From Candidatus Latescibacterota bacterium (lineage in GTDB: Bacteria; Latescibacterota; UBA2968; GCA-2709665): a DNA stretch of 64,000 nt. Position 1 is the stretch's first letter, and each line of letters starts with the position of its first letter. Made by a program: the position numbers and the translations under genes. Positions 1-64,000 of this stretch are shown one piece after another. Below the pieces are notes generated by a model that saw only the letters and a program-made list of their open reading frames with translations, was not told the origin of the DNA and ran no database searches. The stretch spans positions 128,001 to 192,000 of the forward strand of contig CBDDDZ010000004.1 in NCBI GenBank assembly GCA_965226795.1, in the 5' to 3' direction.

Positions 1-1153
1 CGAAGAAATCCAGCATCATATCGAATTCCGCCCCCTGATGACCGGGTCCGGTTCCCGTTACAAGAGGCAGTTCCATCCAGCCATCGCCCGATTCCACGGT
101 ATTCAGGAACCGGTGGGGAAGGTGAACGTATCCGGATCCGGCCTCGTTGCGCCGCTCGCCTTCGTAACATCCCAGCGTGCCGTAAAGGGCGAGATAATTC
201 AGGTGGGGGCGGCGGAATCCGTAGCTCTGCAGCGCTTTGATGATCACCCCGCTCTCGCTCTTCATCAGCGCCACCGCGCTGTCGAAGCCATCGCCGGTTT
301 TCGCGCCAAAGCCCAGCTCCGGGCTGCCTTCGGCGAAGCTCGTGCCGCGCATCCCGAAGGCTTCCACTTCGACAATCTGCTCGTCACCCAGCAGCCAGCG
401 CGACGTGTCGAACGTGGTATGCACCGCCGCGTTCAGCGGTGGCTCGATTCCCCCTACACATCCCCGGTCGGCCGGCATGCCCACCTCGCGCTCACGGTTC
501 ACCCAGAACCGCTTCCGCCATCGGTAGTCGCAGTTGTACTCCGCCTCCACGTACTGGATCTTGCCGAACTCCTCTTCCATGCATAATTGCTTGAGGGACT
601 CGTACCGGTTGTACCACCGCAACTGATTGCCCATCTGCACCTTCAGACCGGTCTGCTCGCTTAAATCGACGATCGCCCTGCATTCCTCCAGTGTAACGGC
701 AACGGGCATTTCCACAAAGACATGCTTGCCTGCCTGCAGCGCCTGGATCGCGTGCTCTCCATGCCTGTCCGTGCCCGTTTCCACGACAACCACCCGGACC
801 TCGTCGTCCCTTAGCATTTCTTCGAAATCCACGTACGACTTCGGGATGTCCTGTTCTTCAGCGACGTATTCCGCCAGGTCCGCGACTTCGTCGCATACCG
901 CCACCGTTCGACTCTGGTCCATCAGGTTGCATAAGCTCGCCATGAACCGGCCTCGTCCCAGGCCGACCACCCCCACGTTCAAGACACCGGCGCCCCTGTC
1001 GGGCCCGGTAACCCGCATGGGCGGTCTCTCCTGGCGGCCCATCCAATCCAGGTATCGCTCCAACTTAACCTGTCTCGCCTTTTCCGAATTCCAGTCTCGA
1101 GACAGGAATCTCTTAAGAAGATCCCGTCTTTTCGCGTCCATTCCGGACTCCAT
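1..1153 (-). CDS. Gfo/Idh/MocA family oxidoreductase (runs off window start)
   Basis: Absent from the ORF track, consistent with no stop inside the window. Manual translation gives MESGMDAK...LNVGVVGLGRGRF...AVCD...HAIQALQAGKHVFVEMP, a Rossmann fold plus the GKHVxxE(K/M)P motif. Confidence 0.85.
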   Translation of the reverse strand, partial: MESGMDAKRRDLLKRFLSRDWNSEKARQVKLERYLDWMGRQERPPMRVTGPDRGAGVLNVGVVGLGRGRFMASLCNLMDQSRTVAVCDEVADLAEYVAEEQDIPKSYVDFEEMLRDDEVRVVVVETGTDRHGEHAIQALQAGKHVFVEMPVAVTLEECRAIVDLSEQTGLKVQMGNQLRWYNRYESLKQLCMEEEFGKIQYVEAEYNCDYRWRKRFWVNREREVGMPADRGCVGGIEPPLNAAVHTTFDTSRWLLGDEQIVEVEAFGMRGTSFAEGSPELGFGAKTGDGFDSAVALMKSESGVIIKALQSYGFRRPHLNYLALYGTLGCYEGERRNEAGSGYVHLPHRFLNTVESGDGWMELPLVTGTGPGHQGAEFDMMLDFF

Positions 1154-1184
1154 TACTCGCGCGGAACCCTATCCGCGCCCCGTT

Positions 1185-2315
1185 TCATCGGGTATTCAGT
1201 AGGGTATGAATTGCCCGCTTGAACACGTGAATCGCACGTTTGGCGGCTCCATGGGGACCCGCCGTAGCGACGTTTGTCTCATAGAATACGCTGGGAATTC
1301 CAAGCCTGCGGGCCATCTGATAGCACAGTGTATTCTCACGATGAACGTTTGCCCTGCCATGCGTGGACATCCCATCGGTCTCCAGGCGCATCGTATCGCA
1401 CAGGGCCTGGTATAGCCGCGCCCGATCGGGATTCTCGAAGACCGGATCGACCACCTCGTACCATCCGTCGTAGGGGTATTCGCCATTGTCTCGCCAGCCC
1501 ACGAAGGCATGGATATTCATCCATAGCGCCGGTCGATCATTGACAAGCCTGTCCCACACCAGGCGACTCTCGTGGGCTTCCGGCGCCACCGCGTCCGGGT
1601 CCTCGCCGAATGCCCGGTACATGTCCAACCCCTCCGCGTTGAACGCGTTTCTGCCCATCACGTTTCCATCGGGATTGACCGCCGGCAAGACCTCAACCTG
1701 TAACCGCTCTCGAAGGGCGACGGCATCCGGCACGAGGGAGGTGATGAAATCGGCGATGCCCAGCATACCCCACGTGCCCGAGAATTCGACCGCGTGCTGA
1801 CCGGCCACGCACAGAATCCTGGGCTTGCCGGGCGCGCCGGTCCGGATGCCGGGGATGTCCCGCCCCTGGACCGACGTACCGATCGTGAACGACTCGCAGC
1901 GGTCCTCGCGTTCGACAGCCAGCTTTCGGAGGCCCTCCACGGTGTCGCTATAGGGCGCCGGCCAGGCGTTCGTTACCCGAATGGTTTGGTTCTCCTTCAG
2001 GTTCAGGCGGACCAACAGGGGTTCCTCGGAATTTTGTACCTGGGCTCGATCGAGCGGCTTGAAGCGACCCTCGCCCCGGGATTCGACCCATACGGTGGTG
2101 GGCAAACCGGCGACGAATCCCTCTGGCCCAAATTCGGAGTCCGGCCACACCTCGACCGTCAGTACCGAAGGAGGCCCGTCATTCCGGACGTCGAAACAAA
2201 AGTAGTAACAGTAGGACGCCTTGTCTCCGATGACTTCGAGCCGAAACCGGTCGATCGCGATCTGTCGGATATGCTTCGCGTTACCGCATTCGAAATCAGC
2301 GGTAATCGATATCAT
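1185..2315 (-). CDS. M14 family zinc carboxypeptidase (cytosolic carboxypeptidase-like)
   Basis: DFECGN N-terminus, AGQHAVE (HxxE), PAVNPDG, NIH zinc ligand. Confidence 0.8.
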   Translation of the reverse strand: MISITADFECGNAKHIRQIAIDRFRLEVIGDKASYCYYFCFDVRNDGPPSVLTVEVWPDSEFGPEGFVAGLPTTVWVESRGEGRFKPLDRAQVQNSEEPLLVRLNLKENQTIRVTNAWPAPYSDTVEGLRKLAVEREDRCESFTIGTSVQGRDIPGIRTGAPGKPRILCVAGQHAVEFSGTWGMLGIADFITSLVPDAVALRERLQVEVLPAVNPDGNVMGRNAFNAEGLDMYRAFGEDPDAVAPEAHESRLVWDRLVNDRPALWMNIHAFVGWRDNGEYPYDGWYEVVDPVFENPDRARLYQALCDTMRLETDGMSTHGRANVHRENTLCYQMARRLGIPSVFYETNVATAGPHGAAKRAIHVFKRAIHTLLNTR

Positions 2316-2369
2316 CGCAATCCTCCCCGGTACACGCCTGGACGGGACACTCGTTCATCGTTGAGATTA

Positions 2370-3515
2370 TCAATAGTAACCGGTCTCCAATGGCGGCCGG
2401 GCGTACGCCACCTCGATTCGACACGGAACCCCAGTACGGCTCATCGAATTCACGCCCCGGCAGGCCAGCGACTGAACCCCCTCCCGCATCGGCCAGTCGA
2501 AATGCGCCTCGCACCGTTGCCAGACCCCGTCATCGATGCGAATTTCATAGTGGTCGAAAAACGGCATACAGTGTGACAGCGTTACCGCCAGCCTGGGCAC
2601 GCCTGTGTTCCACACCGGCTGCGTGGACACGCGTACCAGATTCACGGTCCAGTACACGTCCGACAGGTTGGAGGTCCACTGAACACGGCCAACGGGTCTG
2701 AAATTACTCACGAATGTCGGCAGGCACCTGCGGTCCACCCATTCCCAGGTCAGGCGATCCGTCATTACCCGGATCCGGGCATAATAGTCCATGACCCTGT
2801 TTCGCATGAACCTGGCGAACAACTGGCGGTTGACCTCCTCGTCATAATCTCTCCGGCAGGTGGGATCGCGGAGTGCGAGCCGGACATGCCTGGCGTCGGG
2901 AACGAGGAATTCCGGCTGATCCTGCACCATTTCAACCGCATCCGCGGCACCGCTCAGCCACGCCTCCCGGATTTCCAGCGCGTTCAGGGGCGCACCTTCT
3001 CGTTCGTAGTGGACGTTGATGTCCGGATCCATCATCACCCACTTCCGGTGTTCATTGGACCAGACCTCGGCAACCGCGTGTCCCACGTTCCATATATTAT
3101 AGTCCCTGGGCGACTCGCAGTCCTCGATAGCGATCGCCACCCTCCGTGCAGGCCAGCCCAGCGCGGTTGCCGAATCCACGAAGACCCGGGCGTAGGAACC
3201 GCAGAAGAACCGTTCCCCTCTGCTCACGGCTTCCAGAATTCCCAGGCCGTCGTCAACCTCCGGGGCGTTGTACCATAGCCCGTGATTCCACTGGCCGCGG
3301 ACCCAGCGCTTCAGGGCCAGAAACCCCTGAAACTCGGTCTTGCAGCCCGCCACGACGTCCTCCAGCCCGTACGCTTCTCTGAGGCGCGCAATTCTCGGAG
3401 CATGCGGGTCGCCGTAATCGAGACACGTATAATCGCCGGTGAAGTCCCGGACCTCATACCCGACGACCCGAAACTCACCGGGACAACTCTGGCTCATGGC
3501 GTCCTCGCGAATCAA
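2370..3515 (-). CDS. Transglutaminase-like domain protein
   Basis: Cys-His-Asp triad motifs FFCGSYA, GHAVAEVW, WVMMDP. Confidence 0.75.
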   Translation of the reverse strand: MIREDAMSQSCPGEFRVVGYEVRDFTGDYTCLDYGDPHAPRIARLREAYGLEDVVAGCKTEFQGFLALKRWVRGQWNHGLWYNAPEVDDGLGILEAVSRGERFFCGSYARVFVDSATALGWPARRVAIAIEDCESPRDYNIWNVGHAVAEVWSNEHRKWVMMDPDINVHYEREGAPLNALEIREAWLSGAADAVEMVQDQPEFLVPDARHVRLALRDPTCRRDYDEEVNRQLFARFMRNRVMDYYARIRVMTDRLTWEWVDRRCLPTFVSNFRPVGRVQWTSNLSDVYWTVNLVRVSTQPVWNTGVPRLAVTLSHCMPFFDHYEIRIDDGVWQRCEAHFDWPMREGVQSLACRGVNSMSRTGVPCRIEVAYARPPLETGYY

Positions 3516-3627
3516 TCATCTCCACCCTCGCACATTGGCTGGTCGAGCCGTAGAGCAAGCGGGTGTGAATTTACCTTTTCAAGCTTTGGTTCGAGGTATC
3601 TCCTGCAGCTTGATTCCATCCCGCGAT

Positions 3628-4542
3628 TTACGCGGCCCGCACGGGCTTCCCGAGCGCCTCGGCCATCGCACGGATGTGAGACGGACCGGTACCGCAGCAG
3701 CACCCGACGTAGTTGATCCCTTCGGCCTTGGCCTTCAGCGCAAACGCCGCCATATCGTCCGGTGTGACACCCTCGCGATACCTTGAGACACTGTAGCCGA
3801 CGTTTTCCGTATCCACCTTTTGTCTGAATCCCTTTGGCTGGCAGGCGACAGGCACATCCACCGCTTCCCGCATCTCGAGCGCAGTAGGCAACATCTGGTC
3901 CGGATCTCCGATGCAGACGGTCCCGACGACGTCGGCTCCTTCGTCCGCGAGGATGCGGGCGCATTCCCCGGCGGTTGCGCCGTCCTGTGTCCGCTTTTCG
4001 CTTCCGATCCCCATCAGCGCCATTGTCGGCAGGCCGGACTTCCTGCAGCTTTCCACGCACAGTCGCATCTCGTCCAACCGGAAAAACGTCTCTGGAATCA
4101 GGAAGTCCGCGCCAGCGTCGACCAGAATTGCAATCTGCTCTTCCCACTCGGACTGTGCGCGTGAACGCGACGAGGGATCCACCGGATCGTAAACCTGATC
4201 TCCCTGCCGTGAGCCGGTCATCGTGGATACAAGACAGCCGCCAACCGGCGCCTCCCAGCCGGACGCCTCCTTTGCCACCCGAATACCGGTCCTGTTGATC
4301 TCGTCCACGCGGCGTCCCCATCCGTATTTTGCCTCCAGTTGAGCGCCCGAGGTAAACCACGTCAGCGCCTGAAGCACCTGCGAACCCGAATCGTAGAAAT
4401 CCCGGTGGATCTGCTTCAGCGCCTCCGGGTGGGAACCGATGATTCCGGGCACTTCGTAGCCTCGCCAGTTTGCCTCCAGGTACATCCCCCCGTCACCCAG
4501 AACAATCCCCTCGTTAAACAAATCCATAAGACTTCCGGCCAT
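3628..4542 (-). CDS. Homocysteine S-methyltransferase family protein (BHMT-like)
   Basis: VLGDGGM, PETF, VGTVC and GCCCG Zn-binding cysteines, PSHIRAMAE. Confidence 0.85.
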   Translation of the reverse strand: MAGSLMDLFNEGIVLGDGGMYLEANWRGYEVPGIIGSHPEALKQIHRDFYDSGSQVLQALTWFTSGAQLEAKYGWGRRVDEINRTGIRVAKEASGWEAPVGGCLVSTMTGSRQGDQVYDPVDPSSRSRAQSEWEEQIAILVDAGADFLIPETFFRLDEMRLCVESCRKSGLPTMALMGIGSEKRTQDGATAGECARILADEGADVVGTVCIGDPDQMLPTALEMREAVDVPVACQPKGFRQKVDTENVGYSVSRYREGVTPDDMAAFALKAKAEGINYVGCCCGTGPSHIRAMAEALGKPVRAA

Positions 4543-4572
4543 ATGGCGTTGCTCCTTTCTTAAGTCCCGCCG

Positions 4573-5508
4573 CTATCGAAGCTGATAGGGCCCGGGCTGA
4601 TCCGGCATTGCCGTCGGTTTTCCGATCGCCTCGGCCATTGCTCGAATGTGGTACGGCAGGGCCCCGCAGCAGGCCCCGATGAAATCGACGCCCATATCCC
4701 AGGCGTCCCGCGCGTAGTCGGCCATCTCACGCCGGGGTTGGTGCCGGAGTTCGAAATGAACGCTTGAGCCCGAGGCGATCTCCCGCGTATACTCCGCGCC
4801 GTTTTCCAGCACGTACGCCAGGGGTTGAGCGCATATGGGCACGGACACCGCACCCATCATCTTGCGAAGAATATCCCGGTACATGTACCACGGCCGTCCG
4901 CAATTCACGCCCACCACGTCGGCGCCATGATCCACGAGCCGTTTCACGGCCTCGTCCGGCGGATACCGGTCGGCGGTATACTCGCCCGATTTGTACTCAA
5001 GTGTCACCACGGCGGGCACACCGGCGCTCTTTATGTAGGGCAGCCCCAGCGAAGCCTCCTCTACGGAATAAAACGTCTCTACGATGAACAGGTCCACACC
5101 CGCCGCGATCTGCTGTCCCACCCGCCGCTCGAAAAACGCCTGCGCCTCGCGCCTTTCCTTAGCGGTAATCGGTGATCGCCTCTGGTACTTTCCGATGCCG
5201 AAGGGGCTGAGCGTACCCGCCACAAACCGATTCGGGCCGGCAGCCTGCCTCGCAAGCTCGACGGCCGTACGGTGGAGTTCCTCATCCCGATCCAACTTGC
5301 CCACGCCCCAGGCCATGGCCTGCAGCACTTCGGCGCCGGCAAGCGCGAATTCCCTGTGCAATTCGAGCAGACCCTCGGGGTGATCCAGTACGGCCCAGGG
5401 GACGCCTTTGGCGAAACTGCCCAGACATCGCCGTTCAAGCTCCAGGTAGTAGCCACCGTCGCCAAGCACCGGCCCGTCCTTCAGGCGATCCAGAAAACCT
5501 GATGCCAT
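4573..5508 (-). CDS. Homocysteine S-methyltransferase family protein (paralogue)
   Basis: VLGDGGY, HREFALAGAEV, VETF, VGVNC, GACCG, PYHIRAMAE. Confidence 0.85.
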   Translation of the reverse strand: MASGFLDRLKDGPVLGDGGYYLELERRCLGSFAKGVPWAVLDHPEGLLELHREFALAGAEVLQAMAWGVGKLDRDEELHRTAVELARQAAGPNRFVAGTLSPFGIGKYQRRSPITAKERREAQAFFERRVGQQIAAGVDLFIVETFYSVEEASLGLPYIKSAGVPAVVTLEYKSGEYTADRYPPDEAVKRLVDHGADVVGVNCGRPWYMYRDILRKMMGAVSVPICAQPLAYVLENGAEYTREIASGSSVHFELRHQPRREMADYARDAWDMGVDFIGACCGALPYHIRAMAEAIGKPTAMPDQPGPYQLR

Positions 5509-5613
5509 TGTAACGCCTCCTGTTGGGGGTTTTTATTTCCGCATCCTGAAAGTTATGGGCGCTATTGGTCCGAACTCCGCCTCCGCTTCCACGCGGGCAT
5601 ACCCAGTGCGAGT

Positions 5614-6831
5614 TCATTCTGGTAATGCACCGGCCTTCCGCTTCTCCGAAGGTCTGAAATCCGGAACGTCCAGACACGCGCTTCCCTGCTCCACAGACTG
5701 AACGGCCACAATGGCCGGCGCCGTTAATTCCGCCGACCGGTATACGTTCAGGGGTGGATCCGAATCATTCAGGATCGCGTCCAGAAAAGACGACAACGCA
5801 AAATAGTCCATATTTCCATGCCCGCTTCCCCGGGCCTCCTCGGGAAGCTCGTCCGGGGAATACTGCCATTCCATCGCCCGCATATCCTCTTCTCCGGAAC
5901 TCTCCAGCCACATCTTCGGCGTATCCACGCCCCGAGATCCGCCGTAGATCTCCGCGGATCGGGCGGTCTCCACCTTCCCTGTGGTCCCCTCCAGGTGCCA
6001 CCAGTGATGATCCCGGGGCGTTGTCGCATACGTAAAACCGGCCGCCATCCGGATAATCGTATCCTTTTCCGTGTGCATCAACGCCACCTGGATATCCGAC
6101 GCGGGAATTCCCTCGTAATAGTAGCTGTGGGGCCGCGTCCCCATGCATGTCACCCGCGTCACCCGGTCCTCCAGAACCGTCAGGATGGGGCCCAGGTCGG
6201 TTGCCATGTAGAGAATCGGGTGGGGATACCAGTTCCACATTCTGCTCTTGACCGCCCTCGGATGAGTCGCCGCTTCGTCCAGCGGGATCCGCTCGCCCGT
6301 CTCGGAATCCACCCAGAACCGGTCCGGCGTCATCCCGTGAAGATACTGTCCCTCGGCAAAGATGACATGACCGAGTTCGCCTTGCTTCACCAGTTTCCGC
6401 CAGGCTTTCACAAACGCATGGTACATCACCTGCTCGGCCATCTGGAACTTCAGCCCGCTGCGCTCCACCGCCACCACGACCCGCCACAAATCCTCCATAT
6501 TGTACGTCAGCGACACCTCGCACGTCGCATGTTTTCCCGCCTCCATCGCCTGGCAGATCAGATCCGGCTGATCGTGCGGCGCGGTCACGATGGCCACCGC
6601 GTCGATGTCCGCCTTCGCCAGCATCTCTTCATAGTCCGTGTAGCACGCGATGTCCGGATCGCCGGCCTCTCGATACGCCTGCCCCACCAGGGCCTCGACT
6701 TTGTCGCAGAGGGCCGTCACACGGCACGTCTTTATGCGCAGCAGGTTCTTCATCCACGATAGCCTCCCACGCGGCCCCAGCCCCACAATTCCGATCCGTA
6801 CCTGTTTCTGTTTGGGCATAAAATGCCTCAT
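5614..6831 (-). CDS. Gfo/Idh/MocA family oxidoreductase
   Basis: RIGIVGLGPRG, ALCD, AMEAGKHATCEV, GHG motif near the C-terminus. Confidence 0.85.
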   Translation of the reverse strand: MRHFMPKQKQVRIGIVGLGPRGRLSWMKNLLRIKTCRVTALCDKVEALVGQAYREAGDPDIACYTDYEEMLAKADIDAVAIVTAPHDQPDLICQAMEAGKHATCEVSLTYNMEDLWRVVVAVERSGLKFQMAEQVMYHAFVKAWRKLVKQGELGHVIFAEGQYLHGMTPDRFWVDSETGERIPLDEAATHPRAVKSRMWNWYPHPILYMATDLGPILTVLEDRVTRVTCMGTRPHSYYYEGIPASDIQVALMHTEKDTIIRMAAGFTYATTPRDHHWWHLEGTTGKVETARSAEIYGGSRGVDTPKMWLESSGEEDMRAMEWQYSPDELPEEARGSGHGNMDYFALSSFLDAILNDSDPPLNVYRSAELTAPAIVAVQSVEQGSACLDVPDFRPSEKRKAGALPE

Positions 6832-6946
6832 TCCCGTTTCATTGCCCTTTTTGCTTACCTCTCCCGTCCTGCCTTTAACGACTCTTTGGAACTACGTTCA
6901 GTGTAGAAACAGGCGTTTCCTATCCCCTCACTTTTTTTTCTTCTTC

Positions 6947-7114
6947 GTCCTTTTTCTTATTCGCGTAAGGAAAAGGACCAAAAAGAACCGCGCCGCTCGG
7001 CGCGGAGCCGGTTTTTCCACGAATCTCACCGGTGGCATAGACGAGCGATTGTGGCCTGCGTACTCAAGAGATCAAAAAATCATTCTGTGGTGAACGGAAA
7101 AGCGTGGAAAAACC
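6947..7114. repeat. Intergenic multi-hairpin element
   Basis: Inverted repeats at 6947-6959/6966-6978 and 6988-7005, plus a perfect 12-bp pair GGTTTTTCCACG/CGTGGAAAAACC at 7010-7021/7103-7114. Confidence 0.5.
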
Positions 7115-7273
7115 CCCCAAGCCACCACCGATCGGGCGGGAGGCGGACCGGGAAGGACCGTCGCGGGGCTCGCGGTCTGCCCGCAAACCGACGTCGGCCG
7201 TGTGCTTCTTTCCGGGTCACCCGATCCCCGGTTCCCCGCCGGAAGAAGCCGCAAGAGAAACGGCAGCCGGATG

Positions 7274-7501
7274 TCAGGCTGCCAGGTAGTCATCCTGCCT
7301 GGAGGAGACATCCGGCTCGGGATCTTTACTTGCCCCGACGAACTGCATGAGTCCACGCCTCTCCGGTACCTTTCGGGGATGGATGCTCATTTGGTGCGCA
7401 GGCTTCTCAGCCTTTTCCGCGCACCAGCGTTGAAGCCCTTCAATTACGGTTTCCCTCGACGGCCAGCGCTTGACGGACGAAATGGACGATGTCACCGGCA
7501 A
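7274..7501 (-). pseudogene. Truncated MNT (nucleotidyltransferase antitoxin) N-terminus fused to an antitoxin-like C-terminal scrap
   Basis: LPVTSSISSVKRWPSRETVIEGLQRW overlaps the HEPN 3' end as in HEPN-MNT pairs. The GS...DxD catalytic core is absent, and the tail DVSSRQDDYLAA resembles VapB-type antitoxin ends. Confidence 0.5.
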
Positions 7502-7841
7502 AACGTAGTCCCTGTTCGCTCTGCAGCGGCCCGTAATGTTCGTAGGCCGCGCCTTCCGGATGCCCGTTAGGACAGCGTGTCGGAACGTAGTAGTTGTCGA
7601 GCACTCGCCCTTTTTCGACCAGGTGCTCCGAAGGGGCATCCGGAAGCTCCAAGAGCAGGCGCGCAACAACGTGGCCCCTCAATCGCTTTCCCCTGGCGAC
7701 GTGGAGCGCCTTCACTGCCTTTTCAGAAGCCTGGTGCGCGGCGAAACAAGCCCAGCCATGACGGCCTCCAATCTCAGATGCGGCGGCCTGCTGCAAATCG
7801 TGCTCCGCTTGCGCCAGCCAATCTTTCCATCGCTGTGCCAT
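7440..7841 (-). CDS. HEPN domain protein (HEPN-MNT toxin type)
   Basis: WLAQAEHDL...WACFAAHQASEKAVKAL...RGHVVARLL...YVPTRCPNGH. Confidence 0.85.
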   Translation of the reverse strand: MAQRWKDWLAQAEHDLQQAAASEIGGRHGWACFAAHQASEKAVKALHVARGKRLRGHVVARLLLELPDAPSEHLVEKGRVLDNYYVPTRCPNGHPEGAAYEHYGPLQSEQGLRFAGDIVHFVRQALAVEGNRN

Positions 7842-8444
7842 CTTGTTACTCCTACCCTGTCCAAATCCCGACGTCGTTTCCTCGAAATCCTCAGTTCATT
7901 TCGTACTGAATTCCGCCACTGCGATCAACTCATGTCGAGCAAGAATTAAAATATCCCTAATCGACGACTTAAGCAAGAGGAAATGGCGTCGTGGCCGCCG
8001 TCTGTTAATAAGGGAAGGCGGCGCTCCCATGTTCGCTGGCGCGGGACCCCGTACGGGGAAAGATAAAGCATTGACAACGGGTCAAGGCGTCACAAGGAAC
8101 AGTCCGGCACAAGCAATTACTATTGACGTGGTAGTAAGTGAATTCCTCACAGAACCAGGCATCCGCGTATTGATATCGCCAGGCCGTATCGTCGACCAGG
8201 TTTGGCTGACTGCTGACCACTGATTGCTCTATCTCAGTGGGCCGGGGGGAGAGGTCCCGGGATCGAGGGCATCTTGCCCTCGTTGCGCCACTTCCGGTCC
8301 TGCCGCGTCATGGCGCTGACGTCAACTGATTGGGTTTTTGATTCAAGCTGAGAGCTGACAGCTTCTTTTGCTGCTTCTCCGGACAACAGAGGACGCGTGG
8401 TTTTGGCGTCCGACGTTGATGGTGAGCGGCGCGTCTCACGCCGC

Positions 8445-8616
8445 GAACAAAAGGCACGCGACAAGATCGACGCGATGTTGAATCTTGCCGGCTGGAAGGT
8501 ACAGTCAAAAAACAAGCTTGTCGATAGCAAGGGCGGGTTGGGGCAGATGTGCAAGTTATTTGGTGACCGGTATGGATTACGTAATTGACGAATTGAATGA
8601 GGCGTTGGCGGCGTAA
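8445..8616 (+). pseudogene. Miniature internally deleted hsdR relic (N-terminus joined to C-terminus)
   Basis: 8445-8519 aligns to hsdR 9824-9898 (EQKARDKID..LN.AGW.VQS.NK). 8521-8616 aligns to hsdR 12471-12565 including the stop codon, with one frameshift. Confidence 0.85.
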
Positions 8617-8727
8617 GTCTGCCTCTCTGCTCAGGTTCTTTACATTCTGATAATTTTCTTTGTATTTTTCAGTAAGTAAAGTAATTCGTATGAAATTCTG
8701 ACGTGATCTACATCATTGGAGAAGATC

Positions 8728-8964
8728 GTGCCCAAAGTCAGTGCCAAGCGACAGATAACGCTTCCGGCTGATCAGTGCCGTTTGGCCGGCATCAAGCCAG
8801 GCGACGAGTGCCGGAGTTTCGTGGCCGATGGCCGCATCACCATAGTCCGCCAGCAGCCCGGCAGCGCCTGGGGATGCCTGGCGTATCTTGAAGGAGATCC
8901 AACGGTTTCAGACGAGGAGTCGCGGCAGGACGCCATGGAAAGAAAGCGAGACCAAACGCCTTGA
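8728..8964 (+). CDS. AbrB/MazE/SpoVT family antitoxin (VapB-like)
   Basis: KVSAKRQITLP motif; overlaps the PIN gene by 4 nt. Confidence 0.85.
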   Translation: MPKVSAKRQITLPADQCRLAGIKPGDECRSFVADGRITIVRQQPGSAWGCLAYLEGDPTVSDEESRQDAMERKRDQTP

Positions 8965-9362
8965 TCGCAATCGACACCAATGTCCTGCTGCGCTATCTCT
9001 TGAGAGACGACGAAGCGCAGGCTGAACGGGCGCGTTGCATTATTGAATGCGGTGAGCGCGTTCTCATTACGGATGTGGTACTGGCGGAAACGACGTGGAC
9101 TTTAGCTGGCCGCCGGTATCGCGCGACCCGGGCCGACCTGATCGATTTGGTCAATATCCTGCTACAAGATTCCAACGTGCACTTCGAGGATGATGAGGTG
9201 GTCTGGAGCGCCTTGCAGGCATTTCGCAGGACGGAGGCGGACTTCGGCGACGCCCTGATCGTATGCAAGGCCAGAAAGACGGCAGCCGACGGAGACGAGT
9301 CGAGCGCTTTTTACACCTTCGATAACGCCGCCTTGCAGTTGCCTGACACCGCAGAGCCGTAG
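8961..9362 (+). CDS. vapC: PIN domain toxin (VapC-like)
   Basis: IAIDTNVLLR, VLAET, ADFGDALI, YTFD acidic tetrad. Confidence 0.9.
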   Translation: MIAIDTNVLLRYLLRDDEAQAERARCIIECGERVLITDVVLAETTWTLAGRRYRATRADLIDLVNILLQDSNVHFEDDEVVWSALQAFRRTEADFGDALIVCKARKTAADGDESSAFYTFDNAALQLPDTAEP

Positions 9363-9799
9363 CGCGTCCGGGAAGGCGATAAGGAAGAAGGAGAAAGGAA
9401 GAAGTGGCGGATCTTCGGATTCGGACGTAGGAGTTTGCACTGCGGATCATTCGCCTTTATTCGGGTCTTCCCAAGCGGACCGAGGCTCAAGTAATAGGCA
9501 GGCATTCGCAAACAGCTTGAATGCGGGCGAAAGAGGTTGCGTTGATTTTGTTTAAATTTCTGCTTTCTTCCTTCAGATGACGGCTGAGTGTTGCTCTTGC
9601 TGCCAGACAAATGACCCCGATGAACGATCTCATCGGGGTTTTTCTGTGTCGCACAACGCGCCGAATTCGTCGCAAAATGCGTCACTTTCTGCTTGGGCCG
9701 CATTGACCAACAATGAAGATTTTCGTATATTGCGTGCTCTATAGGATAACATATATAGTTCGATCGAATTGGGCGAGTTTACGAAATAGGACGTTCGCA

Positions 9800-12565
9800 G
9801 TGACTGACATTTACCGCACTCCGGAACAGAAGGCGCGCGACAAGATCGACGTGATGTTGAATCAGGCCGGCTGGCAGGTTCAGTCAAGAAACAAGATTGA
9901 CTTGAATGCGTGCGCCGGCATCGCTGTTCGCGAGTATCAGACGGATGTTGGCCCAGCCGACTACGTTCTCTTTGTTGACAAGAAAGCCGTCGGTGTTGTC
10001 GAGGCCAAGCCGGAGGAATGGGGCCATAACATCACGACCGTGGAATTACAGTCCGGCACTTATGCTGCTGCCGAACTCAAATGGGTAAACAATCAAGAAC
10101 CTCTGCCGTTCGTTTACGAATCCACCGGTGTGCTTACTCGGTTTACCGACGGACGCGACCCGAAACCGCGCTCCCGGGAGGTTTTCAACTTCCCACGACC
10201 GGAAACCATGCCGGAGTGGCACACAAATGACGACTCGCTTCGTGCCAAGCTTCGAAAACTTCCTGAGCTCAACCCTACCGGACTCAGGTCTTGCCAGATA
10301 AGCGCCATCGAGAATCTCGAGATCTCGTTTAGAGACAACCGTCCGCGCGCACTCATTCAGATGGCCACCGGCTCTGGAAAGACCTACACCGCCATCACGT
10401 CGATTTACCGGCTGCTCAAACACGCGGACGCCAGGCGGATTCTCTTTCTCGTAGACACCAGGCATCTGGGTGAACAGGCCGAACAGGAATTCATGGCGTA
10501 CGTACCCAATGACGACAACCGCAAATTCACCGAACTCTACAGCGTTCAGCGTCTCAAATCGTCCTATGTTGCCAAGGATAGTCAGGTCTGTATCAGCACC
10601 ATCCAGCGCATGTATTCGCTTCTGAAGGGCGAGGAGATGGACGAATCCGCGGAAGAGATAAATCCGGCGGAGTTGACGCAGCCCAGACAGCCGATTCCGG
10701 TCGTCTACAACCAGAAAATTCCGCCTGAGTTCTTTGACTTCATCATCATTGACGAATGCCACCGGTCGATCTACAACCTCTGGCGCCAGGTCCTCGAATA
10801 CTTCGACGCATTCCTCATTGGCCTGACCGCTACGCCGGACAACCGTACGTACGGATTCTTCAAGAAAAACGTCGTCAGCGAATACACCCACGAACAAGCC
10901 GTCGCGGACGGTGTCAACGTCGGCAACGAAGTCTATATAATCGATACGGAAAGGACAGAGCACGGTGGCCATATAAGAGCCCACCAGCACGTCGAAAAAC
11001 GGGAGCGTCTCACGCGGCGCAAGCGCTGGGAGATTCAGGACGAGGATCTCGTTTATACCAGACAAGAACTGGATCGTGCCGTCGTCAATCCCGACCAGAT
11101 CCGTACCGTCATCCAGACCTTCCACGATAAACGGCATGAGATATTTCCGGGCCGAAGCGAAGTTCCGAAGACGTTGATTTTTGCCAAAACCGATAGCCAT
11201 GCCGACGACATCATACAGACCGTGCGTGAAGAATTCGCCGAAGGCAACGAGTTCTGCAAAAAGATCACCTACCGAGCAACAGAAGACCCGAAATCTGTCC
11301 TTGCCCAGTTTCGAAACGACTACTACCCGCGCATAGCTGTCACCGTGGATATGATTGCCACGGGTACCGACGTCAAACCACTCGAATGCCTGATCTTCAT
11401 GCGTGACGTGAGGAGCCGAAACTATTTCGAGCAGATGAAGGGTCGCGGGACCCGTACCTTTGAACACGACGATCTTAGGAAAGTCTCGCCGTCCGCTGTA
11501 AGTGGCAAGACCCACTATGTGATTGTCGACGCCGTCGGCGTCACAAAATCACTAAAGACTGCCAGCCAGCCGCTCATCACCAAACCTTCGGTGTCACTCA
11601 AGGATCTTGCAATGTGCGTGATGATGGGCGCCCACGATGAGGACACGGTGAGTTCCCTTGCCGGACGGCTCGCCCGACTCAACCGACAGCTCGACCAAGA
11701 TGAGCAGGATCGTATCCGAGAAAAGGCTGGCGGCGTCGAACTCACCAACATCGTCGGCGATCTGCTGGCGGCTATCGACCCGGACCGGATTGATGCGAAG
11801 GCTCGCGAAATTGAAGCTGTGCCCGACGGCGACGACCCGTCACCACCCGCTCGCGTCCAGGCGCGGGGACAGTTTGTAGCCGAGGCGGCCAGCGTGTTCA
11901 ACGGCGAGTTGATCGAATTGATCGATTCCATCCGCCGCGACAAAGAACAGACCATCGATCATGAGAGCCTGGACACCGTGCGGCGAGCTGAATGGAAAGG
12001 CGACGCGCACGAGAACGCCGAGGCCCTTGTCAAAGACTTCCGGGACTATCTTGAAGCCAATCGCGATGAAATCGAAGCCCTAACCATCTTTTACGCTCAA
12101 CCGTACAGGCGAAGAGACCTGACATTCGAGATGATCCGCGAGGTTTTCGAAAAGCTTAAAATCGATCGGCCTCGACTAGCCCCTTTGCGTGTATGGCAGG
12201 CATACTCCGTATTGGATGAATACAACGGCAGGCAACCGGCCAGTGAACTGACCGCGCTTGTGGCTTTGATCCGCCGCGTCTGCGGGATTGACGAGAAAAT
12301 CTCAACTTATTCGGATACCGTTCGCCGCAACTTCCAAAATTGGATTATGACACACCACAGCGGCAGCGGCGAAAAGTTCAACGAAGAGCAAATGCACTGG
12401 TTGCGCATGATCCGCGACCACATCATCACCTCCTTTCATCTGGAGCACGACGATCTGGACATGGCTCCATTCGATGGCAAGGGCGGCATGGGGCAGATGT
12501 ACAAGCTCTTCGGAGACCGAATGGATGATGTGATTGAGGAATTGAATGAGGCATTGGCAGCGTAA
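9800..12565 (+). CDS. hsdR: Type I restriction enzyme R subunit (EcoAI/EcoEI-like)
   Basis: ADYVL..VVEAK nuclease motif, MATGSGKT, DECHRS, LTATP, QMKGRGTR. Likely GTG start at 9800; the ORF track starts at 9713. Confidence 0.95.
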   Translation: MTDIYRTPEQKARDKIDVMLNQAGWQVQSRNKIDLNACAGIAVREYQTDVGPADYVLFVDKKAVGVVEAKPEEWGHNITTVELQSGTYAAAELKWVNNQEPLPFVYESTGVLTRFTDGRDPKPRSREVFNFPRPETMPEWHTNDDSLRAKLRKLPELNPTGLRSCQISAIENLEISFRDNRPRALIQMATGSGKTYTAITSIYRLLKHADARRILFLVDTRHLGEQAEQEFMAYVPNDDNRKFTELYSVQRLKSSYVAKDSQVCISTIQRMYSLLKGEEMDESAEEINPAELTQPRQPIPVVYNQKIPPEFFDFIIIDECHRSIYNLWRQVLEYFDAFLIGLTATPDNRTYGFFKKNVVSEYTHEQAVADGVNVGNEVYIIDTERTEHGGHIRAHQHVEKRERLTRRKRWEIQDEDLVYTRQELDRAVVNPDQIRTVIQTFHDKRHEIFPGRSEVPKTLIFAKTDSHADDIIQTVREEFAEGNEFCKKITYRATEDPKSVLAQFRNDYYPRIAVTVDMIATGTDVKPLECLIFMRDVRSRNYFEQMKGRGTRTFEHDDLRKVSPSAVSGKTHYVIVDAVGVTKSLKTASQPLITKPSVSLKDLAMCVMMGAHDEDTVSSLAGRLARLNRQLDQDEQDRIREKAGGVELTNIVGDLLAAIDPDRIDAKAREIEAVPDGDDPSPPARVQARGQFVAEAASVFNGELIELIDSIRRDKEQTIDHESLDTVRRAEWKGDAHENAEALVKDFRDYLEANRDEIEALTIFYAQPYRRRDLTFEMIREVFEKLKIDRPRLAPLRVWQAYSVLDEYNGRQPASELTALVALIRRVCGIDEKISTYSDTVRRNFQNWIMTHHSGSGEKFNEEQMHWLRMIRDHIITSFHLEHDDLDMAPFDGKGGMGQMYKLFGDRMDDVIEELNEALAA

Positions 12566-12566
12566 A

Positions 12567-14072
12567 ATGGATGAACTGGTTTCTACCAAAAGTAACATTC
12601 CGGCAAGTTGGATTGTAGAGAATTTAGACGTACTCTGTCGAAAAATAACCAAGGGAGCGACGCCTACAAGCTATGGATATAAATTCCAAGATTCTGGTAT
12701 CAACTTTGTCAAAATTGAAAACATCTCGAATGGGTTGATCGAGTCAAACACCATTCAGACATTTGTCAGTGAAGAAGCCCACGAAAACCAGGGAAGGTCA
12801 ATTCTTGAAGAGAACGACATCCTATTTTCGATAGCGGGAACAATCGGTCAGACTTGCATCGTAAGGAAAAGAGACCTCCCGGCAAATACCAATCAAGCCC
12901 TCGCGATTATTTCTGGATTTGCTAATTGCTTAGTCCCGGATTTCTTGGAGTTTCAACTCCGATCTACCGTTGCTAGTCGTGCAAAAGCGAAAGCCAGGGG
13001 TGGTGCGATGAATAATATTTCCCTAGGGGATCTCCGCAGCCTTCAGATATTGGTTCCACCACTCAAAGAGCAACTCCGAATCGTCGCCAAGATCGAGGAG
13101 CTTTTTCCCGAACTGGACAAGGGCATTGCGAGCCTGAAGGCGGCGCGGGCGAAGCTCGATATCTACCGCCAGGCCGTGCTCAAGCACGCCTTCGAAGGAA
13201 GGCTCACGGCCCAGTGGCGCGAAGAGAACCAAGACAAGCTTGAGCAGCCCGGGAAATTGCTCGCCCGCATCAAACGGGAGCGAGAAACACGTTACGAACA
13301 GCAACTTCATGAGTGGAAGGCCGCCGTCAAAAAATGGGGGAAAAGCGATAAAACGGCCAAGAAACCAGCGAAACCCAAAAGGCTGAGAAGCTTTTCAGTT
13401 TTTTCTGAAAATCAGCCGCTCAACAGTATTTGGCCGAGTTTTGAACTTGGGGACTTAATCAACGTCTCGAGCGGACAAAGCCTAACATCGAACGCCATGA
13501 GAGGCGGCAAATATCCAGTTTATGGTGGCAATGGGATTAATGGGTATCATGACGAATATCTGATTTCGGAACCAACTTTGATTATCGGCCGAGTGGGCGC
13601 GAAGTGCGGGGTAACCCATATTACCTTGAAGAACTCTTGGATAACTGACAATGCTCTAATCGCCTCGCCTCTTGTAAGATCGTTTGACAAACGCTATTTC
13701 AAATACTTACTGGAGCATAAGAACCTCAATGTATTAGGAAGTTCAACTGGACAGCCCGTTATATCTGGGGCGAAAATTTACGCTGTTCGCATTCCACTTC
13801 CCACGCTTGCTGAACAAATACAAATTGCAGATATAATAGAAAAAGCGAACTCATCAATCGACGAATTGACAACCGAAATCGACGATCAGCTACTTCAAGC
13901 CGACGTATTTCGACAATCGCTCTTAAAGAAAGCCTTTTCCGGCCAGCTCGTCCCACAGGACCCAAACGATGAACCTGCCTCGGTTCTTCTGGACCGAATC
14001 AGGGCCGAAATAGTGAAGACGGTGAAGAACAACCACTACAAGAAAACAAAGAAGAGAAAGACAACTGCATGA
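12567..14072 (+). CDS. hsdS: Type I R-M specificity subunit
   Basis: Two TRDs each followed by PPLKEQ.RIV / PTLAEQ.QI helices; LLKKAFSGQLVPQDPNDEPAS. Confidence 0.95.
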   Translation: MDELVSTKSNIPASWIVENLDVLCRKITKGATPTSYGYKFQDSGINFVKIENISNGLIESNTIQTFVSEEAHENQGRSILEENDILFSIAGTIGQTCIVRKRDLPANTNQALAIISGFANCLVPDFLEFQLRSTVASRAKAKARGGAMNNISLGDLRSLQILVPPLKEQLRIVAKIEELFPELDKGIASLKAARAKLDIYRQAVLKHAFEGRLTAQWREENQDKLEQPGKLLARIKRERETRYEQQLHEWKAAVKKWGKSDKTAKKPAKPKRLRSFSVFSENQPLNSIWPSFELGDLINVSSGQSLTSNAMRGGKYPVYGGNGINGYHDEYLISEPTLIIGRVGAKCGVTHITLKNSWITDNALIASPLVRSFDKRYFKYLLEHKNLNVLGSSTGQPVISGAKIYAVRIPLPTLAEQIQIADIIEKANSSIDELTTEIDDQLLQADVFRQSLLKKAFSGQLVPQDPNDEPASVLLDRIRAEIVKTVKNNHYKKTKKRKTTA

Positions 14073-15556
14073 ATACCGCTCCCATCGTATCCAAAGTCTG
14101 GAGCTTCTGCACCACCCTACGCGATGACGGGGTGAGCTATGGCGACTACCTGGAGCAGCTCACCTATCTGATCTTCCTCAAGATGGCCGACGAATATGCC
14201 AAGCCACCGTACAACCGCGATGTTGGCATCCCAGCCGAATTCAACTGGCAGAGCCTGAAGTCAAAAAGAGGTTCCGAGCTTGAAGGCCACTACGTCGCCC
14301 TGCTTCGCGAACTCGGGACCAAGACAGGCATTCTTGGTCAGATCTTTACCAAGGCCCAGAACAAGATCCAGGATCCAGCGAAGTTGTTCCGCCTCATCGA
14401 CATGGTGGACAACACCGAATGGGTGACCATGGATGCCGACGTAAAGGGTGATATTTACGAAGGGCTTCTTGAGAAGAACGCTGAGGATACCAAGTCGGGT
14501 GCAGGACAGTATTTCACACCTCGCGCACTCATCCGTACTATGGTCGAATGCATACGACCCGAACCGGGTACGCTCATCGCCGATCCGGCCTGCGGTACGG
14601 GCGGCTTCTTTCTCGCCGCCTACGACTTCATCACCAACCCGGACAACTTCAACCTGGACAAGGATCAGAAGGCATTCCTGAAGCACGAGGCGTTTCACGG
14701 AAACGAGATCGTCGCCAATACTCGTCGTTTGTGTCTGATGAACATGTTTCTCCACAACATCGGCGAGATCGACGGTGGGGTTCCCGTATCGCCCAACGAT
14801 TCGCTGGTGGCCGATGCAGGCAAGCGCTTTGATTGTGTGCTGGCGAATCCGCCCTTTGGCAAGAAGAGTTCCATGAGCTTTACGAACGAGGAAGGCGTAC
14901 AAGAAAGGGACGACCTGACATATAACCGCCAGGACTTCTGGGCGACCACATCCAACAAACAGCTCAATTTCGTGCAGCACATTCGAACAATGCTCAGGAC
15001 CACCGGCCGTGCAGCTGTCGTCGTGCCGGACAACGTGCTGTTTGAAGGGGGCGCCGGTGAGACGATTCGCAAGAAACTGCTGGACAACACCGACCTGCAT
15101 ACGATCCTCCGACTACCGACCGGTGTTTTCTATGCGCAAGGGGTCAAAGCAAACGTGATCTTCTTCGACAATCATGAAGCCAGTCCGTCGCCATGGACCA
15201 AGCAGGTGTGGTACTACGACTACCGAACGAATATTCACCACACACTGAAGAAGAAGCCGATGCGCTTCGAAGATTTATCGGAATTCATCGAGTGCTACAA
15301 TCCGAAAAACCGGCATCAGCGCAAGGCAACCTGGGACGATAAGCATGCACCGGAGGGCCCTTGGCGCAGCTACAGCTACGAGGAGATATGCGAGCGCGAC
15401 AAGACCAGCCTCGACATCTTCTGGCTCAAGGACAAGAGCCTGACTGACCTCGATAATCTGCCCGAACCCGACGAACTTGCCGAAGAGATCATTGAAAACC
15501 TCGAAGCTGGGCTCGACAGCTTTCGCCAGGTTCTTTCGGGATTGGGGACGCGGTGA
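14069..15556 (+). CDS. hsdM: Type I R-M N6-adenine methyltransferase subunit
   Basis: GQYFTPR, DPACGTGGF, NPPF; ATGA overlap with hsdS. Confidence 0.95.
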   Translation: MNTAPIVSKVWSFCTTLRDDGVSYGDYLEQLTYLIFLKMADEYAKPPYNRDVGIPAEFNWQSLKSKRGSELEGHYVALLRELGTKTGILGQIFTKAQNKIQDPAKLFRLIDMVDNTEWVTMDADVKGDIYEGLLEKNAEDTKSGAGQYFTPRALIRTMVECIRPEPGTLIADPACGTGGFFLAAYDFITNPDNFNLDKDQKAFLKHEAFHGNEIVANTRRLCLMNMFLHNIGEIDGGVPVSPNDSLVADAGKRFDCVLANPPFGKKSSMSFTNEEGVQERDDLTYNRQDFWATTSNKQLNFVQHIRTMLRTTGRAAVVVPDNVLFEGGAGETIRKKLLDNTDLHTILRLPTGVFYAQGVKANVIFFDNHEASPSPWTKQVWYYDYRTNIHHTLKKKPMRFEDLSEFIECYNPKNRHQRKATWDDKHAPEGPWRSYSYEEICERDKTSLDIFWLKDKSLTDLDNLPEPDELAEEIIENLEAGLDSFRQVLSGLGTR

Positions 15557-15632
15557 CTGACCCTTCTGGTTGGATTTTTGTCCGCCGAAAAAGGTAAGAT
15601 GTTGCCTGGAACACGGCTGATTAGCTCTTTGT

Positions 15633-17015
15633 GTGGGAGTGATTGTGAATAGGGCTGCACATCTTGGAGTCACAGACATTGATGTGCTTGCGCTTGATGT
15701 GCGTGACAGAGAGTCGCGCCGACTGATAGGCGAAGCGATAACTGCCTACCGAGGCGGCGCACTGCGATCTGCCATCGTGTCGACATGGATTGCGGTGGCA
15801 TATGACGTCATTGCCAAGGCTCGTGAGTTAGCTAGCCAAGGTGAAGCAGCTCCCCAAGCGTTCGTGAAGGAGTTGGACGTCGCGATTGACACGGATGACA
15901 AGCGAAAGCTGCAGAGGTTTGAAGCCGAGTTGATTAAAAAGGTAGATAGCGACCTTCAGTTACTTGCGCGGCACGAATTAGATGCCCTTGTGCGCCTACA
16001 GCGAGATCGACATTTATGCGCCCATCCCGCTTTTGTCGTCCAAGATGAGCTTTACGAACCGTCACCGGAATTGGTGCGCGCACATATCGTCCATGCCCTC
16101 CAATACCTTCTGGTGCATGCACCGCTTCAGGGCAAGAGTGCAATTGCGCGATTCGGCGCTGATTTACTTAGCCCCTCGTTCCCAGCGTCACCCAAGGAAA
16201 TCAGCGCTTTCCTCCGCACGAGATACCTCGACCGGGCGAAAGATGTACTGGTGATTAATCTTCTCAAGGCGATAGTCAGCGGACCGTTTGGCTCTGAAAA
16301 AGCTAGGTATGCCAGTAAGATCCAGACGCTGGCACTATCGTTACGGGAGATTGCAAACGCAAAAACGCAGATTTATGACTCAGTGATGCCTGAATATGTG
16401 GCTCAGAAATTCGAAAGCGTTGCGGACGACACCCTTCTACGCATTTGTCCATTCCTGACGAACGACCCGCGCATCTGGGATTGGCTGAAGGAGTCAGACC
16501 GCACGCGTATCAAGCGCCTTCTTGAGACCGTTGACGTCGAAACACTAAGAGCCTGCGCTTCGTTCGACGCAATTGCTATCCGTCCGGTGTCCGAAGTCCT
16601 TTTTGACCGGTTTGATACCTTCGATAGAGCCGAACAGATCAGCATTATCGCTGAGCACCCGAGCAAGGAGTTGGTCGGTAGGGGAATTGAATTATACACT
16701 AAGGCCGCAAGTTACCGCCATGCCGAGCAACTTGGTCAGTCAGTTATCTTGTCCCTCGCTACGTGCTTCGATAGCGCAGATGTTAAAGCGGTGCTGAAGG
16801 CCGCGGGTGAGAAAGGAGAGATTTGGAACGCGCACGGCACATCGGACATTCTTGAAAGACTGTTCGATGAGACGATTTCTCTTCTAAGCGAAAGCAGACC
16901 TCACTGGGAAGAATTCGTTCGCAAACAGGTAGAGCGAATGGATGGCGATGCGTCGGAATACTATAGTTATCCTGGACTGCAAAAGCGACTGGACCGGAAT
17001 GTGGAGACGACCTGA
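15633..17015 (+). CDS. Hypothetical protein with N-terminal HEPN-like domain
   Basis: 460-aa ORF with EAITAY..GALRSAIV and an R-x4-H motif (RHLCAH). The C-terminus looks helical and is unassigned. Confidence 0.55.
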   Translation: MGVIVNRAAHLGVTDIDVLALDVRDRESRRLIGEAITAYRGGALRSAIVSTWIAVAYDVIAKARELASQGEAAPQAFVKELDVAIDTDDKRKLQRFEAELIKKVDSDLQLLARHELDALVRLQRDRHLCAHPAFVVQDELYEPSPELVRAHIVHALQYLLVHAPLQGKSAIARFGADLLSPSFPASPKEISAFLRTRYLDRAKDVLVINLLKAIVSGPFGSEKARYASKIQTLALSLREIANAKTQIYDSVMPEYVAQKFESVADDTLLRICPFLTNDPRIWDWLKESDRTRIKRLLETVDVETLRACASFDAIAIRPVSEVLFDRFDTFDRAEQISIIAEHPSKELVGRGIELYTKAASYRHAEQLGQSVILSLATCFDSADVKAVLKAAGEKGEIWNAHGTSDILERLFDETISLLSESRPHWEEFVRKQVERMDGDASEYYSYPGLQKRLDRNVETT

Positions 17016-17509
17016 GGGACGGATAATCAAACGTAAGACATCAGAGTACTCGCGCCCTATGAAGGCGGACACCAGCACTGAAATTTTCGGGTTGCGGTCT
17101 TTTGCGGAATCAATAGCAGCGCGGCGATCAAGTTAGCGCCAACACGTCCTGCAATCGGATTCGTTGACTGGTCGGTCCCTGGCTGCATTGAATCCTTTAA
17201 CCACTGAGTCAATTTCCCGCCATTTATCGGTGCGGGTATCCGTGGTGCCCTCCAAGGTAGGTTGAACAGTACCTGCTCCAGGTGGCGTCCCGAATCAGCT
17301 CTCGGACCGATCCCAATGATCACCCTTTGAAATTGGCGATACATCTTAACTTCAGTCGTCCAGTTGACTTTTCGCGCTGAGACATTCAGTTTTCTTGAAT
17401 TGCAGTTGAATTGTGAACGGTATAGAATTGTGGACCACTCCGCGTTGTATAATCACATCGTTACAGAATGAACACAAAGGATTGTTTTAACAAATGTTAG
17501 GAGAACAGG

Positions 17510-17578
17510 ATGATTGAGATTCTTGATGAACTCAAGAAAGCTCCTACACAGAAAGGTCCAACTTACGGAGAAATATGA
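17510..17578 (+). CDS. Candidate 22-aa small protein MIEILDELKKAPTQKGPTYGEI
   Basis: TATAAT at 17448-17453, AGGAG upstream of the ATG, hairpin plus T-tract directly after the stop. Confidence 0.4.
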   Translation: MIEILDELKKAPTQKGPTYGEI

Positions 17579-17580
17579 AA

Positions 17581-17610
17581 GGCTCCGGGTCGCCTGATTC
17601 GGGGCTTTTT
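17581..17610 (+). terminator. Intrinsic terminator
   Basis: GGCTCCGGGTC-GCCT-GATTCGGGGCT stem (with G:U pairs) followed by a T-run. Confidence 0.6.
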
Positions 17611-17725
17611 GTTTTGTGGTGAAAACTCTCAACGGGTCGTTCCGTTACGATTCATCAACTCTTCGATACACATTTGTAACGCGCGGATTTTGGCGTGCAC
17701 TGTTTTAGTGTGGGGCAGGCGAACA

Positions 17726-19033
17726 ATGATTGACATTATCTCCATACCCGCAGAGCAAATTAGCGAAAATGATATTTATGCGCTCATCGACATGGAAGTC
17801 CCGGAGGGCGAGCAAGTCGAATATAAGGAAAGCCTGCGTAAGCGGAGCAATTCACCAGATCCCTGGATTCTTGGGGAGAATAAGATTGGTGAAGGAGCAA
17901 GAAACGAGATACTTGAGGAGGCCGTCGCGTTTGCAAACGCTCACGCCGGTGCTTTGCTGATTGGTATCAGAGAGTCCAAATCCAAGCCGCCGGTCGCGGC
18001 TGAAATAACGCCGGTCCCGCGGTGTGTTGAGTTAGCCGACCGCTTCAGGCTAAACTTTCGTGACTGCGTGGAACCACAAATCCCAAGTCTGGAAGTGTTT
18101 GGCGTTCCAACCGACGGCGAAAGCGGTGTCGTTATTGTTCGAGTTGGGCGATCACGCTTGGCGCCACATCGCGTTGAGCCCACTCGGAAATGTACCGTCC
18201 GGCGAGCAGATCGATGCGAAGGAATGACGATGCGGGAGATTCAAGATATGACACTGAATGTATCAAGGGGAATGGAACGCTTTGATAAACGACTTGAGGA
18301 ACGATCAGAGCGCTTTCGGCGAGAGCTTGGCAGACTCGAAACCCCTGATGATTCGTACGGATTGCGGTTTACCGCACTGCCCGTTGGGGAGGAAGTTCAA
18401 TTCGATCGCGTTTTTCACCAACAAGGGATAATTGATGATTTATATACGCCATGGCGCACTGTGATCTGGAAAAAAGGTAACGATAGCCGACGACTTGACG
18501 GCCTGCCTGAATTTCCACCAATGTACTGGCGGCCAATCCTCCGCGGAGCGCGAGCGGATATTCATCCGTCTGCTAATTCGAATCTGTACACTGGTTATCA
18601 GGAACTTCATTGCGACGGATTGGTAGAGTTGGGCTTTGCGGCATGTAATCAAGTATCACCTCTTGATCCGGATTTGCCTCTTGTCTTGTTTGCCAACACG
18701 GTTGTTTGGGCAAATTATATCAGACGTCAGTCATCGGTGCCTTTGGCGGAATACGGGCTTGAAGTAGAAATACACGTTACGGGGAATTCTGTTCGCGTAG
18801 GGAAATACAATGACCCTATTTTCAAGGCTATGACTGCAAGTGCGGCAGCTCAGGGAGATGATAGAGAAGTAGATAACTATTTTCCCAAAATATCAAATGT
18901 AAAGTTTCCCAAATATTCCCTGGATAGCGAAGAAACACCCGCCAAACTTCTGTCGATATTCAATCAAGATTTCTCGAACTGGTTGGGAAAGTATATCCCG
19001 AGCGAAGGGGAAGAATTCGAAATTAGCGAATGA
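17726..19033 (+). CDS. Schlafen/AlbA_2 domain protein with unassigned C-terminal domain
   Basis: EGEQVEYKE, AVAFANAHAGALLIGI, APH motifs; likely start at ATG 17726. Confidence 0.8.
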   Translation: MIDIISIPAEQISENDIYALIDMEVPEGEQVEYKESLRKRSNSPDPWILGENKIGEGARNEILEEAVAFANAHAGALLIGIRESKSKPPVAAEITPVPRCVELADRFRLNFRDCVEPQIPSLEVFGVPTDGESGVVIVRVGRSRLAPHRVEPTRKCTVRRADRCEGMTMREIQDMTLNVSRGMERFDKRLEERSERFRRELGRLETPDDSYGLRFTALPVGEEVQFDRVFHQQGIIDDLYTPWRTVIWKKGNDSRRLDGLPEFPPMYWRPILRGARADIHPSANSNLYTGYQELHCDGLVELGFAACNQVSPLDPDLPLVLFANTVVWANYIRRQSSVPLAEYGLEVEIHVTGNSVRVGKYNDPIFKAMTASAAAQGDDREVDNYFPKISNVKFPKYSLDSEETPAKLLSIFNQDFSNWLGKYIPSEGEEFEISE

Positions 19034-19205
19034 CGATTTTCAATCAACCCAATCGCCCCGCTTGAGTCGGTCTCGACCAAAAGGTCCGGAGTAGGACAAA
19101 GCAACTCGGTGGCGTCGACGCCCAAACAGTTTTCAGACACGCGTCAGCTTACTGTTACGCATTTGGCACACGTAGAGTCACTGATTTAGATAAGGAAGCA
19201 AGATA

Positions 19206-22200
19206 GTGATTTCGGGCGGCATCGCAAACAAGCTGGGAAACGAATACGAACGCAAGTGGGCGGTTCTTAAGCTCCTCGACGTGATTGCGGGCGAAGCGAA
19301 CGCGATCAGGTACGAGGGCGTACCGGAAGAGTTCCTCGGGTTCGAGTTCGCCCTCCATCTATCGGACTCCGTGGAGTGGCATCAGACCAAGATCAACGCC
19401 CAGGACGCCAACTGGACGCTGAACGCGCTTAAGAGAAATGGCGTCACAGACGCTTTCAAGAGGCGTCTATCGGCCGATGCCGCCGCCAAGTGTGTGTTCG
19501 TTTCTCAAGACCCGGCCAGACAAATGCGAGAACTCTGCAATAAGGCGAGGCTGGGGAACGATGTACACGAGTTTCGGGGAGCGACCTCAAAAAAGGATGG
19601 AGAGACGTTCGATAAACTGGTGGAGATGTGGGATATCGACAAAAGGAATGCGTTCGAATGGCTGCGTCGTTGCGAGTTCCGCACTGAGTCCGAGCGATCA
19701 ATCGAGGAATTTATCGATATGTTCGGCCGGCATCTACTGCGGGGCGAGGCGGATCTCATCCCATCACTATCGAAATATCTGGTGGATAATCTGAATGCTC
19801 CGATCACAACGGAAATCGCACGGGAATGGATCCGAAAATGTAGCCCTTTCACGTTTCGTCCCGGCTCACTTGATCCAACGCTTGGCGAGAATGTCGACGC
19901 GGCCAACCAGAGATATTTGCATAGCTACACGCCTTTCGGCGTGGCGGGCCAGCATATTCCGAGAGCCGAAGCCAGCCATGTTGTTGCCAAATTGCAGACA
20001 GCGGACGGACCATCCCTGATCCTCCTGACGGGGGAGGCGGGCTGCGGCAAGTCAGGTGTTGTACGGGAAGTCATGGATCGCTTAACGACCAACTCAGTGC
20101 CGTACCTTGCGTTCCGCATCGATAAGTACCTTAACTGCCGTTCAAGAACGGAACTGGGTTCGGTCGTTCTGGATCGTGAAGAAAGCCCTGTGAGCGTCCT
20201 GGAACATCTGGCCGGGGGAAGGCCTTCCGTTCTAATCGTGGACCAGATTGACGCGGTGAGCGAGGTTTCGGGCCGTACTGGCGCGATCAAGGATGGCCTG
20301 CGTGAACTGGTTCAAGAAACCCAATATTTCGGGGACGTCCGGTGCATTCTGGTGTGTCGCAGCTTCGATTTGGAACACGATCCGCAATATCGCGAGTTAG
20401 AAAGGGAACACCGGGCTAAGCGGGTGACAGTTAAGCCCCTGTCGTGGGACGATGATGTTGTGCCGGTACTTACGCGTAACGGAATTGGAGCCGAACGCTT
20501 CACAGAAAGCGAGAAACGATTGTTATGTTTACCCCTTAATCTGGCTGTATTTCTTGAAATCGGCGATCCGAATTTTGGCTTCAGCACAGGCACTGCACTG
20601 ATGGAAGGACTGCTCAAAAAGAAAACACGCGATCTACACAGGGACCGCAATGTCGGATGGAACGTCCAGGCTCCGCTGTGTGCGATGGCTAAGTGGATGA
20701 GCGAAAAGCAGGAGTTGAGTTGCCCCGACGCTGTCCTCAATGAATTCGACGGCGCAAAAGACTTGCTGTCCTCGGAAGGGTTAATCGTCACCGAGCAACA
20801 TCGGCTGGCGTTTTTTCATGAGAGCTTTTTCGATTTTATCTTTGCGAGATTGTTCGCAATATCAGGGGACGATATTGTTGCGTTCCTTACCTCGACGGAG
20901 CAGCATCTCTTCCGGCGCACGCAGGTACGCCAGATCCTGACCGCGATGCGGGAAACCAACAAATCACGCTATCTGAGCGCTCTTGCAGACGTTTTGACCA
21001 ATTGCAAAATACGGTTTCACGTCAAACACGCCGTGGCGCAATGGCTTGCTACCGTCCACGATGCGACTCATGGCGAGTTGAAAATCATCCAGTCGCTGGA
21101 CGACGGCGCTGAAGAGTTTCCCATCCTCCTGCGCAGGGCGCTTTTCACGGAAGAGGCGTGGTTTGATCTTCTGAACGAAGGTGGCCATCTAACCCACATG
21201 TTGGAGGATGCGTCGTACCCCAGACGACATTGTATGCTTGGGTGGCTGTCTGTTATCTCCCGAAAGCGTCCGGGCCCGGTCGCGACGGTCTTTAGGCATT
21301 GGTGGCGCAATGATCCTTCGCGGACTGATGAACTCACCGTAAGGTTCCGCCTATGGCGCCGGATTCCGAACAACCCGGAACTCACTGCTCTGCTTCGCGA
21401 TGTGATCTGTTCTCGATCCGATAGTGGTTCCGAGCAATACGATCTGATGGGCCGCATGAGCCTTTTGCTTCCCATTTGGGACACCGAGCCTGAGATAGCA
21501 ATGGGAGTCGTTAAGGAACTCTTCGCCCAATGGTTCGAGGATAACCCTGGCAGCCATCCGTTCAAATACCTATCAAGACCGGTAGGCAACATTAGTGAAA
21601 TGTCGAAAGTCGTCAAAATTACCCCAGCGGTCTTTCTGGATGCGATGATTCCGATGCTCGTAAAGTCCGCTGAGATTGATTCGAACGATGATTCATACAG
21701 CAGCCGTATCCGTATTCGCCACAATCCCGACGCCGACGGTGGACCCGACGCTTTATTGTCGTTTTTCCGCGAAGCCTTTTGCACGCTTGCCGCAAGGTCG
21801 GCAACCGAAGCGGAAGCCCGTCTCGACCGCATCGACCCGACACTCCATCGCGCCGTTACTCACCTGCATCTTGAAACCATTGGCGCGAATCCTGGTGCGT
21901 TGGGACATCGCCTTGAATCGTTACTCGACGGACCGTTTCTCTTCAAGGCAGGCTATGAGCATGCCAAATGGAAGTCATTCGCCACAACAGCCCGATCCGT
22001 CGTTAAGGCGAACGGAGTCGCCGTGCGAACCGTCGAGGAACGCATTCTGAATCATTGCCCCGAATTGGAGGAAGCAACGCAGATTATGGGTATGATCCGG
22101 GCGAACGGAGAGGACGAATTCTTTTTCGTAACAAAGTGCTACGCTTCGAAGTTGCTTAGGCGCTCCGGGCAGGTACAATGGAACGTTTTAAAGACTATAG

Positions 22201-23774
22201 GGAGTGATTTACTTTCCTCTTGCGGCAAGAAGAAACTCGCGGAATTGCAGCGGAAGTTTTCTTCAGAAAGGGTTCCGAAAGCAGATAAAAGAAGCCGTGA
22301 CGGTATCAAGTCGCCGATCCCACGGTCAGCGGCGAAAAAGATGTCAGACGACCAATGGCTTGCTGCAATCAAGAAATACCACCAACGAAATGCTTATGTG
22401 GAGCCAGAAAACGAAACTGTCGTCGGCGGGACTCGTGAACTGGCACGAGAATTGGAAGGCGCTACCAGGTCAAATCCAGGCCGGTTCGCGCGCTTCTTTC
22501 TGCGGTTGCCGGAGGATGCCAGTTCGATATATGGGCAGTGTTTGCTTCAAGGATTGGCGGGTGCGGAGCAGATAGATGAGGACGCCGCAATTGCGGCCCT
22601 GCGTGATGCTCACGCCCGTCCGCGCCGACCATTCGAAATGCAGTTTATTGAGCTTGTAAAGCACCATCCGGCGTGTGGTCGGGACGACGAGGTCTTCAAG
22701 GCACTGCTCTGGTATGCTTCCCACGGAGAAGTTCAAGAAACTTTGGCAACTGACGAGATTGAACATCCTGGAATATGCCCGGCTATTGATGATCTACTCG
22801 AAGCGAATCGAAATCTCTACCTTAAGGGTATCAACTCATCTCGCGGTGTGGCGTGGCAAGCACTAGGCCATGTTGTCGCTCACCAATCCGATCGCGCGAC
22901 CGATTTATGGACTCTCGTCGAATGCCAATCAGCCGCGGAGATCTCGACCTCGATGCGGGCGATGATGCTGTATGCTCTTATTCCACTATACCGCCTTGAC
23001 AGGGATCGGTTCTGCGTATGCCTTAAACGTCTTACAGAACCCATTGCCGGCTTACGTGACGAAATTTCTGCGCTCAAACCACTTGTAACAGACGCAGGGT
23101 TCGATCTTTTTTATTTCATAGAGCGTGATTTCCCGGATCTCGCTGTCGAGTTGATGGAAAGGATGATTGACTCATCGGATTGTACATTGCACCTGGTCGG
23201 GGTATGGTGGGCACTTGCAGAACGCCTGAGGCAGGGTAACACCGCGGACCGATTTGAGGGTATTGAACGGGAGTCGCCCGCCCACTCAAACTTGTGGGCC
23301 TCGATCCTCTGCGATTCGGCCGCGGATACGGAATACCGAGCCATAGCGATATCGGAACTTGCATGGCTTTTCGCACATGATGTTCCTGAGATCCGGAACG
23401 CCGCTGCGGGGGTATTCAGGTGGATACCAGAAAGTGAGCTTCCTGCTTTCTCTGACTTGGCAAAAGCGTTCATTCGATCGGCAACATTCACGGACGGCGA
23501 GGATAACGCCGATGAAGTCATCAGATACCTTGAAAAGGCGTCGCACGACGTAACTGAGCTTGTCTTGGAAGCGAGTGAAGTCGTCTTGCGGGATCGGGGA
23601 GACGGAGGTTCTGATTCCTATCACGGCATTGAGAACCTTCTAAGGCGGGAATACCGGAACTCCGAAAACCGACCAGAGCTTCGCAAGAGGACTCTCGACG
23701 TGATTGACGAAATGGCGGCGAGAAATTTCATTGGCATAGATAATCTGATGCGACTGGATGATCGACAATCATGA
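19206..23774 (+). CDS. Nuclease-STAND NTPase (Avs/AVAST-like antiviral protein)
   Basis: N-terminal G..YE...FEF...WHQTK PD-(D/E)xK-like motif, Walker A GEAGCGKS, Walker B LIVDQID, FFHESFFDF wHTH motif, long helical C-terminus. Confidence 0.75.
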   Translation: MISGGIANKLGNEYERKWAVLKLLDVIAGEANAIRYEGVPEEFLGFEFALHLSDSVEWHQTKINAQDANWTLNALKRNGVTDAFKRRLSADAAAKCVFVSQDPARQMRELCNKARLGNDVHEFRGATSKKDGETFDKLVEMWDIDKRNAFEWLRRCEFRTESERSIEEFIDMFGRHLLRGEADLIPSLSKYLVDNLNAPITTEIAREWIRKCSPFTFRPGSLDPTLGENVDAANQRYLHSYTPFGVAGQHIPRAEASHVVAKLQTADGPSLILLTGEAGCGKSGVVREVMDRLTTNSVPYLAFRIDKYLNCRSRTELGSVVLDREESPVSVLEHLAGGRPSVLIVDQIDAVSEVSGRTGAIKDGLRELVQETQYFGDVRCILVCRSFDLEHDPQYRELEREHRAKRVTVKPLSWDDDVVPVLTRNGIGAERFTESEKRLLCLPLNLAVFLEIGDPNFGFSTGTALMEGLLKKKTRDLHRDRNVGWNVQAPLCAMAKWMSEKQELSCPDAVLNEFDGAKDLLSSEGLIVTEQHRLAFFHESFFDFIFARLFAISGDDIVAFLTSTEQHLFRRTQVRQILTAMRETNKSRYLSALADVLTNCKIRFHVKHAVAQWLATVHDATHGELKIIQSLDDGAEEFPILLRRALFTEEAWFDLLNEGGHLTHMLEDASYPRRHCMLGWLSVISRKRPGPVATVFRHWWRNDPSRTDELTVRFRLWRRIPNNPELTALLRDVICSRSDSGSEQYDLMGRMSLLLPIWDTEPEIAMGVVKELFAQWFEDNPGSHPFKYLSRPVGNISEMSKVVKITPAVFLDAMIPMLVKSAEIDSNDDSYSSRIRIRHNPDADGGPDALLSFFREAFCTLAARSATEAEARLDRIDPTLHRAVTHLHLETIGANPGALGHRLESLLDGPFLFKAGYEHAKWKSFATTARSVVKANGVAVRTVEERILNHCPELEEATQIMGMIRANGEDEFFFVTKCYASKLLRRSGQVQWNVLKTIGSDLLSSCGKKKLAELQRKFSSERVPKADKRSRDGIKSPIPRSAAKKMSDDQWLAAIKKYHQRNAYVEPENETVVGGTRELARELEGATRSNPGRFARFFLRLPEDASSIYGQCLLQGLAGAEQIDEDAAIAALRDAHARPRRPFEMQFIELVKHHPACGRDDEVFKALLWYASHGEVQETLATDEIEHPGICPAIDDLLEANRNLYLKGINSSRGVAWQALGHVVAHQSDRATDLWTLVECQSAAEISTSMRAMMLYALIPLYRLDRDRFCVCLKRLTEPIAGLRDEISALKPLVTDAGFDLFYFIERDFPDLAVELMERMIDSSDCTLHLVGVWWALAERLRQGNTADRFEGIERESPAHSNLWASILCDSAADTEYRAIAISELAWLFAHDVPEIRNAAAGVFRWIPESELPAFSDLAKAFIRSATFTDGEDNADEVIRYLEKASHDVTELVLEASEVVLRDRGDGGSDSYHGIENLLRREYRNSENRPELRKRTLDVIDEMAARNFIGIDNLMRLDDRQS

Positions 23775-23839
23775 ACAAAAAATAGGACGCCGTTTGGAAA
23801 ATACCGAGCCCACACAGCCGACGGGCTTTTGTACCGAGA

Positions 23840-25262
23840 GTGAGGCAATTTCACCTCTCCAATCACCGAGAAACTTTTCTGAGAACGCTGGATTGGACAA
23901 TACAGAGTGCGCCTACTGTTGGAGCTATCCTTCCGGACTGCGTTGTGATAGCGATCAACAAAGAAGCTGAAATCGCGCCTCTAATGTTGGCAGGGCACGA
24001 TGACATTAGTGCCGTTGTCATGCCCGTTTCTCCAGAGAAGTTGCTTGTCGGCATTACGGATGGGTGCGCCCTTCCGCGGTCATTCAACTACAACGTAGAA
24101 GCTGCTCGTGCAAGCTACAGCTTTTTCCTTTCTTCACGTAACAATGCAGAGATCCTCCGCTTGTCCCCGGCGATCGCAGAGCGCTCGATTTTCGTCCTGG
24201 ATGAAGAGGTCGAGAGCGGGATTCAGGACGTTCTGCCCCAAAGTCTTCCTTCACGCCTGGAAGACGACTTAGGGAAGACGGAGCCCACCTATTGTCCCAT
24301 CGACCCCGACTCGAGCAAATTTCAATATGAACTGTCGTTCGACGGAGGCGTAGACCACCAAATAATCCAAGGACAGATCAACCACCTTCGCACCATTGTG
24401 TCGGCGCTTTCACAGGTACTCCCGCTTAGGCGACTAGACGGTATCACTATCGCAGGAGACTACCCCGCAGCACTCCGGAATCTCGATCGCGGTTTTGACA
24501 ATGCCCCACCCGTCGAAACGGTCTCTCCGGAGGTCGGCGTCGGCGTTCGCAAAGATGGTTGCAGTCATGCGGTCCGGCGAAGTCAAAGGTCGCATTGTGA
24601 TATCCAATGCCATTGGCGATGCCCTGACTTCCAATAACGCCGCAGATGCGGAGTTCGGCAACTACGCCGTCGTCAAAGAGCTTGCATTGGTTGCGATGTT
24701 CGAGTACGTCGAGCACGCGCTGCCGGGCGTCTTGCTCAGTTCCGTCGAAGGCAAACTCGACGGTTGGCTGTACGGTCCTGTCGACGCCGCGCTTCATGCC
24801 TATGTTGCCTCTTACATCGCGGCGGGATTCATTGATGAAAAAGAAATGGTAGAAGCCAAACGTCAGCTCTTGGCGGACTGCATTAATCGAATGAGGATTG
24901 ACGTACCAAAAGAAAGGCTCTCGTACCGCGATCACAGAAATCTTGATCAGCTCCTTGATGTCACCCTGCCTGCTATACGTTATGTCTTGTTATTTGCTGC
25001 AGATCTTCTTGGCCACAACGCGGTTTCAGGCCGTTCTGCCTTCCTAGAATCAGACGAACTGCATAATTCGCTTGAGAAGGCTGGGCTCACGAACTGGTTG
25101 GAGACGTACAGAGTCGATCTCATGCAATTTCACAAACAGCTCGGGCGTTGGGGGTCGTTTGATGAGTTTCTTTCTTTCAACGTCCACGTTGAGCGGCTGC
25201 TTTGGCAGTTCGGCATGTTCCCTTGGGAAAAACCAGAAGGAATATGGGTCGAGGTTCGGTGA
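23840..25262 (+). pseudogene. 5'-truncated, frameshifted gene (DUF4238-like C-terminal part plus extra domain)
   Basis: ILPDCVVIA...VVMPVSPEKLLVG...YN.EAAR pattern. ORFs 23840-24637 and 24495-25262 join if one extra base near 24546 is removed. Confidence 0.5.
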
Positions 25263-25437
25263 GGCAGATAACCTCTTTCGATACAATCCGTATAGTCAAT
25301 CGGTGTGGCGGCGCATCCAATCCATCGGCGATCTGCGCAACGATGCGGCCCACGGCGAGGGTTCGACGATTGACCCCGAGGATGTCAAAGACGCCCATCG
25401 TTTCGTGCAACGATTCATCACAGATCACCCGGCGTGA
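25259..25437 (+). pseudogene. C-terminal fragment of a HEPN (DUF4145-like) protein
   Basis: IGDLRNDAAHGE (R-x4-H) with no N-terminus. Confidence 0.6.
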
Positions 25438-25446
25438 AAGCGGACA

Positions 25447-26873
25447 ATGAACAATATTGACGAAAAGACCCTTTCTAACCTGGCCGCTCTTGGCGAAGGC
25501 TATACCATTGAGTTTAAACGCTCGGGCACTTCCGGTCTCGGACGTGAGATATGCGCCTTTGCCAATGCTACTGGAGGCGTGATCCTGATCGGCGTTGCCG
25601 ATGACGGCGGAATCTGCGGTGTTTCCAACCACAACCGCTTGAAGTCCCAGGTCCGATTGCCCGCAGCGCGGAGCCACCTATCGCGTTGGAGATCGAAAGC
25701 GTGGATGACGTGCTCTGTGTGACCGTGCCCGCACAGCAGAGCAAGCCATACTCTTTCGGCGGGAAGTTTTTTATTAAGGAAGGGGCGAGCAGTCAGCAGA
25801 TGTCACGTGAGGAGATTCGGGAATTCTTCTATAAAGAAGGGCTGATCCATTTCGATGAAACCGCGTGTGACAAGTTTTCATTGGAGAGAGACCTCGATGA
25901 AGAGAACTGGTCCCTGTTTCAGGGTCGCGCCAAGATTCCCGAGGATATGGATCCGGAGACCGCGCTTCGCAACCTGCACCTGATGGGTGAAGATGGCCGG
26001 ATGACGCACGCCGGCGCCTGGTTGCTGGCCAGGGACATTCGGAAGTTCAATATCAGCGCGGACGTCGCATGTGCGCTCTTCATGGGAACCGACAAGGTGC
26101 GCATTCTCGACAGGCGCGACTTCCACGGCGACGTCTATTCGATGATTGAAGAGGTGATAGCCTGGATTCTCTCGAAAATCAACGTGGAGTACATCATAAA
26201 GCACGTAAGGCGGGAGGAGCGGCCGGAACTGCCCGAAGAGGCCATTCGCGAGGCGGTCGTCAACGCTCTGGCCCATCGCGACTAACGCTCCACCGCGAAT
26301 GTTCAGATCTATCTGTTCACGGACCGGCTCGAAATCGTCATGCCGGGCGGGTTGCCCGCCGGCATGACGGAAGCGGACCTCGGTATCAAGAGCATACCGC
26401 GCAACCCGCTGTTGTTCGGCATCCTGCACCGCATGGATGCGGTTGAGAGGATCGGTTCCGGCATCCGGCGTATCCGGGACCTGTGCCGCGAACACGGAGT
26501 GGCAGAGCCGCTGATCGAAGTGTCCGAGTCGTGGGTGACAACGACCTTCAGGCGTCCGGTAACCGAGTCCGAGGAGGAAGCTGGGGACAGGTCGGCACTA
26601 AGTCGGCACCAGGTCGGCACCAAGTCGGCACCAAGTCGGCACCAAGTCCAAATCCTGCGTAACTGCCTGACAGAAAAGGCGATAGGGACGTTAATGGCGT
26701 CAGTCAGCAGAAAGGACCGAACCAAGTTCAGGAACCAGGTCCTGAAACCCCTGTTGCAGGGCGGATGGCTGGAAATGACCATTCCAGACAAACCGACCAG
26801 CAGCAAGCAGAAATACAGGCTGACGGACAAGGGACAGCAGCTTCTGGCGGAGTTGGGAGAGGACGATGTCTGA
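25447..26873 (+). pseudogene. AlbA_2-HATPase_c_4-wHTH ('RecG-like') gene with frameshift and nonsense mutation
   Basis: GEGYTIEFK, ICAFANATGG; frameshift near 25654; REAVVNALAHRD followed by TAA at 26283 where Tyr is expected; RNPLL, GSGI, PDKPTSSKQKYRLT. Confidence 0.85.
26588..26648 (+). repeat. 11-bp tandem repeat (CAAGTCGGCAC) x5.5
   Basis: Units begin at 26588, 26599, 26610, 26621, 26632 and 26643 (partial). Confidence 0.95.
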
Positions 26874-27127
26874 AGACGGTACATGGAAAGAGAATCTGAT
26901 TGAAAAAAGAGTGACCTATCACATTGAGTTAGATGGGCAGCTCTTCCTCGTTGAAAACGTCCCGGCGCGCGTCAACGTTGAGACAGGCGAGAAGCACTTC
27001 TCACCGGAGACTGTTGAACGATTGCAGCAAGTGGTGCCTGTCTGCCATCTGCACAGGCAGGTGGGAGCGATGCTGTCCCGTTCGAACCATCGAGACCCCG
27101 GTTTATGAGTATACCTCCCTCGCCTGA
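26866..27127 (+). pseudogene. YgiT-type (MqsA N-terminal-like) small protein disrupted by a 25-bp insertion
   Basis: VTYHIELDGQLFLVENVPARVNVETGE...FSPETVERLQ; insertion at 27037-27061 relative to the paralogue at 32523. Confidence 0.75.
27037..27061. mobile_element. 25-bp palindromic mini-insertion CCTGTCTGCCATCTGCACAGGCAGG
   Basis: Removing it restores GTGGTG|TGGGA, matching the paralogous empty site near 32707-32717; no target-site duplication. Confidence 0.8.
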
Positions 27128-27558
27128 AGGTTCCGGCATCCGGCGTATCCGCGACCTGTGCCGCGAACACGGAGTGGCAGAGCCGTTGATCGAGGTCTCA
27201 GCGTCGTGGGTAACGACAACGTTCCACAGGCCAACCTCAGAATTGGGAACCCGCACCGGGCTAAAGCAAGAGTCAGGCAAGAGTCAGGCAAGAGTCAAGG
27301 CAGGAATCGAGGGCAGAGGGCGTAGAACAACGAGTACTATCGATTCTCCGACAGACTCCCCTGTCCAGATCCGAGATCTCAATCGGTTTGGGCCACAAAT
27401 CCATATCGGGCCGGCTCAACGAGGCGATTCGCCTCTTGATGGATGACAAGCCGATCGAATACACAATTCCAGAAAAACCCAACTGTCGGTTGCAGAAATA
27501 CAGACTTACCGAAAACGGCAAGAGTCGACGGGCAGAATCGGAAGAAGGGCGATCATGA
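27128..27558 (+). pseudogene. Orphan 3' module of an AlbA_2-HATPase-wHTH gene (alternative repeat plus wHTH)
   Basis: 27128-27230 closely matches 26454-26550. GCAAGAGTCA(A)G repeats follow, then an out-of-frame wHTH ending PEKPNCRLQKYRLT. Confidence 0.8.
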
Positions 27559-27588
27559 AACCAATCACCTTTACTGGCAAAGCTCCTC

Positions 27589-27858
27589 ATGGCCGCCGAA
27601 CAGCGAGAAATTATCCGCCTGTTGGCGGAGCGACTCGAGATGATCATGCATCAAGAGCGAGAGATTGGTTTCGCCTTGAAACAGGCGAAATTGCTACGCC
27701 AAGCTATCCTCAAGAAGGCCTTCGCGGGGCAGCTCATCCCGCAAGATCCGGAAGACGAACCTGCATCCATCCTGTTGGAGCGCATCAAAGCATGTAAATC
27801 TGCACCGTCTCAAGTCAACAAGCGAACAAAACGCAGGCGCGAGAAGGCAACAGCATGA
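27589..27858 (+). pseudogene. hsdS C-terminal remnant
   Basis: EQREII...LRQAILKKAFAGQLIPQDPEDEPASILLERIK matches the end of the intact HsdS. Confidence 0.85.
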
Positions 27859-29450
27859 CCGGCAAACTGCCCATCAACATAGACCACCTGCTTCGCCAGC
27901 GCCCCATCGAAGGCGAACGCGTTGAGTACAAAGCGGGCTGGAACCCGCAGAGCGTGCTGCACGCCATCTGCGCCTTCGCCAACGACTTCCACAATCTGGG
28001 CGGTGGATACGTCGTCCTCGGCGTCGAGGAACAAAATGGCCGCCCAGTTTTGCCGCCCAGGGGCATCAGGCCCGATGCCATCGATGCGATACAGAAGGAC
28101 CTGCTGAATCTGGGCAATTCTGCGATCCAGCCCTATTATCACCCGCTCACGGGAACCTACGACGTCGACGGACGGAACATCCTCGTGCTCTGGGCGCCCG
28201 GCGGCGAAACCCGTCCCTATAAAGCCAAAGTGACTCTGAGTGCGCAACGCAGCGAGTGGGCTTACTACATCCGCAGACACAGCAGCACGGTTCGCGCCAG
28301 GGGTCAGGACGAGCGTGAACTGCTCAGTCTGGCGGCCACGGTACCTTTTGATGACCGCTATCGCCAGACTGCATCTCTCGACGACCTGTCCCATCGGCTG
28401 ATCCGTGAGTTTCTAGGGGAAATCGGCAGCGAACTGGCATCGGAAGCAGTGGGCCTGTCTGTTGAGGACCTGGGCAGGCGCCTGAACGTCGTCGGAGGCC
28501 CGCCCGAAGCGATGTTCCCCAAGAACGTCGGGCTGCTTTTCTTCAACGACCGCCCACACGACTTTTTTCCGGCAACCCAGATCGATGTCGTGTGGTTTCC
28601 GGATGGGCCGGGCGGAGATCAGTTCGAGGAGAAGGAGTTCCGTGGGCCGTTGTCCATCATCCTCAGCGAGGCGATCGGCTACATTGAGCGGAACTTTCTG
28701 AAGGAAACCGTCGTCAAGTATCCCCACAAGCCGGAGGCCGAGCGATTCTTGAATTTCCCGATTGGCGCCATTGAAGAGGCGCTGGTGAACGCCATCTACC
28801 ATCGCTCATACGAAGAGCGGGAGCCGGTGGAAGTTCGGATCACCCGCGAAGAATTGCTGGTCTTGAGTTATCCCGGGGCGGACCGCTCCATACCTATGGA
28901 TGACTTCAAGAAGGGGCAGGCCGTGAGCAGGCGCTACCGTAACCGGCGTATCGGTGAATTTCTGAAAGAACTCGACCTCGCCGAGGCCCGCTCAACCGGG
29001 GTGCCGAAGATTTTCCGGTCCATGCGGCAGAACGGCTCACCGGAACCCATCTTCGAAAGCGACGAGGATCGGACCTGGTTTCGAGTGCGTCTGCCTGTGC
29101 ATGAGCGGGCATTACTCGTCGCGACCGGACAAGATACCCAACAAGATAAATCGTTGATAAATAATGAAAAGGGACAAGATACCCAACAAGACACCCAACA
29201 AGACACCGACCATATCGAGCAACTGGTGGCTGTGCTCACTGGAGAGATGAGCCGCGCTAGTATCCAGGCAGGATTGGAACTCAAAGACCGACCCCATTTC
29301 ATTGAAACGTACCTAAAGCCTGCGCTGGAGGCCGGGTTGATTGAAATGACCCTCCCGGACAAGCCCACCAGTCGCCACCAGCGCTATCGCCGAACCGCTC
29401 ACGGCGAGGCACTCGCAGAGCAGATTAAAAGAAAGATCGGCCCTGCATGA
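27855..29450 (+). CDS. Intact AlbA_2-HATPase_c_4-wHTH protein
   Basis: EGERVEYK, ICAFAND, EEALVNAIYHRSY, YRNRRIGEFL, STGVPKI, QDTQ repeats, PDKPTSRHQRY. Confidence 0.9.
   Translation: MTGKLPINIDHLLRQRPIEGERVEYKAGWNPQSVLHAICAFANDFHNLGGGYVVLGVEEQNGRPVLPPRGIRPDAIDAIQKDLLNLGNSAIQPYYHPLTGTYDVDGRNILVLWAPGGETRPYKAKVTLSAQRSEWAYYIRRHSSTVRARGQDERELLSLAATVPFDDRYRQTASLDDLSHRLIREFLGEIGSELASEAVGLSVEDLGRRLNVVGGPPEAMFPKNVGLLFFNDRPHDFFPATQIDVVWFPDGPGGDQFEEKEFRGPLSIILSEAIGYIERNFLKETVVKYPHKPEAERFLNFPIGAIEEALVNAIYHRSYEEREPVEVRITREELLVLSYPGADRSIPMDDFKKGQAVSRRYRNRRIGEFLKELDLAEARSTGVPKIFRSMRQNGSPEPIFESDEDRTWFRVRLPVHERALLVATGQDTQQDKSLINNEKGQDTQQDTQQDTDHIEQLVAVLTGEMSRASIQAGLELKDRPHFIETYLKPALEAGLIEMTLPDKPTSRHQRYRRTAHGEALAEQIKRKIGPA
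29124..29216 (+). repeat. 12-bp tandem repeat (ACCCAACAAGAY-type) in two arms around an AT-rich spacer with an IHF consensus
   Basis: Units at 29124, 29136, 29169, 29181, 29193 and 29205 (degenerate). The reverse complement of 29147-29159 is TATCAACGATTTA, matching WATCAANNNNTTR. Confidence 0.85.
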
Positions 29451-29924
29451 ACACTGCACCCATCGTCGGCAACGTCTGGAGCTTCTGCACCACCTGCGCG
29501 ATGACGGGGTGAGTTATGGCGACTACCTGGAGCAACTCACCCATCTGATCTTCCTCAAGATGTCCGACGAGTACGGCAAACCCCCTACAACCGCGACGTC
29601 GGCATTCCGGCAGGCTTCAACTGGCAAAGCTTGAAGACGAAGAGAGGCGCGGAACTCGACGGCCATTACGCCGCCCTGCTCCGCGAACTCGGGACCAAGA
29701 CGGGCATGCTTGGTCAGATTTTTACCAGGTCCCAAAACAAGATCCAGGACCCTGCAAAGCTATACCGCCTGGTCGACATAGTCGATGACACTGAATGGGT
29801 CACGCTGGGCGCCGACGTAAAGGGAGACATAAACGAAGGGCTTCTTGAGAAGAACGCTGAGGATACCGAATCAGGCACAGGTCAGTATTTCACGCCCCGT
29901 GCTCTCATCCGTGCGATGGTTGAA
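29447..29924 (+). pseudogene. hsdM remnant (5' third, two frameshifts)
   Basis: MNTAPIVGNVWSFC...GQYFTPRALIRAMVE is near-collinear with 14069-14548; single-base losses near 29493 and 29583. Confidence 0.9.
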
Positions 29925-29965
29925 AGACGGCCTCGGTCACACCTGCCTGCCGAGGCCGTCTTTCA
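29921..29965. terminator. Perfect 16-bp inverted repeat, probable terminator
   Basis: TGAAAGACGGCCTCGG / CCGAGGCCGTCTTTCA. Confidence 0.65.
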
Positions 29966-30085
29966 TTTCAGGGACTGCCGGGCGGTCGACAGTTTTCAGT
30001 GATTGCCTGCAAGGGTATCCATGATAGGTGACGCCGATCATTCTGCGGTACCCTGTCTTCCTGCAATCTACTCACGTATAGGAGG

Positions 30086-30274
30086 TTGGTTATGGCTGGA
30101 CCCATGTATGCAGATGAGCTCAGAGATCATCGGACGGATATCAAAGAGCTCCTCGAATTGATCGTTGCACAAAACCACGCAGCAAGGACAGCTCTTGACA
30201 TAGACTGGCATGTTGCAAAGAAGCGAATGGATCCCGTGTTTAAGGAAAGACTCGATAAAGTTCTCAGGCGCTAA
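30086..30274 (+). CDS. Small hypothetical protein
   Basis: GGAGG upstream and a plausible helical 60-aa product; no recognised motif. Confidence 0.35.
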   Translation: MVMAGPMYADELRDHRTDIKELLELIVAQNHAARTALDIDWHVAKKRMDPVFKERLDKVLRR

Positions 30275-30479
30275 CAGGAGAACCGATATTTCTACGTGCG
30301 TGAAGAAACGTCGTCAGTCCGTATGAAATATGGGCGTTTTTCGTAGCTATTCAGCCGTTCACGGAATAAGCTCATTCGTCTTATGTCGCTGCTGTCCAGG
30401 AACGAAGCCGATTTCCGACAGGTGTGACGGAAGGTCTAAACGCAAAAACCACAAATAATGACTCACGCTGGCTGCATAC

Positions 30480-30610
30480 GGTAAAGGCTTGAAATCCCCC
30501 CACCGCATCAGCCGTCGCCGGGCCCTTCGACAAGCTCAGGGGGCGGCTCGGCTTCTGCCTGCCTGTCCTGCGGACGCAGACAGGCGACTCCCCCTCAAGG
30601 GGGAGTGATT
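30480..30610. repeat. Composite REP-like element, copy 1
   Basis: AATCCCCCCACCGCATCAGCCGTCGCC...GGCTCGGCTTCTG...CGACTCCCCCTCAAGGGGGAGT, near-identical to 33588-33752. Confidence 0.85.
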
Positions 30611-30796
30611 GCGACGTGAGCGCACGATAGCCGGTGTGGAATGCCTCCGCGAGGCGGAGTGATCGCGAGGTGTCATTGGGCGGCTCTTCAGTGATACGCC
30701 GACCAGTAACAATTCGCCGAATATTACAAATGTGACTGTACGACGCTCGCGCCGTCCGCTCGCAGCGTTTTTCGACGCGGCTGACAGACTCTTCTC

Positions 30797-30903
30797 TTGA
30801 CCTTTGCGTCCCGATCCTTTAGATTGTCACGTCGCTATCATTCGACAAATGGACGCTCTCTTAACCGTCAATTGGCCGCTTGCTAATCCGACAAATGGAC
30901 GCT
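30797..30903 (+). promoter_or_regulatory. Sigma70-like promoter followed by three 12-bp direct repeats at 23-bp period
   Basis: TTGACC-17bp-TAGATT (30797-30825); CAAWTGGMCGCT at 30846, 30869 and 30892. Confidence 0.65.
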
Positions 30904-32142
30904 AACCGTTCCCTGTTTCTCCGCTCGCTGGAACCCGTAATCCGGGAGGCTTTGGCCGACACGCCGGTGGTCTGCCTGCTCGGACCGCGCCAAAGCGGGA
31001 AAACGACGCTCGTGCAGCAACTTGCGCCAGACCGTGCATACGTCAGCCTGGACGAGCACAACTACCATCAGACCGCCCTGGCCGATCCGGCCGGTTTCGT
31101 CGCCAGCCTGCCGGAGACAGTGACCCTGGACGAGGTGCAACGGGTGCCGGCACTGCTCCCCGCCATCAAGCTCGCCGTGGATCAGGACCGCCGTCCCGGT
31201 CGTTTTGTGCTGACGGGCTCGGCCAATCTATTGCTGGTGCCGACCGTAACCGAATCCCTGGCCGGCCGGATGGAAATGGCGCAATTGCACCCATTGACGG
31301 AATCCGAAAAAGCGCGCGCGCCGGGTCGCTTCCTCAGCGACCTGCTGAACGGCACAATCAAGCCGGGCATCCGACCCGAGGCGGCGCCCGAAGGGCCGTC
31401 GCTGCCGGAGCGACTGGTAGCCGGCGGCTATCCCGAGCCGCTGACTCGCACGCCCGGCCGCGCCCGGCAATGGCACAGGCAGTATCTACGCAGCATCATC
31501 GATCGGGACGTGCAAGACGTGGCGCGGGTGAGAGATGCCCACGAGTTGGCTCGCCTTTTGGAGCTGTTGGCCCTTCGTAGCGCTGAACTATTGAACACCC
31601 TCAATCTGGCCAATACCTTAGGACTGCACCGGTCGACGGTAGATCACTACATCGCCGTACTCGAGCGGCTCTTTCTGGTGCGACGCCTTCCCGCGTGGCA
31701 CCGCAACCCGGCCAAACGGCTCATCAGAACACCAAAGGTCCATCTCCTCGATAGCGGGCTGGCTGCAACCCTCGCCGACCTGACCGCGGACGATTGGCTC
31801 GGCAGGAGGGACCGCATGGGACATCTGTTGGAGTCCTTTGTGGTGCAGCAACTCATTGCCCAGGCCACCTGGACGGAACCGGATTTGCGTTTCTGGCACT
31901 ATCGCGACAAGGATCGGGTGGAAGTCGATGTAGTAATTACCCGGGGCCAGAAGACATGGGGTATTGAAGTCAAAGCCGCCCATGCGCTCACCTCCGGAGA
32001 CGGGAAGGGGCTTGTCCGGCTGGCCGATCGCTGCGGCGAGGATTTCGAGTCCGGCGTACTCCTCTACGCAGGCCGCGATCGACTCCCGTTGGCCGACAAG
32101 CGCATAATCGCAGTGCCGTTGAGCGAATTGTGGGAGCGGTAG
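30895..32142 (+). CDS. AAA_14 ATPase with wHTH and DUF4143 (PD-(D/E)xK) domain
   Basis: GPRQSGKTT, LDEVQR, LTGSA, ESLAGR, GGYP, PKVHLLDSGL, EVDVV..IEVK. Confidence 0.9.
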   Translation: MDANRSLFLRSLEPVIREALADTPVVCLLGPRQSGKTTLVQQLAPDRAYVSLDEHNYHQTALADPAGFVASLPETVTLDEVQRVPALLPAIKLAVDQDRRPGRFVLTGSANLLLVPTVTESLAGRMEMAQLHPLTESEKARAPGRFLSDLLNGTIKPGIRPEAAPEGPSLPERLVAGGYPEPLTRTPGRARQWHRQYLRSIIDRDVQDVARVRDAHELARLLELLALRSAELLNTLNLANTLGLHRSTVDHYIAVLERLFLVRRLPAWHRNPAKRLIRTPKVHLLDSGLAATLADLTADDWLGRRDRMGHLLESFVVQQLIAQATWTEPDLRFWHYRDKDRVEVDVVITRGQKTWGIEVKAAHALTSGDGKGLVRLADRCGEDFESGVLLYAGRDRLPLADKRIIAVPLSELWER

Positions 32143-32190
32143 GGCCTGCCCACTCGTAGCACTGTTCGGCCCGGCTGACCGACTCGACAC

Positions 32191-32530
32191 GTGACTTCGG
32201 CGTCCCCTTCCCTATAGGTTGCCACGTCGCAGCCATTCGACAAATGGACGCTCTCTTAACCGGCAATTGGACGCTAATGAAACAAATGGACGCTAATCAT
32301 TCCCTATTCATCCGCTCGCTGGCGCCCGTAATCCGGGAAGCTCTGGTCGACACGCCGGTGGTCTGTCTGCCCGGACTGCGGCAAAGCGGGTAAACCGCCT
32401 CCAGCCGCTAACGGAATCCGGATCGCTGGAAATGATCATACCGGAAAATCCAACCAGCAGCAAATAGAAATATCGAGTGACAAACAAGGGTCGGCAACTT
32501 CTGTCGGAGTTGGGAGAGGACGATGTCTGA
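32191..32530 (+). pseudogene. Duplicated promoter and 5' end of the AAA-DUF4143 gene fused to a wHTH 3' remnant
   Basis: ~32191-32395 mirrors 30797-31005. ~32397-32530 mirrors 26750-26873 (PENPTSSK*KYRVT). Confidence 0.8.
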
Positions 32531-32778
32531 CGACAGCGCATGGAACGAGACGCTGGTAGGAAAAAAGGTGACCTACCATATTGAGTTCGATGGGCGGCTC
32601 TTCCTCATGAAAACGTCCCGGCGCGATTGAAAACGTCCCGGCGCGAGTCAACGTGGAGACGGGTGAGAAGCACTTCTCACCGGAGACCGTTGAGCGCCTG
32701 CAGCAAGTGGTGTGGGAACGATGCCGTCCCGTTCGCACCATTGAGACTCCGGTTTATGAATACGCGGCCCTGGCCTGA
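32523..32778 (+). pseudogene. YgiT-type small protein, second copy, frameshifted by a 19-bp tandem duplication
   Basis: TGAAAACGTCCCGGCGCGA occurs at 32608 and 32628. Confidence 0.75.
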
Positions 32779-33000
32779 AGGGCCTGCCTGCCGCGCTCAC
32801 CGCGGCGCACGCAGGTCGGATTGCGATGCCGAAAGAGCGCCTATGTTGCGATATTGTGATACGACCTGCCGGGATTGCAGCCTCTCGCCGGCTTTGCGTG
32901 CAGGCAGTAATAATCGATTGTTGAGCGATCAATCAAGCTTCTGTGTGAACAGTCGGGCAAACTGACCGGATGATTTTGCGCCCGGATCTGGATAAACGGT

Positions 33001-33252
33001 ATGAAGACAACGCGCTACTTCAAGGAGCAGGTGTTGCGCAAGCGCCCATACATCAATCCTCACTGGTGCGTTGACGTCATCGCCTCCCCGCTTCGACGCG
33101 AAAGACAGCCGGACGGTCGTATCCGCTTCCGGGGCCAGGTCTCCCGCCCGGGAGAAGAGATGCTACGCATTCTGCGAGTCGTAACGTTGGATGATGGTGA
33201 GACCATCCACAACGCTTTCATTGATCGCGGTTTTCGAAAGGAAAGACCATGA
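33001..33252 (+). CDS. Putative TA toxin (RelE/BrnT-like fold)
   Basis: LRVVTLDDGETIHNAFIDRGF; ATGA overlap with the DUF2283 gene. Confidence 0.6.
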   Translation: MKTTRYFKEQVLRKRPYINPHWCVDVIASPLRRERQPDGRIRFRGQVSRPGEEMLRILRVVTLDDGETIHNAFIDRGFRKERP

Positions 33253-33464
33253 AACTTCATTACTATCCGGAAACCGATAGCCTGTATGTCGAGTTCAAAT
33301 CCGGACCAGGGACCGAAACGCGAGAGGTTGCCAGTGGGCTGAACGTCGATCTCGACGCCAACGGAGATGTCGTAGGCTTCGACATCGACGAGGCCTCCAA
33401 GCGCCTGGACCTTTCCACACTTGAAACGGAGGCGCTGCCGGTACGCGCTTACAAGGTGGGCTGA
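33249..33464 (+). CDS. DUF2283 domain antitoxin-like protein
   Basis: MKLHYYPETDSLYVEF...NVDLDANGDVVGFDI. Confidence 0.85.
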   Translation: MKLHYYPETDSLYVEFKSGPGTETREVASGLNVDLDANGDVVGFDIDEASKRLDLSTLETEALPVRAYKVG

Positions 33465-33587
33465 AGACGGACGATGATCGATTATAGACGAAAAGACTCT
33501 CTGTGGCCCGCATACCTCTCGCCTTGGAATCTTACAGTAAGACTTCTACACACAATGCGAGTATGTTTATTCACACTGCTTGAATTC

Positions 33588-33752
33588 GGTAAGGCGTTGA
33601 AATCCCCCCACCGCATCAGCCGTCGCCGGCCCTTCGACCCTTCGACAGGCTCAGGGACCGCAGGCTCAGGACAAGGCTCAGGGCCCGGCTCGGCTTCTGC
33701 CTGCCTGTCCTGCGGACGCAGGCAGGCGACTCCCCCTCAAGGGGGGAGTAAT
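33588..33752. repeat. Composite REP-like element, copy 2 (extra nested units)
   Basis: Same scaffold as 30480-30610, but the loop holds iterated CTTCGAC/GCTCAGG units. Confidence 0.85.
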
Positions 33753-33817
33753 GGGAGCGTTGGAAGGGGCATTTCCACGCATGTCCCTCCAGCGGCTTAT
33801 TCCATTCGGAGTCCTCT

Positions 33818-35230
33818 ATGACAAATGCCATTGACCACCATCGGCACGCCCGTATTCTGGTGGGCGCTGTATTATGCCTGTTTGTCCTACCCTGCAGCGC
33901 GAATCCGACGGACGGACCCCGGATGACCCTGGAGGCGTGCCTGAGGCAGGCCCTGTCCGGCAACCGCCAGCTACAGGCGGCCAGGTTCGCCGCGGAAAAG
34001 GCGAACTGGGATCGTTGGAACGCGTGGTCGCAGTTCGCGCCAAGGGTCAGCTTCAACACGGAAATTACCCGGATTGACGAACAGACGCTGGCAGAGCGGG
34101 ATTTTTCGCGGTACTTCCCTCCCGAGATCCCCGTGCCAAAGGTGGCATTCCGCACGTCATACTATTCGTCGTTTGAGGCGCACCTCCCAATCTTCGACGC
34201 GGAACTGATTAACGGCCTGTCGGTCGCGAGGACGGGACAGGCCGCAGCCGAACGGACGCGAGAGGCCATCCGGGATCAGATCCTGTACCAGGTCACATCC
34301 GGCTACCTGGAGGTGTTGAAACGCGGCGCGATGCTTGAGCTTCAGCGGGAGTTCCTCGTCCTGACCGGCCTGAACGTCGAGAAGGCCGAAAGGATGCACC
34401 GCGCGGGGAGATATTCGAAGCTGGATCTGCTACGGTGGCAGGTGGAAAACCAGCAGCAGAAAAGCAGCGTGGCCACCGGGGAGGCTGCGTTGCGAGATGC
34501 GACGGTTCGTCTGCGCCGGCTGCTAAACCTTCGTATGCTGCACTCCGGTGCGTTGGTGGACCGCATCCCGCCCCGACTCGACGTGGAGGTGACCCGGGTG
34601 GCGAGTCTGTCTGAAGATGAAATTCGGGCGCTCGTGGGCGTAGACAACCAGACATTGGTCGAGGGAAACGCCTTGCTGGCTGCCGCCGCACGGGACCGCG
34701 AACGCAGTCGCCTTGTCTACCGGGGGCAATATTCGAGCTACCTGCCCGACGTCTCTCTCAGTTATTCCACGGCCTGGCGCAGAAACGATACGCTGGCGTT
34801 GGACGACTACAGACCCTCGATGATCATGCTCAATATGTCGGTTCCCCTGTTCACCGGATTCCGCAACCTTTCACGTCTGAAATCGGCGCTCTTCAGTTAC
34901 CGGGCGCAGGATACACGCTTCTCCGATCTGGTGGACGAAACCCGGCAGACGCTCGGCGAGACGGTAAATCGGATCGTTAATCTGAAAAACCAGCGCGAAC
35001 TGATCAGGACCAGCCTGGACTTCAATGAGAACAACTACCGGATCGTCTCCCGGGAAAAGGAACTGGGGCGGGCATCGAACCTGGACGTCATCGACGCCAA
35101 GCTGAATCTGCAGAACGCCCGATTGATGGAGGTCACGACGCAGTTCGACCTTACCTCAGCGGTAATCGAGTTGAGTTATCTGATGGGCAGCCTCGACGAT
35201 CTGGTCGAAGAAATGGTGGAGTCAGAATGA
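33818..35230 (+). CDS. TolC family outer-membrane efflux protein
   Basis: Signal peptide, MTLEACLRQALSGN, SVPLFTG, G.ASNLDVIDA. Confidence 0.9.
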   Translation: MTNAIDHHRHARILVGAVLCLFVLPCSANPTDGPRMTLEACLRQALSGNRQLQAARFAAEKANWDRWNAWSQFAPRVSFNTEITRIDEQTLAERDFSRYFPPEIPVPKVAFRTSYYSSFEAHLPIFDAELINGLSVARTGQAAAERTREAIRDQILYQVTSGYLEVLKRGAMLELQREFLVLTGLNVEKAERMHRAGRYSKLDLLRWQVENQQQKSSVATGEAALRDATVRLRRLLNLRMLHSGALVDRIPPRLDVEVTRVASLSEDEIRALVGVDNQTLVEGNALLAAAARDRERSRLVYRGQYSSYLPDVSLSYSTAWRRNDTLALDDYRPSMIMLNMSVPLFTGFRNLSRLKSALFSYRAQDTRFSDLVDETRQTLGETVNRIVNLKNQRELIRTSLDFNENNYRIVSREKELGRASNLDVIDAKLNLQNARLMEVTTQFDLTSAVIELSYLMGSLDDLVEEMVESE

Positions 35231-36336
35231 AAACCAACGAGGCAATAACATACGCCTTCGCCGCTCTTTGCTGCTGCCTGCTTTCGTGCGGTCCGCACGA
35301 GGACTCCGATGCCGGCGGATCGGCCGACCGGGGCGCGGAAACCCTGCGGGCGGTCCCGGTCGAGGCCAGGGTTGTGCGGCTTGAAAACGTGGAGGAGGCT
35401 GTTGAGGTCTCGGGCGTTATCGTTCCGCACCGGGCGGTCGACGTGGTCACTGAGACCGGCGGGAAACTCACGCAGATCAGGGCCGAGGTCGGGGGCCGCG
35501 TTCGGTCCGGAGACACCCTCGCGGTGATCGACGACCGCGTGGCCAGGGCCCGGCTGGAACACGCGATGGCGCAGGTCCTTTCCTCCGAGAACAAACTGGA
35601 GATCGCACGGCTGAACTTCGAGAGCGACCGTCAACTGTTCGAACACGAGGACATTTCCAGGCTGTCCTTCGAGAATTCCCGGCTTGCCGTTAAGGCTGCA
35701 GAGGCCGATCTGAAGTCGAATCAGGCTGATCTGAGTCGTGCTCGTAAGGGATTTGAGGACACGCGGCTGACCAGCCCGATCGACGGATGGATATCCAGAA
35801 AACACGTCGAGTTGGGCGCGATGACATCGACCGGAGCTACGACGTATCGGGTGGTGAATCTGGACACGATGAAAGTCATACTCGGTATCCCGCAGACCGC
35901 CATCGGCCGCGTACAGGAAGGCGGGCCCGTACGCATTACCGTTGCCGCGCTGGGAGACCGGACCTTCGATGGTTACGTCCGCTACATCTCCCCCCAGGCC
36001 GAGGAGACTACCGGCGCGTTTCCCGTTGAGGTCCACCTGACAAATACGACCGACATGTCCATTCGCGCGGGAATGTCGGCCCGGTGCCGCGTGATACTGG
36101 ACAATTCAAGTCTCCAGTTCGTTGTCCCGGGCAACGCGGTCGTCGCCAGGGACGGGAAGGAGCATGTCTATCGGATCCGGGATGGCATCGCACGGCTTAC
36201 CGAGGTGAAAACGCGGGAAACGTTCGGTTCCCTTGTCGCCGTGGAAACGGGTCTTACGGAGGGGGATACGATTGTCGTGGAGGGCATGAATCGCCTGGGG
36301 GCTGCAACACACGTGGCGATTCGCGCTATACGATGA
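35227..36336 (+). CDS. RND efflux periplasmic adaptor (MFP), lipoprotein
   Basis: Lipobox LLSC, G.RV..GDTLA, LTSPIDG, IRAGMSA, GLTEGDTIVVEG. Confidence 0.9.
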   Translation: MKTNEAITYAFAALCCCLLSCGPHEDSDAGGSADRGAETLRAVPVEARVVRLENVEEAVEVSGVIVPHRAVDVVTETGGKLTQIRAEVGGRVRSGDTLAVIDDRVARARLEHAMAQVLSSENKLEIARLNFESDRQLFEHEDISRLSFENSRLAVKAAEADLKSNQADLSRARKGFEDTRLTSPIDGWISRKHVELGAMTSTGATTYRVVNLDTMKVILGIPQTAIGRVQEGGPVRITVAALGDRTFDGYVRYISPQAEETTGAFPVEVHLTNTTDMSIRAGMSARCRVILDNSSLQFVVPGNAVVARDGKEHVYRIRDGIARLTEVKTRETFGSLVAVETGLTEGDTIVVEGMNRLGAATHVAIRAIR

Positions 36337-36381
36337 GTCGAAAGCCCATCGGAGGGTTCTGGTACGTGAGGCATTCCTGAT

Positions 36382-39300
36382 ATGTCGATAGCAAAATTCT
36401 CGGTCCGGAACCCGGTATTTGTGAACCTGGTCATGGTCGGGCTGTTCTGTTTCGGCGGCATCTGTCTCTTAAGTATGCCGCAGGAATTGAATCCGCAGAT
36501 AGACTTCAACTGGGTGACTATCGCGATCTCGTACCCGGGCGCGAGTCCCGAAGAGGTGGAGAGCCTGATTGTGGACCCGATCGAGGCGGAGATCCACGAT
36601 CTGGACAAGATCGATGAGCTGAAGTCCACGGCTGCCGAGGGGCTGGCCCTGGTCCTCGTCAAGTTCGAAGACATGCCGGAGTCCGAGTTCAGGGAGATTT
36701 ACACCGATCTGAAGGGTCGTATCGACCGGGTGGCGCTTCCGGCGGAAGCTGAGGATCCCGAGATCGACGACTTCGACAGCGGCGATTTTCTCCCGATACT
36801 CACGGTCAACATGGCATTTACGATCCCCGGGGAAAATGCCCAGATTGTCGCCGACGATCTCGAAGAGGACCTGAAGAATATCTCCGGCGTTGCCAAGGTC
36901 CAGATTGCCGGCCTGCCTGAGCGTGAAATATGGGTCGAGGTCGATCCGTCCAGGCTGGCTGCCCGCGGTCTTACGATCCTGGACGTGGTTCGGGCGATGA
37001 AGGCGAGAAATCTGAACGTACCTGGCGGAGTCCTCACGCACGGCGCCAAGGAATACGCGATCCGCTCCCTGGCCGAGTTCCGGAACGTGGACGAGATCCG
37101 CGAGACAATCATCCGGGCTACACCGGGCGGGGACGCCTTGAGAATCAGTGACGTCGCGAGGGTCCGGGATCGCCGCGAAGAGCCCGAAGTCCTCTCTCGA
37201 TTGAACGGCAACCCGTCCATCACGTTTTCTCTGTCGAAGAAGAGCGACGCGAACACAAACGACGTGATCCTCGCGGTCAAGGAAACCGTCGGCCACTATG
37301 AGCGCCGGGTACCGGACGGGATCAGCTTCAGCTTTACCGACGACAACTCCGTCTACATCAACCGCGTGATCAACGCGCTTCGGAACAACGCGATCACCGG
37401 GATGATACTTATCTCGCTCGTGCTCTGGCTCTTCCTGGGATCCTGGAACGCCTTTCTGGTAACGCTTGGGATACCCATCTCGTTCTTCATTACCTTCATC
37501 CTGCTGAGCGTTTTCGGTTACACAATAAACGGGAGCACGCTGTTCGCAATGGTGATGGTGTTGGGCATCATCGTGGATGACGCCATCATCGTGATCGAGA
37601 ACTGTCACCGTTACCGGCTGCAGGGCCGCAGCGCCGGCGAATCCGCGATCCTCGGGACGGGCGAAGTGACAACGCCGATCCTCAGTTCGGTCGGCACCAA
37701 CATCGCGGCCTTCCTCCCGTTGATCCTCCTGCCGGGCGTGATGGGCAAGTTCATGCGCATCATCCCGCTGACCTTCGCCCTGGCACTGGCCGCATCCGTG
37801 TTCGAAGCTTTCGTTCTGCTGCCTTCCCACTACGCGGAATGGACGAGGCGTTCCAATGCCCACAAACGGGGTGAACAGCCGTTCTTCAAGAGACTTCGAA
37901 GGATCTACGGGCGTCTGCTGATACGCACGCTGCGTCGGCGCTACTGGGTCATCGGATGTCTTGTCGTTGTGCTGATCGGGGCTGTGATGCTCATTCCGCT
38001 TCTCGGGGTGGATTTTTATTCCGACGAGGAATTCGACGCTTTCAAGGTACTCATCAAGTTCCCCGAAGGGACGAGCCTGTACGAGTCGGATCGCGTCACC
38101 CGCGCCTACGAGGCCGAGGCGCGGGGGCTTTCCGATGAGGATATCGAGGCCGTGGTCACGAACGTCGGCCTCCTTCAGAGCAACAACGAGTGGCTGACCC
38201 GGAAGAGCGTCTCCCAGGTCCTCGTACAACTGAAGCCCAGGGAGGAGCGAGTGAGGATGTCGGACGATCTGATCGCCATGCTCCGGGAGCGCACGGAACA
38301 CATCGCCGGAGCCACATCGGTCAACTTTGAGAAATTTACCGGCGGACCGCCTGTGGGCAAGCCGATCTCGGTGAAGGTTCAGGGTCGTTATCTCGAACGG
38401 TTGAAGGCAGCGGCGCTTGTGCTGCAGGATTCGTTACGCCGCATTCCCGGCGCGCTCGAGGTGACCGACGACTTCCCGCCCGGCAAGGAGGCGATCCGGA
38501 TCGAAGTGGACGAAGTGCGCGCGGCCCTTTACGGATTCTCGGCGCAGGAGGTGGCTCTCAACGTTCGATACGCGTTCGACGGCGTCGAGGCGACGAAATT
38601 CCGGGACGGAGACGAAGAGGTGGGCGTCATCGTGCAGTACGACCAGGCCAAACGGTCGACCGTGGACGACGTATTGAACGTGCAGGTAACGAACGCAGGC
38701 GGGAGCACGGTCGCACTGCGGGACATGGTCTCCTTCTCGATCGGTCCCGGACACACGGAGATTAGCCGCTTCGACCGGAAGCGGACCATCATGGTCACCG
38801 GGGAGATCGACGAAGACACAACGACGGTGGATCAAATCAGCGACAGACTGCTTGAGATCTTTCCGTCGATCGAAGCTCAGTTTTCCGGCGTAAACTTCGA
38901 GATCGGGGGCGAGTTTACGGATTTCATGGAAGCGTTCGAAGATATCGCGTCACTGTTCGCCATCAGCCTGATTCTGATGTTTGTGATCCTCGGAACGCAG
39001 TTCAACTCGTACGCTCAGCCGCTGGTCATCCTGACTGCCGTACCGTTCGCGATCATCGGCGCGTCACTCGGCTTGTTGATTTCAGGTAATCCGTTCAGCT
39101 TGATTTCGCTCTTCGGTTTCGTCGCCCTGGCGGGAATCGTCGTAAACGACGCCATTGTGATGGTCGCTTTCATTAACAGACGGAGACAGACCGGCGGGTC
39201 CGTGACGAACATCTGGCGGAGCATCGTGAACGCGGGGCGTTTGCGACTGCGACCGATCATTCTGACTTCGGTAACAACGATATCCGGCCTGATGCCGATG

Positions 39301-39504
39301 GCGGTCGGCATCGGAGGAAAGTCGGCCCTCTGGTCCCCGCTGGCGAACGTGATCCTTTTTGGATTGCTCGTCTCCACCGTCCTGACGTTATTTGTCATTC
39401 CCTGTTTCATGGCGGTCCTGGATGATATCAAACGGGAGCGGAAAAAGGCGCAGCGAGATTCGATGCGGAGGGTCGGAAGAGGGCGCCTCTTTCCGAGTAC
39501 CTGA
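36382..39504 (+). CDS. RND efflux permease (AcrB/AcrD/AcrF family)
   Basis: YPGASPEEVE, GIIVDDAIIVIEN, GIVVNDAI, RLRPIILTS. Confidence 0.95.
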   Translation: MSIAKFSVRNPVFVNLVMVGLFCFGGICLLSMPQELNPQIDFNWVTIAISYPGASPEEVESLIVDPIEAEIHDLDKIDELKSTAAEGLALVLVKFEDMPESEFREIYTDLKGRIDRVALPAEAEDPEIDDFDSGDFLPILTVNMAFTIPGENAQIVADDLEEDLKNISGVAKVQIAGLPEREIWVEVDPSRLAARGLTILDVVRAMKARNLNVPGGVLTHGAKEYAIRSLAEFRNVDEIRETIIRATPGGDALRISDVARVRDRREEPEVLSRLNGNPSITFSLSKKSDANTNDVILAVKETVGHYERRVPDGISFSFTDDNSVYINRVINALRNNAITGMILISLVLWLFLGSWNAFLVTLGIPISFFITFILLSVFGYTINGSTLFAMVMVLGIIVDDAIIVIENCHRYRLQGRSAGESAILGTGEVTTPILSSVGTNIAAFLPLILLPGVMGKFMRIIPLTFALALAASVFEAFVLLPSHYAEWTRRSNAHKRGEQPFFKRLRRIYGRLLIRTLRRRYWVIGCLVVVLIGAVMLIPLLGVDFYSDEEFDAFKVLIKFPEGTSLYESDRVTRAYEAEARGLSDEDIEAVVTNVGLLQSNNEWLTRKSVSQVLVQLKPREERVRMSDDLIAMLRERTEHIAGATSVNFEKFTGGPPVGKPISVKVQGRYLERLKAAALVLQDSLRRIPGALEVTDDFPPGKEAIRIEVDEVRAALYGFSAQEVALNVRYAFDGVEATKFRDGDEEVGVIVQYDQAKRSTVDDVLNVQVTNAGGSTVALRDMVSFSIGPGHTEISRFDRKRTIMVTGEIDEDTTTVDQISDRLLEIFPSIEAQFSGVNFEIGGEFTDFMEAFEDIASLFAISLILMFVILGTQFNSYAQPLVILTAVPFAIIGASLGLLISGNPFSLISLFGFVALAGIVVNDAIVMVAFINRRRQTGGSVTNIWRSIVNAGRLRLRPIILTSVTTISGLMPMAVGIGGKSALWSPLANVILFGLLVSTVLTLFVIPCFMAVLDDIKRERKKAQRDSMRRVGRGRLFPST

Positions 39505-39618
39505 GGATTACTCACGGTCTGGCGGACATTCAAAGGCAGAACAAGGAGGCAAATTCCAGGCGAAATTAGATTCTCCTCGAATCGGCACGTCGGTCCGAAC
39601 GGTACACTCGCGTGTTAG

Positions 39619-39778
39619 CAGTCCGTTGATAAAGTCGCTCTGCAGGCGAGGCCGAGTCATTGTGGCCGAAGACAAGGCGCGCGACCGCGTCGAATCGGGG
39701 GATTCGGGGAGGGAGTGCAACGCAGTAATTCGGCCACAAGGGCCGGACGCAGCCCGGATGGACTTTTTCAACGGGCTG
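39619..39778. mobile_element. 160-bp MITE with IS5-like ends
   Basis: 18-bp terminal IRs CAGTCCGTTGATAAAGTC / GACTTTTTCAACGGGCTG (2 mismatches), flanks TTAG and TTAA, internal 11-bp IR TTGTGGCCGAA/TTCGGCCACAA. Confidence 0.75.
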
Positions 39779-39985
39779 TTAAGCCCGGAGAAACACGGAA
39801 CTATTCCTGAGCTGATAAATCATAGAACAACGCCGCCAATTGAGTTGGAGCGACACGAGCAATGCGCCATGTTGGGAGTTTGTTGCTGTCCTGGCGGAGC
39901 GTAACGCCCGCAAACGACAGGATAAGGAAGTTCCCATTGAGGTAGCGTCTACAATGTGACGCACGGACGAAGACAGGAGGTCCCT

Positions 39986-40828
39986 ATGAATGAACACGAT
40001 TCCATACTAACGATCCGTTTCGATGGCACTGGAGTTGGTCCGGGGAAAATTCCTGTCTCTCATTTGCTGCGATTTCTTTCCAATTTCAACAAAGTACTTC
40101 ATCGGACCGGCAGAGTGTTGCAGGGCGATGCCGAGAGCTTGCGACGAGGCCAACCGCCTCAGCGCATTACGTCAGAAGTGGAGCTTGAGTTGGTATCTCT
40201 TACGCCGGGAAGCCAAGCAGCGGTATTGGCCTTCGATCGCGTACAGCAGCACCTCAACTTTCCCGGGATGGATTTTGGCCTGCAAATCCTGGAAAGCGCC
40301 ATCGGCGGACTGGAAATGGTCCAGCGGCAAAATGCCAAAAACACATACCCGGCGGGATACGACTCCGGTGTATTGATGGCGTGGCGTGATCTCGGAAAAC
40401 TCTTCAGGCATGGAATCGACAAGATCGAGTTTACGCTGACCCATTCACAGAAGGCTGCCCAGACGTCTTTAACGCCACAGGGCGTTATACAAATCAAAGA
40501 GAGAATCACGGGACCGCAGGTAAACATCCGGGAGATTGAAGGCCGGCTGTTGATGGCAGACTTCAAGGAGGACGGCACGAGGTTCCGTGTGCAGAGGTTG
40601 GATGACCTGCAAAACGAAGCCACCGACTTACTGCCTCGAGGGACGCCAATTTCACAATCATTTTGGAAATCGCCAACAATCCAGGAGTTGGCGCGTTCGC
40701 AGAATGTGCAGCCAATGGCGAACGTCAGGACGCTGTTTGGAACCTGGCCGGATGAGGAAAACGACGGTTTCGAGGCTGCAATTGACCAACTGCGACAACG
40801 TGGCGGTGAGACAGGTCCTCGGCCATGA
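39986..40828 (+). CDS. Hypothetical protein coupled to a PIN gene (possible large antitoxin)
   Basis: AGGAGG RBS; ATGA overlap with the downstream PIN fragment. Confidence 0.6.
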   Translation: MNEHDSILTIRFDGTGVGPGKIPVSHLLRFLSNFNKVLHRTGRVLQGDAESLRRGQPPQRITSEVELELVSLTPGSQAAVLAFDRVQQHLNFPGMDFGLQILESAIGGLEMVQRQNAKNTYPAGYDSGVLMAWRDLGKLFRHGIDKIEFTLTHSQKAAQTSLTPQGVIQIKERITGPQVNIREIEGRLLMADFKEDGTRFRVQRLDDLQNEATDLLPRGTPISQSFWKSPTIQELARSQNVQPMANVRTLFGTWPDEENDGFEAAIDQLRQRGGETGPRP

Positions 40829-40989
40829 GCGAATCACGGGTCATCCTCGACACGAATATAGTTTCATATCTGATGAAAGGCGGCAAGCTTGCTGCGGCGT
40901 ATGAGCCACATCTCCGGAGTCGTTTACTCGTAATCACTTTTGTCACCGTCGGCGAGCTTTACTTCGGAGCGGAGAAACAAGGCTTATGA
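40825..40989 (+). pseudogene. Truncated PIN/VapC toxin (54 aa)
   Basis: VILDTNIVSYL...TFVTVGELYFGAEK then stop; the C-terminal acidic motifs are missing. Confidence 0.8.
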
Positions 40990-41000
40990 TCGGCCAAACT

Positions 41001-41125
41001 TTCATTCTGAGCGCAGTCGAAGATCGCATACCGAAGCGTGGTCATTGAGCTTGTCGAAATGCCCGCGCTTCGCTACCCTGCGCCGACCCTTCGACAAGCT
41101 CAGGGAGCGGCTCAGGGTGCAAGCG
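41001..41125. repeat. Cluster of CTTCGAC(N)GCTCAG REP-like units in both orientations
   Basis: CTGAGCGCAGTCGAAG at 41007, TTGAGCTTGTCGAAA at 41045, CCCTTCGACAAGCTCAGGG at 41087. Confidence 0.75.
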
Positions 41126-41378
41126 CACATCCGTAGATGCCGCCGCTTGAAGAGGGAGCGGAGGTGCTGCCTGGCAGGTTGGACTCAGTGACAGACGTTC
41201 GGTATCATCCCACGCGAGCAGAAGATGCTGTCGTCAGCCTGACGGCGTCCTCAGCATGACAGTGCGTGCGCACGTCTGACGGACGCATTTCGCTGATGTT
41301 TCGGCGGCGCATAGTAGAGTCCTACAGTTTCGGTTGCGGCTGAGCATAGCGATGCCGCGCTACGTAAAGGAGGATTGA

Positions 41379-42263
41379 ATGCCACTGACGGAAGCGGAAT
41401 TGAAACAATACGAGGAGCAGGGCGCCGTCGTTGTCGACAGCCCGCTCACAACCGCGGAACTGGACCGCGCAGAAGCCGCGTGGGACAGGCTGACGGCGAG
41501 CGGCCGGCCCCCCTATGAAGACCCCGACTATATGGAGGTCTTCCAGCATCCCTACTTCGAGGAAGCGGCCAGGAAAGTGCTCCGCGCCGAGAACGTGCAC
41601 CTGTGGTGGGGGCTTTCGCCCCACGGCCGTTTTCCGGCCAAAGCGCCCTTCGCGAGCCCGCGCGACCAATGGGCCGGCGGATGCCACACCGACATTCAGG
41701 CCACGTGGGAGGACTTCCAGGCGACGCCCCGCAGGATGCGCGCGGAGCTGTGGTTTTGGCTCAACGACGTGCCGGAGAACCGTGGGGCCATGCGCATACT
41801 ACCCGGAAGTCACCGCCCGATTATGGAATACTGGAGCCGCGTCCTGACCCCGGAACACAAAGCAAGGCTGCCCCGCGTCCACGGGGTGCGCCCGGACCCG
41901 CCCGAAAGCGCGCCGGCCTACCCGGAGTACGTTCCCAACCTGGCAGACACACCCTGGCTGGAGCAGAATCCCGTTCCCGCGGTGGCTCGCCGGGGGCAGA
42001 TGCTGATCCTGTGCAGTTCCGGCCTGCACTCGGCGTGGCAGAATGAGGACACGGTGCCCCGAAAGGCGATGCTTTCGGCCTGGGTCGCCTCCGGCGTTAC
42101 ATGCGGACTCCCGAAAGGTCAGCGCGACGGGTTGATGGATTTCTTCCCGCGGCTGCGCCGGAAACTACGCCCGGAGCGGGCGCATATCGTACCGGAGGAC
42201 TTTGATTGGCTTTTCGAGAGCAACTACGAACCGAAGTGGCCTGAGACGTTTATCGGGACATAG
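41379..42263 (+). CDS. Phytanoyl-CoA dioxygenase (PhyH) family Fe(II)/2OG enzyme
   Basis: CHTD (HxD), WLNDV..NRGAMRILPGSH, distal GLHSA. Confidence 0.85.
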   Translation: MPLTEAELKQYEEQGAVVVDSPLTTAELDRAEAAWDRLTASGRPPYEDPDYMEVFQHPYFEEAARKVLRAENVHLWWGLSPHGRFPAKAPFASPRDQWAGGCHTDIQATWEDFQATPRRMRAELWFWLNDVPENRGAMRILPGSHRPIMEYWSRVLTPEHKARLPRVHGVRPDPPESAPAYPEYVPNLADTPWLEQNPVPAVARRGQMLILCSSGLHSAWQNEDTVPRKAMLSAWVASGVTCGLPKGQRDGLMDFFPRLRRKLRPERAHIVPEDFDWLFESNYEPKWPETFIGT

Positions 42264-42326
42264 TCCGGCCCTTCCAGAGCTTATTCGCCATACAGTGGAA
42301 ACAGAGAAACACATGGAGGAATTACG

Positions 42327-43553
42327 ATGCAACCGGTCGATCGCGATCGATTCCTGGAAGAGGGCTACCTGGTCGTAAAGGAAGCCATTCCCCGCGAGAA
42401 ACTCCAGGGTGTTCGGAGGGCCTACGAAACGCTCGCGAACCAGCAGCGCGAACATTGGAGGGCCATGAGAAACGAGGGCGACCCGCCAGGAGGCGAGTGG
42501 GAGACGAGTCCGCAACCCCGCCTGATGCTCCAGCGGCCGCCGCTGGTCCACGGGATCAACGAGGAGACTGCGCCCGCAGTGGAGGTGTGGCTGGAACCGG
42601 ACATCCGGGGAATCAGCTCCCGGCTTCTGGGTGTTGCCGACGCGGCGGTAACCGAAATGATGATGATGTGCAGCCCGGTGCGCGACCACGGCCCCGCGAA
42701 GTGGCATCGCGACCACCACCCCATCGACACGGCCCCCCTTCAGGGGTATATCGACGACATCCTCGAAGGGGGACCCCGTTACGTTCAGTGGAACATACCG
42801 CTTTACGACGACAACGTACTGTGGGTAGTACCGGGCAGCCACGTACGGTTAAACACGAAAGAGGAAAACGAGTTGTTGCTGGCCGACCCATGCCAGCCTC
42901 TGCCGAACGGCGTCCAGACCCACCTTGAAGCGGGTGACGGTGTCGTCTACATTCTCCCGATTCTCCACTGGGGCAGCAACTACAGCCCCCGGTTCAGGCG
43001 AACCATTCACGGCGGGTTTTCCACGCACACTTCGATTGACGATCTTTCTTTCGTGGAAAAGCTTCCGCCCGAGGCCGCAGCCGCATTCGTGCGCTGGATT
43101 GACAGCAACCGGAAAATGCAGGGGCATACGGAAGATGCGCTGAGAGCGGTTATCCGAGGCGACGGCGCGGCTTACAAAGAGGCGCTGAATCGGCTTCATC
43201 CGGACAGAGGCGAAAAGGGAGAGTTACTCTCCACCGTCTTCCTGTGCAAGGCCGTATTGGCGATCCGGCTTGCGAAGCATCCCCCGTATCCCGATGTTCC
43301 GGAAGACCTCTCCCGCCGACTGCGGGGCGGGGGACATCCGATCACGCTCAACTGGGGTTCCGATTTCACCGAGCGATTCAACGCACCCGATGCGGAGACG
43401 CTGTGGAGACGATTCGAACCGCTGGACAAGCTGCTCCAATCGCAGGCGGAGCATTTCGTACCCGGGTTTCAATCAGGACCGATGCGGTACCACTTCAACG
43501 AGATGCCGGGAGATTATTCCACTTCAGATTTCATCGCGGGATGGGCCTTGTAG
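42327..43553 (+). CDS. PhyH family dioxygenase with C-terminal extension
   Basis: FLEEGYLVV, WHRD, LWVVPGSH, AGDGVV...ILHWG. Confidence 0.85.
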   Translation: MQPVDRDRFLEEGYLVVKEAIPREKLQGVRRAYETLANQQREHWRAMRNEGDPPGGEWETSPQPRLMLQRPPLVHGINEETAPAVEVWLEPDIRGISSRLLGVADAAVTEMMMMCSPVRDHGPAKWHRDHHPIDTAPLQGYIDDILEGGPRYVQWNIPLYDDNVLWVVPGSHVRLNTKEENELLLADPCQPLPNGVQTHLEAGDGVVYILPILHWGSNYSPRFRRTIHGGFSTHTSIDDLSFVEKLPPEAAAAFVRWIDSNRKMQGHTEDALRAVIRGDGAAYKEALNRLHPDRGEKGELLSTVFLCKAVLAIRLAKHPPYPDVPEDLSRRLRGGGHPITLNWGSDFTERFNAPDAETLWRRFEPLDKLLQSQAEHFVPGFQSGPMRYHFNEMPGDYSTSDFIAGWAL

Positions 43554-43608
43554 CACGTGCCGTAGATGGATAACAGGACCGACCTCCGGCGGCCACGTCT
43601 CACCCGGA

Positions 43609-46524
43609 CTAAAATACGAAAATGTCCTCAAGACCGACCTCGCTGACGGCGCCGTATTTCCCCAGCGCCTCGAGGTCAATCTTGTTTTTGTCGCCGACTA
43701 TGGAGATGAGTTTGACCCTGTTCTTCAGGTTCTGCCCGTAGAACTTGAGCATGTCATCCATTTCGACGACCTGGATTTTCTCGAACCGGGACTTCCGGGG
43801 ATCTACGGGAACGCCCAGACGTTCCCAGGAGCGTACGGAACCCAGTATCTGTCGAAAGCTGATTTTGTTGGTGCGATACCTGTTGAGAATCGAGGTGCGG
43901 GCTTCTTCGAATCTCTCGGGCGAAACCGGGATGTTGTCCATCAGATCCATGAATGCCTCGACGGCTTCCACGGTTTTGTCGGGCTGGCACGCGACCGAGC
44001 CCGCCATGAGGTTCTGGTCTCCTTTCCGATCGCCGTTGAAGTATCGTGCCCAGGCCGAATAGGCCAGCGCACGGGCTTCTCGCAGTTCCTGGAATACGAT
44101 GCCGCTCATCCCGCCACCGAAATAGCTGTTGTAGAGTTCCGTATCGGGAACGGAAGCCTCGTCGTAATCCATATCGCCGAACTCAATGTAGACAAGCGCC
44201 TGAGCGAGCGATTTGTCAAAGAAGCGGATTTCGGTCTTTTCGGGAGTCCGCGCCTTATAGAACCGATATGGTGGGGGATCCTCGAGTTCACCCGATGCCG
44301 GATGGTGTTTTTTCAAGGTCGTCAGGACCTGTTCAAGGGGAAGGGAACCGGTATACGCGATCGTGTGTTTGTATTTGAAGAGGCGGCGGACCAGTGCGTG
44401 AAGTTCGGCTACGGTGGACTGCCCCAAGGCTTCGTTTGGCAACATGCGCAGGTAACGGGACTCTTTACCGTATCGGTTGAATAGAACAACACCGCCCTGT
44501 ATGGTGCGGTGATTTTTTTTCGTGTCTTCACGTTCTGCAAGTACGATTTTCGTAAGTTCGTCAAGGGTTGCGTTGTCAGCAGAGGGGTTATTGACAAGTT
44601 CCTCCATCAGGGTAAGCGAAGCGTCCAGGTTTTCATCGAGTCCGGAGACGGTCACGGTGGTTTCGTTGTTGCCCGCCGACAGGGAGAATTCAGTACCGAG
44701 CTTGTACCACTCCTTCTTGAGGGCTTCGGCGGTGTGACGTCTGGTCCCGGACTTGTCGAGCAACCGGGCGGCAATCCCCATCTTGTTGTTCTGGTTGTTA
44801 CCCAACTCCACGGTGATACTGAGAGTGAAGAGATCGTTGATGGGATTCCGGGAATAGTAGAGTCGGACGCCGTGGTGGTAATCCACGATCCGGTAGTCGC
44901 TGGTCGGATCCACGAATGTCGGTTCGATTTCTTCTGCCGGCATGGCCAGCACACTCTTGGCGAAAACGGACTGCCGGCTGGCGTCGATGTCGATTTTGTC
45001 GATCCGGGGTTTCTGAATCTTGGGAATTTCGTGTTGTTCATCGACGCGGTAGCCGGCAACATATTTGTCCGCGAAATATTTCCGTGCGACGCGGATGACG
45101 TCGTCTCTGGTGACGCGTTCCAGGCGGGTGATCTCACCCGCAGAATGGCGCCAGTCCTGGTATGAAAGAAACGAATTCCGCATCCGGCGCACGCGGGCGT
45201 CATCCGATTCCATTTCCCTCTTTTCGTTCTTTTTGAAGTCGGTGACAATGGCCGGAAGAATCCATTCTTCGAACCTGCCGGCCTTGACAATTTCAAGCTG
45301 TTCGAGCAGCAACTGTTCCAGTTGTTCCAGCGTCTGGTCTTTTTTCGGAACACCCCAGAGATACTGGGCGCCATGGTCGTTGTACAGCGTGGGGTACGAT
45401 CCGGACCGCCGGACCTTCTGTCTCTGGTTGAGGTTGAGGTTGATCAGTCCGGCGGTGGCGTTGTCCAGGATCATATCCAGGAGTCTGAGCGCGTCCGCGT
45501 CCGCGTGATTCCTGGACGCGGTCCGGAAGGCCAGAAGGACGAATTCTTCACCCTGATATTTGACTTTCGCTCGTTCGACGCCGTTCAGGGGAGCTTCCTT
45601 CCAATCGGGCAGTTGAGGAAGTGTACCTGCACGCCATCCGGAGAAATGCTGGTCGATGAGTTTTATCGTATCGTCGATCCGGATGTCTCCCGATATCACG
45701 ATCGCCATATTGTTCGGCACATAATAAGTATTGTAAAACCAATACATGTTTCTCAGCGACGGATTCTTCAGATGTTCCACCTTTCCGATCGTGGTCTGCT
45801 GACCATAGGGATGTTCCTTGTAAAGCAGATCGGCAACGGCGTAACGGATTACCCGGTCTTTGTTGTCCATAGACCGGTTTTTTTCTTCGTAGACGGTCTC
45901 GAGTTCGGACTGAAAGAGCCGAAAGACGGCGTTCTGAAAGCGTTCGGACTCGATTGCGGCCCAATGACGCAGCCGGTTGGCGGGCAGATTGATTCTGTAG
46001 ACGGTCTCTTCGTGCCAGGTATGCGCGTTTAGCCCGGTGCCGCCCATGGTCTTGTAGAGTTTGTCGATTTCGTTTGGAATGGCGTATGCCGCCGCAAGCT
46101 GGGTCTCGCTGTTGATCTCGGCGTAGATGGCCTTTCGCTTTTCCGGATCGGTTTCGTTGAAATGTTCCTCATAGAGCCGGGTGATGCGGTCCAAATGCGC
46201 GTTTTCTTTTTCGAAATCCAGGGAGCCGATGCTTTCCGTGCCCTTGAACAGCATATGTTCCAGGTAGTGCGCCAGGCCGGTGGATTCGGCCGGATCGTGT
46301 TTGCTGCCCGCACGTACGATTATCTCTGCGTAGAAGCGCGGCGTCTGATGATTCTCGGTGAGATAGACCGTGAGGCCATTGTCCAGCCGGAAAATGTGCA
46401 CGGCCATGGGATCGCCGGAACCCGGTTCGTGAATACGGGTGTACCCGCCGTCCGCGCTGGAGACGAAGGTGCAGAGAACGGCGAAGAGGAGAAGGGCGGA
46501 CGACACGGATCGCAACCTGTACAT
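43609..46524 (-). CDS. M16 (insulinase) zinc metallopeptidase, secreted
   Basis: Signal peptide, LDNGLTV, GLAHYLEHMLFKGT (HxxEH), ELREARALAYS. Confidence 0.9.
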   Translation of the reverse strand: MYRLRSVSSALLLFAVLCTFVSSADGGYTRIHEPGSGDPMAVHIFRLDNGLTVYLTENHQTPRFYAEIIVRAGSKHDPAESTGLAHYLEHMLFKGTESIGSLDFEKENAHLDRITRLYEEHFNETDPEKRKAIYAEINSETQLAAAYAIPNEIDKLYKTMGGTGLNAHTWHEETVYRINLPANRLRHWAAIESERFQNAVFRLFQSELETVYEEKNRSMDNKDRVIRYAVADLLYKEHPYGQQTTIGKVEHLKNPSLRNMYWFYNTYYVPNNMAIVISGDIRIDDTIKLIDQHFSGWRAGTLPQLPDWKEAPLNGVERAKVKYQGEEFVLLAFRTASRNHADADALRLLDMILDNATAGLINLNLNQRQKVRRSGSYPTLYNDHGAQYLWGVPKKDQTLEQLEQLLLEQLEIVKAGRFEEWILPAIVTDFKKNEKREMESDDARVRRMRNSFLSYQDWRHSAGEITRLERVTRDDVIRVARKYFADKYVAGYRVDEQHEIPKIQKPRIDKIDIDASRQSVFAKSVLAMPAEEIEPTFVDPTSDYRIVDYHHGVRLYYSRNPINDLFTLSITVELGNNQNNKMGIAARLLDKSGTRRHTAEALKKEWYKLGTEFSLSAGNNETTVTVSGLDENLDASLTLMEELVNNPSADNATLDELTKIVLAEREDTKKNHRTIQGGVVLFNRYGKESRYLRMLPNEALGQSTVAELHALVRRLFKYKHTIAYTGSLPLEQVLTTLKKHHPASGELEDPPPYRFYKARTPEKTEIRFFDKSLAQALVYIEFGDMDYDEASVPDTELYNSYFGGGMSGIVFQELREARALAYSAWARYFNGDRKGDQNLMAGSVACQPDKTVEAVEAFMDLMDNIPVSPERFEEARTSILNRYRTNKISFRQILGSVRSWERLGVPVDPRKSRFEKIQVVEMDDMLKFYGQNLKNRVKLISIVGDKNKIDLEALGKYGAVSEVGLEDIFVF

Positions 46525-46792
46525 GAATGAATCTCCCTGTTGTGAATCGGATTTGCCCGGTTGGAAGCGGGTTGGAACGGGTCATGAAAACATCACGGCC
46601 GGCGAAATACCAATATAACAAGAGTCCAGGACGAATTCAATCCCCGACGGCGCTGGCTGCGCCCGCGGCGCACGGCGTACCGTTCCTCTCGAAAGGAAAA
46701 GACGGCCGACGTCTTGTCGGCCGTCCAGTGCTGATTCCGAATGCGGTCGGGTGCGAGGTGCCCAGCGCGCCGCTCGGACCCGAAGCCCTTCT

Positions 46793-48055
46793 CTACTGAA
46801 GCTCTCCGGCCTGCGCCACCACCTTTCGGAAAGCCTCCGCATGTTCCCTGATTATTTCAGGGCGATAGTGTTTGAACCACGGGATGGAATAGAGACGCTC
46901 CGACATCCGCTCTGTCTGCGGCAGGCTCCCCTCGCCCTGGCGAACGTCAGAGTCGGAATGCGCGACCCGCGTGGGTTCGCCATGCCCGTAAACGTCGGCC
47001 TCGTTCAATACGGGATGCAGATGCATCAGCTGGTTGGCCCCCGCCCCGCAGGAAGTCCCTTCGGCCTTCACCGCCTCACAGAACTTCTGCAAGGTCAGCC
47101 CGCCGAGTTCCTCAGGCACATAGATTCCATGCGCGGCGTACCAACCACCCATTGAACTGCCGGAGTTTTTCGGCGGCCTGTGGGGGCGCAGCCCGGGCGC
47201 ACCTTCGAGCAGGTCCCAGAAGTGGTTCATTGCCCTGTCGATCTCTTCCATCCGTTCCCGATAATGCTTGAGTTGGACCCGGCCTACGGCAGACGAAAGC
47301 TGGTGCATCCTGTATTTGAATCCGCCCAGAGGCAAGCCTGCGAATTTCTTCAACTCGGGATTTTCGATCTGTCCGGTACGCTCGTAATGTCCAAATGCAA
47401 TCGCGCGCTCATAGATCTCTTTGTCGTCGGTGACCAGCATTCCCGCCTCACCGATGGCCAGCGACTTTCCCGCCATGCAGGACATTGCGCCCACGTGGCC
47501 TATCCCGCCCGTCAGTGTTCCCTTGTATTTCGCGCCGTGCGCGTGGGAGACGTCTTCAATCACCTTGATTCCGCGGGCGTTGGCAATCTCCATAATTGCA
47601 TCCATATCGGTCGGATGGCCGAAATAGTGGACCGCCACAATGGCCTTGGTTCTGTCCGTAATCTTTCGTTCCACGTCTGCCGGATCCAGTGTGATCGTAT
47701 CCGGATCGATATCCGCGTAAACAATGGTTGCGCCGAGATTCATCGCCTGCAGGACAGATGCCCAGAACGTCATGCTCTGGCAGATGATTTCATCTCCCAC
47801 GCCCACGCCGCAACCGAACATCGCCGTATGGATGGCCGACGTACCCGTATTGTGCGCAAGCGCGTACTTCGTGCCGAACCAGTCGGTAAACTCCTTTTCA
47901 AACTGCACCGTTACATCCGTGCCTGACATGGCCCCGCGCCGTAACACCTCCAACGCGGCTTCTTCGTCCTCTTCAGTGATAATCGGCCAGGTGAACATAT
48001 CTCCCGGATCGGTCTTCACCGCCCTCGATCCACCCAGAATTGCCAGCTTGTCCAT
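46793..48055 (-). CDS. DegT/DnrJ/EryC1/StrS PLP aminotransferase
   Basis: NTGTSAI, VHYFGHP, IEDVSHAHGA, SCMAGKSL (catalytic Lys present). Start placed at MDKLAILGG. Confidence 0.9.
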   Translation of the reverse strand: MDKLAILGGSRAVKTDPGDMFTWPIITEEDEEAALEVLRRGAMSGTDVTVQFEKEFTDWFGTKYALAHNTGTSAIHTAMFGCGVGVGDEIICQSMTFWASVLQAMNLGATIVYADIDPDTITLDPADVERKITDRTKAIVAVHYFGHPTDMDAIMEIANARGIKVIEDVSHAHGAKYKGTLTGGIGHVGAMSCMAGKSLAIGEAGMLVTDDKEIYERAIAFGHYERTGQIENPELKKFAGLPLGGFKYRMHQLSSAVGRVQLKHYRERMEEIDRAMNHFWDLLEGAPGLRPHRPPKNSGSSMGGWYAAHGIYVPEELGGLTLQKFCEAVKAEGTSCGAGANQLMHLHPVLNEADVYGHGEPTRVAHSDSDVRQGEGSLPQTERMSERLYSIPWFKHYRPEIIREHAEAFRKVVAQAGELQ

Positions 48056-48272
48056 CGTCGAACCTCCTCGGGAGCGTACCACCCCCACATTCAAGTTAGT
48101 CCACGGAAAACCTTGCAGCACAATACACCGCAACAGACGACTTTATAGCAAAAAAAAATCGAATCCGCAAGCAAATTATCGGGCAATCAACCTTTTACGT
48201 TTCCCCTTGATTTTTCGACATGATTTCGGTAATTAGGCGTCTCGGGCTCATTGAACTTCAGGATTGGTTTCC

Positions 48273-49250
48273 ATGCCTATTCTCATCACTGGTATTACTG
48301 GCAGAATTGGCGCCAACCTTGCCAGAACTCTGGTTAAAGGAGGGCATTCCGTCCGCGGCCTCGTCTGGCCTCGAGACCCCCGCATCGACAAACTGAACGG
48401 CCTGGACGTAGAGCTTGTTTCCGGCAGCCTCACGAATCCCGGAGACGTGCAGAGGGCCGCAAAAGGCGTCAGGGCGGTTTTCCATCTGGGCGCGGCCTTT
48501 CAGGGCGGCGGACCCTTTTCCGAATCCGACTACTTCGAAATCAACGTTCGCGGCACGTTCAACTTGCTCGAAGCCGCCAGAGCACAGGATCCACCGCCAA
48601 GGTTCATCTACGCTGGCACCGACGCCATTTACGAAAAGTACGTTCAGGGGGGGTTGGCCGAGCCAATCCTCGAAGACCGAACTCCCCGACATATCCGAGG
48701 GTGGTACGCCCTCTCCAAATCGCTTGGCGAAGAACTCTGTACAGGATACTGGCTCACCTACAAGCTGCCCGTCGTCGTCCTTCGATTCTGCATGGTCTTT
48801 GGCGCGGGCGAGATTCTGGACTTTCCGCAATTCCATCTGAGCGGATTGAAGGGCCGTCCCGAATTCAAGGGCATGCGCCACGGAAGAGCGTGCCTGGTGG
48901 TACTCAAGGATCAGGAGGGCAGGCCCTACAAGAAACACGTCGCCGACGTGCGCGACATTGTGCATGGTTGCGTCGGGGCATTGCACGCCCAGGCCGTTTT
49001 CGGCGAAACCATTCAACTGGCCGGCCCCGAACCCTTCACCTGGGACGGAGCCGTCCCCTATCTGTCGGATTGTCTGGGCGTCCCGTTCATTGAAGCTGTC
49101 CTGCAGGGTGACCCCACGTTCTACGAATTCGACCTGACCAAAGCCCGCCGGCTGCTGCGTTTCAGACCCCGCTACGACATCCGACAGATGATCGACGACG
49201 CCCTGGCATACCGACGCGGCGAGGACATCGGCGTTCTGCCAACGGACTAG
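48273..49250 (+). CDS. NAD-dependent epimerase/dehydratase
   Basis: ILITGITGRIG, INVRGTFNLLEAA, YALSK. Confidence 0.9.
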   Translation: MPILITGITGRIGANLARTLVKGGHSVRGLVWPRDPRIDKLNGLDVELVSGSLTNPGDVQRAAKGVRAVFHLGAAFQGGGPFSESDYFEINVRGTFNLLEAARAQDPPPRFIYAGTDAIYEKYVQGGLAEPILEDRTPRHIRGWYALSKSLGEELCTGYWLTYKLPVVVLRFCMVFGAGEILDFPQFHLSGLKGRPEFKGMRHGRACLVVLKDQEGRPYKKHVADVRDIVHGCVGALHAQAVFGETIQLAGPEPFTWDGAVPYLSDCLGVPFIEAVLQGDPTFYEFDLTKARRLLRFRPRYDIRQMIDDALAYRRGEDIGVLPTD

Positions 49251-49376
49251 AAACGCCTGCTGCAATTGACGGAAGCCGGACCCGAGGAGATCGTCTTCTC
49301 CTATTGAACACAACGCGAAATGGCGGGCAACATCGGTCGCACGTTTGTGCGATCGTTCGTGCGAAAAGTGGAAACC

Positions 49377-50126
49377 ATGGCCGACAACCCTTCATTCTGG
49401 CCTGAAGAACTCCATGGCGCCGTAAGTCTTACGTTCGACGACGGCCTCGATACGCAATTGGACAATGCGATTCCCTGCCTGGACGACTGTGACCTGAAGG
49501 GGACGTTTTACGTCAACCCGGGCCGGTCCAAAGCCTGGGAATCCCAGATTCCCCGCTGGCAACAGGCCAGCAGACACGGCCATGAACTCGGCAATCACAC
49601 CTCTATGCATCCGTGTTCCTGCAACTTCGGATTTCGTACTGATGGCTTCTGTCTGGAAAACCTGGGGCTGGATGACATCGAGCGGACCATCGACGAAGCC
49701 ACGGAAGACCTGAACCGCCTTGTTCCCGAACAGCAGGGCGACCGAACTTTCTGTTATCCCTGTTACCAAACGTACGTGGGGGCCGGCGAGAACCGGCAAT
49801 CCTACGTACCGCTCGTCGCTCGCCGCTTCAAGGCCGCCCGGGGCTGGGGCGAACGCGCCAACCATCCGGAACGGATAGACCTGGCCTACACCTGGTCGCT
49901 GGCCGTAGACGGTCACACGGGAAAAGAGATAGTCGAGTACATCGATAACGCCGTCAATGACGGCCTTTGGGCTATCATTTGCATGCATGGCGTCGGCGGC
50001 CAGCATCTCTCGATCGAGACAGCGGCCTTAAGGGAAGTCGCTCGTTATCTGGATCGTAACCGAAACCGGATCTGGACCGCCACGATGATCGACGTTGCCG
50101 ACTACATTATCCGGCATCGTCACTGA
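49377..50126 (+). CDS. Polysaccharide deacetylase (NodB-like)
   Basis: SLTFDDG, GTFYV, HELGNHTSMH, FCYP. Confidence 0.85.
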   Translation: MADNPSFWPEELHGAVSLTFDDGLDTQLDNAIPCLDDCDLKGTFYVNPGRSKAWESQIPRWQQASRHGHELGNHTSMHPCSCNFGFRTDGFCLENLGLDDIERTIDEATEDLNRLVPEQQGDRTFCYPCYQTYVGAGENRQSYVPLVARRFKAARGWGERANHPERIDLAYTWSLAVDGHTGKEIVEYIDNAVNDGLWAIICMHGVGGQHLSIETAALREVARYLDRNRNRIWTATMIDVADYIIRHRH

Positions 50127-50198
50127 CAGGACGGATAAAGGGACCCTCCGCCGGGCGGACGCCCCTTTGTCGAAAAACCCGAAACACGAGGATTCGGC

Positions 50199-51305
50199 AT
50201 GATCGTACAGACACATCTCATCGGCTGTCCCAAGGAAGACCTGGACACACCCGCGCTCCTGGTGGACCTGCCTACGCTGGAACGCAATACCAGGAAAATG
50301 GCAGATACCATCATCCAGAAGGCGGGCGTCCAATGGCGTCCCCACACCAAGGGAATGAAAACCCCTGCACTCGCCCACAGATTGCTGGACGCGGGCGCCA
50401 TCGGGATTACCTGTGCCAAACTCGGCGAGGCCGAAGTGATGGCCGCGGGTGGCGTCAAGGACATCCTCATTGCCAACCAGATCGTCGGCCACCGAAAAAT
50501 CGCCCGCCTGGTCAACCTTCGCAAACAGGCCGACGTCATGGTTTGCGTGGACGACGAGAGCAACATTCGCCAACTCAATCTCGCCGCCCTGGAAAAAGGC
50601 GTCCGCGTGCGGGTGCTGATTGAAGTCGACGTCGGCATGAACCGGGCAGGCGTTGGGCCGGGCGAGCCCGTTCTATCGCTTGCGCAGACCATTGCCGCCA
50701 GCCCGTGTCTGCAATTCTCTGGCCTGATGACGTGGGAAGCCCACACGCTGGCCATTAAAGACCCCGGCGAAAAGCGGCGGGTCATTTCGGAATCCCTGTC
50801 GAAACTCACGGCCAGCGCGGATCTGTGCCGCCGCAGCGGCCTCTGCGTAGACATTGTCAGTTGCGGCGGCACCGGCACGTACTGGATCAGCGCCTTTCAT
50901 CCCGGCATCACCGAAATCGAAGCCGGCGGCGGCATCTTCGGCGATGTCCGGTATCGCACCGTTTTCGGTGTGGAGCACGAAGACGCCCTCACGGTCGTTT
51001 CCACCGTCACCAGCCGCCCCACGCCCACCCGCATCATCTGTGACGCGGGGAAGAAAACCATGAGCAGCGACGCCGCCGTTCCGGAGCCGATCGGCATCCC
51101 CAATGTCACGTTCGTGGGCCTGTCCGCCGAACACGGCAAGATTGAACTGAGCGCGCCCGCGGAGACCCCGCGAGTTGGCGAAACCATTGAATTCGTAGCG
51201 GGCTACTCCGACACTACGGTTGTGCTTCACGACGAACTCTACGGAATCCGCGACGGCGTCGTTGAAGCCGTCTGGCCGCTTCCGGCTCGCGGCCGCCTGC
51301 AGTGA
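50199..51305 (+). CDS. DSD1/D-threonine aldolase family PLP enzyme
   Basis: LDTPALLVD, RPHTK, CAKLGEAE, GGTGT, DAGKK, SAEHG. Confidence 0.85.
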   Translation: MIVQTHLIGCPKEDLDTPALLVDLPTLERNTRKMADTIIQKAGVQWRPHTKGMKTPALAHRLLDAGAIGITCAKLGEAEVMAAGGVKDILIANQIVGHRKIARLVNLRKQADVMVCVDDESNIRQLNLAALEKGVRVRVLIEVDVGMNRAGVGPGEPVLSLAQTIAASPCLQFSGLMTWEAHTLAIKDPGEKRRVISESLSKLTASADLCRRSGLCVDIVSCGGTGTYWISAFHPGITEIEAGGGIFGDVRYRTVFGVEHEDALTVVSTVTSRPTPTRIICDAGKKTMSSDAAVPEPIGIPNVTFVGLSAEHGKIELSAPAETPRVGETIEFVAGYSDTTVVLHDELYGIRDGVVEAVWPLPARGRLQ

Positions 51306-51602
51306 CAACGCCCAATAGGCAATCCTGAATCCCTATGGGTGCAACAGTCTTGCGCAGACGCCCGCTTCAGCGCGAAGACGCTGGCGGCAGTTTGCCGCGG
51401 AACCTGTGAATCCGGAATTCACAACCGGCCGGACACCGTCGTGAAGGTACCGGAATCTGTCGATTCGATCCTCCCCGCCCGTCGTCGAGGACACCTCGAA
51501 ATACGCCCAGTTTTGTATTGACGAATTCCGCATAGATCGTTATAATGGGTGCATTTTGCGAAGGAACTGAACGCGATCATCCTGCGCCTACAGGGGTCTT
51601 TA

Positions 51603-53312
51603 ATGGACATACCGATTCACGACGTGCTTCTTGTAGGGGGCGGCGCGGCGGGCTTGCGTGCCGCCATCGCGACGGCGGAAATCGATTCCAGTCTGAACGT
51701 TGCCGTCGTCTCCAAAGTCTACCCCATGCGCAGCCACACCGTCTCGGCCGAGGGCGGGGCGGCGGCCGTCATGCGCGAATACGACAATCTGGATCTCCAT
51801 TCCTTCGACACAATCAGAGGCAGCGATTACCTTGCCGACCAGGACGTCGTCGAAGCCTTTGTAAAGGAAGCACAGGACGAAGCCATACAACTGGAACACT
51901 GGGGCTGCCCCTGGAGTCGAGATGCGGACGGTCGCCTCAGCGTGCGTGCTTTTGGCGGCATGAGCGTAAAGCGCACGCTCTTCGCTGCCGACAAAACCGG
52001 CTTCCACATGTTGCACGCCCTGTTTCAGACCTCCCTGAAATACGACGCGATTACCCGTTACGACGAGTGGTTTGTCACATCCCTTCTTGTAGACGACGGA
52101 AGCGTCTGCGGCGTAGCCGCCCTGAACATGCGCTCGGGGGCCATCCACGCCATTGGCGCGAAATCCGTTATCATCTGCACCGGCGGGGGCGGCAAGATCT
52201 TTCCGTTTACCACCAATGCCGCCATCAAGAACGGTGACGGTATGGCCCTGGCATACCGCATCGGGTGTCCATTGAAAGACATGGAGTTCGTCCAGTACCA
52301 TCCCACCGGCCTGCCCGGTACGGGCATACTGATGACGGAAGCATCGCGAGGGGAAGGTGGCTATCTGATCAATAACAAGGGCGAACGCTATCTGAGCGAA
52401 TACATTCCCGGCAAAATGGAACTGGGCCCGCGCGATATCCTGTCCCGCGCTTTTGTATATGAAATGCGATCGGGCAGGGCCTTCGACGGACCCTATGGCA
52501 ACTACGTACATCTGGATCTCAGACACCTGGGCGAGAAAGTCATCAACGAAAAGCTGCCTTTTGTCAGGGAACTCACCAGGAACTACGTCGGCCTCGATCC
52601 GGTCCGGGATCCCATTCCCGTCCGTCCCGTCGTCCACTACATGATGGGTGGCATCCATACGGATATAAATGGCGCAACGCCCGTTCGGGGCCTTTACGCC
52701 GCCGGCGAAGCCGCCTGCGTCAGTCTCAACGGCGCCAATCGCCTGGGCTCCAATTCTCTTACGGAATGCCTTGTGTTTGGCGCCCGCGCGGGTAAAGTCG
52801 CTGCGGACTACGCCAGCGGACAGGAAGCCCCCAGGCCGGACACGCTCGATAACCTTACCCGAGACGAGCGGCGGCGCATCGAACGGACATACCTGCAGCC
52901 ACGCAACGGCAAGGAACGCGTCGTGGCCATTCGTACCGAGATGCAGCTGGCAATGGAACGCGGCGCCGGTATCTTCCGCGATGAAGAAACATTGAAAGAA
53001 ACCTGCGAAGTCCTGAGGCAACTCCAGGAACGCTTCCGAAACGTGGGCCTGGATGACACCTCGAGAGTATTCAACACCGAACTCACCGCGGCGCTGGAAC
53101 TGGGGTTCATGCTGGATGCGGCTGAAACGCTGGCCCATGCCGCCCTGCAACGCAAGGAATCCCGGGGCTCTCACTCCCGCACGGACTTCGAAACCCGAGA
53201 CGATGAGCGTTTTCTAAAACACTCGCTGACCTACAAGACGGAAGCTGGTCCGCACACCGACTACCTTCCCGTGACGATCACCCGCTGGCAGCCCGAAGAA
53301 CGCAAATACTGA
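51603..53312 (+). CDS. frdA: Fumarate reductase/succinate dehydrogenase flavoprotein subunit
   Basis: [16 protein letters not shown] (FAD-His), [28 protein letters not shown]. Confidence 0.93.
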
Positions 53313-53375
53313 AACCAGGATTCAAGAGCGTGAAATCCGATGCCCGGATTTCGAATCCTCCGCAAGGGGAATTTC

Positions 53376-54125
53376 ATGAGTAATGGCAGGAAGATCACCA
53401 TAACCGTTACACGCTACCGTCCCGAGCAGGAAGAAGAGCCCGTCGAACAGTCTTACGAAATCGAATTTCAGGAAGACTGGGTGGTACTGGATGCGCTCAA
53501 TTATATAAAAGATCATATTGACGGATCGCTCTCCTTCCGCTGGTCATGCCGGATGGGTGTTTGCGGAAGTTGCGGTATGATGGTCAACGGTGAGCCCAAG
53601 CTCTCTTGCGCCGCCTTTGTGCGCGATTATTACCCGGGTGAAGTCCGTGTGGAACCTCTGCACAACTTTCCCATCGTCCGGGACCTGATTATCGACATGA
53701 CCGATTTCATGGATAAACTCAAGGCGGTGCAGCCCTGGATCATCCGGGACGAAGAAAAGCCCATATCGGAGGGGGAATACCTGCAGACGCCCGACGAACT
53801 GAAGGAATACAAGCAGTTCAGTATGTGCATCAATTGTATGCTCTGCTATGCCGCCTGTCCCGTATATGGGCTTGAAACCGAGTTCATCGGCCCTGCCGCT
53901 ATTGCCCTGGGGCATCGGTACAACCTGGACTCCCGCGACGAGGGCCAGGAACGGCGTCAACACGTGATTGCAAGCAGCGAAGGTATCTGGGAATGTACCT
54001 ATATTGGTGAGTGCTCCGTGGTCTGTCCCAAAGACGTGGATCCCGCAGCTGCCATCCAGCGGAATAAGGTGGCCACGACGGGCGGCTGGTTCAAATCCGT
54101 ACTCCTGCCCTGGGGGAAGAAGTGA
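53376..54125 (+). CDS. frdB: Fumarate reductase iron-sulfur subunit
   Basis: [35 protein letters not shown]. Confidence 0.93.
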
Positions 54126-54126
54126 G

Positions 54127-54537
54127 ATGATGCGCAAGAACAAAACCGAACACAAGGCCTATGTGCGTCCTGTACCTGTCACATGGTGGTTGCATAACCG
54201 CCGGTACTTCCTGTTCATGATCAGGGAATCAACCAGTGTGTTCATCGGCCTGTTTGTCGCGCTATATCTGTACCAGCTATTCCTGATCTCCAAAGGCGCG
54301 GAGGTTCACAATCTGTTTCAGGAATCGCTCCGATCCGTACCTTTTGTCGTTTTTTACGCCATTGTCCTGCTGTTCGCGCTTTACCACAGCATCACATGGT
54401 TGGGTCTGGTCTCCAAGATCCAGATCGTTCGGGTTGGCCGCCTGACGGTACCGCCCTTTCTCGTGGGAATGGGCGCCTATCTTTCGTGGATTGTCGCATC
54501 GGCCGTCATTGCCTACCTGTTTCTGACATTGAAGTAG
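54127..54537 (+). CDS. frdC: Fumarate reductase membrane anchor subunit C
   Basis: YVRPVPVTWW...YFLFMIRESTSV, LYHSITW, three TM helices. Confidence 0.85.
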   Translation: MMRKNKTEHKAYVRPVPVTWWLHNRRYFLFMIRESTSVFIGLFVALYLYQLFLISKGAEVHNLFQESLRSVPFVVFYAIVLLFALYHSITWLGLVSKIQIVRVGRLTVPPFLVGMGAYLSWIVASAVIAYLFLTLK

Positions 54538-54546
54538 GGGGAATCC

Positions 54547-54903
54547 GTGTACAAAGAAGATAGATCCGAACCCTTCTGGTGGGGTATGTTCTCCCTCGGC
54601 GGCGTGGTTGCCGCACTGCTGATACCCGTCCACATCTTATTCGTCGGCCTTGCCGTACCGCTCGGCCTGATTGACAAGAGCCTGCTCGAATACAGCCGGA
54701 TGAAATCCCTGTTTGCGAATCCCCTGGTCAAAGTCTACCTCTTCGCTCTCTTGGCCCTTCCGCTTTTTCACGCCGCCCACCGCGTTCGTTTCTCGCTCCA
54801 CGAAATGGGCATCCGGAAATTGTTGCTCCCACTGGATATCCTTTGTTATGGCGGCGCCCTCCTCGGTACGGCGGTTACACTGTACGTTCTGTGGGTTATT
54901 TGA
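54547..54903 (+). CDS. frdD: Fumarate reductase membrane anchor subunit D
   Basis: RSEPFWWGMFSLGG, LPLFHAAHR, CYG. Confidence 0.85.
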   Translation: MYKEDRSEPFWWGMFSLGGVVAALLIPVHILFVGLAVPLGLIDKSLLEYSRMKSLFANPLVKVYLFALLALPLFHAAHRVRFSLHEMGIRKLLLPLDILCYGGALLGTAVTLYVLWVI

Positions 54904-54972
54904 GGCTCCGTTTAAATACAACCTGATCTTCCAGGCCGGGTAATCCGGACGCATCGAATATCGGGATCGCCT

Positions 54973-56295
54973 ATGAAACCGACATCGTTCAACCCGTCAA
55001 CGGCCGCCGTATGGAAGGTGCTGCTCTGGTGCAACGTCCTTTCGGTCCTGTCGCCAACTACCCATGCGGCGGGTAACGCTCCGGAGAGCGTCTACCGGCA
55101 AGTGGGCCCTTCCGTTGTCGTATTTGATGTTGAAAGAAGAGACGGTTCCCGGGTACGGGGAATGGGCTTTCTCGCCATCGACAACCGAATTGCGGTTACT
55201 ACCTGGGATCTTGTCGACGACGCGATACATGTTGTCGCCAGATTCGAATCCGGCGAGGAGTTCGGGGTTTCGGGCCTGATCGACAAAGACGAAAAACGAA
55301 ACGTGGCGCTTGTCCGGGTCAAAGTCTTTGGCAGGCCGCTGCTTGAACTGGACGCCCGGGATCCGGTCGAGGTCAAAAAGGCCTATATTGTCGAGGCGGT
55401 CGAGGGGGAAGCATTCAGGCTCGTCGACGGCAGGATGAATCCGTTCGAAGTGGTCGACGGGGTGCGTGTCTATCCCATGGGCGCCGCCCTATCCATTGGC
55501 AGCGGCGGAGGACCGCTGGTTGACGAATCCGGTCGCGTCATCGGCATCGTATCGATTCAATCACGCGAAGGTCGAGTTTCAGGCCGTGCCATCCCGTCTG
55601 TATATGCCCTGGGCCTCGATCACACGTTGCCCACCCGGCCGTGGCAGGAGACCCTGGCGCTCCCGGCCCGCCCCGTATCGGCGGAGCCCGAGCCCGCCGC
55701 CGCGCCGCAACCGGACCCGCGCGCCATCCGGTTTCGCTTCTACCGCGCCCACGAACAGCGTTTCAGCGATGTCAACCGCAATCTGTGGACCGGGTCCATT
55801 CTTTGGTGGGTGGACAATATCAAAAAAAAATGCGGCGGCAACCCAACCATTGGCGCTACAGAAGACATGGGCGTTGACGCCGTTGCGATTCCCTCTTCGA
55901 AAGCGCGATTCACAACCCGGACTACGGGTTGGAAATCCTGGGTCCTGGGTATAGACAGTTTGAAGACGTATATCGCCAAGACCGAACGTAACCGGGACTT
56001 TCACATCGGCGTTTTTGAGGAAGTCAGGCAAAAACCCTCGCCGGAGGAGAAGTCGATCGCGGTTGCGGGGGTCCACGCCCCTCCCCACGTCCTGGCGCTT
56101 TATTTCAAAGCCACCCGGATCAAGGAAGATGAACGCGCTCACTTTATCGGCTATCTCTTTGGCCTGGACAGCAGCGACGGCGGGGTCATGTCCGAAAGAT
56201 ATCCCCGCGGTCCCGGCTCGCCCCCAACCTACGGCAACATGACCGAATGGCCGGCCCACTGGTGCCGGAAAATCGCGGGACATCTCGATCAATAG
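54973..56295 (+). CDS. Secreted trypsin-like (S1C) domain protein with degenerate catalytic triad
   Basis: PSVV, GMGF, TTWDLV, NVALVRV, GSGGGPLVDESGRVIGI; Pro-rich linker; unassigned C-terminal domain. Confidence 0.7.
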   Translation: MKPTSFNPSTAAVWKVLLWCNVLSVLSPTTHAAGNAPESVYRQVGPSVVVFDVERRDGSRVRGMGFLAIDNRIAVTTWDLVDDAIHVVARFESGEEFGVSGLIDKDEKRNVALVRVKVFGRPLLELDARDPVEVKKAYIVEAVEGEAFRLVDGRMNPFEVVDGVRVYPMGAALSIGSGGGPLVDESGRVIGIVSIQSREGRVSGRAIPSVYALGLDHTLPTRPWQETLALPARPVSAEPEPAAAPQPDPRAIRFRFYRAHEQRFSDVNRNLWTGSILWWVDNIKKKCGGNPTIGATEDMGVDAVAIPSSKARFTTRTTGWKSWVLGIDSLKTYIAKTERNRDFHIGVFEEVRQKPSPEEKSIAVAGVHAPPHVLALYFKATRIKEDERAHFIGYLFGLDSSDGGVMSERYPRGPGSPPTYGNMTEWPAHWCRKIAGHLDQ

Positions 56296-56314
56296 TCCTC
56301 GTATTCATGAAAAC

Positions 56315-56351
56315 AAGAAGAGCCCGGCAGAATTCCTGCCGGGCTCTTCTT
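56315..56351. terminator. Bidirectional intrinsic terminator
   Basis: Perfect 16-bp IR AAGAAGAGCCCGGCAG / CTGCCGGGCTCTTCTT between convergent genes. Confidence 0.85.
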
Positions 56352-56410
56352 ATAAACTCAAACTGCCATTCGATAGCGATGGATGAAGTGGACACTACAT
56401 CCGTTCGCCG

Positions 56411-57805
56411 TTACCCGCCTGGCCCCGTCATCCTCTCCGGCCGGACCGCGGCATCGAACGCCTCCCCGTTCATCATTCCGAGCACCACCACCGATTCCCG
56501 AAGCGTCAGATTTTCGTCGAACGCTTTCTTGGCAACCTTTGCCGCGTTGTCGTATCCAATCTGAGGGTTCAGCGCCGTGACAAGCATGAGCGATCGCTCC
56601 AGGTGACTCTGGATATTCTCCCGGTTCGGTTCAATGCCCACCGCGCAGTGATCGTTGAACGACTCGCAGGCATCGGCCAGCAGCCGGACCGACTGCAGCA
56701 AATTGTAGACGATCAGCGGTTTGAACACGTTCAGTTCGAAATTCCCCGAGGAACCGCCCACCGCAATCGCCATATCGTTCCCGATCACCTGTGCGGCCAC
56801 CATCGTCATCGCTTCGCACTGGGTGGGGTTCACCTTGCCGGGCATAATTGAACTGCCCGGCTCGTTGGCGGGGAGCGTCAGCTCGCCAATACCGCAGCGC
56901 GGCCCCGAAGCCAGCCAACGAGTGTCGTTGGCTATTTTCATCAGCGAGCACGCCAACGTTTTCAGAGCGCCACTGGTTTCCACCATTGCGTCGTGCGCCG
57001 CCAGGGACTCGAACTTGTTGGCGGCCGAAACAAACGGATGGCCGGCCAGTTCGGAAATCCGCGCGGCAGCCCGGTCGGCAAATTCCGGATGCGTATTCAG
57101 CCCGGTTCCAACGGCCGTGCCGCCGAGCGCGAGTTCATAGAGGTTCGACAGGCATCGCTCTACACGCTCCAGGCCCTTCGTCAATTGAGTTACGTACCCC
57201 GAAAACTCCTGGCCCAGCGTCAGTGGAACGGCGTCCATCAGATGGGTGCGTCCAATCTTGATGATATCCTCAAAATCGTCCGTTTTACCGGCCAGCGTAT
57301 CCCGCAGCTTTCCGACCATTGGAATCAACCGCCTGTGAATCTCGCTAACGGCTGCAATATGCATTGCTGCGGGAAACGTGTCGTTTGAAGACTGCGCCAT
57401 ATTGACATGGTCGTTCGGATGAATCGGATCTTTGCTGCCCATCCGTCCGCCGGAAATCTGAATCGCCCGGTTGGATATCACTTCGTTGGCGTTCATATTC
57501 GTCTGCGTGCCGCTTCCCGTCTGCCAGATCCGCAACGGAAAATGGTCGTTCAGCTTACCCTCGATGACTTCGTCGGCCGCCTGTACGATAAGATCGGCCT
57601 TTTCCGACGACAGCTTTCCCAGTTCCCGATTCACATGCGCGGCCCCTTTTTTCAGGATGCCAAACGCTCTGATCAACTCCCGGGGCATGCGTTCTTCGCC
57701 AATATCAAAATGAATCAGCGCCCGGGCGGTCTGAGCGCCGTAATACCGGTCGTCCGGAACCTGAATCTCTCCCATACTGTCCGTTTCGATCCTGTATCCC
57801 TCCAT
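56411..57805 (-). CDS. fumC: Class II fumarate hydratase
   Basis: [43 protein letters not shown]. Confidence 0.96.
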
Positions 57806-57928
57806 CTCTCCTTCTCCTCTCAGATAGCGCGTGGGTGCGAGTTTAGGCGTTGCCGGGCGTTTCAGGATACAAAAACAGAACGTCTCCGGCAACCACATCC
57901 GGTAATTTACGTGCCATCATCAATAAAC

Positions 57929-57945
57929 ATAATGGTATATATTAT
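57929..57945. promoter_or_regulatory. AT-rich inverted repeat between divergent fumC and LysR genes, candidate operator
   Basis: ATAAT-N7-ATTAT within the only strongly AT-rich stretch of the region. Confidence 0.4.
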
Positions 57946-58109
57946 TTTCTTGCTTTTAAAATTAATATTCCTTATCTTCAAAACTTACTTTAGCGCCGCA
58001 CCTGGCGAGGTGCACCACACCGCGAAATCACGTCTGTCGGCTTCTCGTTCCGAAAAATACCTCAGCGGGAAGAAACGCCCGACAAAAATTGTCCGAAGGA
58101 GATGCCTGC

Positions 58110-59030
58110 GTGTTGATCCAGAGTCTGAAAATCTTCTGTGACCTCCTCGATACCCAGAGTTTTTCAAAGACGGCCGTCCTGAATGGCGTTACGCAGTCGG
58201 CTGTCAGCCAGCAGATTAAAAGTATTGAACATCGCCAGGGCAAACCGTTGCTGGAGCGCCATAAGCGCAAGATCGGCCTTACCAAAGAGGGAGAAGTATT
58301 CTACAAGGGCGCCGGCGACATTGTAAGGCGCTATGACGAGATGTTACAGCGCGTTGAGGCTCTGGACGGCGTCGTTTCAGGCACCGTTCGCCTTTCGGCC
58401 ATTTACAGCGTGGGCATGCGTGAACTCGGACCGTACCTCAAAACCTATCTCAAAGCATATCCCAAGGTCAACTTCCGGCTCGCCTACAACCACACCCCCC
58501 GAATCTACGACGACGTCGCCAGCGGCGAGATCGACTTCGGCGTGGTCGCCTTCCCCAGACCCCACCGCAATATTAAGATAATCCCTTACTCTGAAGACAA
58601 TATGGTGGTGGCATGCCCGCCCACGAATCCGCTTGCAGCGCGAAATCACATAACCGTTAGCGACATCGGCGATCATCCGCTGATTCTCTTCTCCCAGGAA
58701 ACCCACACCCGCCATGCGCTCGACCAATTCTTTCGCAAACATCGCATCCAACCCAACATTGTCATGGAATTCGATCATATCGATACCATAAAGGATGCCG
58801 TCGAAGTGGACCTCGGCATCTCGATCCTTCCAGAACACTCGGTTGACCTGGAACACAAGGAAGGCAGCTTGAAAGTGCTGACCATCGAGGACGACGTTCT
58901 CACCAGGCCCCTGGGCATCCTGCAAAAACGCGGACGCAGCCTTTCCGTAGCCGCCCGAAAACTCCTCGACGTGCTCACCAGCGGAAAGCCCGAGCCGGCG
59001 AGTCGTCTTAGTCGCTCAACGCCGGATTAG
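58110..59030 (+). CDS. LysR family transcriptional regulator
   Basis: SFSKTA...TQSAVSQQIKSIE HTH, LTKEGE, LGISILP. Confidence 0.92.
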   Translation: MLIQSLKIFCDLLDTQSFSKTAVLNGVTQSAVSQQIKSIEHRQGKPLLERHKRKIGLTKEGEVFYKGAGDIVRRYDEMLQRVEALDGVVSGTVRLSAIYSVGMRELGPYLKTYLKAYPKVNFRLAYNHTPRIYDDVASGEIDFGVVAFPRPHRNIKIIPYSEDNMVVACPPTNPLAARNHITVSDIGDHPLILFSQETHTRHALDQFFRKHRIQPNIVMEFDHIDTIKDAVEVDLGISILPEHSVDLEHKEGSLKVLTIEDDVLTRPLGILQKRGRSLSVAARKLLDVLTSGKPEPASRLSRSTPD

Positions 59031-59152
59031 CCTCAGATTTCTGCGGGAGGCCATCAAACGCGCCCGGATAATCGGGTCGATTACTGCTTTTCCGTCCCGA
59101 AAACAATGACCATACGCGGCCGTTCTGCCGGATCGAAGGACGTTTCGAATCG

Positions 59153-59857
59153 TCATTCTTCACGGCTATTGCCGGCAACCATCTCTCGAATCAGGAATCG
59201 AAGAAAACGGACTCCCGTGCGGAAAGAAAGCGCCTTCGATTCCCCTCCTACCCGGTTTCCCTCCCACGTTGGAATCTCCTCGATTCGCATCCGTTGTTTC
59301 ATCGCCCGGATCGTCATCTCGTATTCGATCGTATACCCCATCGATCCGGGATTGAGCTTCAGAAATGCTCCCCGCGTAATTCCTCGAAATCCGTTGATTG
59401 TATCCGTCACGTACGATCCGCGGTTCCAGAGTTGGTTGGCGATCCGCGTAAAAATCTGATTCGTCCATTTTCTCAGCGGCAGAGAATCGTCGTCCTCCTC
59501 GTTACGGGAGCCCGCGAGGAACCGGGACGCAATCGCCATATCGGCGCCGTCTTCGATGGCAGCGAAAAGCCGGGGGATATCGTTCGGGTCTTCATTTCCG
59601 TCAGGGCTGAAGAAAACCAGGCCCTCTCCGCTCGATGCCCGAACGGCTGACCGAAACGCTTCGCCCCGCCCTGGTCGCTGCTGGTCGACCAGCCGAATGT
59701 GGTGGGATGCCAGAACCTCCCGGGTGCCATCCGTCGACCCGCCGTCGACGGCGAGCACTTCGCCGGCCATCCCAGACAGACTCGGCCCGGTTGAGAACAG
59801 CCAGCGAACGCCGTCGACCTCGTTAAGCGTCAGCAGAACAATGGTACGTGTGCCCAT
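59153..59857 (-). CDS. Glycosyltransferase family 2
   Basis: TLNE, VDGGSTDGT, GRGEA, SPDG, ASRF, TDTINGFR. Confidence 0.9.
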   Translation of the reverse strand: MGTRTIVLLTLNEVDGVRWLFSTGPSLSGMAGEVLAVDGGSTDGTREVLASHHIRLVDQQRPGRGEAFRSAVRASSGEGLVFFSPDGNEDPNDIPRLFAAIEDGADMAIASRFLAGSRNEEDDDSLPLRKWTNQIFTRIANQLWNRGSYVTDTINGFRGITRGAFLKLNPGSMGYTIEYEMTIRAMKQRMRIEEIPTWEGNRVGGESKALSFRTGVRFLRFLIREMVAGNSREE

Positions 59858-59882
59858 AGGGTACCCTGAACCCGGATCGCGG

Positions 59883-61091
59883 CTACGCCTGCCCGCCCCT
59901 GAAGAAACACCCGAATAGTTCCACGATACGATCCAGGTCGGTTAACGTAAGGTCCTGGTGGCAACCAATATAGAATCCACTTCTGTTGATCCACTTGGCA
60001 ACGGGATAGTCCGCCTCCCTGATACCCAGCAGGCGCTGGTAGAGAGGCTGATTGGTCAGCGGAAGCATCTCCCGCGTCTCAACCCGGTTCTGTTCCAGAA
60101 AATCCACGAATATGTCCTTTTTCCGGTCCCTCAGGACAATCGGATACATCATGAATGAATGTTCACATTCCGGACGAACCCGCGGAAGCTGCAGGACCGC
60201 TTCGTGTTCAGACAACCTCCGGGTCAGATAGGCGGCATTTTTCCGCCTGGTGGCGATCATGTCCGTCACGACCTCAATCTGCGCCAACCCCAAAGCGGCC
60301 TCCATCTCGGTTAATCGGAAACTATAGCCGAGACTCACGAAAGAAAATCGCCGGGCTACGATTCTTCGAAGCTCCTCCGGCGATTTCCGGTCGTCGTCGT
60401 CTATATTCAGGTACGTCGAATCCCGCCCATGGTTGATCAGCGATCTCAGCTTATTCGCATAATCGGGATGGTCGGTCGTATTCAGTCCGCCCACTCCCGT
60501 GGTCAGCAGATGCGCCGCATAGGTGGAAAAACACCCGATTTCGCCGAGACTTCCGACGCTCCGACCCTTGTATCCGGCGAACATGGTCTCGGCCGAATCT
60601 TCAATGACCTTAAGACCGTACCGCGCGGCAAGTTCGAGGATTGGATCCATGTCGCACGGCTGTCCGAATACATGGACGGGAATGATCGCCCTTGTACGGG
60701 ACGTGACCGCGGCCTCGATCTTTCCCGGGTCCAACTCGTAGTGGACAGGATCCACCTCCACCAGCACCGGACGCATCCTTCCGTGGAATACGATATTCGC
60801 CGTTCCAGCAAAGGTCACCGCGGGCAGGATGACTTCGTCCCCATCGGCCCACCCATGCAATTCCTTCAGCGCGACCAGGGCGACCAGCAGGGCGCTCGTC
60901 CCGCTGTTGCTCATCACACCGAACCGACAGTCGTGCACGCGGGCGAATTCGGCCTCGAACGCCTGCGTCTTGGGACCGTAAGACAGCCGGTTGCTATCCA
61001 GGACCTCGTTTACGAGCGCCCTGGCGCGGGGACTGATGTTCAACGTTCCGACGCCGATTGCCGGCGGCCGGATTTCACGATCTTCGGTCAC
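59883..61091 (-). CDS. DegT-family enzyme with His at the catalytic Lys position (ColD-like 3-dehydratase)
   Basis: NSGTSAL, VHVFGQP, IEDSAE, FSTYAAHLLTTGVGG. Confidence 0.75.
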   Translation of the reverse strand: MTEDREIRPPAIGVGTLNISPRARALVNEVLDSNRLSYGPKTQAFEAEFARVHDCRFGVMSNSGTSALLVALVALKELHGWADGDEVILPAVTFAGTANIVFHGRMRPVLVEVDPVHYELDPGKIEAAVTSRTRAIIPVHVFGQPCDMDPILELAARYGLKVIEDSAETMFAGYKGRSVGSLGEIGCFSTYAAHLLTTGVGGLNTTDHPDYANKLRSLINHGRDSTYLNIDDDDRKSPEELRRIVARRFSFVSLGYSFRLTEMEAALGLAQIEVVTDMIATRRKNAAYLTRRLSEHEAVLQLPRVRPECEHSFMMYPIVLRDRKKDIFVDFLEQNRVETREMLPLTNQPLYQRLLGIREADYPVAKWINRSGFYIGCHQDLTLTDLDRIVELFGCFFRGGQA

Positions 61092-61141
61092 CTCGAACCC
61101 GCCTCCAAGTACCGGCCCGTCCATCGAAGATTTGCACGGCT

Positions 61142-62087
61142 TTACGCCCTGCGCGGCTGCTTCTCGTACCACGAAATCATGTGCCGAAGCCCCTCATCCA
61201 GGGATGTTGTGGCTTCAAATCCGAAATGCCGCTTCGCCCGTGTCACGTCCACGCATCGCCTCGGTTGTCCGTTCGGCCTGTTCGGATCCCAACGCACCTG
61301 GCCGACAAATCCCGCGATATGCTGAATTTTCACGGCGAGGGCCCGGATCGAGATCTCCTCTCCCGATCCCAGGTTTATCGGCTCTGACAGATCATATAAT
61401 TCCGAAGCGAGCAATATGCCCTCTGCCGCGTCCTCGACATACAGAAACTCACGGGTGGGGGAGCCGTCTCCCCAAAGGGTGACGTGGACGTGTCCCAGAT
61501 TCCGGGCATCCACGAACTTACGCACCATTGACGCGAGTCCATGGGATGTCTCCGGATCCAGGTTTTCTCCAGGCCCATATAGGTTCGACATCAGCAGATG
61601 AATCGCGTTGTAGCCGTATTCCGCGCGGTAGGCCTGGCTTTGTACGAGCATCATCTTTTTGGCCAGGCCATAGGGCGCGTTTGTCTGTTCCGGATAGCCG
61701 TCCCAGAGGTTCTCCTCCCTGAAGGGTACCGGCGTGGACATCGGATAGGCGCACACCGATCCGATACCCACGAATTTGGGCACCTCAAACCTGCGGGCCT
61801 GTTCGAGCAGGTGTGCGCCCATAACCAGATTATCATAAAAAAAACGGCCTGGATACCGCTGATTGGCGCCAATGCCGCCAACGGAACCGGCCAGGTGAAT
61901 GATCAGGTGAGGCCGCGCGATCTCGTACATGCGCCGAACGGCTTCCTGCTCCCGCAAGTCGTGGTCCCGGCTGCGCGGCGCGAATATCTGACGGCAACCC
62001 CGTTCGCGCAGCTTCCGCACCACAGACCGGCCCAGAAAACCGGCGCCGCCGGTAACCGCGGACCCGTTTGTCGGTCCAGAAACCCAT
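61142..62087 (-). pseudogene. fcl: GDP-L-fucose synthase / ColC-like reductase with one frameshift at codon 10
   Basis: MGFWTDKRV, then an extra C near 62060, then AVTGGAGFLG; VGGIGAN, GSVCAYP, YGLAK, NLYGP, WGDGSPTREFL. Confidence 0.8.
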
Positions 62088-62197
62088 TCGTCGGCCCTCC
62101 CGATCTTCCGTGTTTTGGAAAGGTATTGGGAATCGCGTTCAGAGTCAGGCCAGGGCAGGTTGACAGGGCGCAGGTTGAACCGATCGGAAGCCTACCA

Positions 62198-62433
62198 CGC
62201 TCCTGTAATTCACGCCGGATCTGTCGTTCGCGCAAAGCTGCCAACCTGTGCTCCGTATTCAGATGGCGCGAGCGCGCCAGAAGCGTCTCGAAAAGCTCCC
62301 ATTCCACGCCCCTGCCGTCCGTGCCGACCGTACGAACAAGCCGCCCTTCCCAGCCGTCGATTTCGCCCCGCGCATGAAGGGCTTCTCTGAGTTCTCCCGC
62401 CAGTCTATCCGCCCCGGCACGGTCGGATTTATT
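62198..62433. repeat. Near-exact copy of meaB segment 62624-62856
   Basis: Matches the original apart from a 3-nt insertion (ATT) near 62301. Confidence 0.9.
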
Positions 62434-62465
62434 CCAGATCCTTTAACCGTCCTTTCATCGAAAGC

Positions 62466-63440
62466 TCACGTTTCGCGCAGCAACCTCTCGGTGGCGTTAT
62501 ACGGATCGTCACCCGCGCGGACCCTGGCCGCGGCGCGATCCAGGCATTCGGTAAGCCTCCGGTGCAAAGCGCATAAACCAGTCCGGCGCCGCATCCAATC
62601 GTAGAGCCAGCCGCGCCTCCACCCGCTCCTGTAATTCACGCCGGATCTGTCGTTCGCGCAAAGCTGCCAACCTGTGCTCCGTATTCAGATGGCGCGAGCG
62701 CGCCAGAAGCGTCTCGAAAAGCTCCCCCACGCCCCTGCCGTCCGTGCCGACCGTACGAACAAGCCGCCCTTCCCAGCCGTCGATTTCGCCCCGCGCATGA
62801 AGGGCTTCTCTGAGTTCTCCCGCCAGTCTATCCGCCCCGGCACGGTCGGATTTATTTAACGCAATCACATCCGCAATTTCCAACACGCCCGCTTTCAGCA
62901 CCTGGATTTCGTCACCCGACTCGGGCACGAGGGTCAGCACAACGGCATCTACGCAATAGGTTACATCTGTCCCGCGCCGCCCGGCACGTCGGTCTGCCCG
63001 ACCCCCGCCGTCTCCACGATCACCAGGTCCTTTCCCATGGCTTCCATCACCCGTACCGTGTCCCGCGCCGCCCGGCACAGCCCGCCCGGCAGACCCTCGT
63101 TCCCCATGCTTCGAATAAACACCGCCGGATCGCCCGACAGGCCCTGCATCCGGATCCGATCGCCCAACAGGGCGCCGCCGGAAAACGGGCTGGCGATATC
63201 CACAGCCAGAATACCCACCGCCCTTCCGGCGTCCCGAAAGCCTGTCGCGAGACGACCCGCGAGCGTACTCTTGCCCGCTCCGGGCGGACCGGTTATGCCG
63301 ATCCGGTAGGCGCCGCCCGTTGATGGATACAGGGCGGCAAGCATTGGCGCCGAATCGGATTCCCGTCGCTCTATGAGCGAAATGGCCCGCGCAGCGGCGC
63401 GGATATCGCCCGCGAGGATTCGGGCGGCCAGATCTCTCAT
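62466..63440 (-). pseudogene. meaB: Methylmalonyl-CoA mutase-associated GTPase MeaB/ArgK, two frameshifts
   Basis: GITGPPGAGKST, GALLGDRIRM, FIRSM, VETAGVGQ, GDEIQVLKAGVLEIAD, NKSD; frame breaks near 62975 and 62580. Confidence 0.85.
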
Positions 63441-63832
63441 TTCACGGCTTCCCGGAGTCGCGCGACAATGTCGCCCGTATGCGTTCCCGGACCCCAGAAG
63501 AATGCCAGTCCTCCGGCCTTGAGCGCCTCGTGGTCGGCTGGCGTAATGATGCCGCCGCCCACCAGCAGAATGTTATCCGCACCCCGCGCCCGAAGGAGAT
63601 CCATCACCTTCGGGAAGATCGTCAGATGGGCTCCCGAAAGAGAACTGATACCCAGCACATCCACGTCTTCCTGGATCGCTGTGTTCACCACCTCATCCGC
63701 CGTGCGATGCAGGCCCGTATAAATGACTTCCATCCCCGCATCCCGCAGCGCGCGCGCCACGACCTTGGCGCCCCGGTCGTGCCCGTCCAGACCTAACTTT
63801 GCAATCAGAACGCGTATTTTGCGAGCGGACAT
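63437..63832 (-). CDS. Cobalamin-binding subunit of methylmalonyl-CoA/isobutyryl-CoA mutase
   Basis: AKLGLDGHDRGAK (DxHxxG), ISSLSGAH, GGGII. Confidence 0.92.
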   Translation of the reverse strand: MSARKIRVLIAKLGLDGHDRGAKVVARALRDAGMEVIYTGLHRTADEVVNTAIQEDVDVLGISSLSGAHLTIFPKVMDLLRARGADNILLVGGGIITPADHEALKAGGLAFFWGPGTHTGDIVARLREAVK

Positions 63833-64000
63833 TTCTGACTCCCGGAGCAAGACCTTCTTCCTTGTAGAACTGGCCCAAATCCGCCGAGAACGAACAACTG
63901 AATTTCAGTATTTCGGGCTACCCTACCTGGTGGCTCAAACCGAAAACGAGGTTGAAGTGTGTTTTCCTTTTCCCAATCAGGCTAACGCGGCGCGTAGGCA

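Follow-up and report, generated by a model that had tools for sequence, protein, structure and literature searches.

Three copies of one winged helix-turn-helix (wHTH) domain are encoded close together in this DNA, and each is preceded by a short tandem array of a different sequence. This locus raises the question of whether each wHTH recognizes the array in its own gene, and what a binding site within a coding sequence would do for the protein.

Genes and arrays of the locus

The PF21247 wHTH profile has three matches above its cut-off within the window (the whole stretch of 64,000 nucleotides analyzed here); all the features described below are on the forward strand. The original prediction placed three AlbA_2-HATPase-wHTH genes here, but only gene 3 (27855–29450) is intact. 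Gene 1 is broken, and the second unit is an orphan 3′ cassette.

Gene 3 encodes a 531-residue Schlafen-GHKL ATPase ('Schlatpase') with a wHTH (SLFN_AlbA_2, HATPase_c_4 and Fic-like_C). The AlbA_2 domain (PF04326, E 1.5e-10) is followed by HATPase_c_4 (PF13749, E 1.5e-9), both above cut-off. The catalytic motif is E19x4E24xK26 (EGERVEYK, residues 19–26), and an N-box-like segment, EALVNAIYHR, is located at residues 308–317. The Ex4(E/D)xK motif, as defined in PMC13056530, is present in 112 of 120 relatives. The domain order and the Ex4ExK motif are the same as in Schlatpases (PF04326 and PF13749) with a C-terminal HTH and in the pSlfn HisKinase-HTH class (10.64898/2026.05.29.728809; PMC13056530). 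An identity as SLFN-pAgo was rejected; the PADLOC pAgo match spans only profile positions 56–459 of 1121 (the N-terminal part), and the PAZ-MID-PIWI core was not found in it. The model of wHTH 3 (29208–29396) has a pLDDT of 94.5 and a winged-helix fold, in which D478-R479-P480 (29286–29294) open helix 3 as its N-cap and first turn. The Fic protein Dde_2494 (PDB 4RGL) has the same wHTH (TM 0.87, E 4.5e-6), and its chain carries a DQVTDQV linker before an H-R-P-T helix.

Gene 1 (25447–26873), a Schlafen(AlbA_2)-GHKL ATPase-wHTH gene, keeps the Ex4ExK motif. It has a 4-nt gap near 25655 compared to a relative (L302) and an in-frame stop at 26283–26285, and full-length orthologs with more than 90% identity are found in same-genus genomes. 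Both lesions are carried by sequencing run X1, which may be the source sample itself. The predicted specificity residues of wHTH 1 (26643–26825) are D-R-T, at 26715–26723. A small YgiT-type zinc-finger-like ORF (26866–27108; TIGR03831, E 1.4e-4, above cut-off) comes next; in relatives it lies 3′ of type A and type C cassettes. The orphan cassette (type B, 27129–27558) consists of an ATPase tail copy, array 2 and wHTH 2, without a Schlafen domain. The tail is a 96-nt copy of that of gene 1 (89.6% identical) and is in a different frame from the wHTH. wHTH 2 (27331–27510) belongs to a divergent PF21247 subfamily, with H-K-S-I-S-G-R-L. Exact pieces of genes 1 and 3 are present in RNA run X19, which is not a sign of transcription.

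Gene 3 is surrounded by defense and type I restriction-modification (RM) remnants. These include the 3′ remnant of an hsdS specificity gene (27589–27858; PADLOC Specificity_I, E 3e-23) and the broken 5′ remnant of an hsdM methyltransferase gene (29447–30002; PADLOC MTase_I, E 1.7e-32 for 29631–29999). A fourth, truncated wHTH remnant (32387–32482) contains a stop, has no array and lies next to a YgiT-like remnant.

Array 1 (26588–26648, cassette type A) is built of 11-bp CGGCACYARGT units with the core CACC and is translated in all three frames (TRF: 26591–26648, period 11, 5.3 copies). Array 2 (27266–27312) contains GCAAGAGTCAG units, two of 11 bp and then 12 bp (TRF: 27266–27302, period 11, 3.3 copies). 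The family unit of array 2 is of the 12-bp xxGCCAGAGTCx / AAGGCAAGAGTC type, found at that length in 19 of 22 arrays, and the 11-bp unit is a local variant. Array 3 (29124–29215) has 12-bp ACC-CAAC-AAG-AY units at 29136, 29181 and 29193 and degenerate units at 29124, 29169 and 29205 (TRF: 29174–29207, period 12, 2.8 copies, with extra units at 29124 and 29136). The three arrays are the top three of the 345 185-nt tiles of the window (scores 31.5, 21 and 19.5, with a median of 6.5), and each outscores all 300 shuffles of its own region. TRF and the tile ranking thus bear out the arrays as originally described, and the helix motifs DRTKFRNQVL, SISGRLNEAI and DRPHFIETYL and the P(D/E)KP...Q.YR tail are present as claimed. 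Six other Schlafen-ATPase-like genes of the same genome have neither this wHTH nor an array (scores of at most 7, compared to 19.5–39.5).

Pairing and exchange in the PF21247 family

The PF21247-type wHTH forms 11,977 clusters at 50% identity (E ≤ 0.001). The module had been described as a feature of Schlafen-HATPase genes, but it is also found on Fic and DUF4062-ATPase proteins. The carriers often lie in type I RM operons, with HsdR (9 of 48) or HsdM (6 of 48) downstream and HsdS (8 of 52) upstream.

In 246 of 279 PF21247 loci, the 185 nt upstream of the wHTH contain an array. The other 33 score under the array threshold, and in some multi-wHTH proteins arrays are not obvious by eye. In the control regions, arrays are found in 0 of 279 loci inside the wHTH, 5 of 270 further upstream and 16 of 269 downstream. 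The gap between the array and helix 1 has a median of 4 nt, at least 37 distinct cores are present, and copy numbers of 3 (59) and 4 (48) are the commonest among 177 arrays. A period of about one helical turn had been proposed. This describes the family only loosely, as 217 of the 246 family arrays have a 12-bp, codon-compatible period; 21 of the 246 have an 11-bp period, a unit length that is not a multiple of 3.

In same-genus relatives, array-wHTH cassettes have been swapped on gene bodies with more than 90% identity, leaving relic arrays behind, in agreement with the proposed exchange of array and wHTH as a single unit. Among 22 cassettes from the genus and family, the proximal array fits its own wHTH in 21, and relic arrays of another type lie upstream in 14. 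Crossovers are located inside arrays, and orphan cassettes are common in the genus. Copy number differs between strains, as runs X3 and X6 lack 22 nt (two units) at 26613. Type B cassettes contain 0, 1, 2 (in the window) or 3 11-bp units, and the one with three units (L559) shares the reading frame of the ATPase tail.

These crossovers, orphan cassettes, missing units and variable type B cassettes would suit arrays that serve primarily as switches, where 11-bp slippage moves the wHTH in and out of frame, or where orphan cassettes recombine onto a gene body. Frame shifting is impossible with the 12-bp arrays, however, the frame changes are seen in decayed or orphan copies, and the residue-base correspondence described below is left unexplained. 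Such a primary role is very improbable.

Similar T-x-Q/E-V arrays also arise in viral genes. Three-unit viral matches are without a wHTH in 120 of at least 121 loci (41 loci with short flanks). The four-unit matches (ACC/AA 71, ACA 30, ACT 15 and ACC/AG 7) are redundant counts and not normalized, and they are therefore taken as generic low-complexity repeats. The viral matches thus give no support to phage decoy arrays.

Residues of the recognition helix and bases of the repeat

The family unit is ACC-N1N2N3N4-AAG-TN, with the variable bases N1–N4 at site positions 4–7. Residues 478–480, with which the recognition helix begins, predict N1 in 167 of 176 cases, N4 in 143 of 147 and N3 in 109 of 134. 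Of 780 residue-base pairs ranked at 90% dereplication, the five strongest all connect residues 478–480 with site positions 4–7; about half of the 21 11-bp arrays were out of register in this ranking, and the rule counts use the corrected register. The correspondence at N3 is leaky (Lys480 with C 45, A 10, T 6 and G 2), and Asn478 is divided between A and G. The covariation expected from the original prediction is found, in the form of a three-residue code, and it supports the match of each wHTH to its own array. As three wHTH residues change with the repeat bases, each protein likely grips its own gene.

From the chemistry of these pairs, residue 478 would read the sense strand (Asp with C, His with G, Asn with a purine), and residues 479 and 480 would read the antisense strand (Arg/Lys with G, Asp/Glu with C), which implies that both strands may be read. 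One wHTH very likely binds each 11–12-bp unit, in the major groove.

An adjacent array and wHTH could also covary by traveling together in recombination, the array being a flexible linker made by slippage, with no role in binding. The cassettes do swap as blocks, unit number slips between strains, and the viral arrays arise without a wHTH, in keeping with this idea. Linkage, however, predicts covariation with all wHTH columns, while the signal is concentrated on residues 478–480. Where a wHTH and its nearest wHTH neighbor (chosen with the specificity columns removed) are discordant, the base follows the protein's own residue in 49 of 52, 15 of 16 and 18 of 24 cases (N1, N4 and N3), and the neighbor's residue in 4, 0 and 2. 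Moreover, one code is found on both Fic and Schlafen bodies across many phyla, a wobble base tracks a single residue, the pairings correspond to canonical base-contact chemistry, and the N1 rule is tighter in the three proximal copies (obeyed by 92–95%) than in the distal copies (67–77%). Hitch-hiking is consequently an improbable explanation.

In 4 of 120 proteins the linker, helix or anchor could not be parsed. The tree of the remaining 116 gene 3 relatives uses the Schlafen-ATPase part alone and gives 8 concordant independent pairs, 0 opposite and 7 with no difference (median p 0.008). The protein-level N1 call for this tree is noisy, with 25 C and 21 G by majority in the Asp class when degenerate units are counted. 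On the short tree from the wHTH alone the independent pairs are underpowered, with 4, 1 and 1 supported, none opposite and no significance. The rules were first spotted by eye on the same loci, so only seven loci count as a true hold-out; there N1 is correct in 5 of 6, N4 in 5 of 5 and N3 in 3 of 5, with one clear miss (L554). Among the Fic carriers alone the rules hold in 29 of 29, 29 of 29 and 22 of 25 cases, and they also hold in the non-Fic carriers. Co-resident genes share a core in 2 of 39 pairs compared to 4.3 expected (P 0.17), and avoidance of each other's sites is not significant.

Codon usage within the arrays is strongly biased. The Gln codons are CAA 423 and CAG 24 (466 and 893 in the rest of the genes), and the Glu codons are GAA in 179 cases with 1 exception (1368 and 1460 in the rest). 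The Pro wobble base gives CCC in 43 of 54 Lys480 loci and CCG in 17 of 17 Glu480 loci. With N3 a wobble base and the synonymous codons locked, selection acts on the DNA. This agrees with the earlier view that DNA rather than peptide is conserved, as does the reading of 11-bp arrays in all frames.

Recognition of the array as RNA or peptide, with the wHTH binding its own transcript at the repeats or the linker peptide that they encode (TPQV and similar), has in its favor that the repeats are coding, that 154 of 160 12-bp arrays keep one codon frame, and that Schlafen proteins act on RNA. The wobble base differs with residue 480 over an identical peptide, however, 11-bp arrays are translated in all frames, and the L554 core is in another frame. 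In addition, the fold is that of a DNA-binding wHTH, and the code, as its chemistry is generally understood, requires contacts on both strands. This reading is extremely improbable.

Within 300 nt upstream of the gene start, the protein's own site is found in 0 of 101 cases exactly, 1 of 101 with at most one mismatch (control 1.0) and 10 of 101 with at most two (control 7.2); downstream copies are not enriched either. Without enrichment of the site near gene starts, repression through an ordinary operator is excluded. In classical autoregulation (CccR, C-proteins, antitoxins), by comparison, the site is at or near the promoter.

A proposed clamp on the gene's own DNA

We favor the explanation that the array is the predicted double-stranded DNA binding site of the adjoining wHTH, and that the cassette is probably a safety clamp in cis on what is probably a toxic defense enzyme. 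With moderate confidence, the self-bound protein would be a roadblock and a tether on its own gene. Protein on 3–6 sites near the 3′ end of the gene would stop RNA polymerase ahead of the wHTH sequence and lead to a non-stop mRNA and a tmRNA-tagged product, as for LacI. The few existing protomers would be retained on the DNA instead of joining the ATP-driven tetramer required by Schlafen-GHKL domains for tRNA cutting. In this way, the DNA of the gene itself would set an upper limit on copy number and activity. A strong roadblock would also be polar on the hsdR or hsdM genes that are often next downstream, which counts against a clamp.

The protein may instead bind its own array as an assembly scaffold or an address, which nucleates the active oligomer or parks the enzyme at an RM or defense locus until a separate phage cue activates it through the ATPase. 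The covariation fits this equally well, the commonest copy numbers of 3 and 4 would suit a tetramer, no polarity on hsdR would follow, and a results heading of PMC10628234 reads 'DNA binding stimulates CbFic2 activity'. Activation by the always-present own DNA would, however, be suicidal unless there is another brake, and the array has the fixed position that a truncating roadblock requires, directly 5′ of the wHTH codons. We consider a scaffold or address rather unlikely.

For the favored clamp, release of the enzyme upon DNA loss is speculative. It is conceivable, though we would not expect it, that the cassette is a widespread and modular sensor tethered to self DNA. A Schlafen tRNase, Fic AMPylase or DUF4062 effector would be scarce and inactive on its private array and be freed by phage-driven chromosome degradation, DNA-mimic proteins or loss of the locus, leading to abortive infection or addiction. 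Diversification of the code would let each gene guard its own DNA.

Parts of this scheme have counterparts in other systems. In plasmid Rep-iteron and RM C-protein/C-box pairs, wHTH or HTH monomers read co-evolving direct repeats with private specificity. Those sites are in origins or promoters, whereas the arrays here lie in frame within the gene of their reader and travel with it from one effector body to another, unrelated one. PrrC and RloC are guards of type I RM loci. Retron-Eco1 and RzAgo are nucleic-acid-caged toxic effectors (10.64898/2026.05.29.728809, discussion). Compared to these four, the proposed restraint is the chromosomal gene itself; an msDNA, guide RNA or partner protein is neither needed nor conserved. 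In a filament RzAgo is kept inactive, and it becomes active as a GHKL tetramer; an ATP-driven tetramer, tRNA cleavage and anti-phage activity have been shown only for RzAgo and pSlfn5/7, according to the parts of 10.64898/2026.05.29.728809 and PMC13056530 covered. In those of PMC13056530, two pSlfn1 (Schlafen-HisKinase) genes gave no defense, and the list of tested architectures does not include the HTH-bearing class.

From the portions of PMC10628234 covered, CbFic2 is proposed to become a deAMPylating dimer when its C-terminal HTH binds DNA, and this also couples DNA binding to a toxic enzyme. The DNA used there with CbFic2 was non-specific, and the targets of CccR are promoter palindromes; the site predicted here is a direct-repeat array in coding sequence, absent from the promoter. 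LacI binding within lacI raises trans-translation (PMC13584721 in part, citing Abo 2000). It too has a site inside its own coding sequence that could truncate the mRNA, the cognate status here coming from covariation. The LacI site is a single palindromic auxiliary operator of another operon, in contrast to the private 3–6 direct repeats here, which also make up the linker of the protein itself and have at least 37 cores and a matching code.

A literature search covering few subscription papers found no description of these arrays. They are likewise not described in the passages and 11 of 26 supplementary files of PMC13056530 or in the text and some Extended Data legends of 10.64898/2026.05.29.728809, where the DNA target of the HTH and a recognition code are also not described. 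The proteins belong to known families, and any novelty lies in the array-reader cassette. We have not found a description of such an arrangement, in which a single stretch of DNA encodes a reader together with its predicted binding array, follows a simple residue-base code and is exchanged among unrelated toxic enzymes. In the same sources, Schlafen-GHKL proteins make up 58.6% of 103,533 prokaryotic Schlafen proteins (10.64898/2026.05.29.728809), and the HisKinase-HTH class 19.2% of 5,930 (PMC13056530). For the PF21247-type wHTH, a specific predicted DNA target can now be named gene by gene. Codon-optimized synthesis of these genes would erase the predicted site. If true, the three-residue/four-base code would also provide a small programmable DNA-binding domain.

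Tandem arrays in a decaying defense island

The original prediction placed a short tandem array ahead of each of three wHTH domains in the window. All three arrays are present at those places and, of 345 tiles ranked by periodicity, are the top three, each exceeding 300 shuffles. Three AlbA_2-HATPase-wHTH genes had also been described, of which only gene 3 (27855–29450) is intact, encoding an AlbA_2-HATPase_c_4-wHTH protein with Ex4ExK. Gene 1 (25447–26873) is disrupted at two places. The middle unit (27129–27558) is not a full gene: it comprises only a copy of gene 1's ATPase tail followed by an array and a wHTH, with tail and wHTH in different frames. For arrays 1 and 2, perfect units are found nowhere but in their own genes, and the 11-mer of array 3 has two further occurrences, compared to about one expected. 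There are four matches to PF21247 (Fic-like_C) in the whole 5.4-Mb genome, all in this region. Six further Schlafen-ATPase-like genes in this genome are without this wHTH, and no array was found in any of them.

The region is a decaying defense island (17609–33464). Upstream of the arrays are Schlafen and NACHT genes, including a second Schlafen gene (17609–19033) and the gene for a NACHT-like protein of 1522 amino acids (19206–23774), together with a HEPN-like remnant (about 25270–25437). Remnants of hsdS and hsdM flank gene 3. Downstream of the arrays is a PDC-S01-type AAA_14-DUF4143 gene (30880–32142), of which a partial second copy is also present, and a DUF2283 gene pair is located at 33001–33464. 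Both AAA_14-DUF4143 copies are preceded by repeated ACAAATGGACGCT words (30847–30905 and about 32238–32290), which may be a further site of direct repeats at the beginning of a gene.

A small YgiT-type zinc-finger-like ORF is found at 26866–27108 and about 32520–32710. In most same-genus loci it follows type A and C cassettes (see below) and overlaps the Schlafen-ATPase stop, and it may be a partner or may travel together with the cassette. A perfect 20-bp tandem duplication in the YgiT-like remnant (32608–32646) likely reflects decay. A short inverted-repeat element, of the CCTGCCTGTC...CAGACAGG type, recurs at about 30540–30590 and 33640–33730. It is inserted in relatives of gene 1, at 26521 in one sequencing run (X6) and in locus L306, and resembles a REP/MITE-type repeat belonging to this lineage.

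Association and exchange of array and wHTH

A total of 294 loci were collected, from a search of 168 same-phylum genomes and from genome, metagenome and viral contigs. The 311 profile hits gave 279 distinct loci that carry the anchor motif and have sufficient sequence upstream. With an array called at a tandem score of at least 12, 246 of these 279 loci have one within 185 nt upstream of the wHTH. Scores at this level are found elsewhere in 0/279 loci within the wHTH, 5/270 farther upstream and 16/269 downstream. The period is 12 bp in 217 arrays, 11 bp in 21 and other in 8, with usually 3–6 copies and a median gap of 4 nt between the array end and helix 1. The 33 sub-threshold loci include 16 that are broken or short; at least two core words are present in 24 of the 33, compared to 11 of 31 control stretches. 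In the divergent subfamily to which wHTH 2 belongs, 22 of 25 loci have arrays of their own, mostly with a 12-bp xxGCCAGAGTCx unit.

Named carriers of array and wHTH belong to about 20 phyla, including one archaeon. By motif, 20 of 139 representatives are Fic proteins, and 21 of 139 are too short for scanning. The 97 other distinct representatives scanned include 69 Schlafen, 4 DUF4062, 2 Fic, 17 ATPase-only or truncated, and 5 wHTH-only proteins. Five collected proteins (P0121, P0171, P0182, P0202 and P0206) consist of this wHTH repeated 4–8 times in tandem, the recognition helices differing between copies; they show no obvious arrays and no effector domain, and are possibly multi-finger DNA readers. 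In viral contigs (L308–L428), ACC-NNNN-AAG-TN arrays without the wHTH are found in 120 of 121 genes among the matches listed. The viral ACC/AA codon form exceeds its synonymous controls (71 versus 30, 15 and 7), in redundant counts on which a decoy role is no more than tentative.

As had been proposed, the array and the wHTH are exchanged as one unit. Orthologs of gene 1 share a body that is more than 90% identical in its middle part, and end in three alternative 3′ cassettes: A (11-bp CGGCACCAAGT, with D-R-T-K), B (CAAGAGTC type, with S-V-S-G-R-L) and C (ACCGCACAAGT, with H-R-K-T). The array adjoining the wHTH is of the matching type in 21 of 22 cassettes, and arrays of other types, in several orders, are located farther upstream in 14 of 22. 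Across families, the N1 rule (see below) holds for 92–95% in the three proximal copies and 67–77% in more distal copies. In tandem wHTH proteins, array and wHTH are usually duplicated together, as judged by eye. The number of units differs between strains, and 11-bp units can thereby shift the frame; we read both changes as a by-product.

Orphan cassettes (ATPase tail, array and wHTH) are recurrent in same-genus and same-family genomes (L295–L307), with four type B copies in one of these genomes (G056). They resemble the silent C-terminal cassettes carried by polymorphic systems, and may recombine onto the gene body.

A residue-base code

The proposed covariation between the repeat sequence and the recognition helix is observed, between wHTH residues 478–480 (gene 3 numbering) and the four variable bases of the 12-bp unit, ACC-N1N2N3N4-AAG-TN, which has 37 cores among 177 representatives. 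The corrected mutual information, over 780 residue-base pairs, is strongest for D478-N1, R479-N4, P480-N2, P480-N3 and D478-N2. In the AlphaFold2 model (pLDDT 94.5), helix 3 begins with residues 478–480, which make up its N-cap and first turn. The model fold of the wHTH matches that of the Fic protein 4RGL, with weaker matches to winged helices of the MarR/Sso10a type.

Residue 478 corresponds to N1 (Asp to C, His/Gly/Ser to G, Asn to A or G) in 167/176 cases, residue 479 to N4 (Arg to C, Asp/Glu to G) in 143/147, and residue 480 to N3 (Lys/Arg/Thr to C, Asp/Glu to G) in 109/134, counts that are descriptive as the rules were derived from the same loci. Genes 1 and 3 fit the code, having D-R-T with CACC and D-R-P with CAAC, respectively. 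For seven later-fetched loci the rules hold in 5/6 (N1), 5/5 (N4) and 3/5 (N3). A clear miss is a Fic gene on a Bacteroides finegoldii plasmid (L554), which violates two of the three rules. Its 12-bp unit (ACCCCGACAAGT) retains the CAAGT core in a different reading frame (TPTS), perhaps representing a subfamily with a shifted register.

In base contacts, Asp and Glu pair with C, Arg, Lys and His with G, and Asn with A. By this chemistry, residue 478 would read the sense strand and residues 479–480 the antisense strand, and the reading of both strands points to duplex DNA as the recognized form of the array.

With wHTH neighbors chosen on all columns except those for specificity, the nearest neighbor predicts N1 in 118/176 cases, compared to 167/176 for the protein's own residue. 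Where residue and neighbor are discordant, the base matches the own residue in 49/52 (N1), 15/16 (N4) and 18/24 (N3). On a tree built from the Schlafen-ATPase portion of 116 gene 3 relatives, residue 478 has changed at least 49 times. Of the independent pairs on this tree, 8 agree with the association, 0 oppose it and 7 show no change (median p 0.008), a result also compatible with block exchange; the short wHTH tree has too few supported pairs for this test. The rules are valid separately in Fic carriers, non-Fic carriers and each of four data sources.

Synonymous codons in the arrays are fixed relative to gene-wide usage (CAA 423:CAG 24, GAA 179:GAG 1, CAT 39:CAC 0, ACC 497/540). Slippage from one ancestral unit could produce this codon lock. 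However, the proline wobble base tracks residue 480 (CCC in 43/54 with Lys, CCG in 17/17 with Glu), a switch that slippage leaves unexplained. Judged from these sequence comparisons, the covariation appears to be more than linkage and not to arise at the peptide level.

Binding of the array and its possible function

Binding of the wHTH to the array of its own gene is the sole reading that would cover the position, the code, the wobble lock and the cassette behavior, and is very probable; non-binding explanations, taken together, are quite improbable. Searched upstream of gene starts, the promoter region does not carry the site a second time, and any feedback would thus have to come from the array, about 1.3 kb from the start of the gene. 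There, bound protein may form a clamp, blocking RNA polymerase just ahead of the wHTH codons. Synthesis would halt once 3–6 sites are occupied, so that most molecules would be on the array.

We consider this clamp moderately likely, and precedents in the available portions of published reports make it plausible by analogy. RNA polymerase blocks by bound protein are reported to release the transcript for trans-translation, with LacI within lacI cited (PMC13584721). In RzAgo, the GHKL domain drives an active tetramer, and a nucleic-acid-bound filament separates the Schlafen domains (10.64898/2026.05.29.728809). A switch to a deAMPylating dimer on DNA has been proposed for CbFic2 (PMC10628234), and TrlG, an AlbA_2-HATPase_c_4 protein, shows conditional growth restriction (10.1101/2020.06.02.129163). 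Against the clamp, hsdR or hsdM is directly downstream in at least 15 of 48 loci and would be exposed to polarity, and the Schlafen-HisKinase genes assayed gave no defense, in the available part of that study (PMC13056530). The array may instead be a scaffold or address for the wHTH protein, which we regard as unlikely. The sensor function of the original prediction, with the protein released from the array upon degradation of host DNA, is a tentative suggestion.

The proteins are ordinary members of the Schlatpase-HTH (Schlafen-GHKL ATPase) and Fic/PF21247 families. No description of the array-reader cassette and its code was found in the full-text literature, most subscription journals being outside reach. 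LacI-O3, Rep-iterons, promoter-binding Fic repressors and nucleic-acid-caged effectors each have only one feature in common with it. The arrays are a real feature of these genes, and the sequence evidence strongly supports the prediction that they are a self-encoded binding site.
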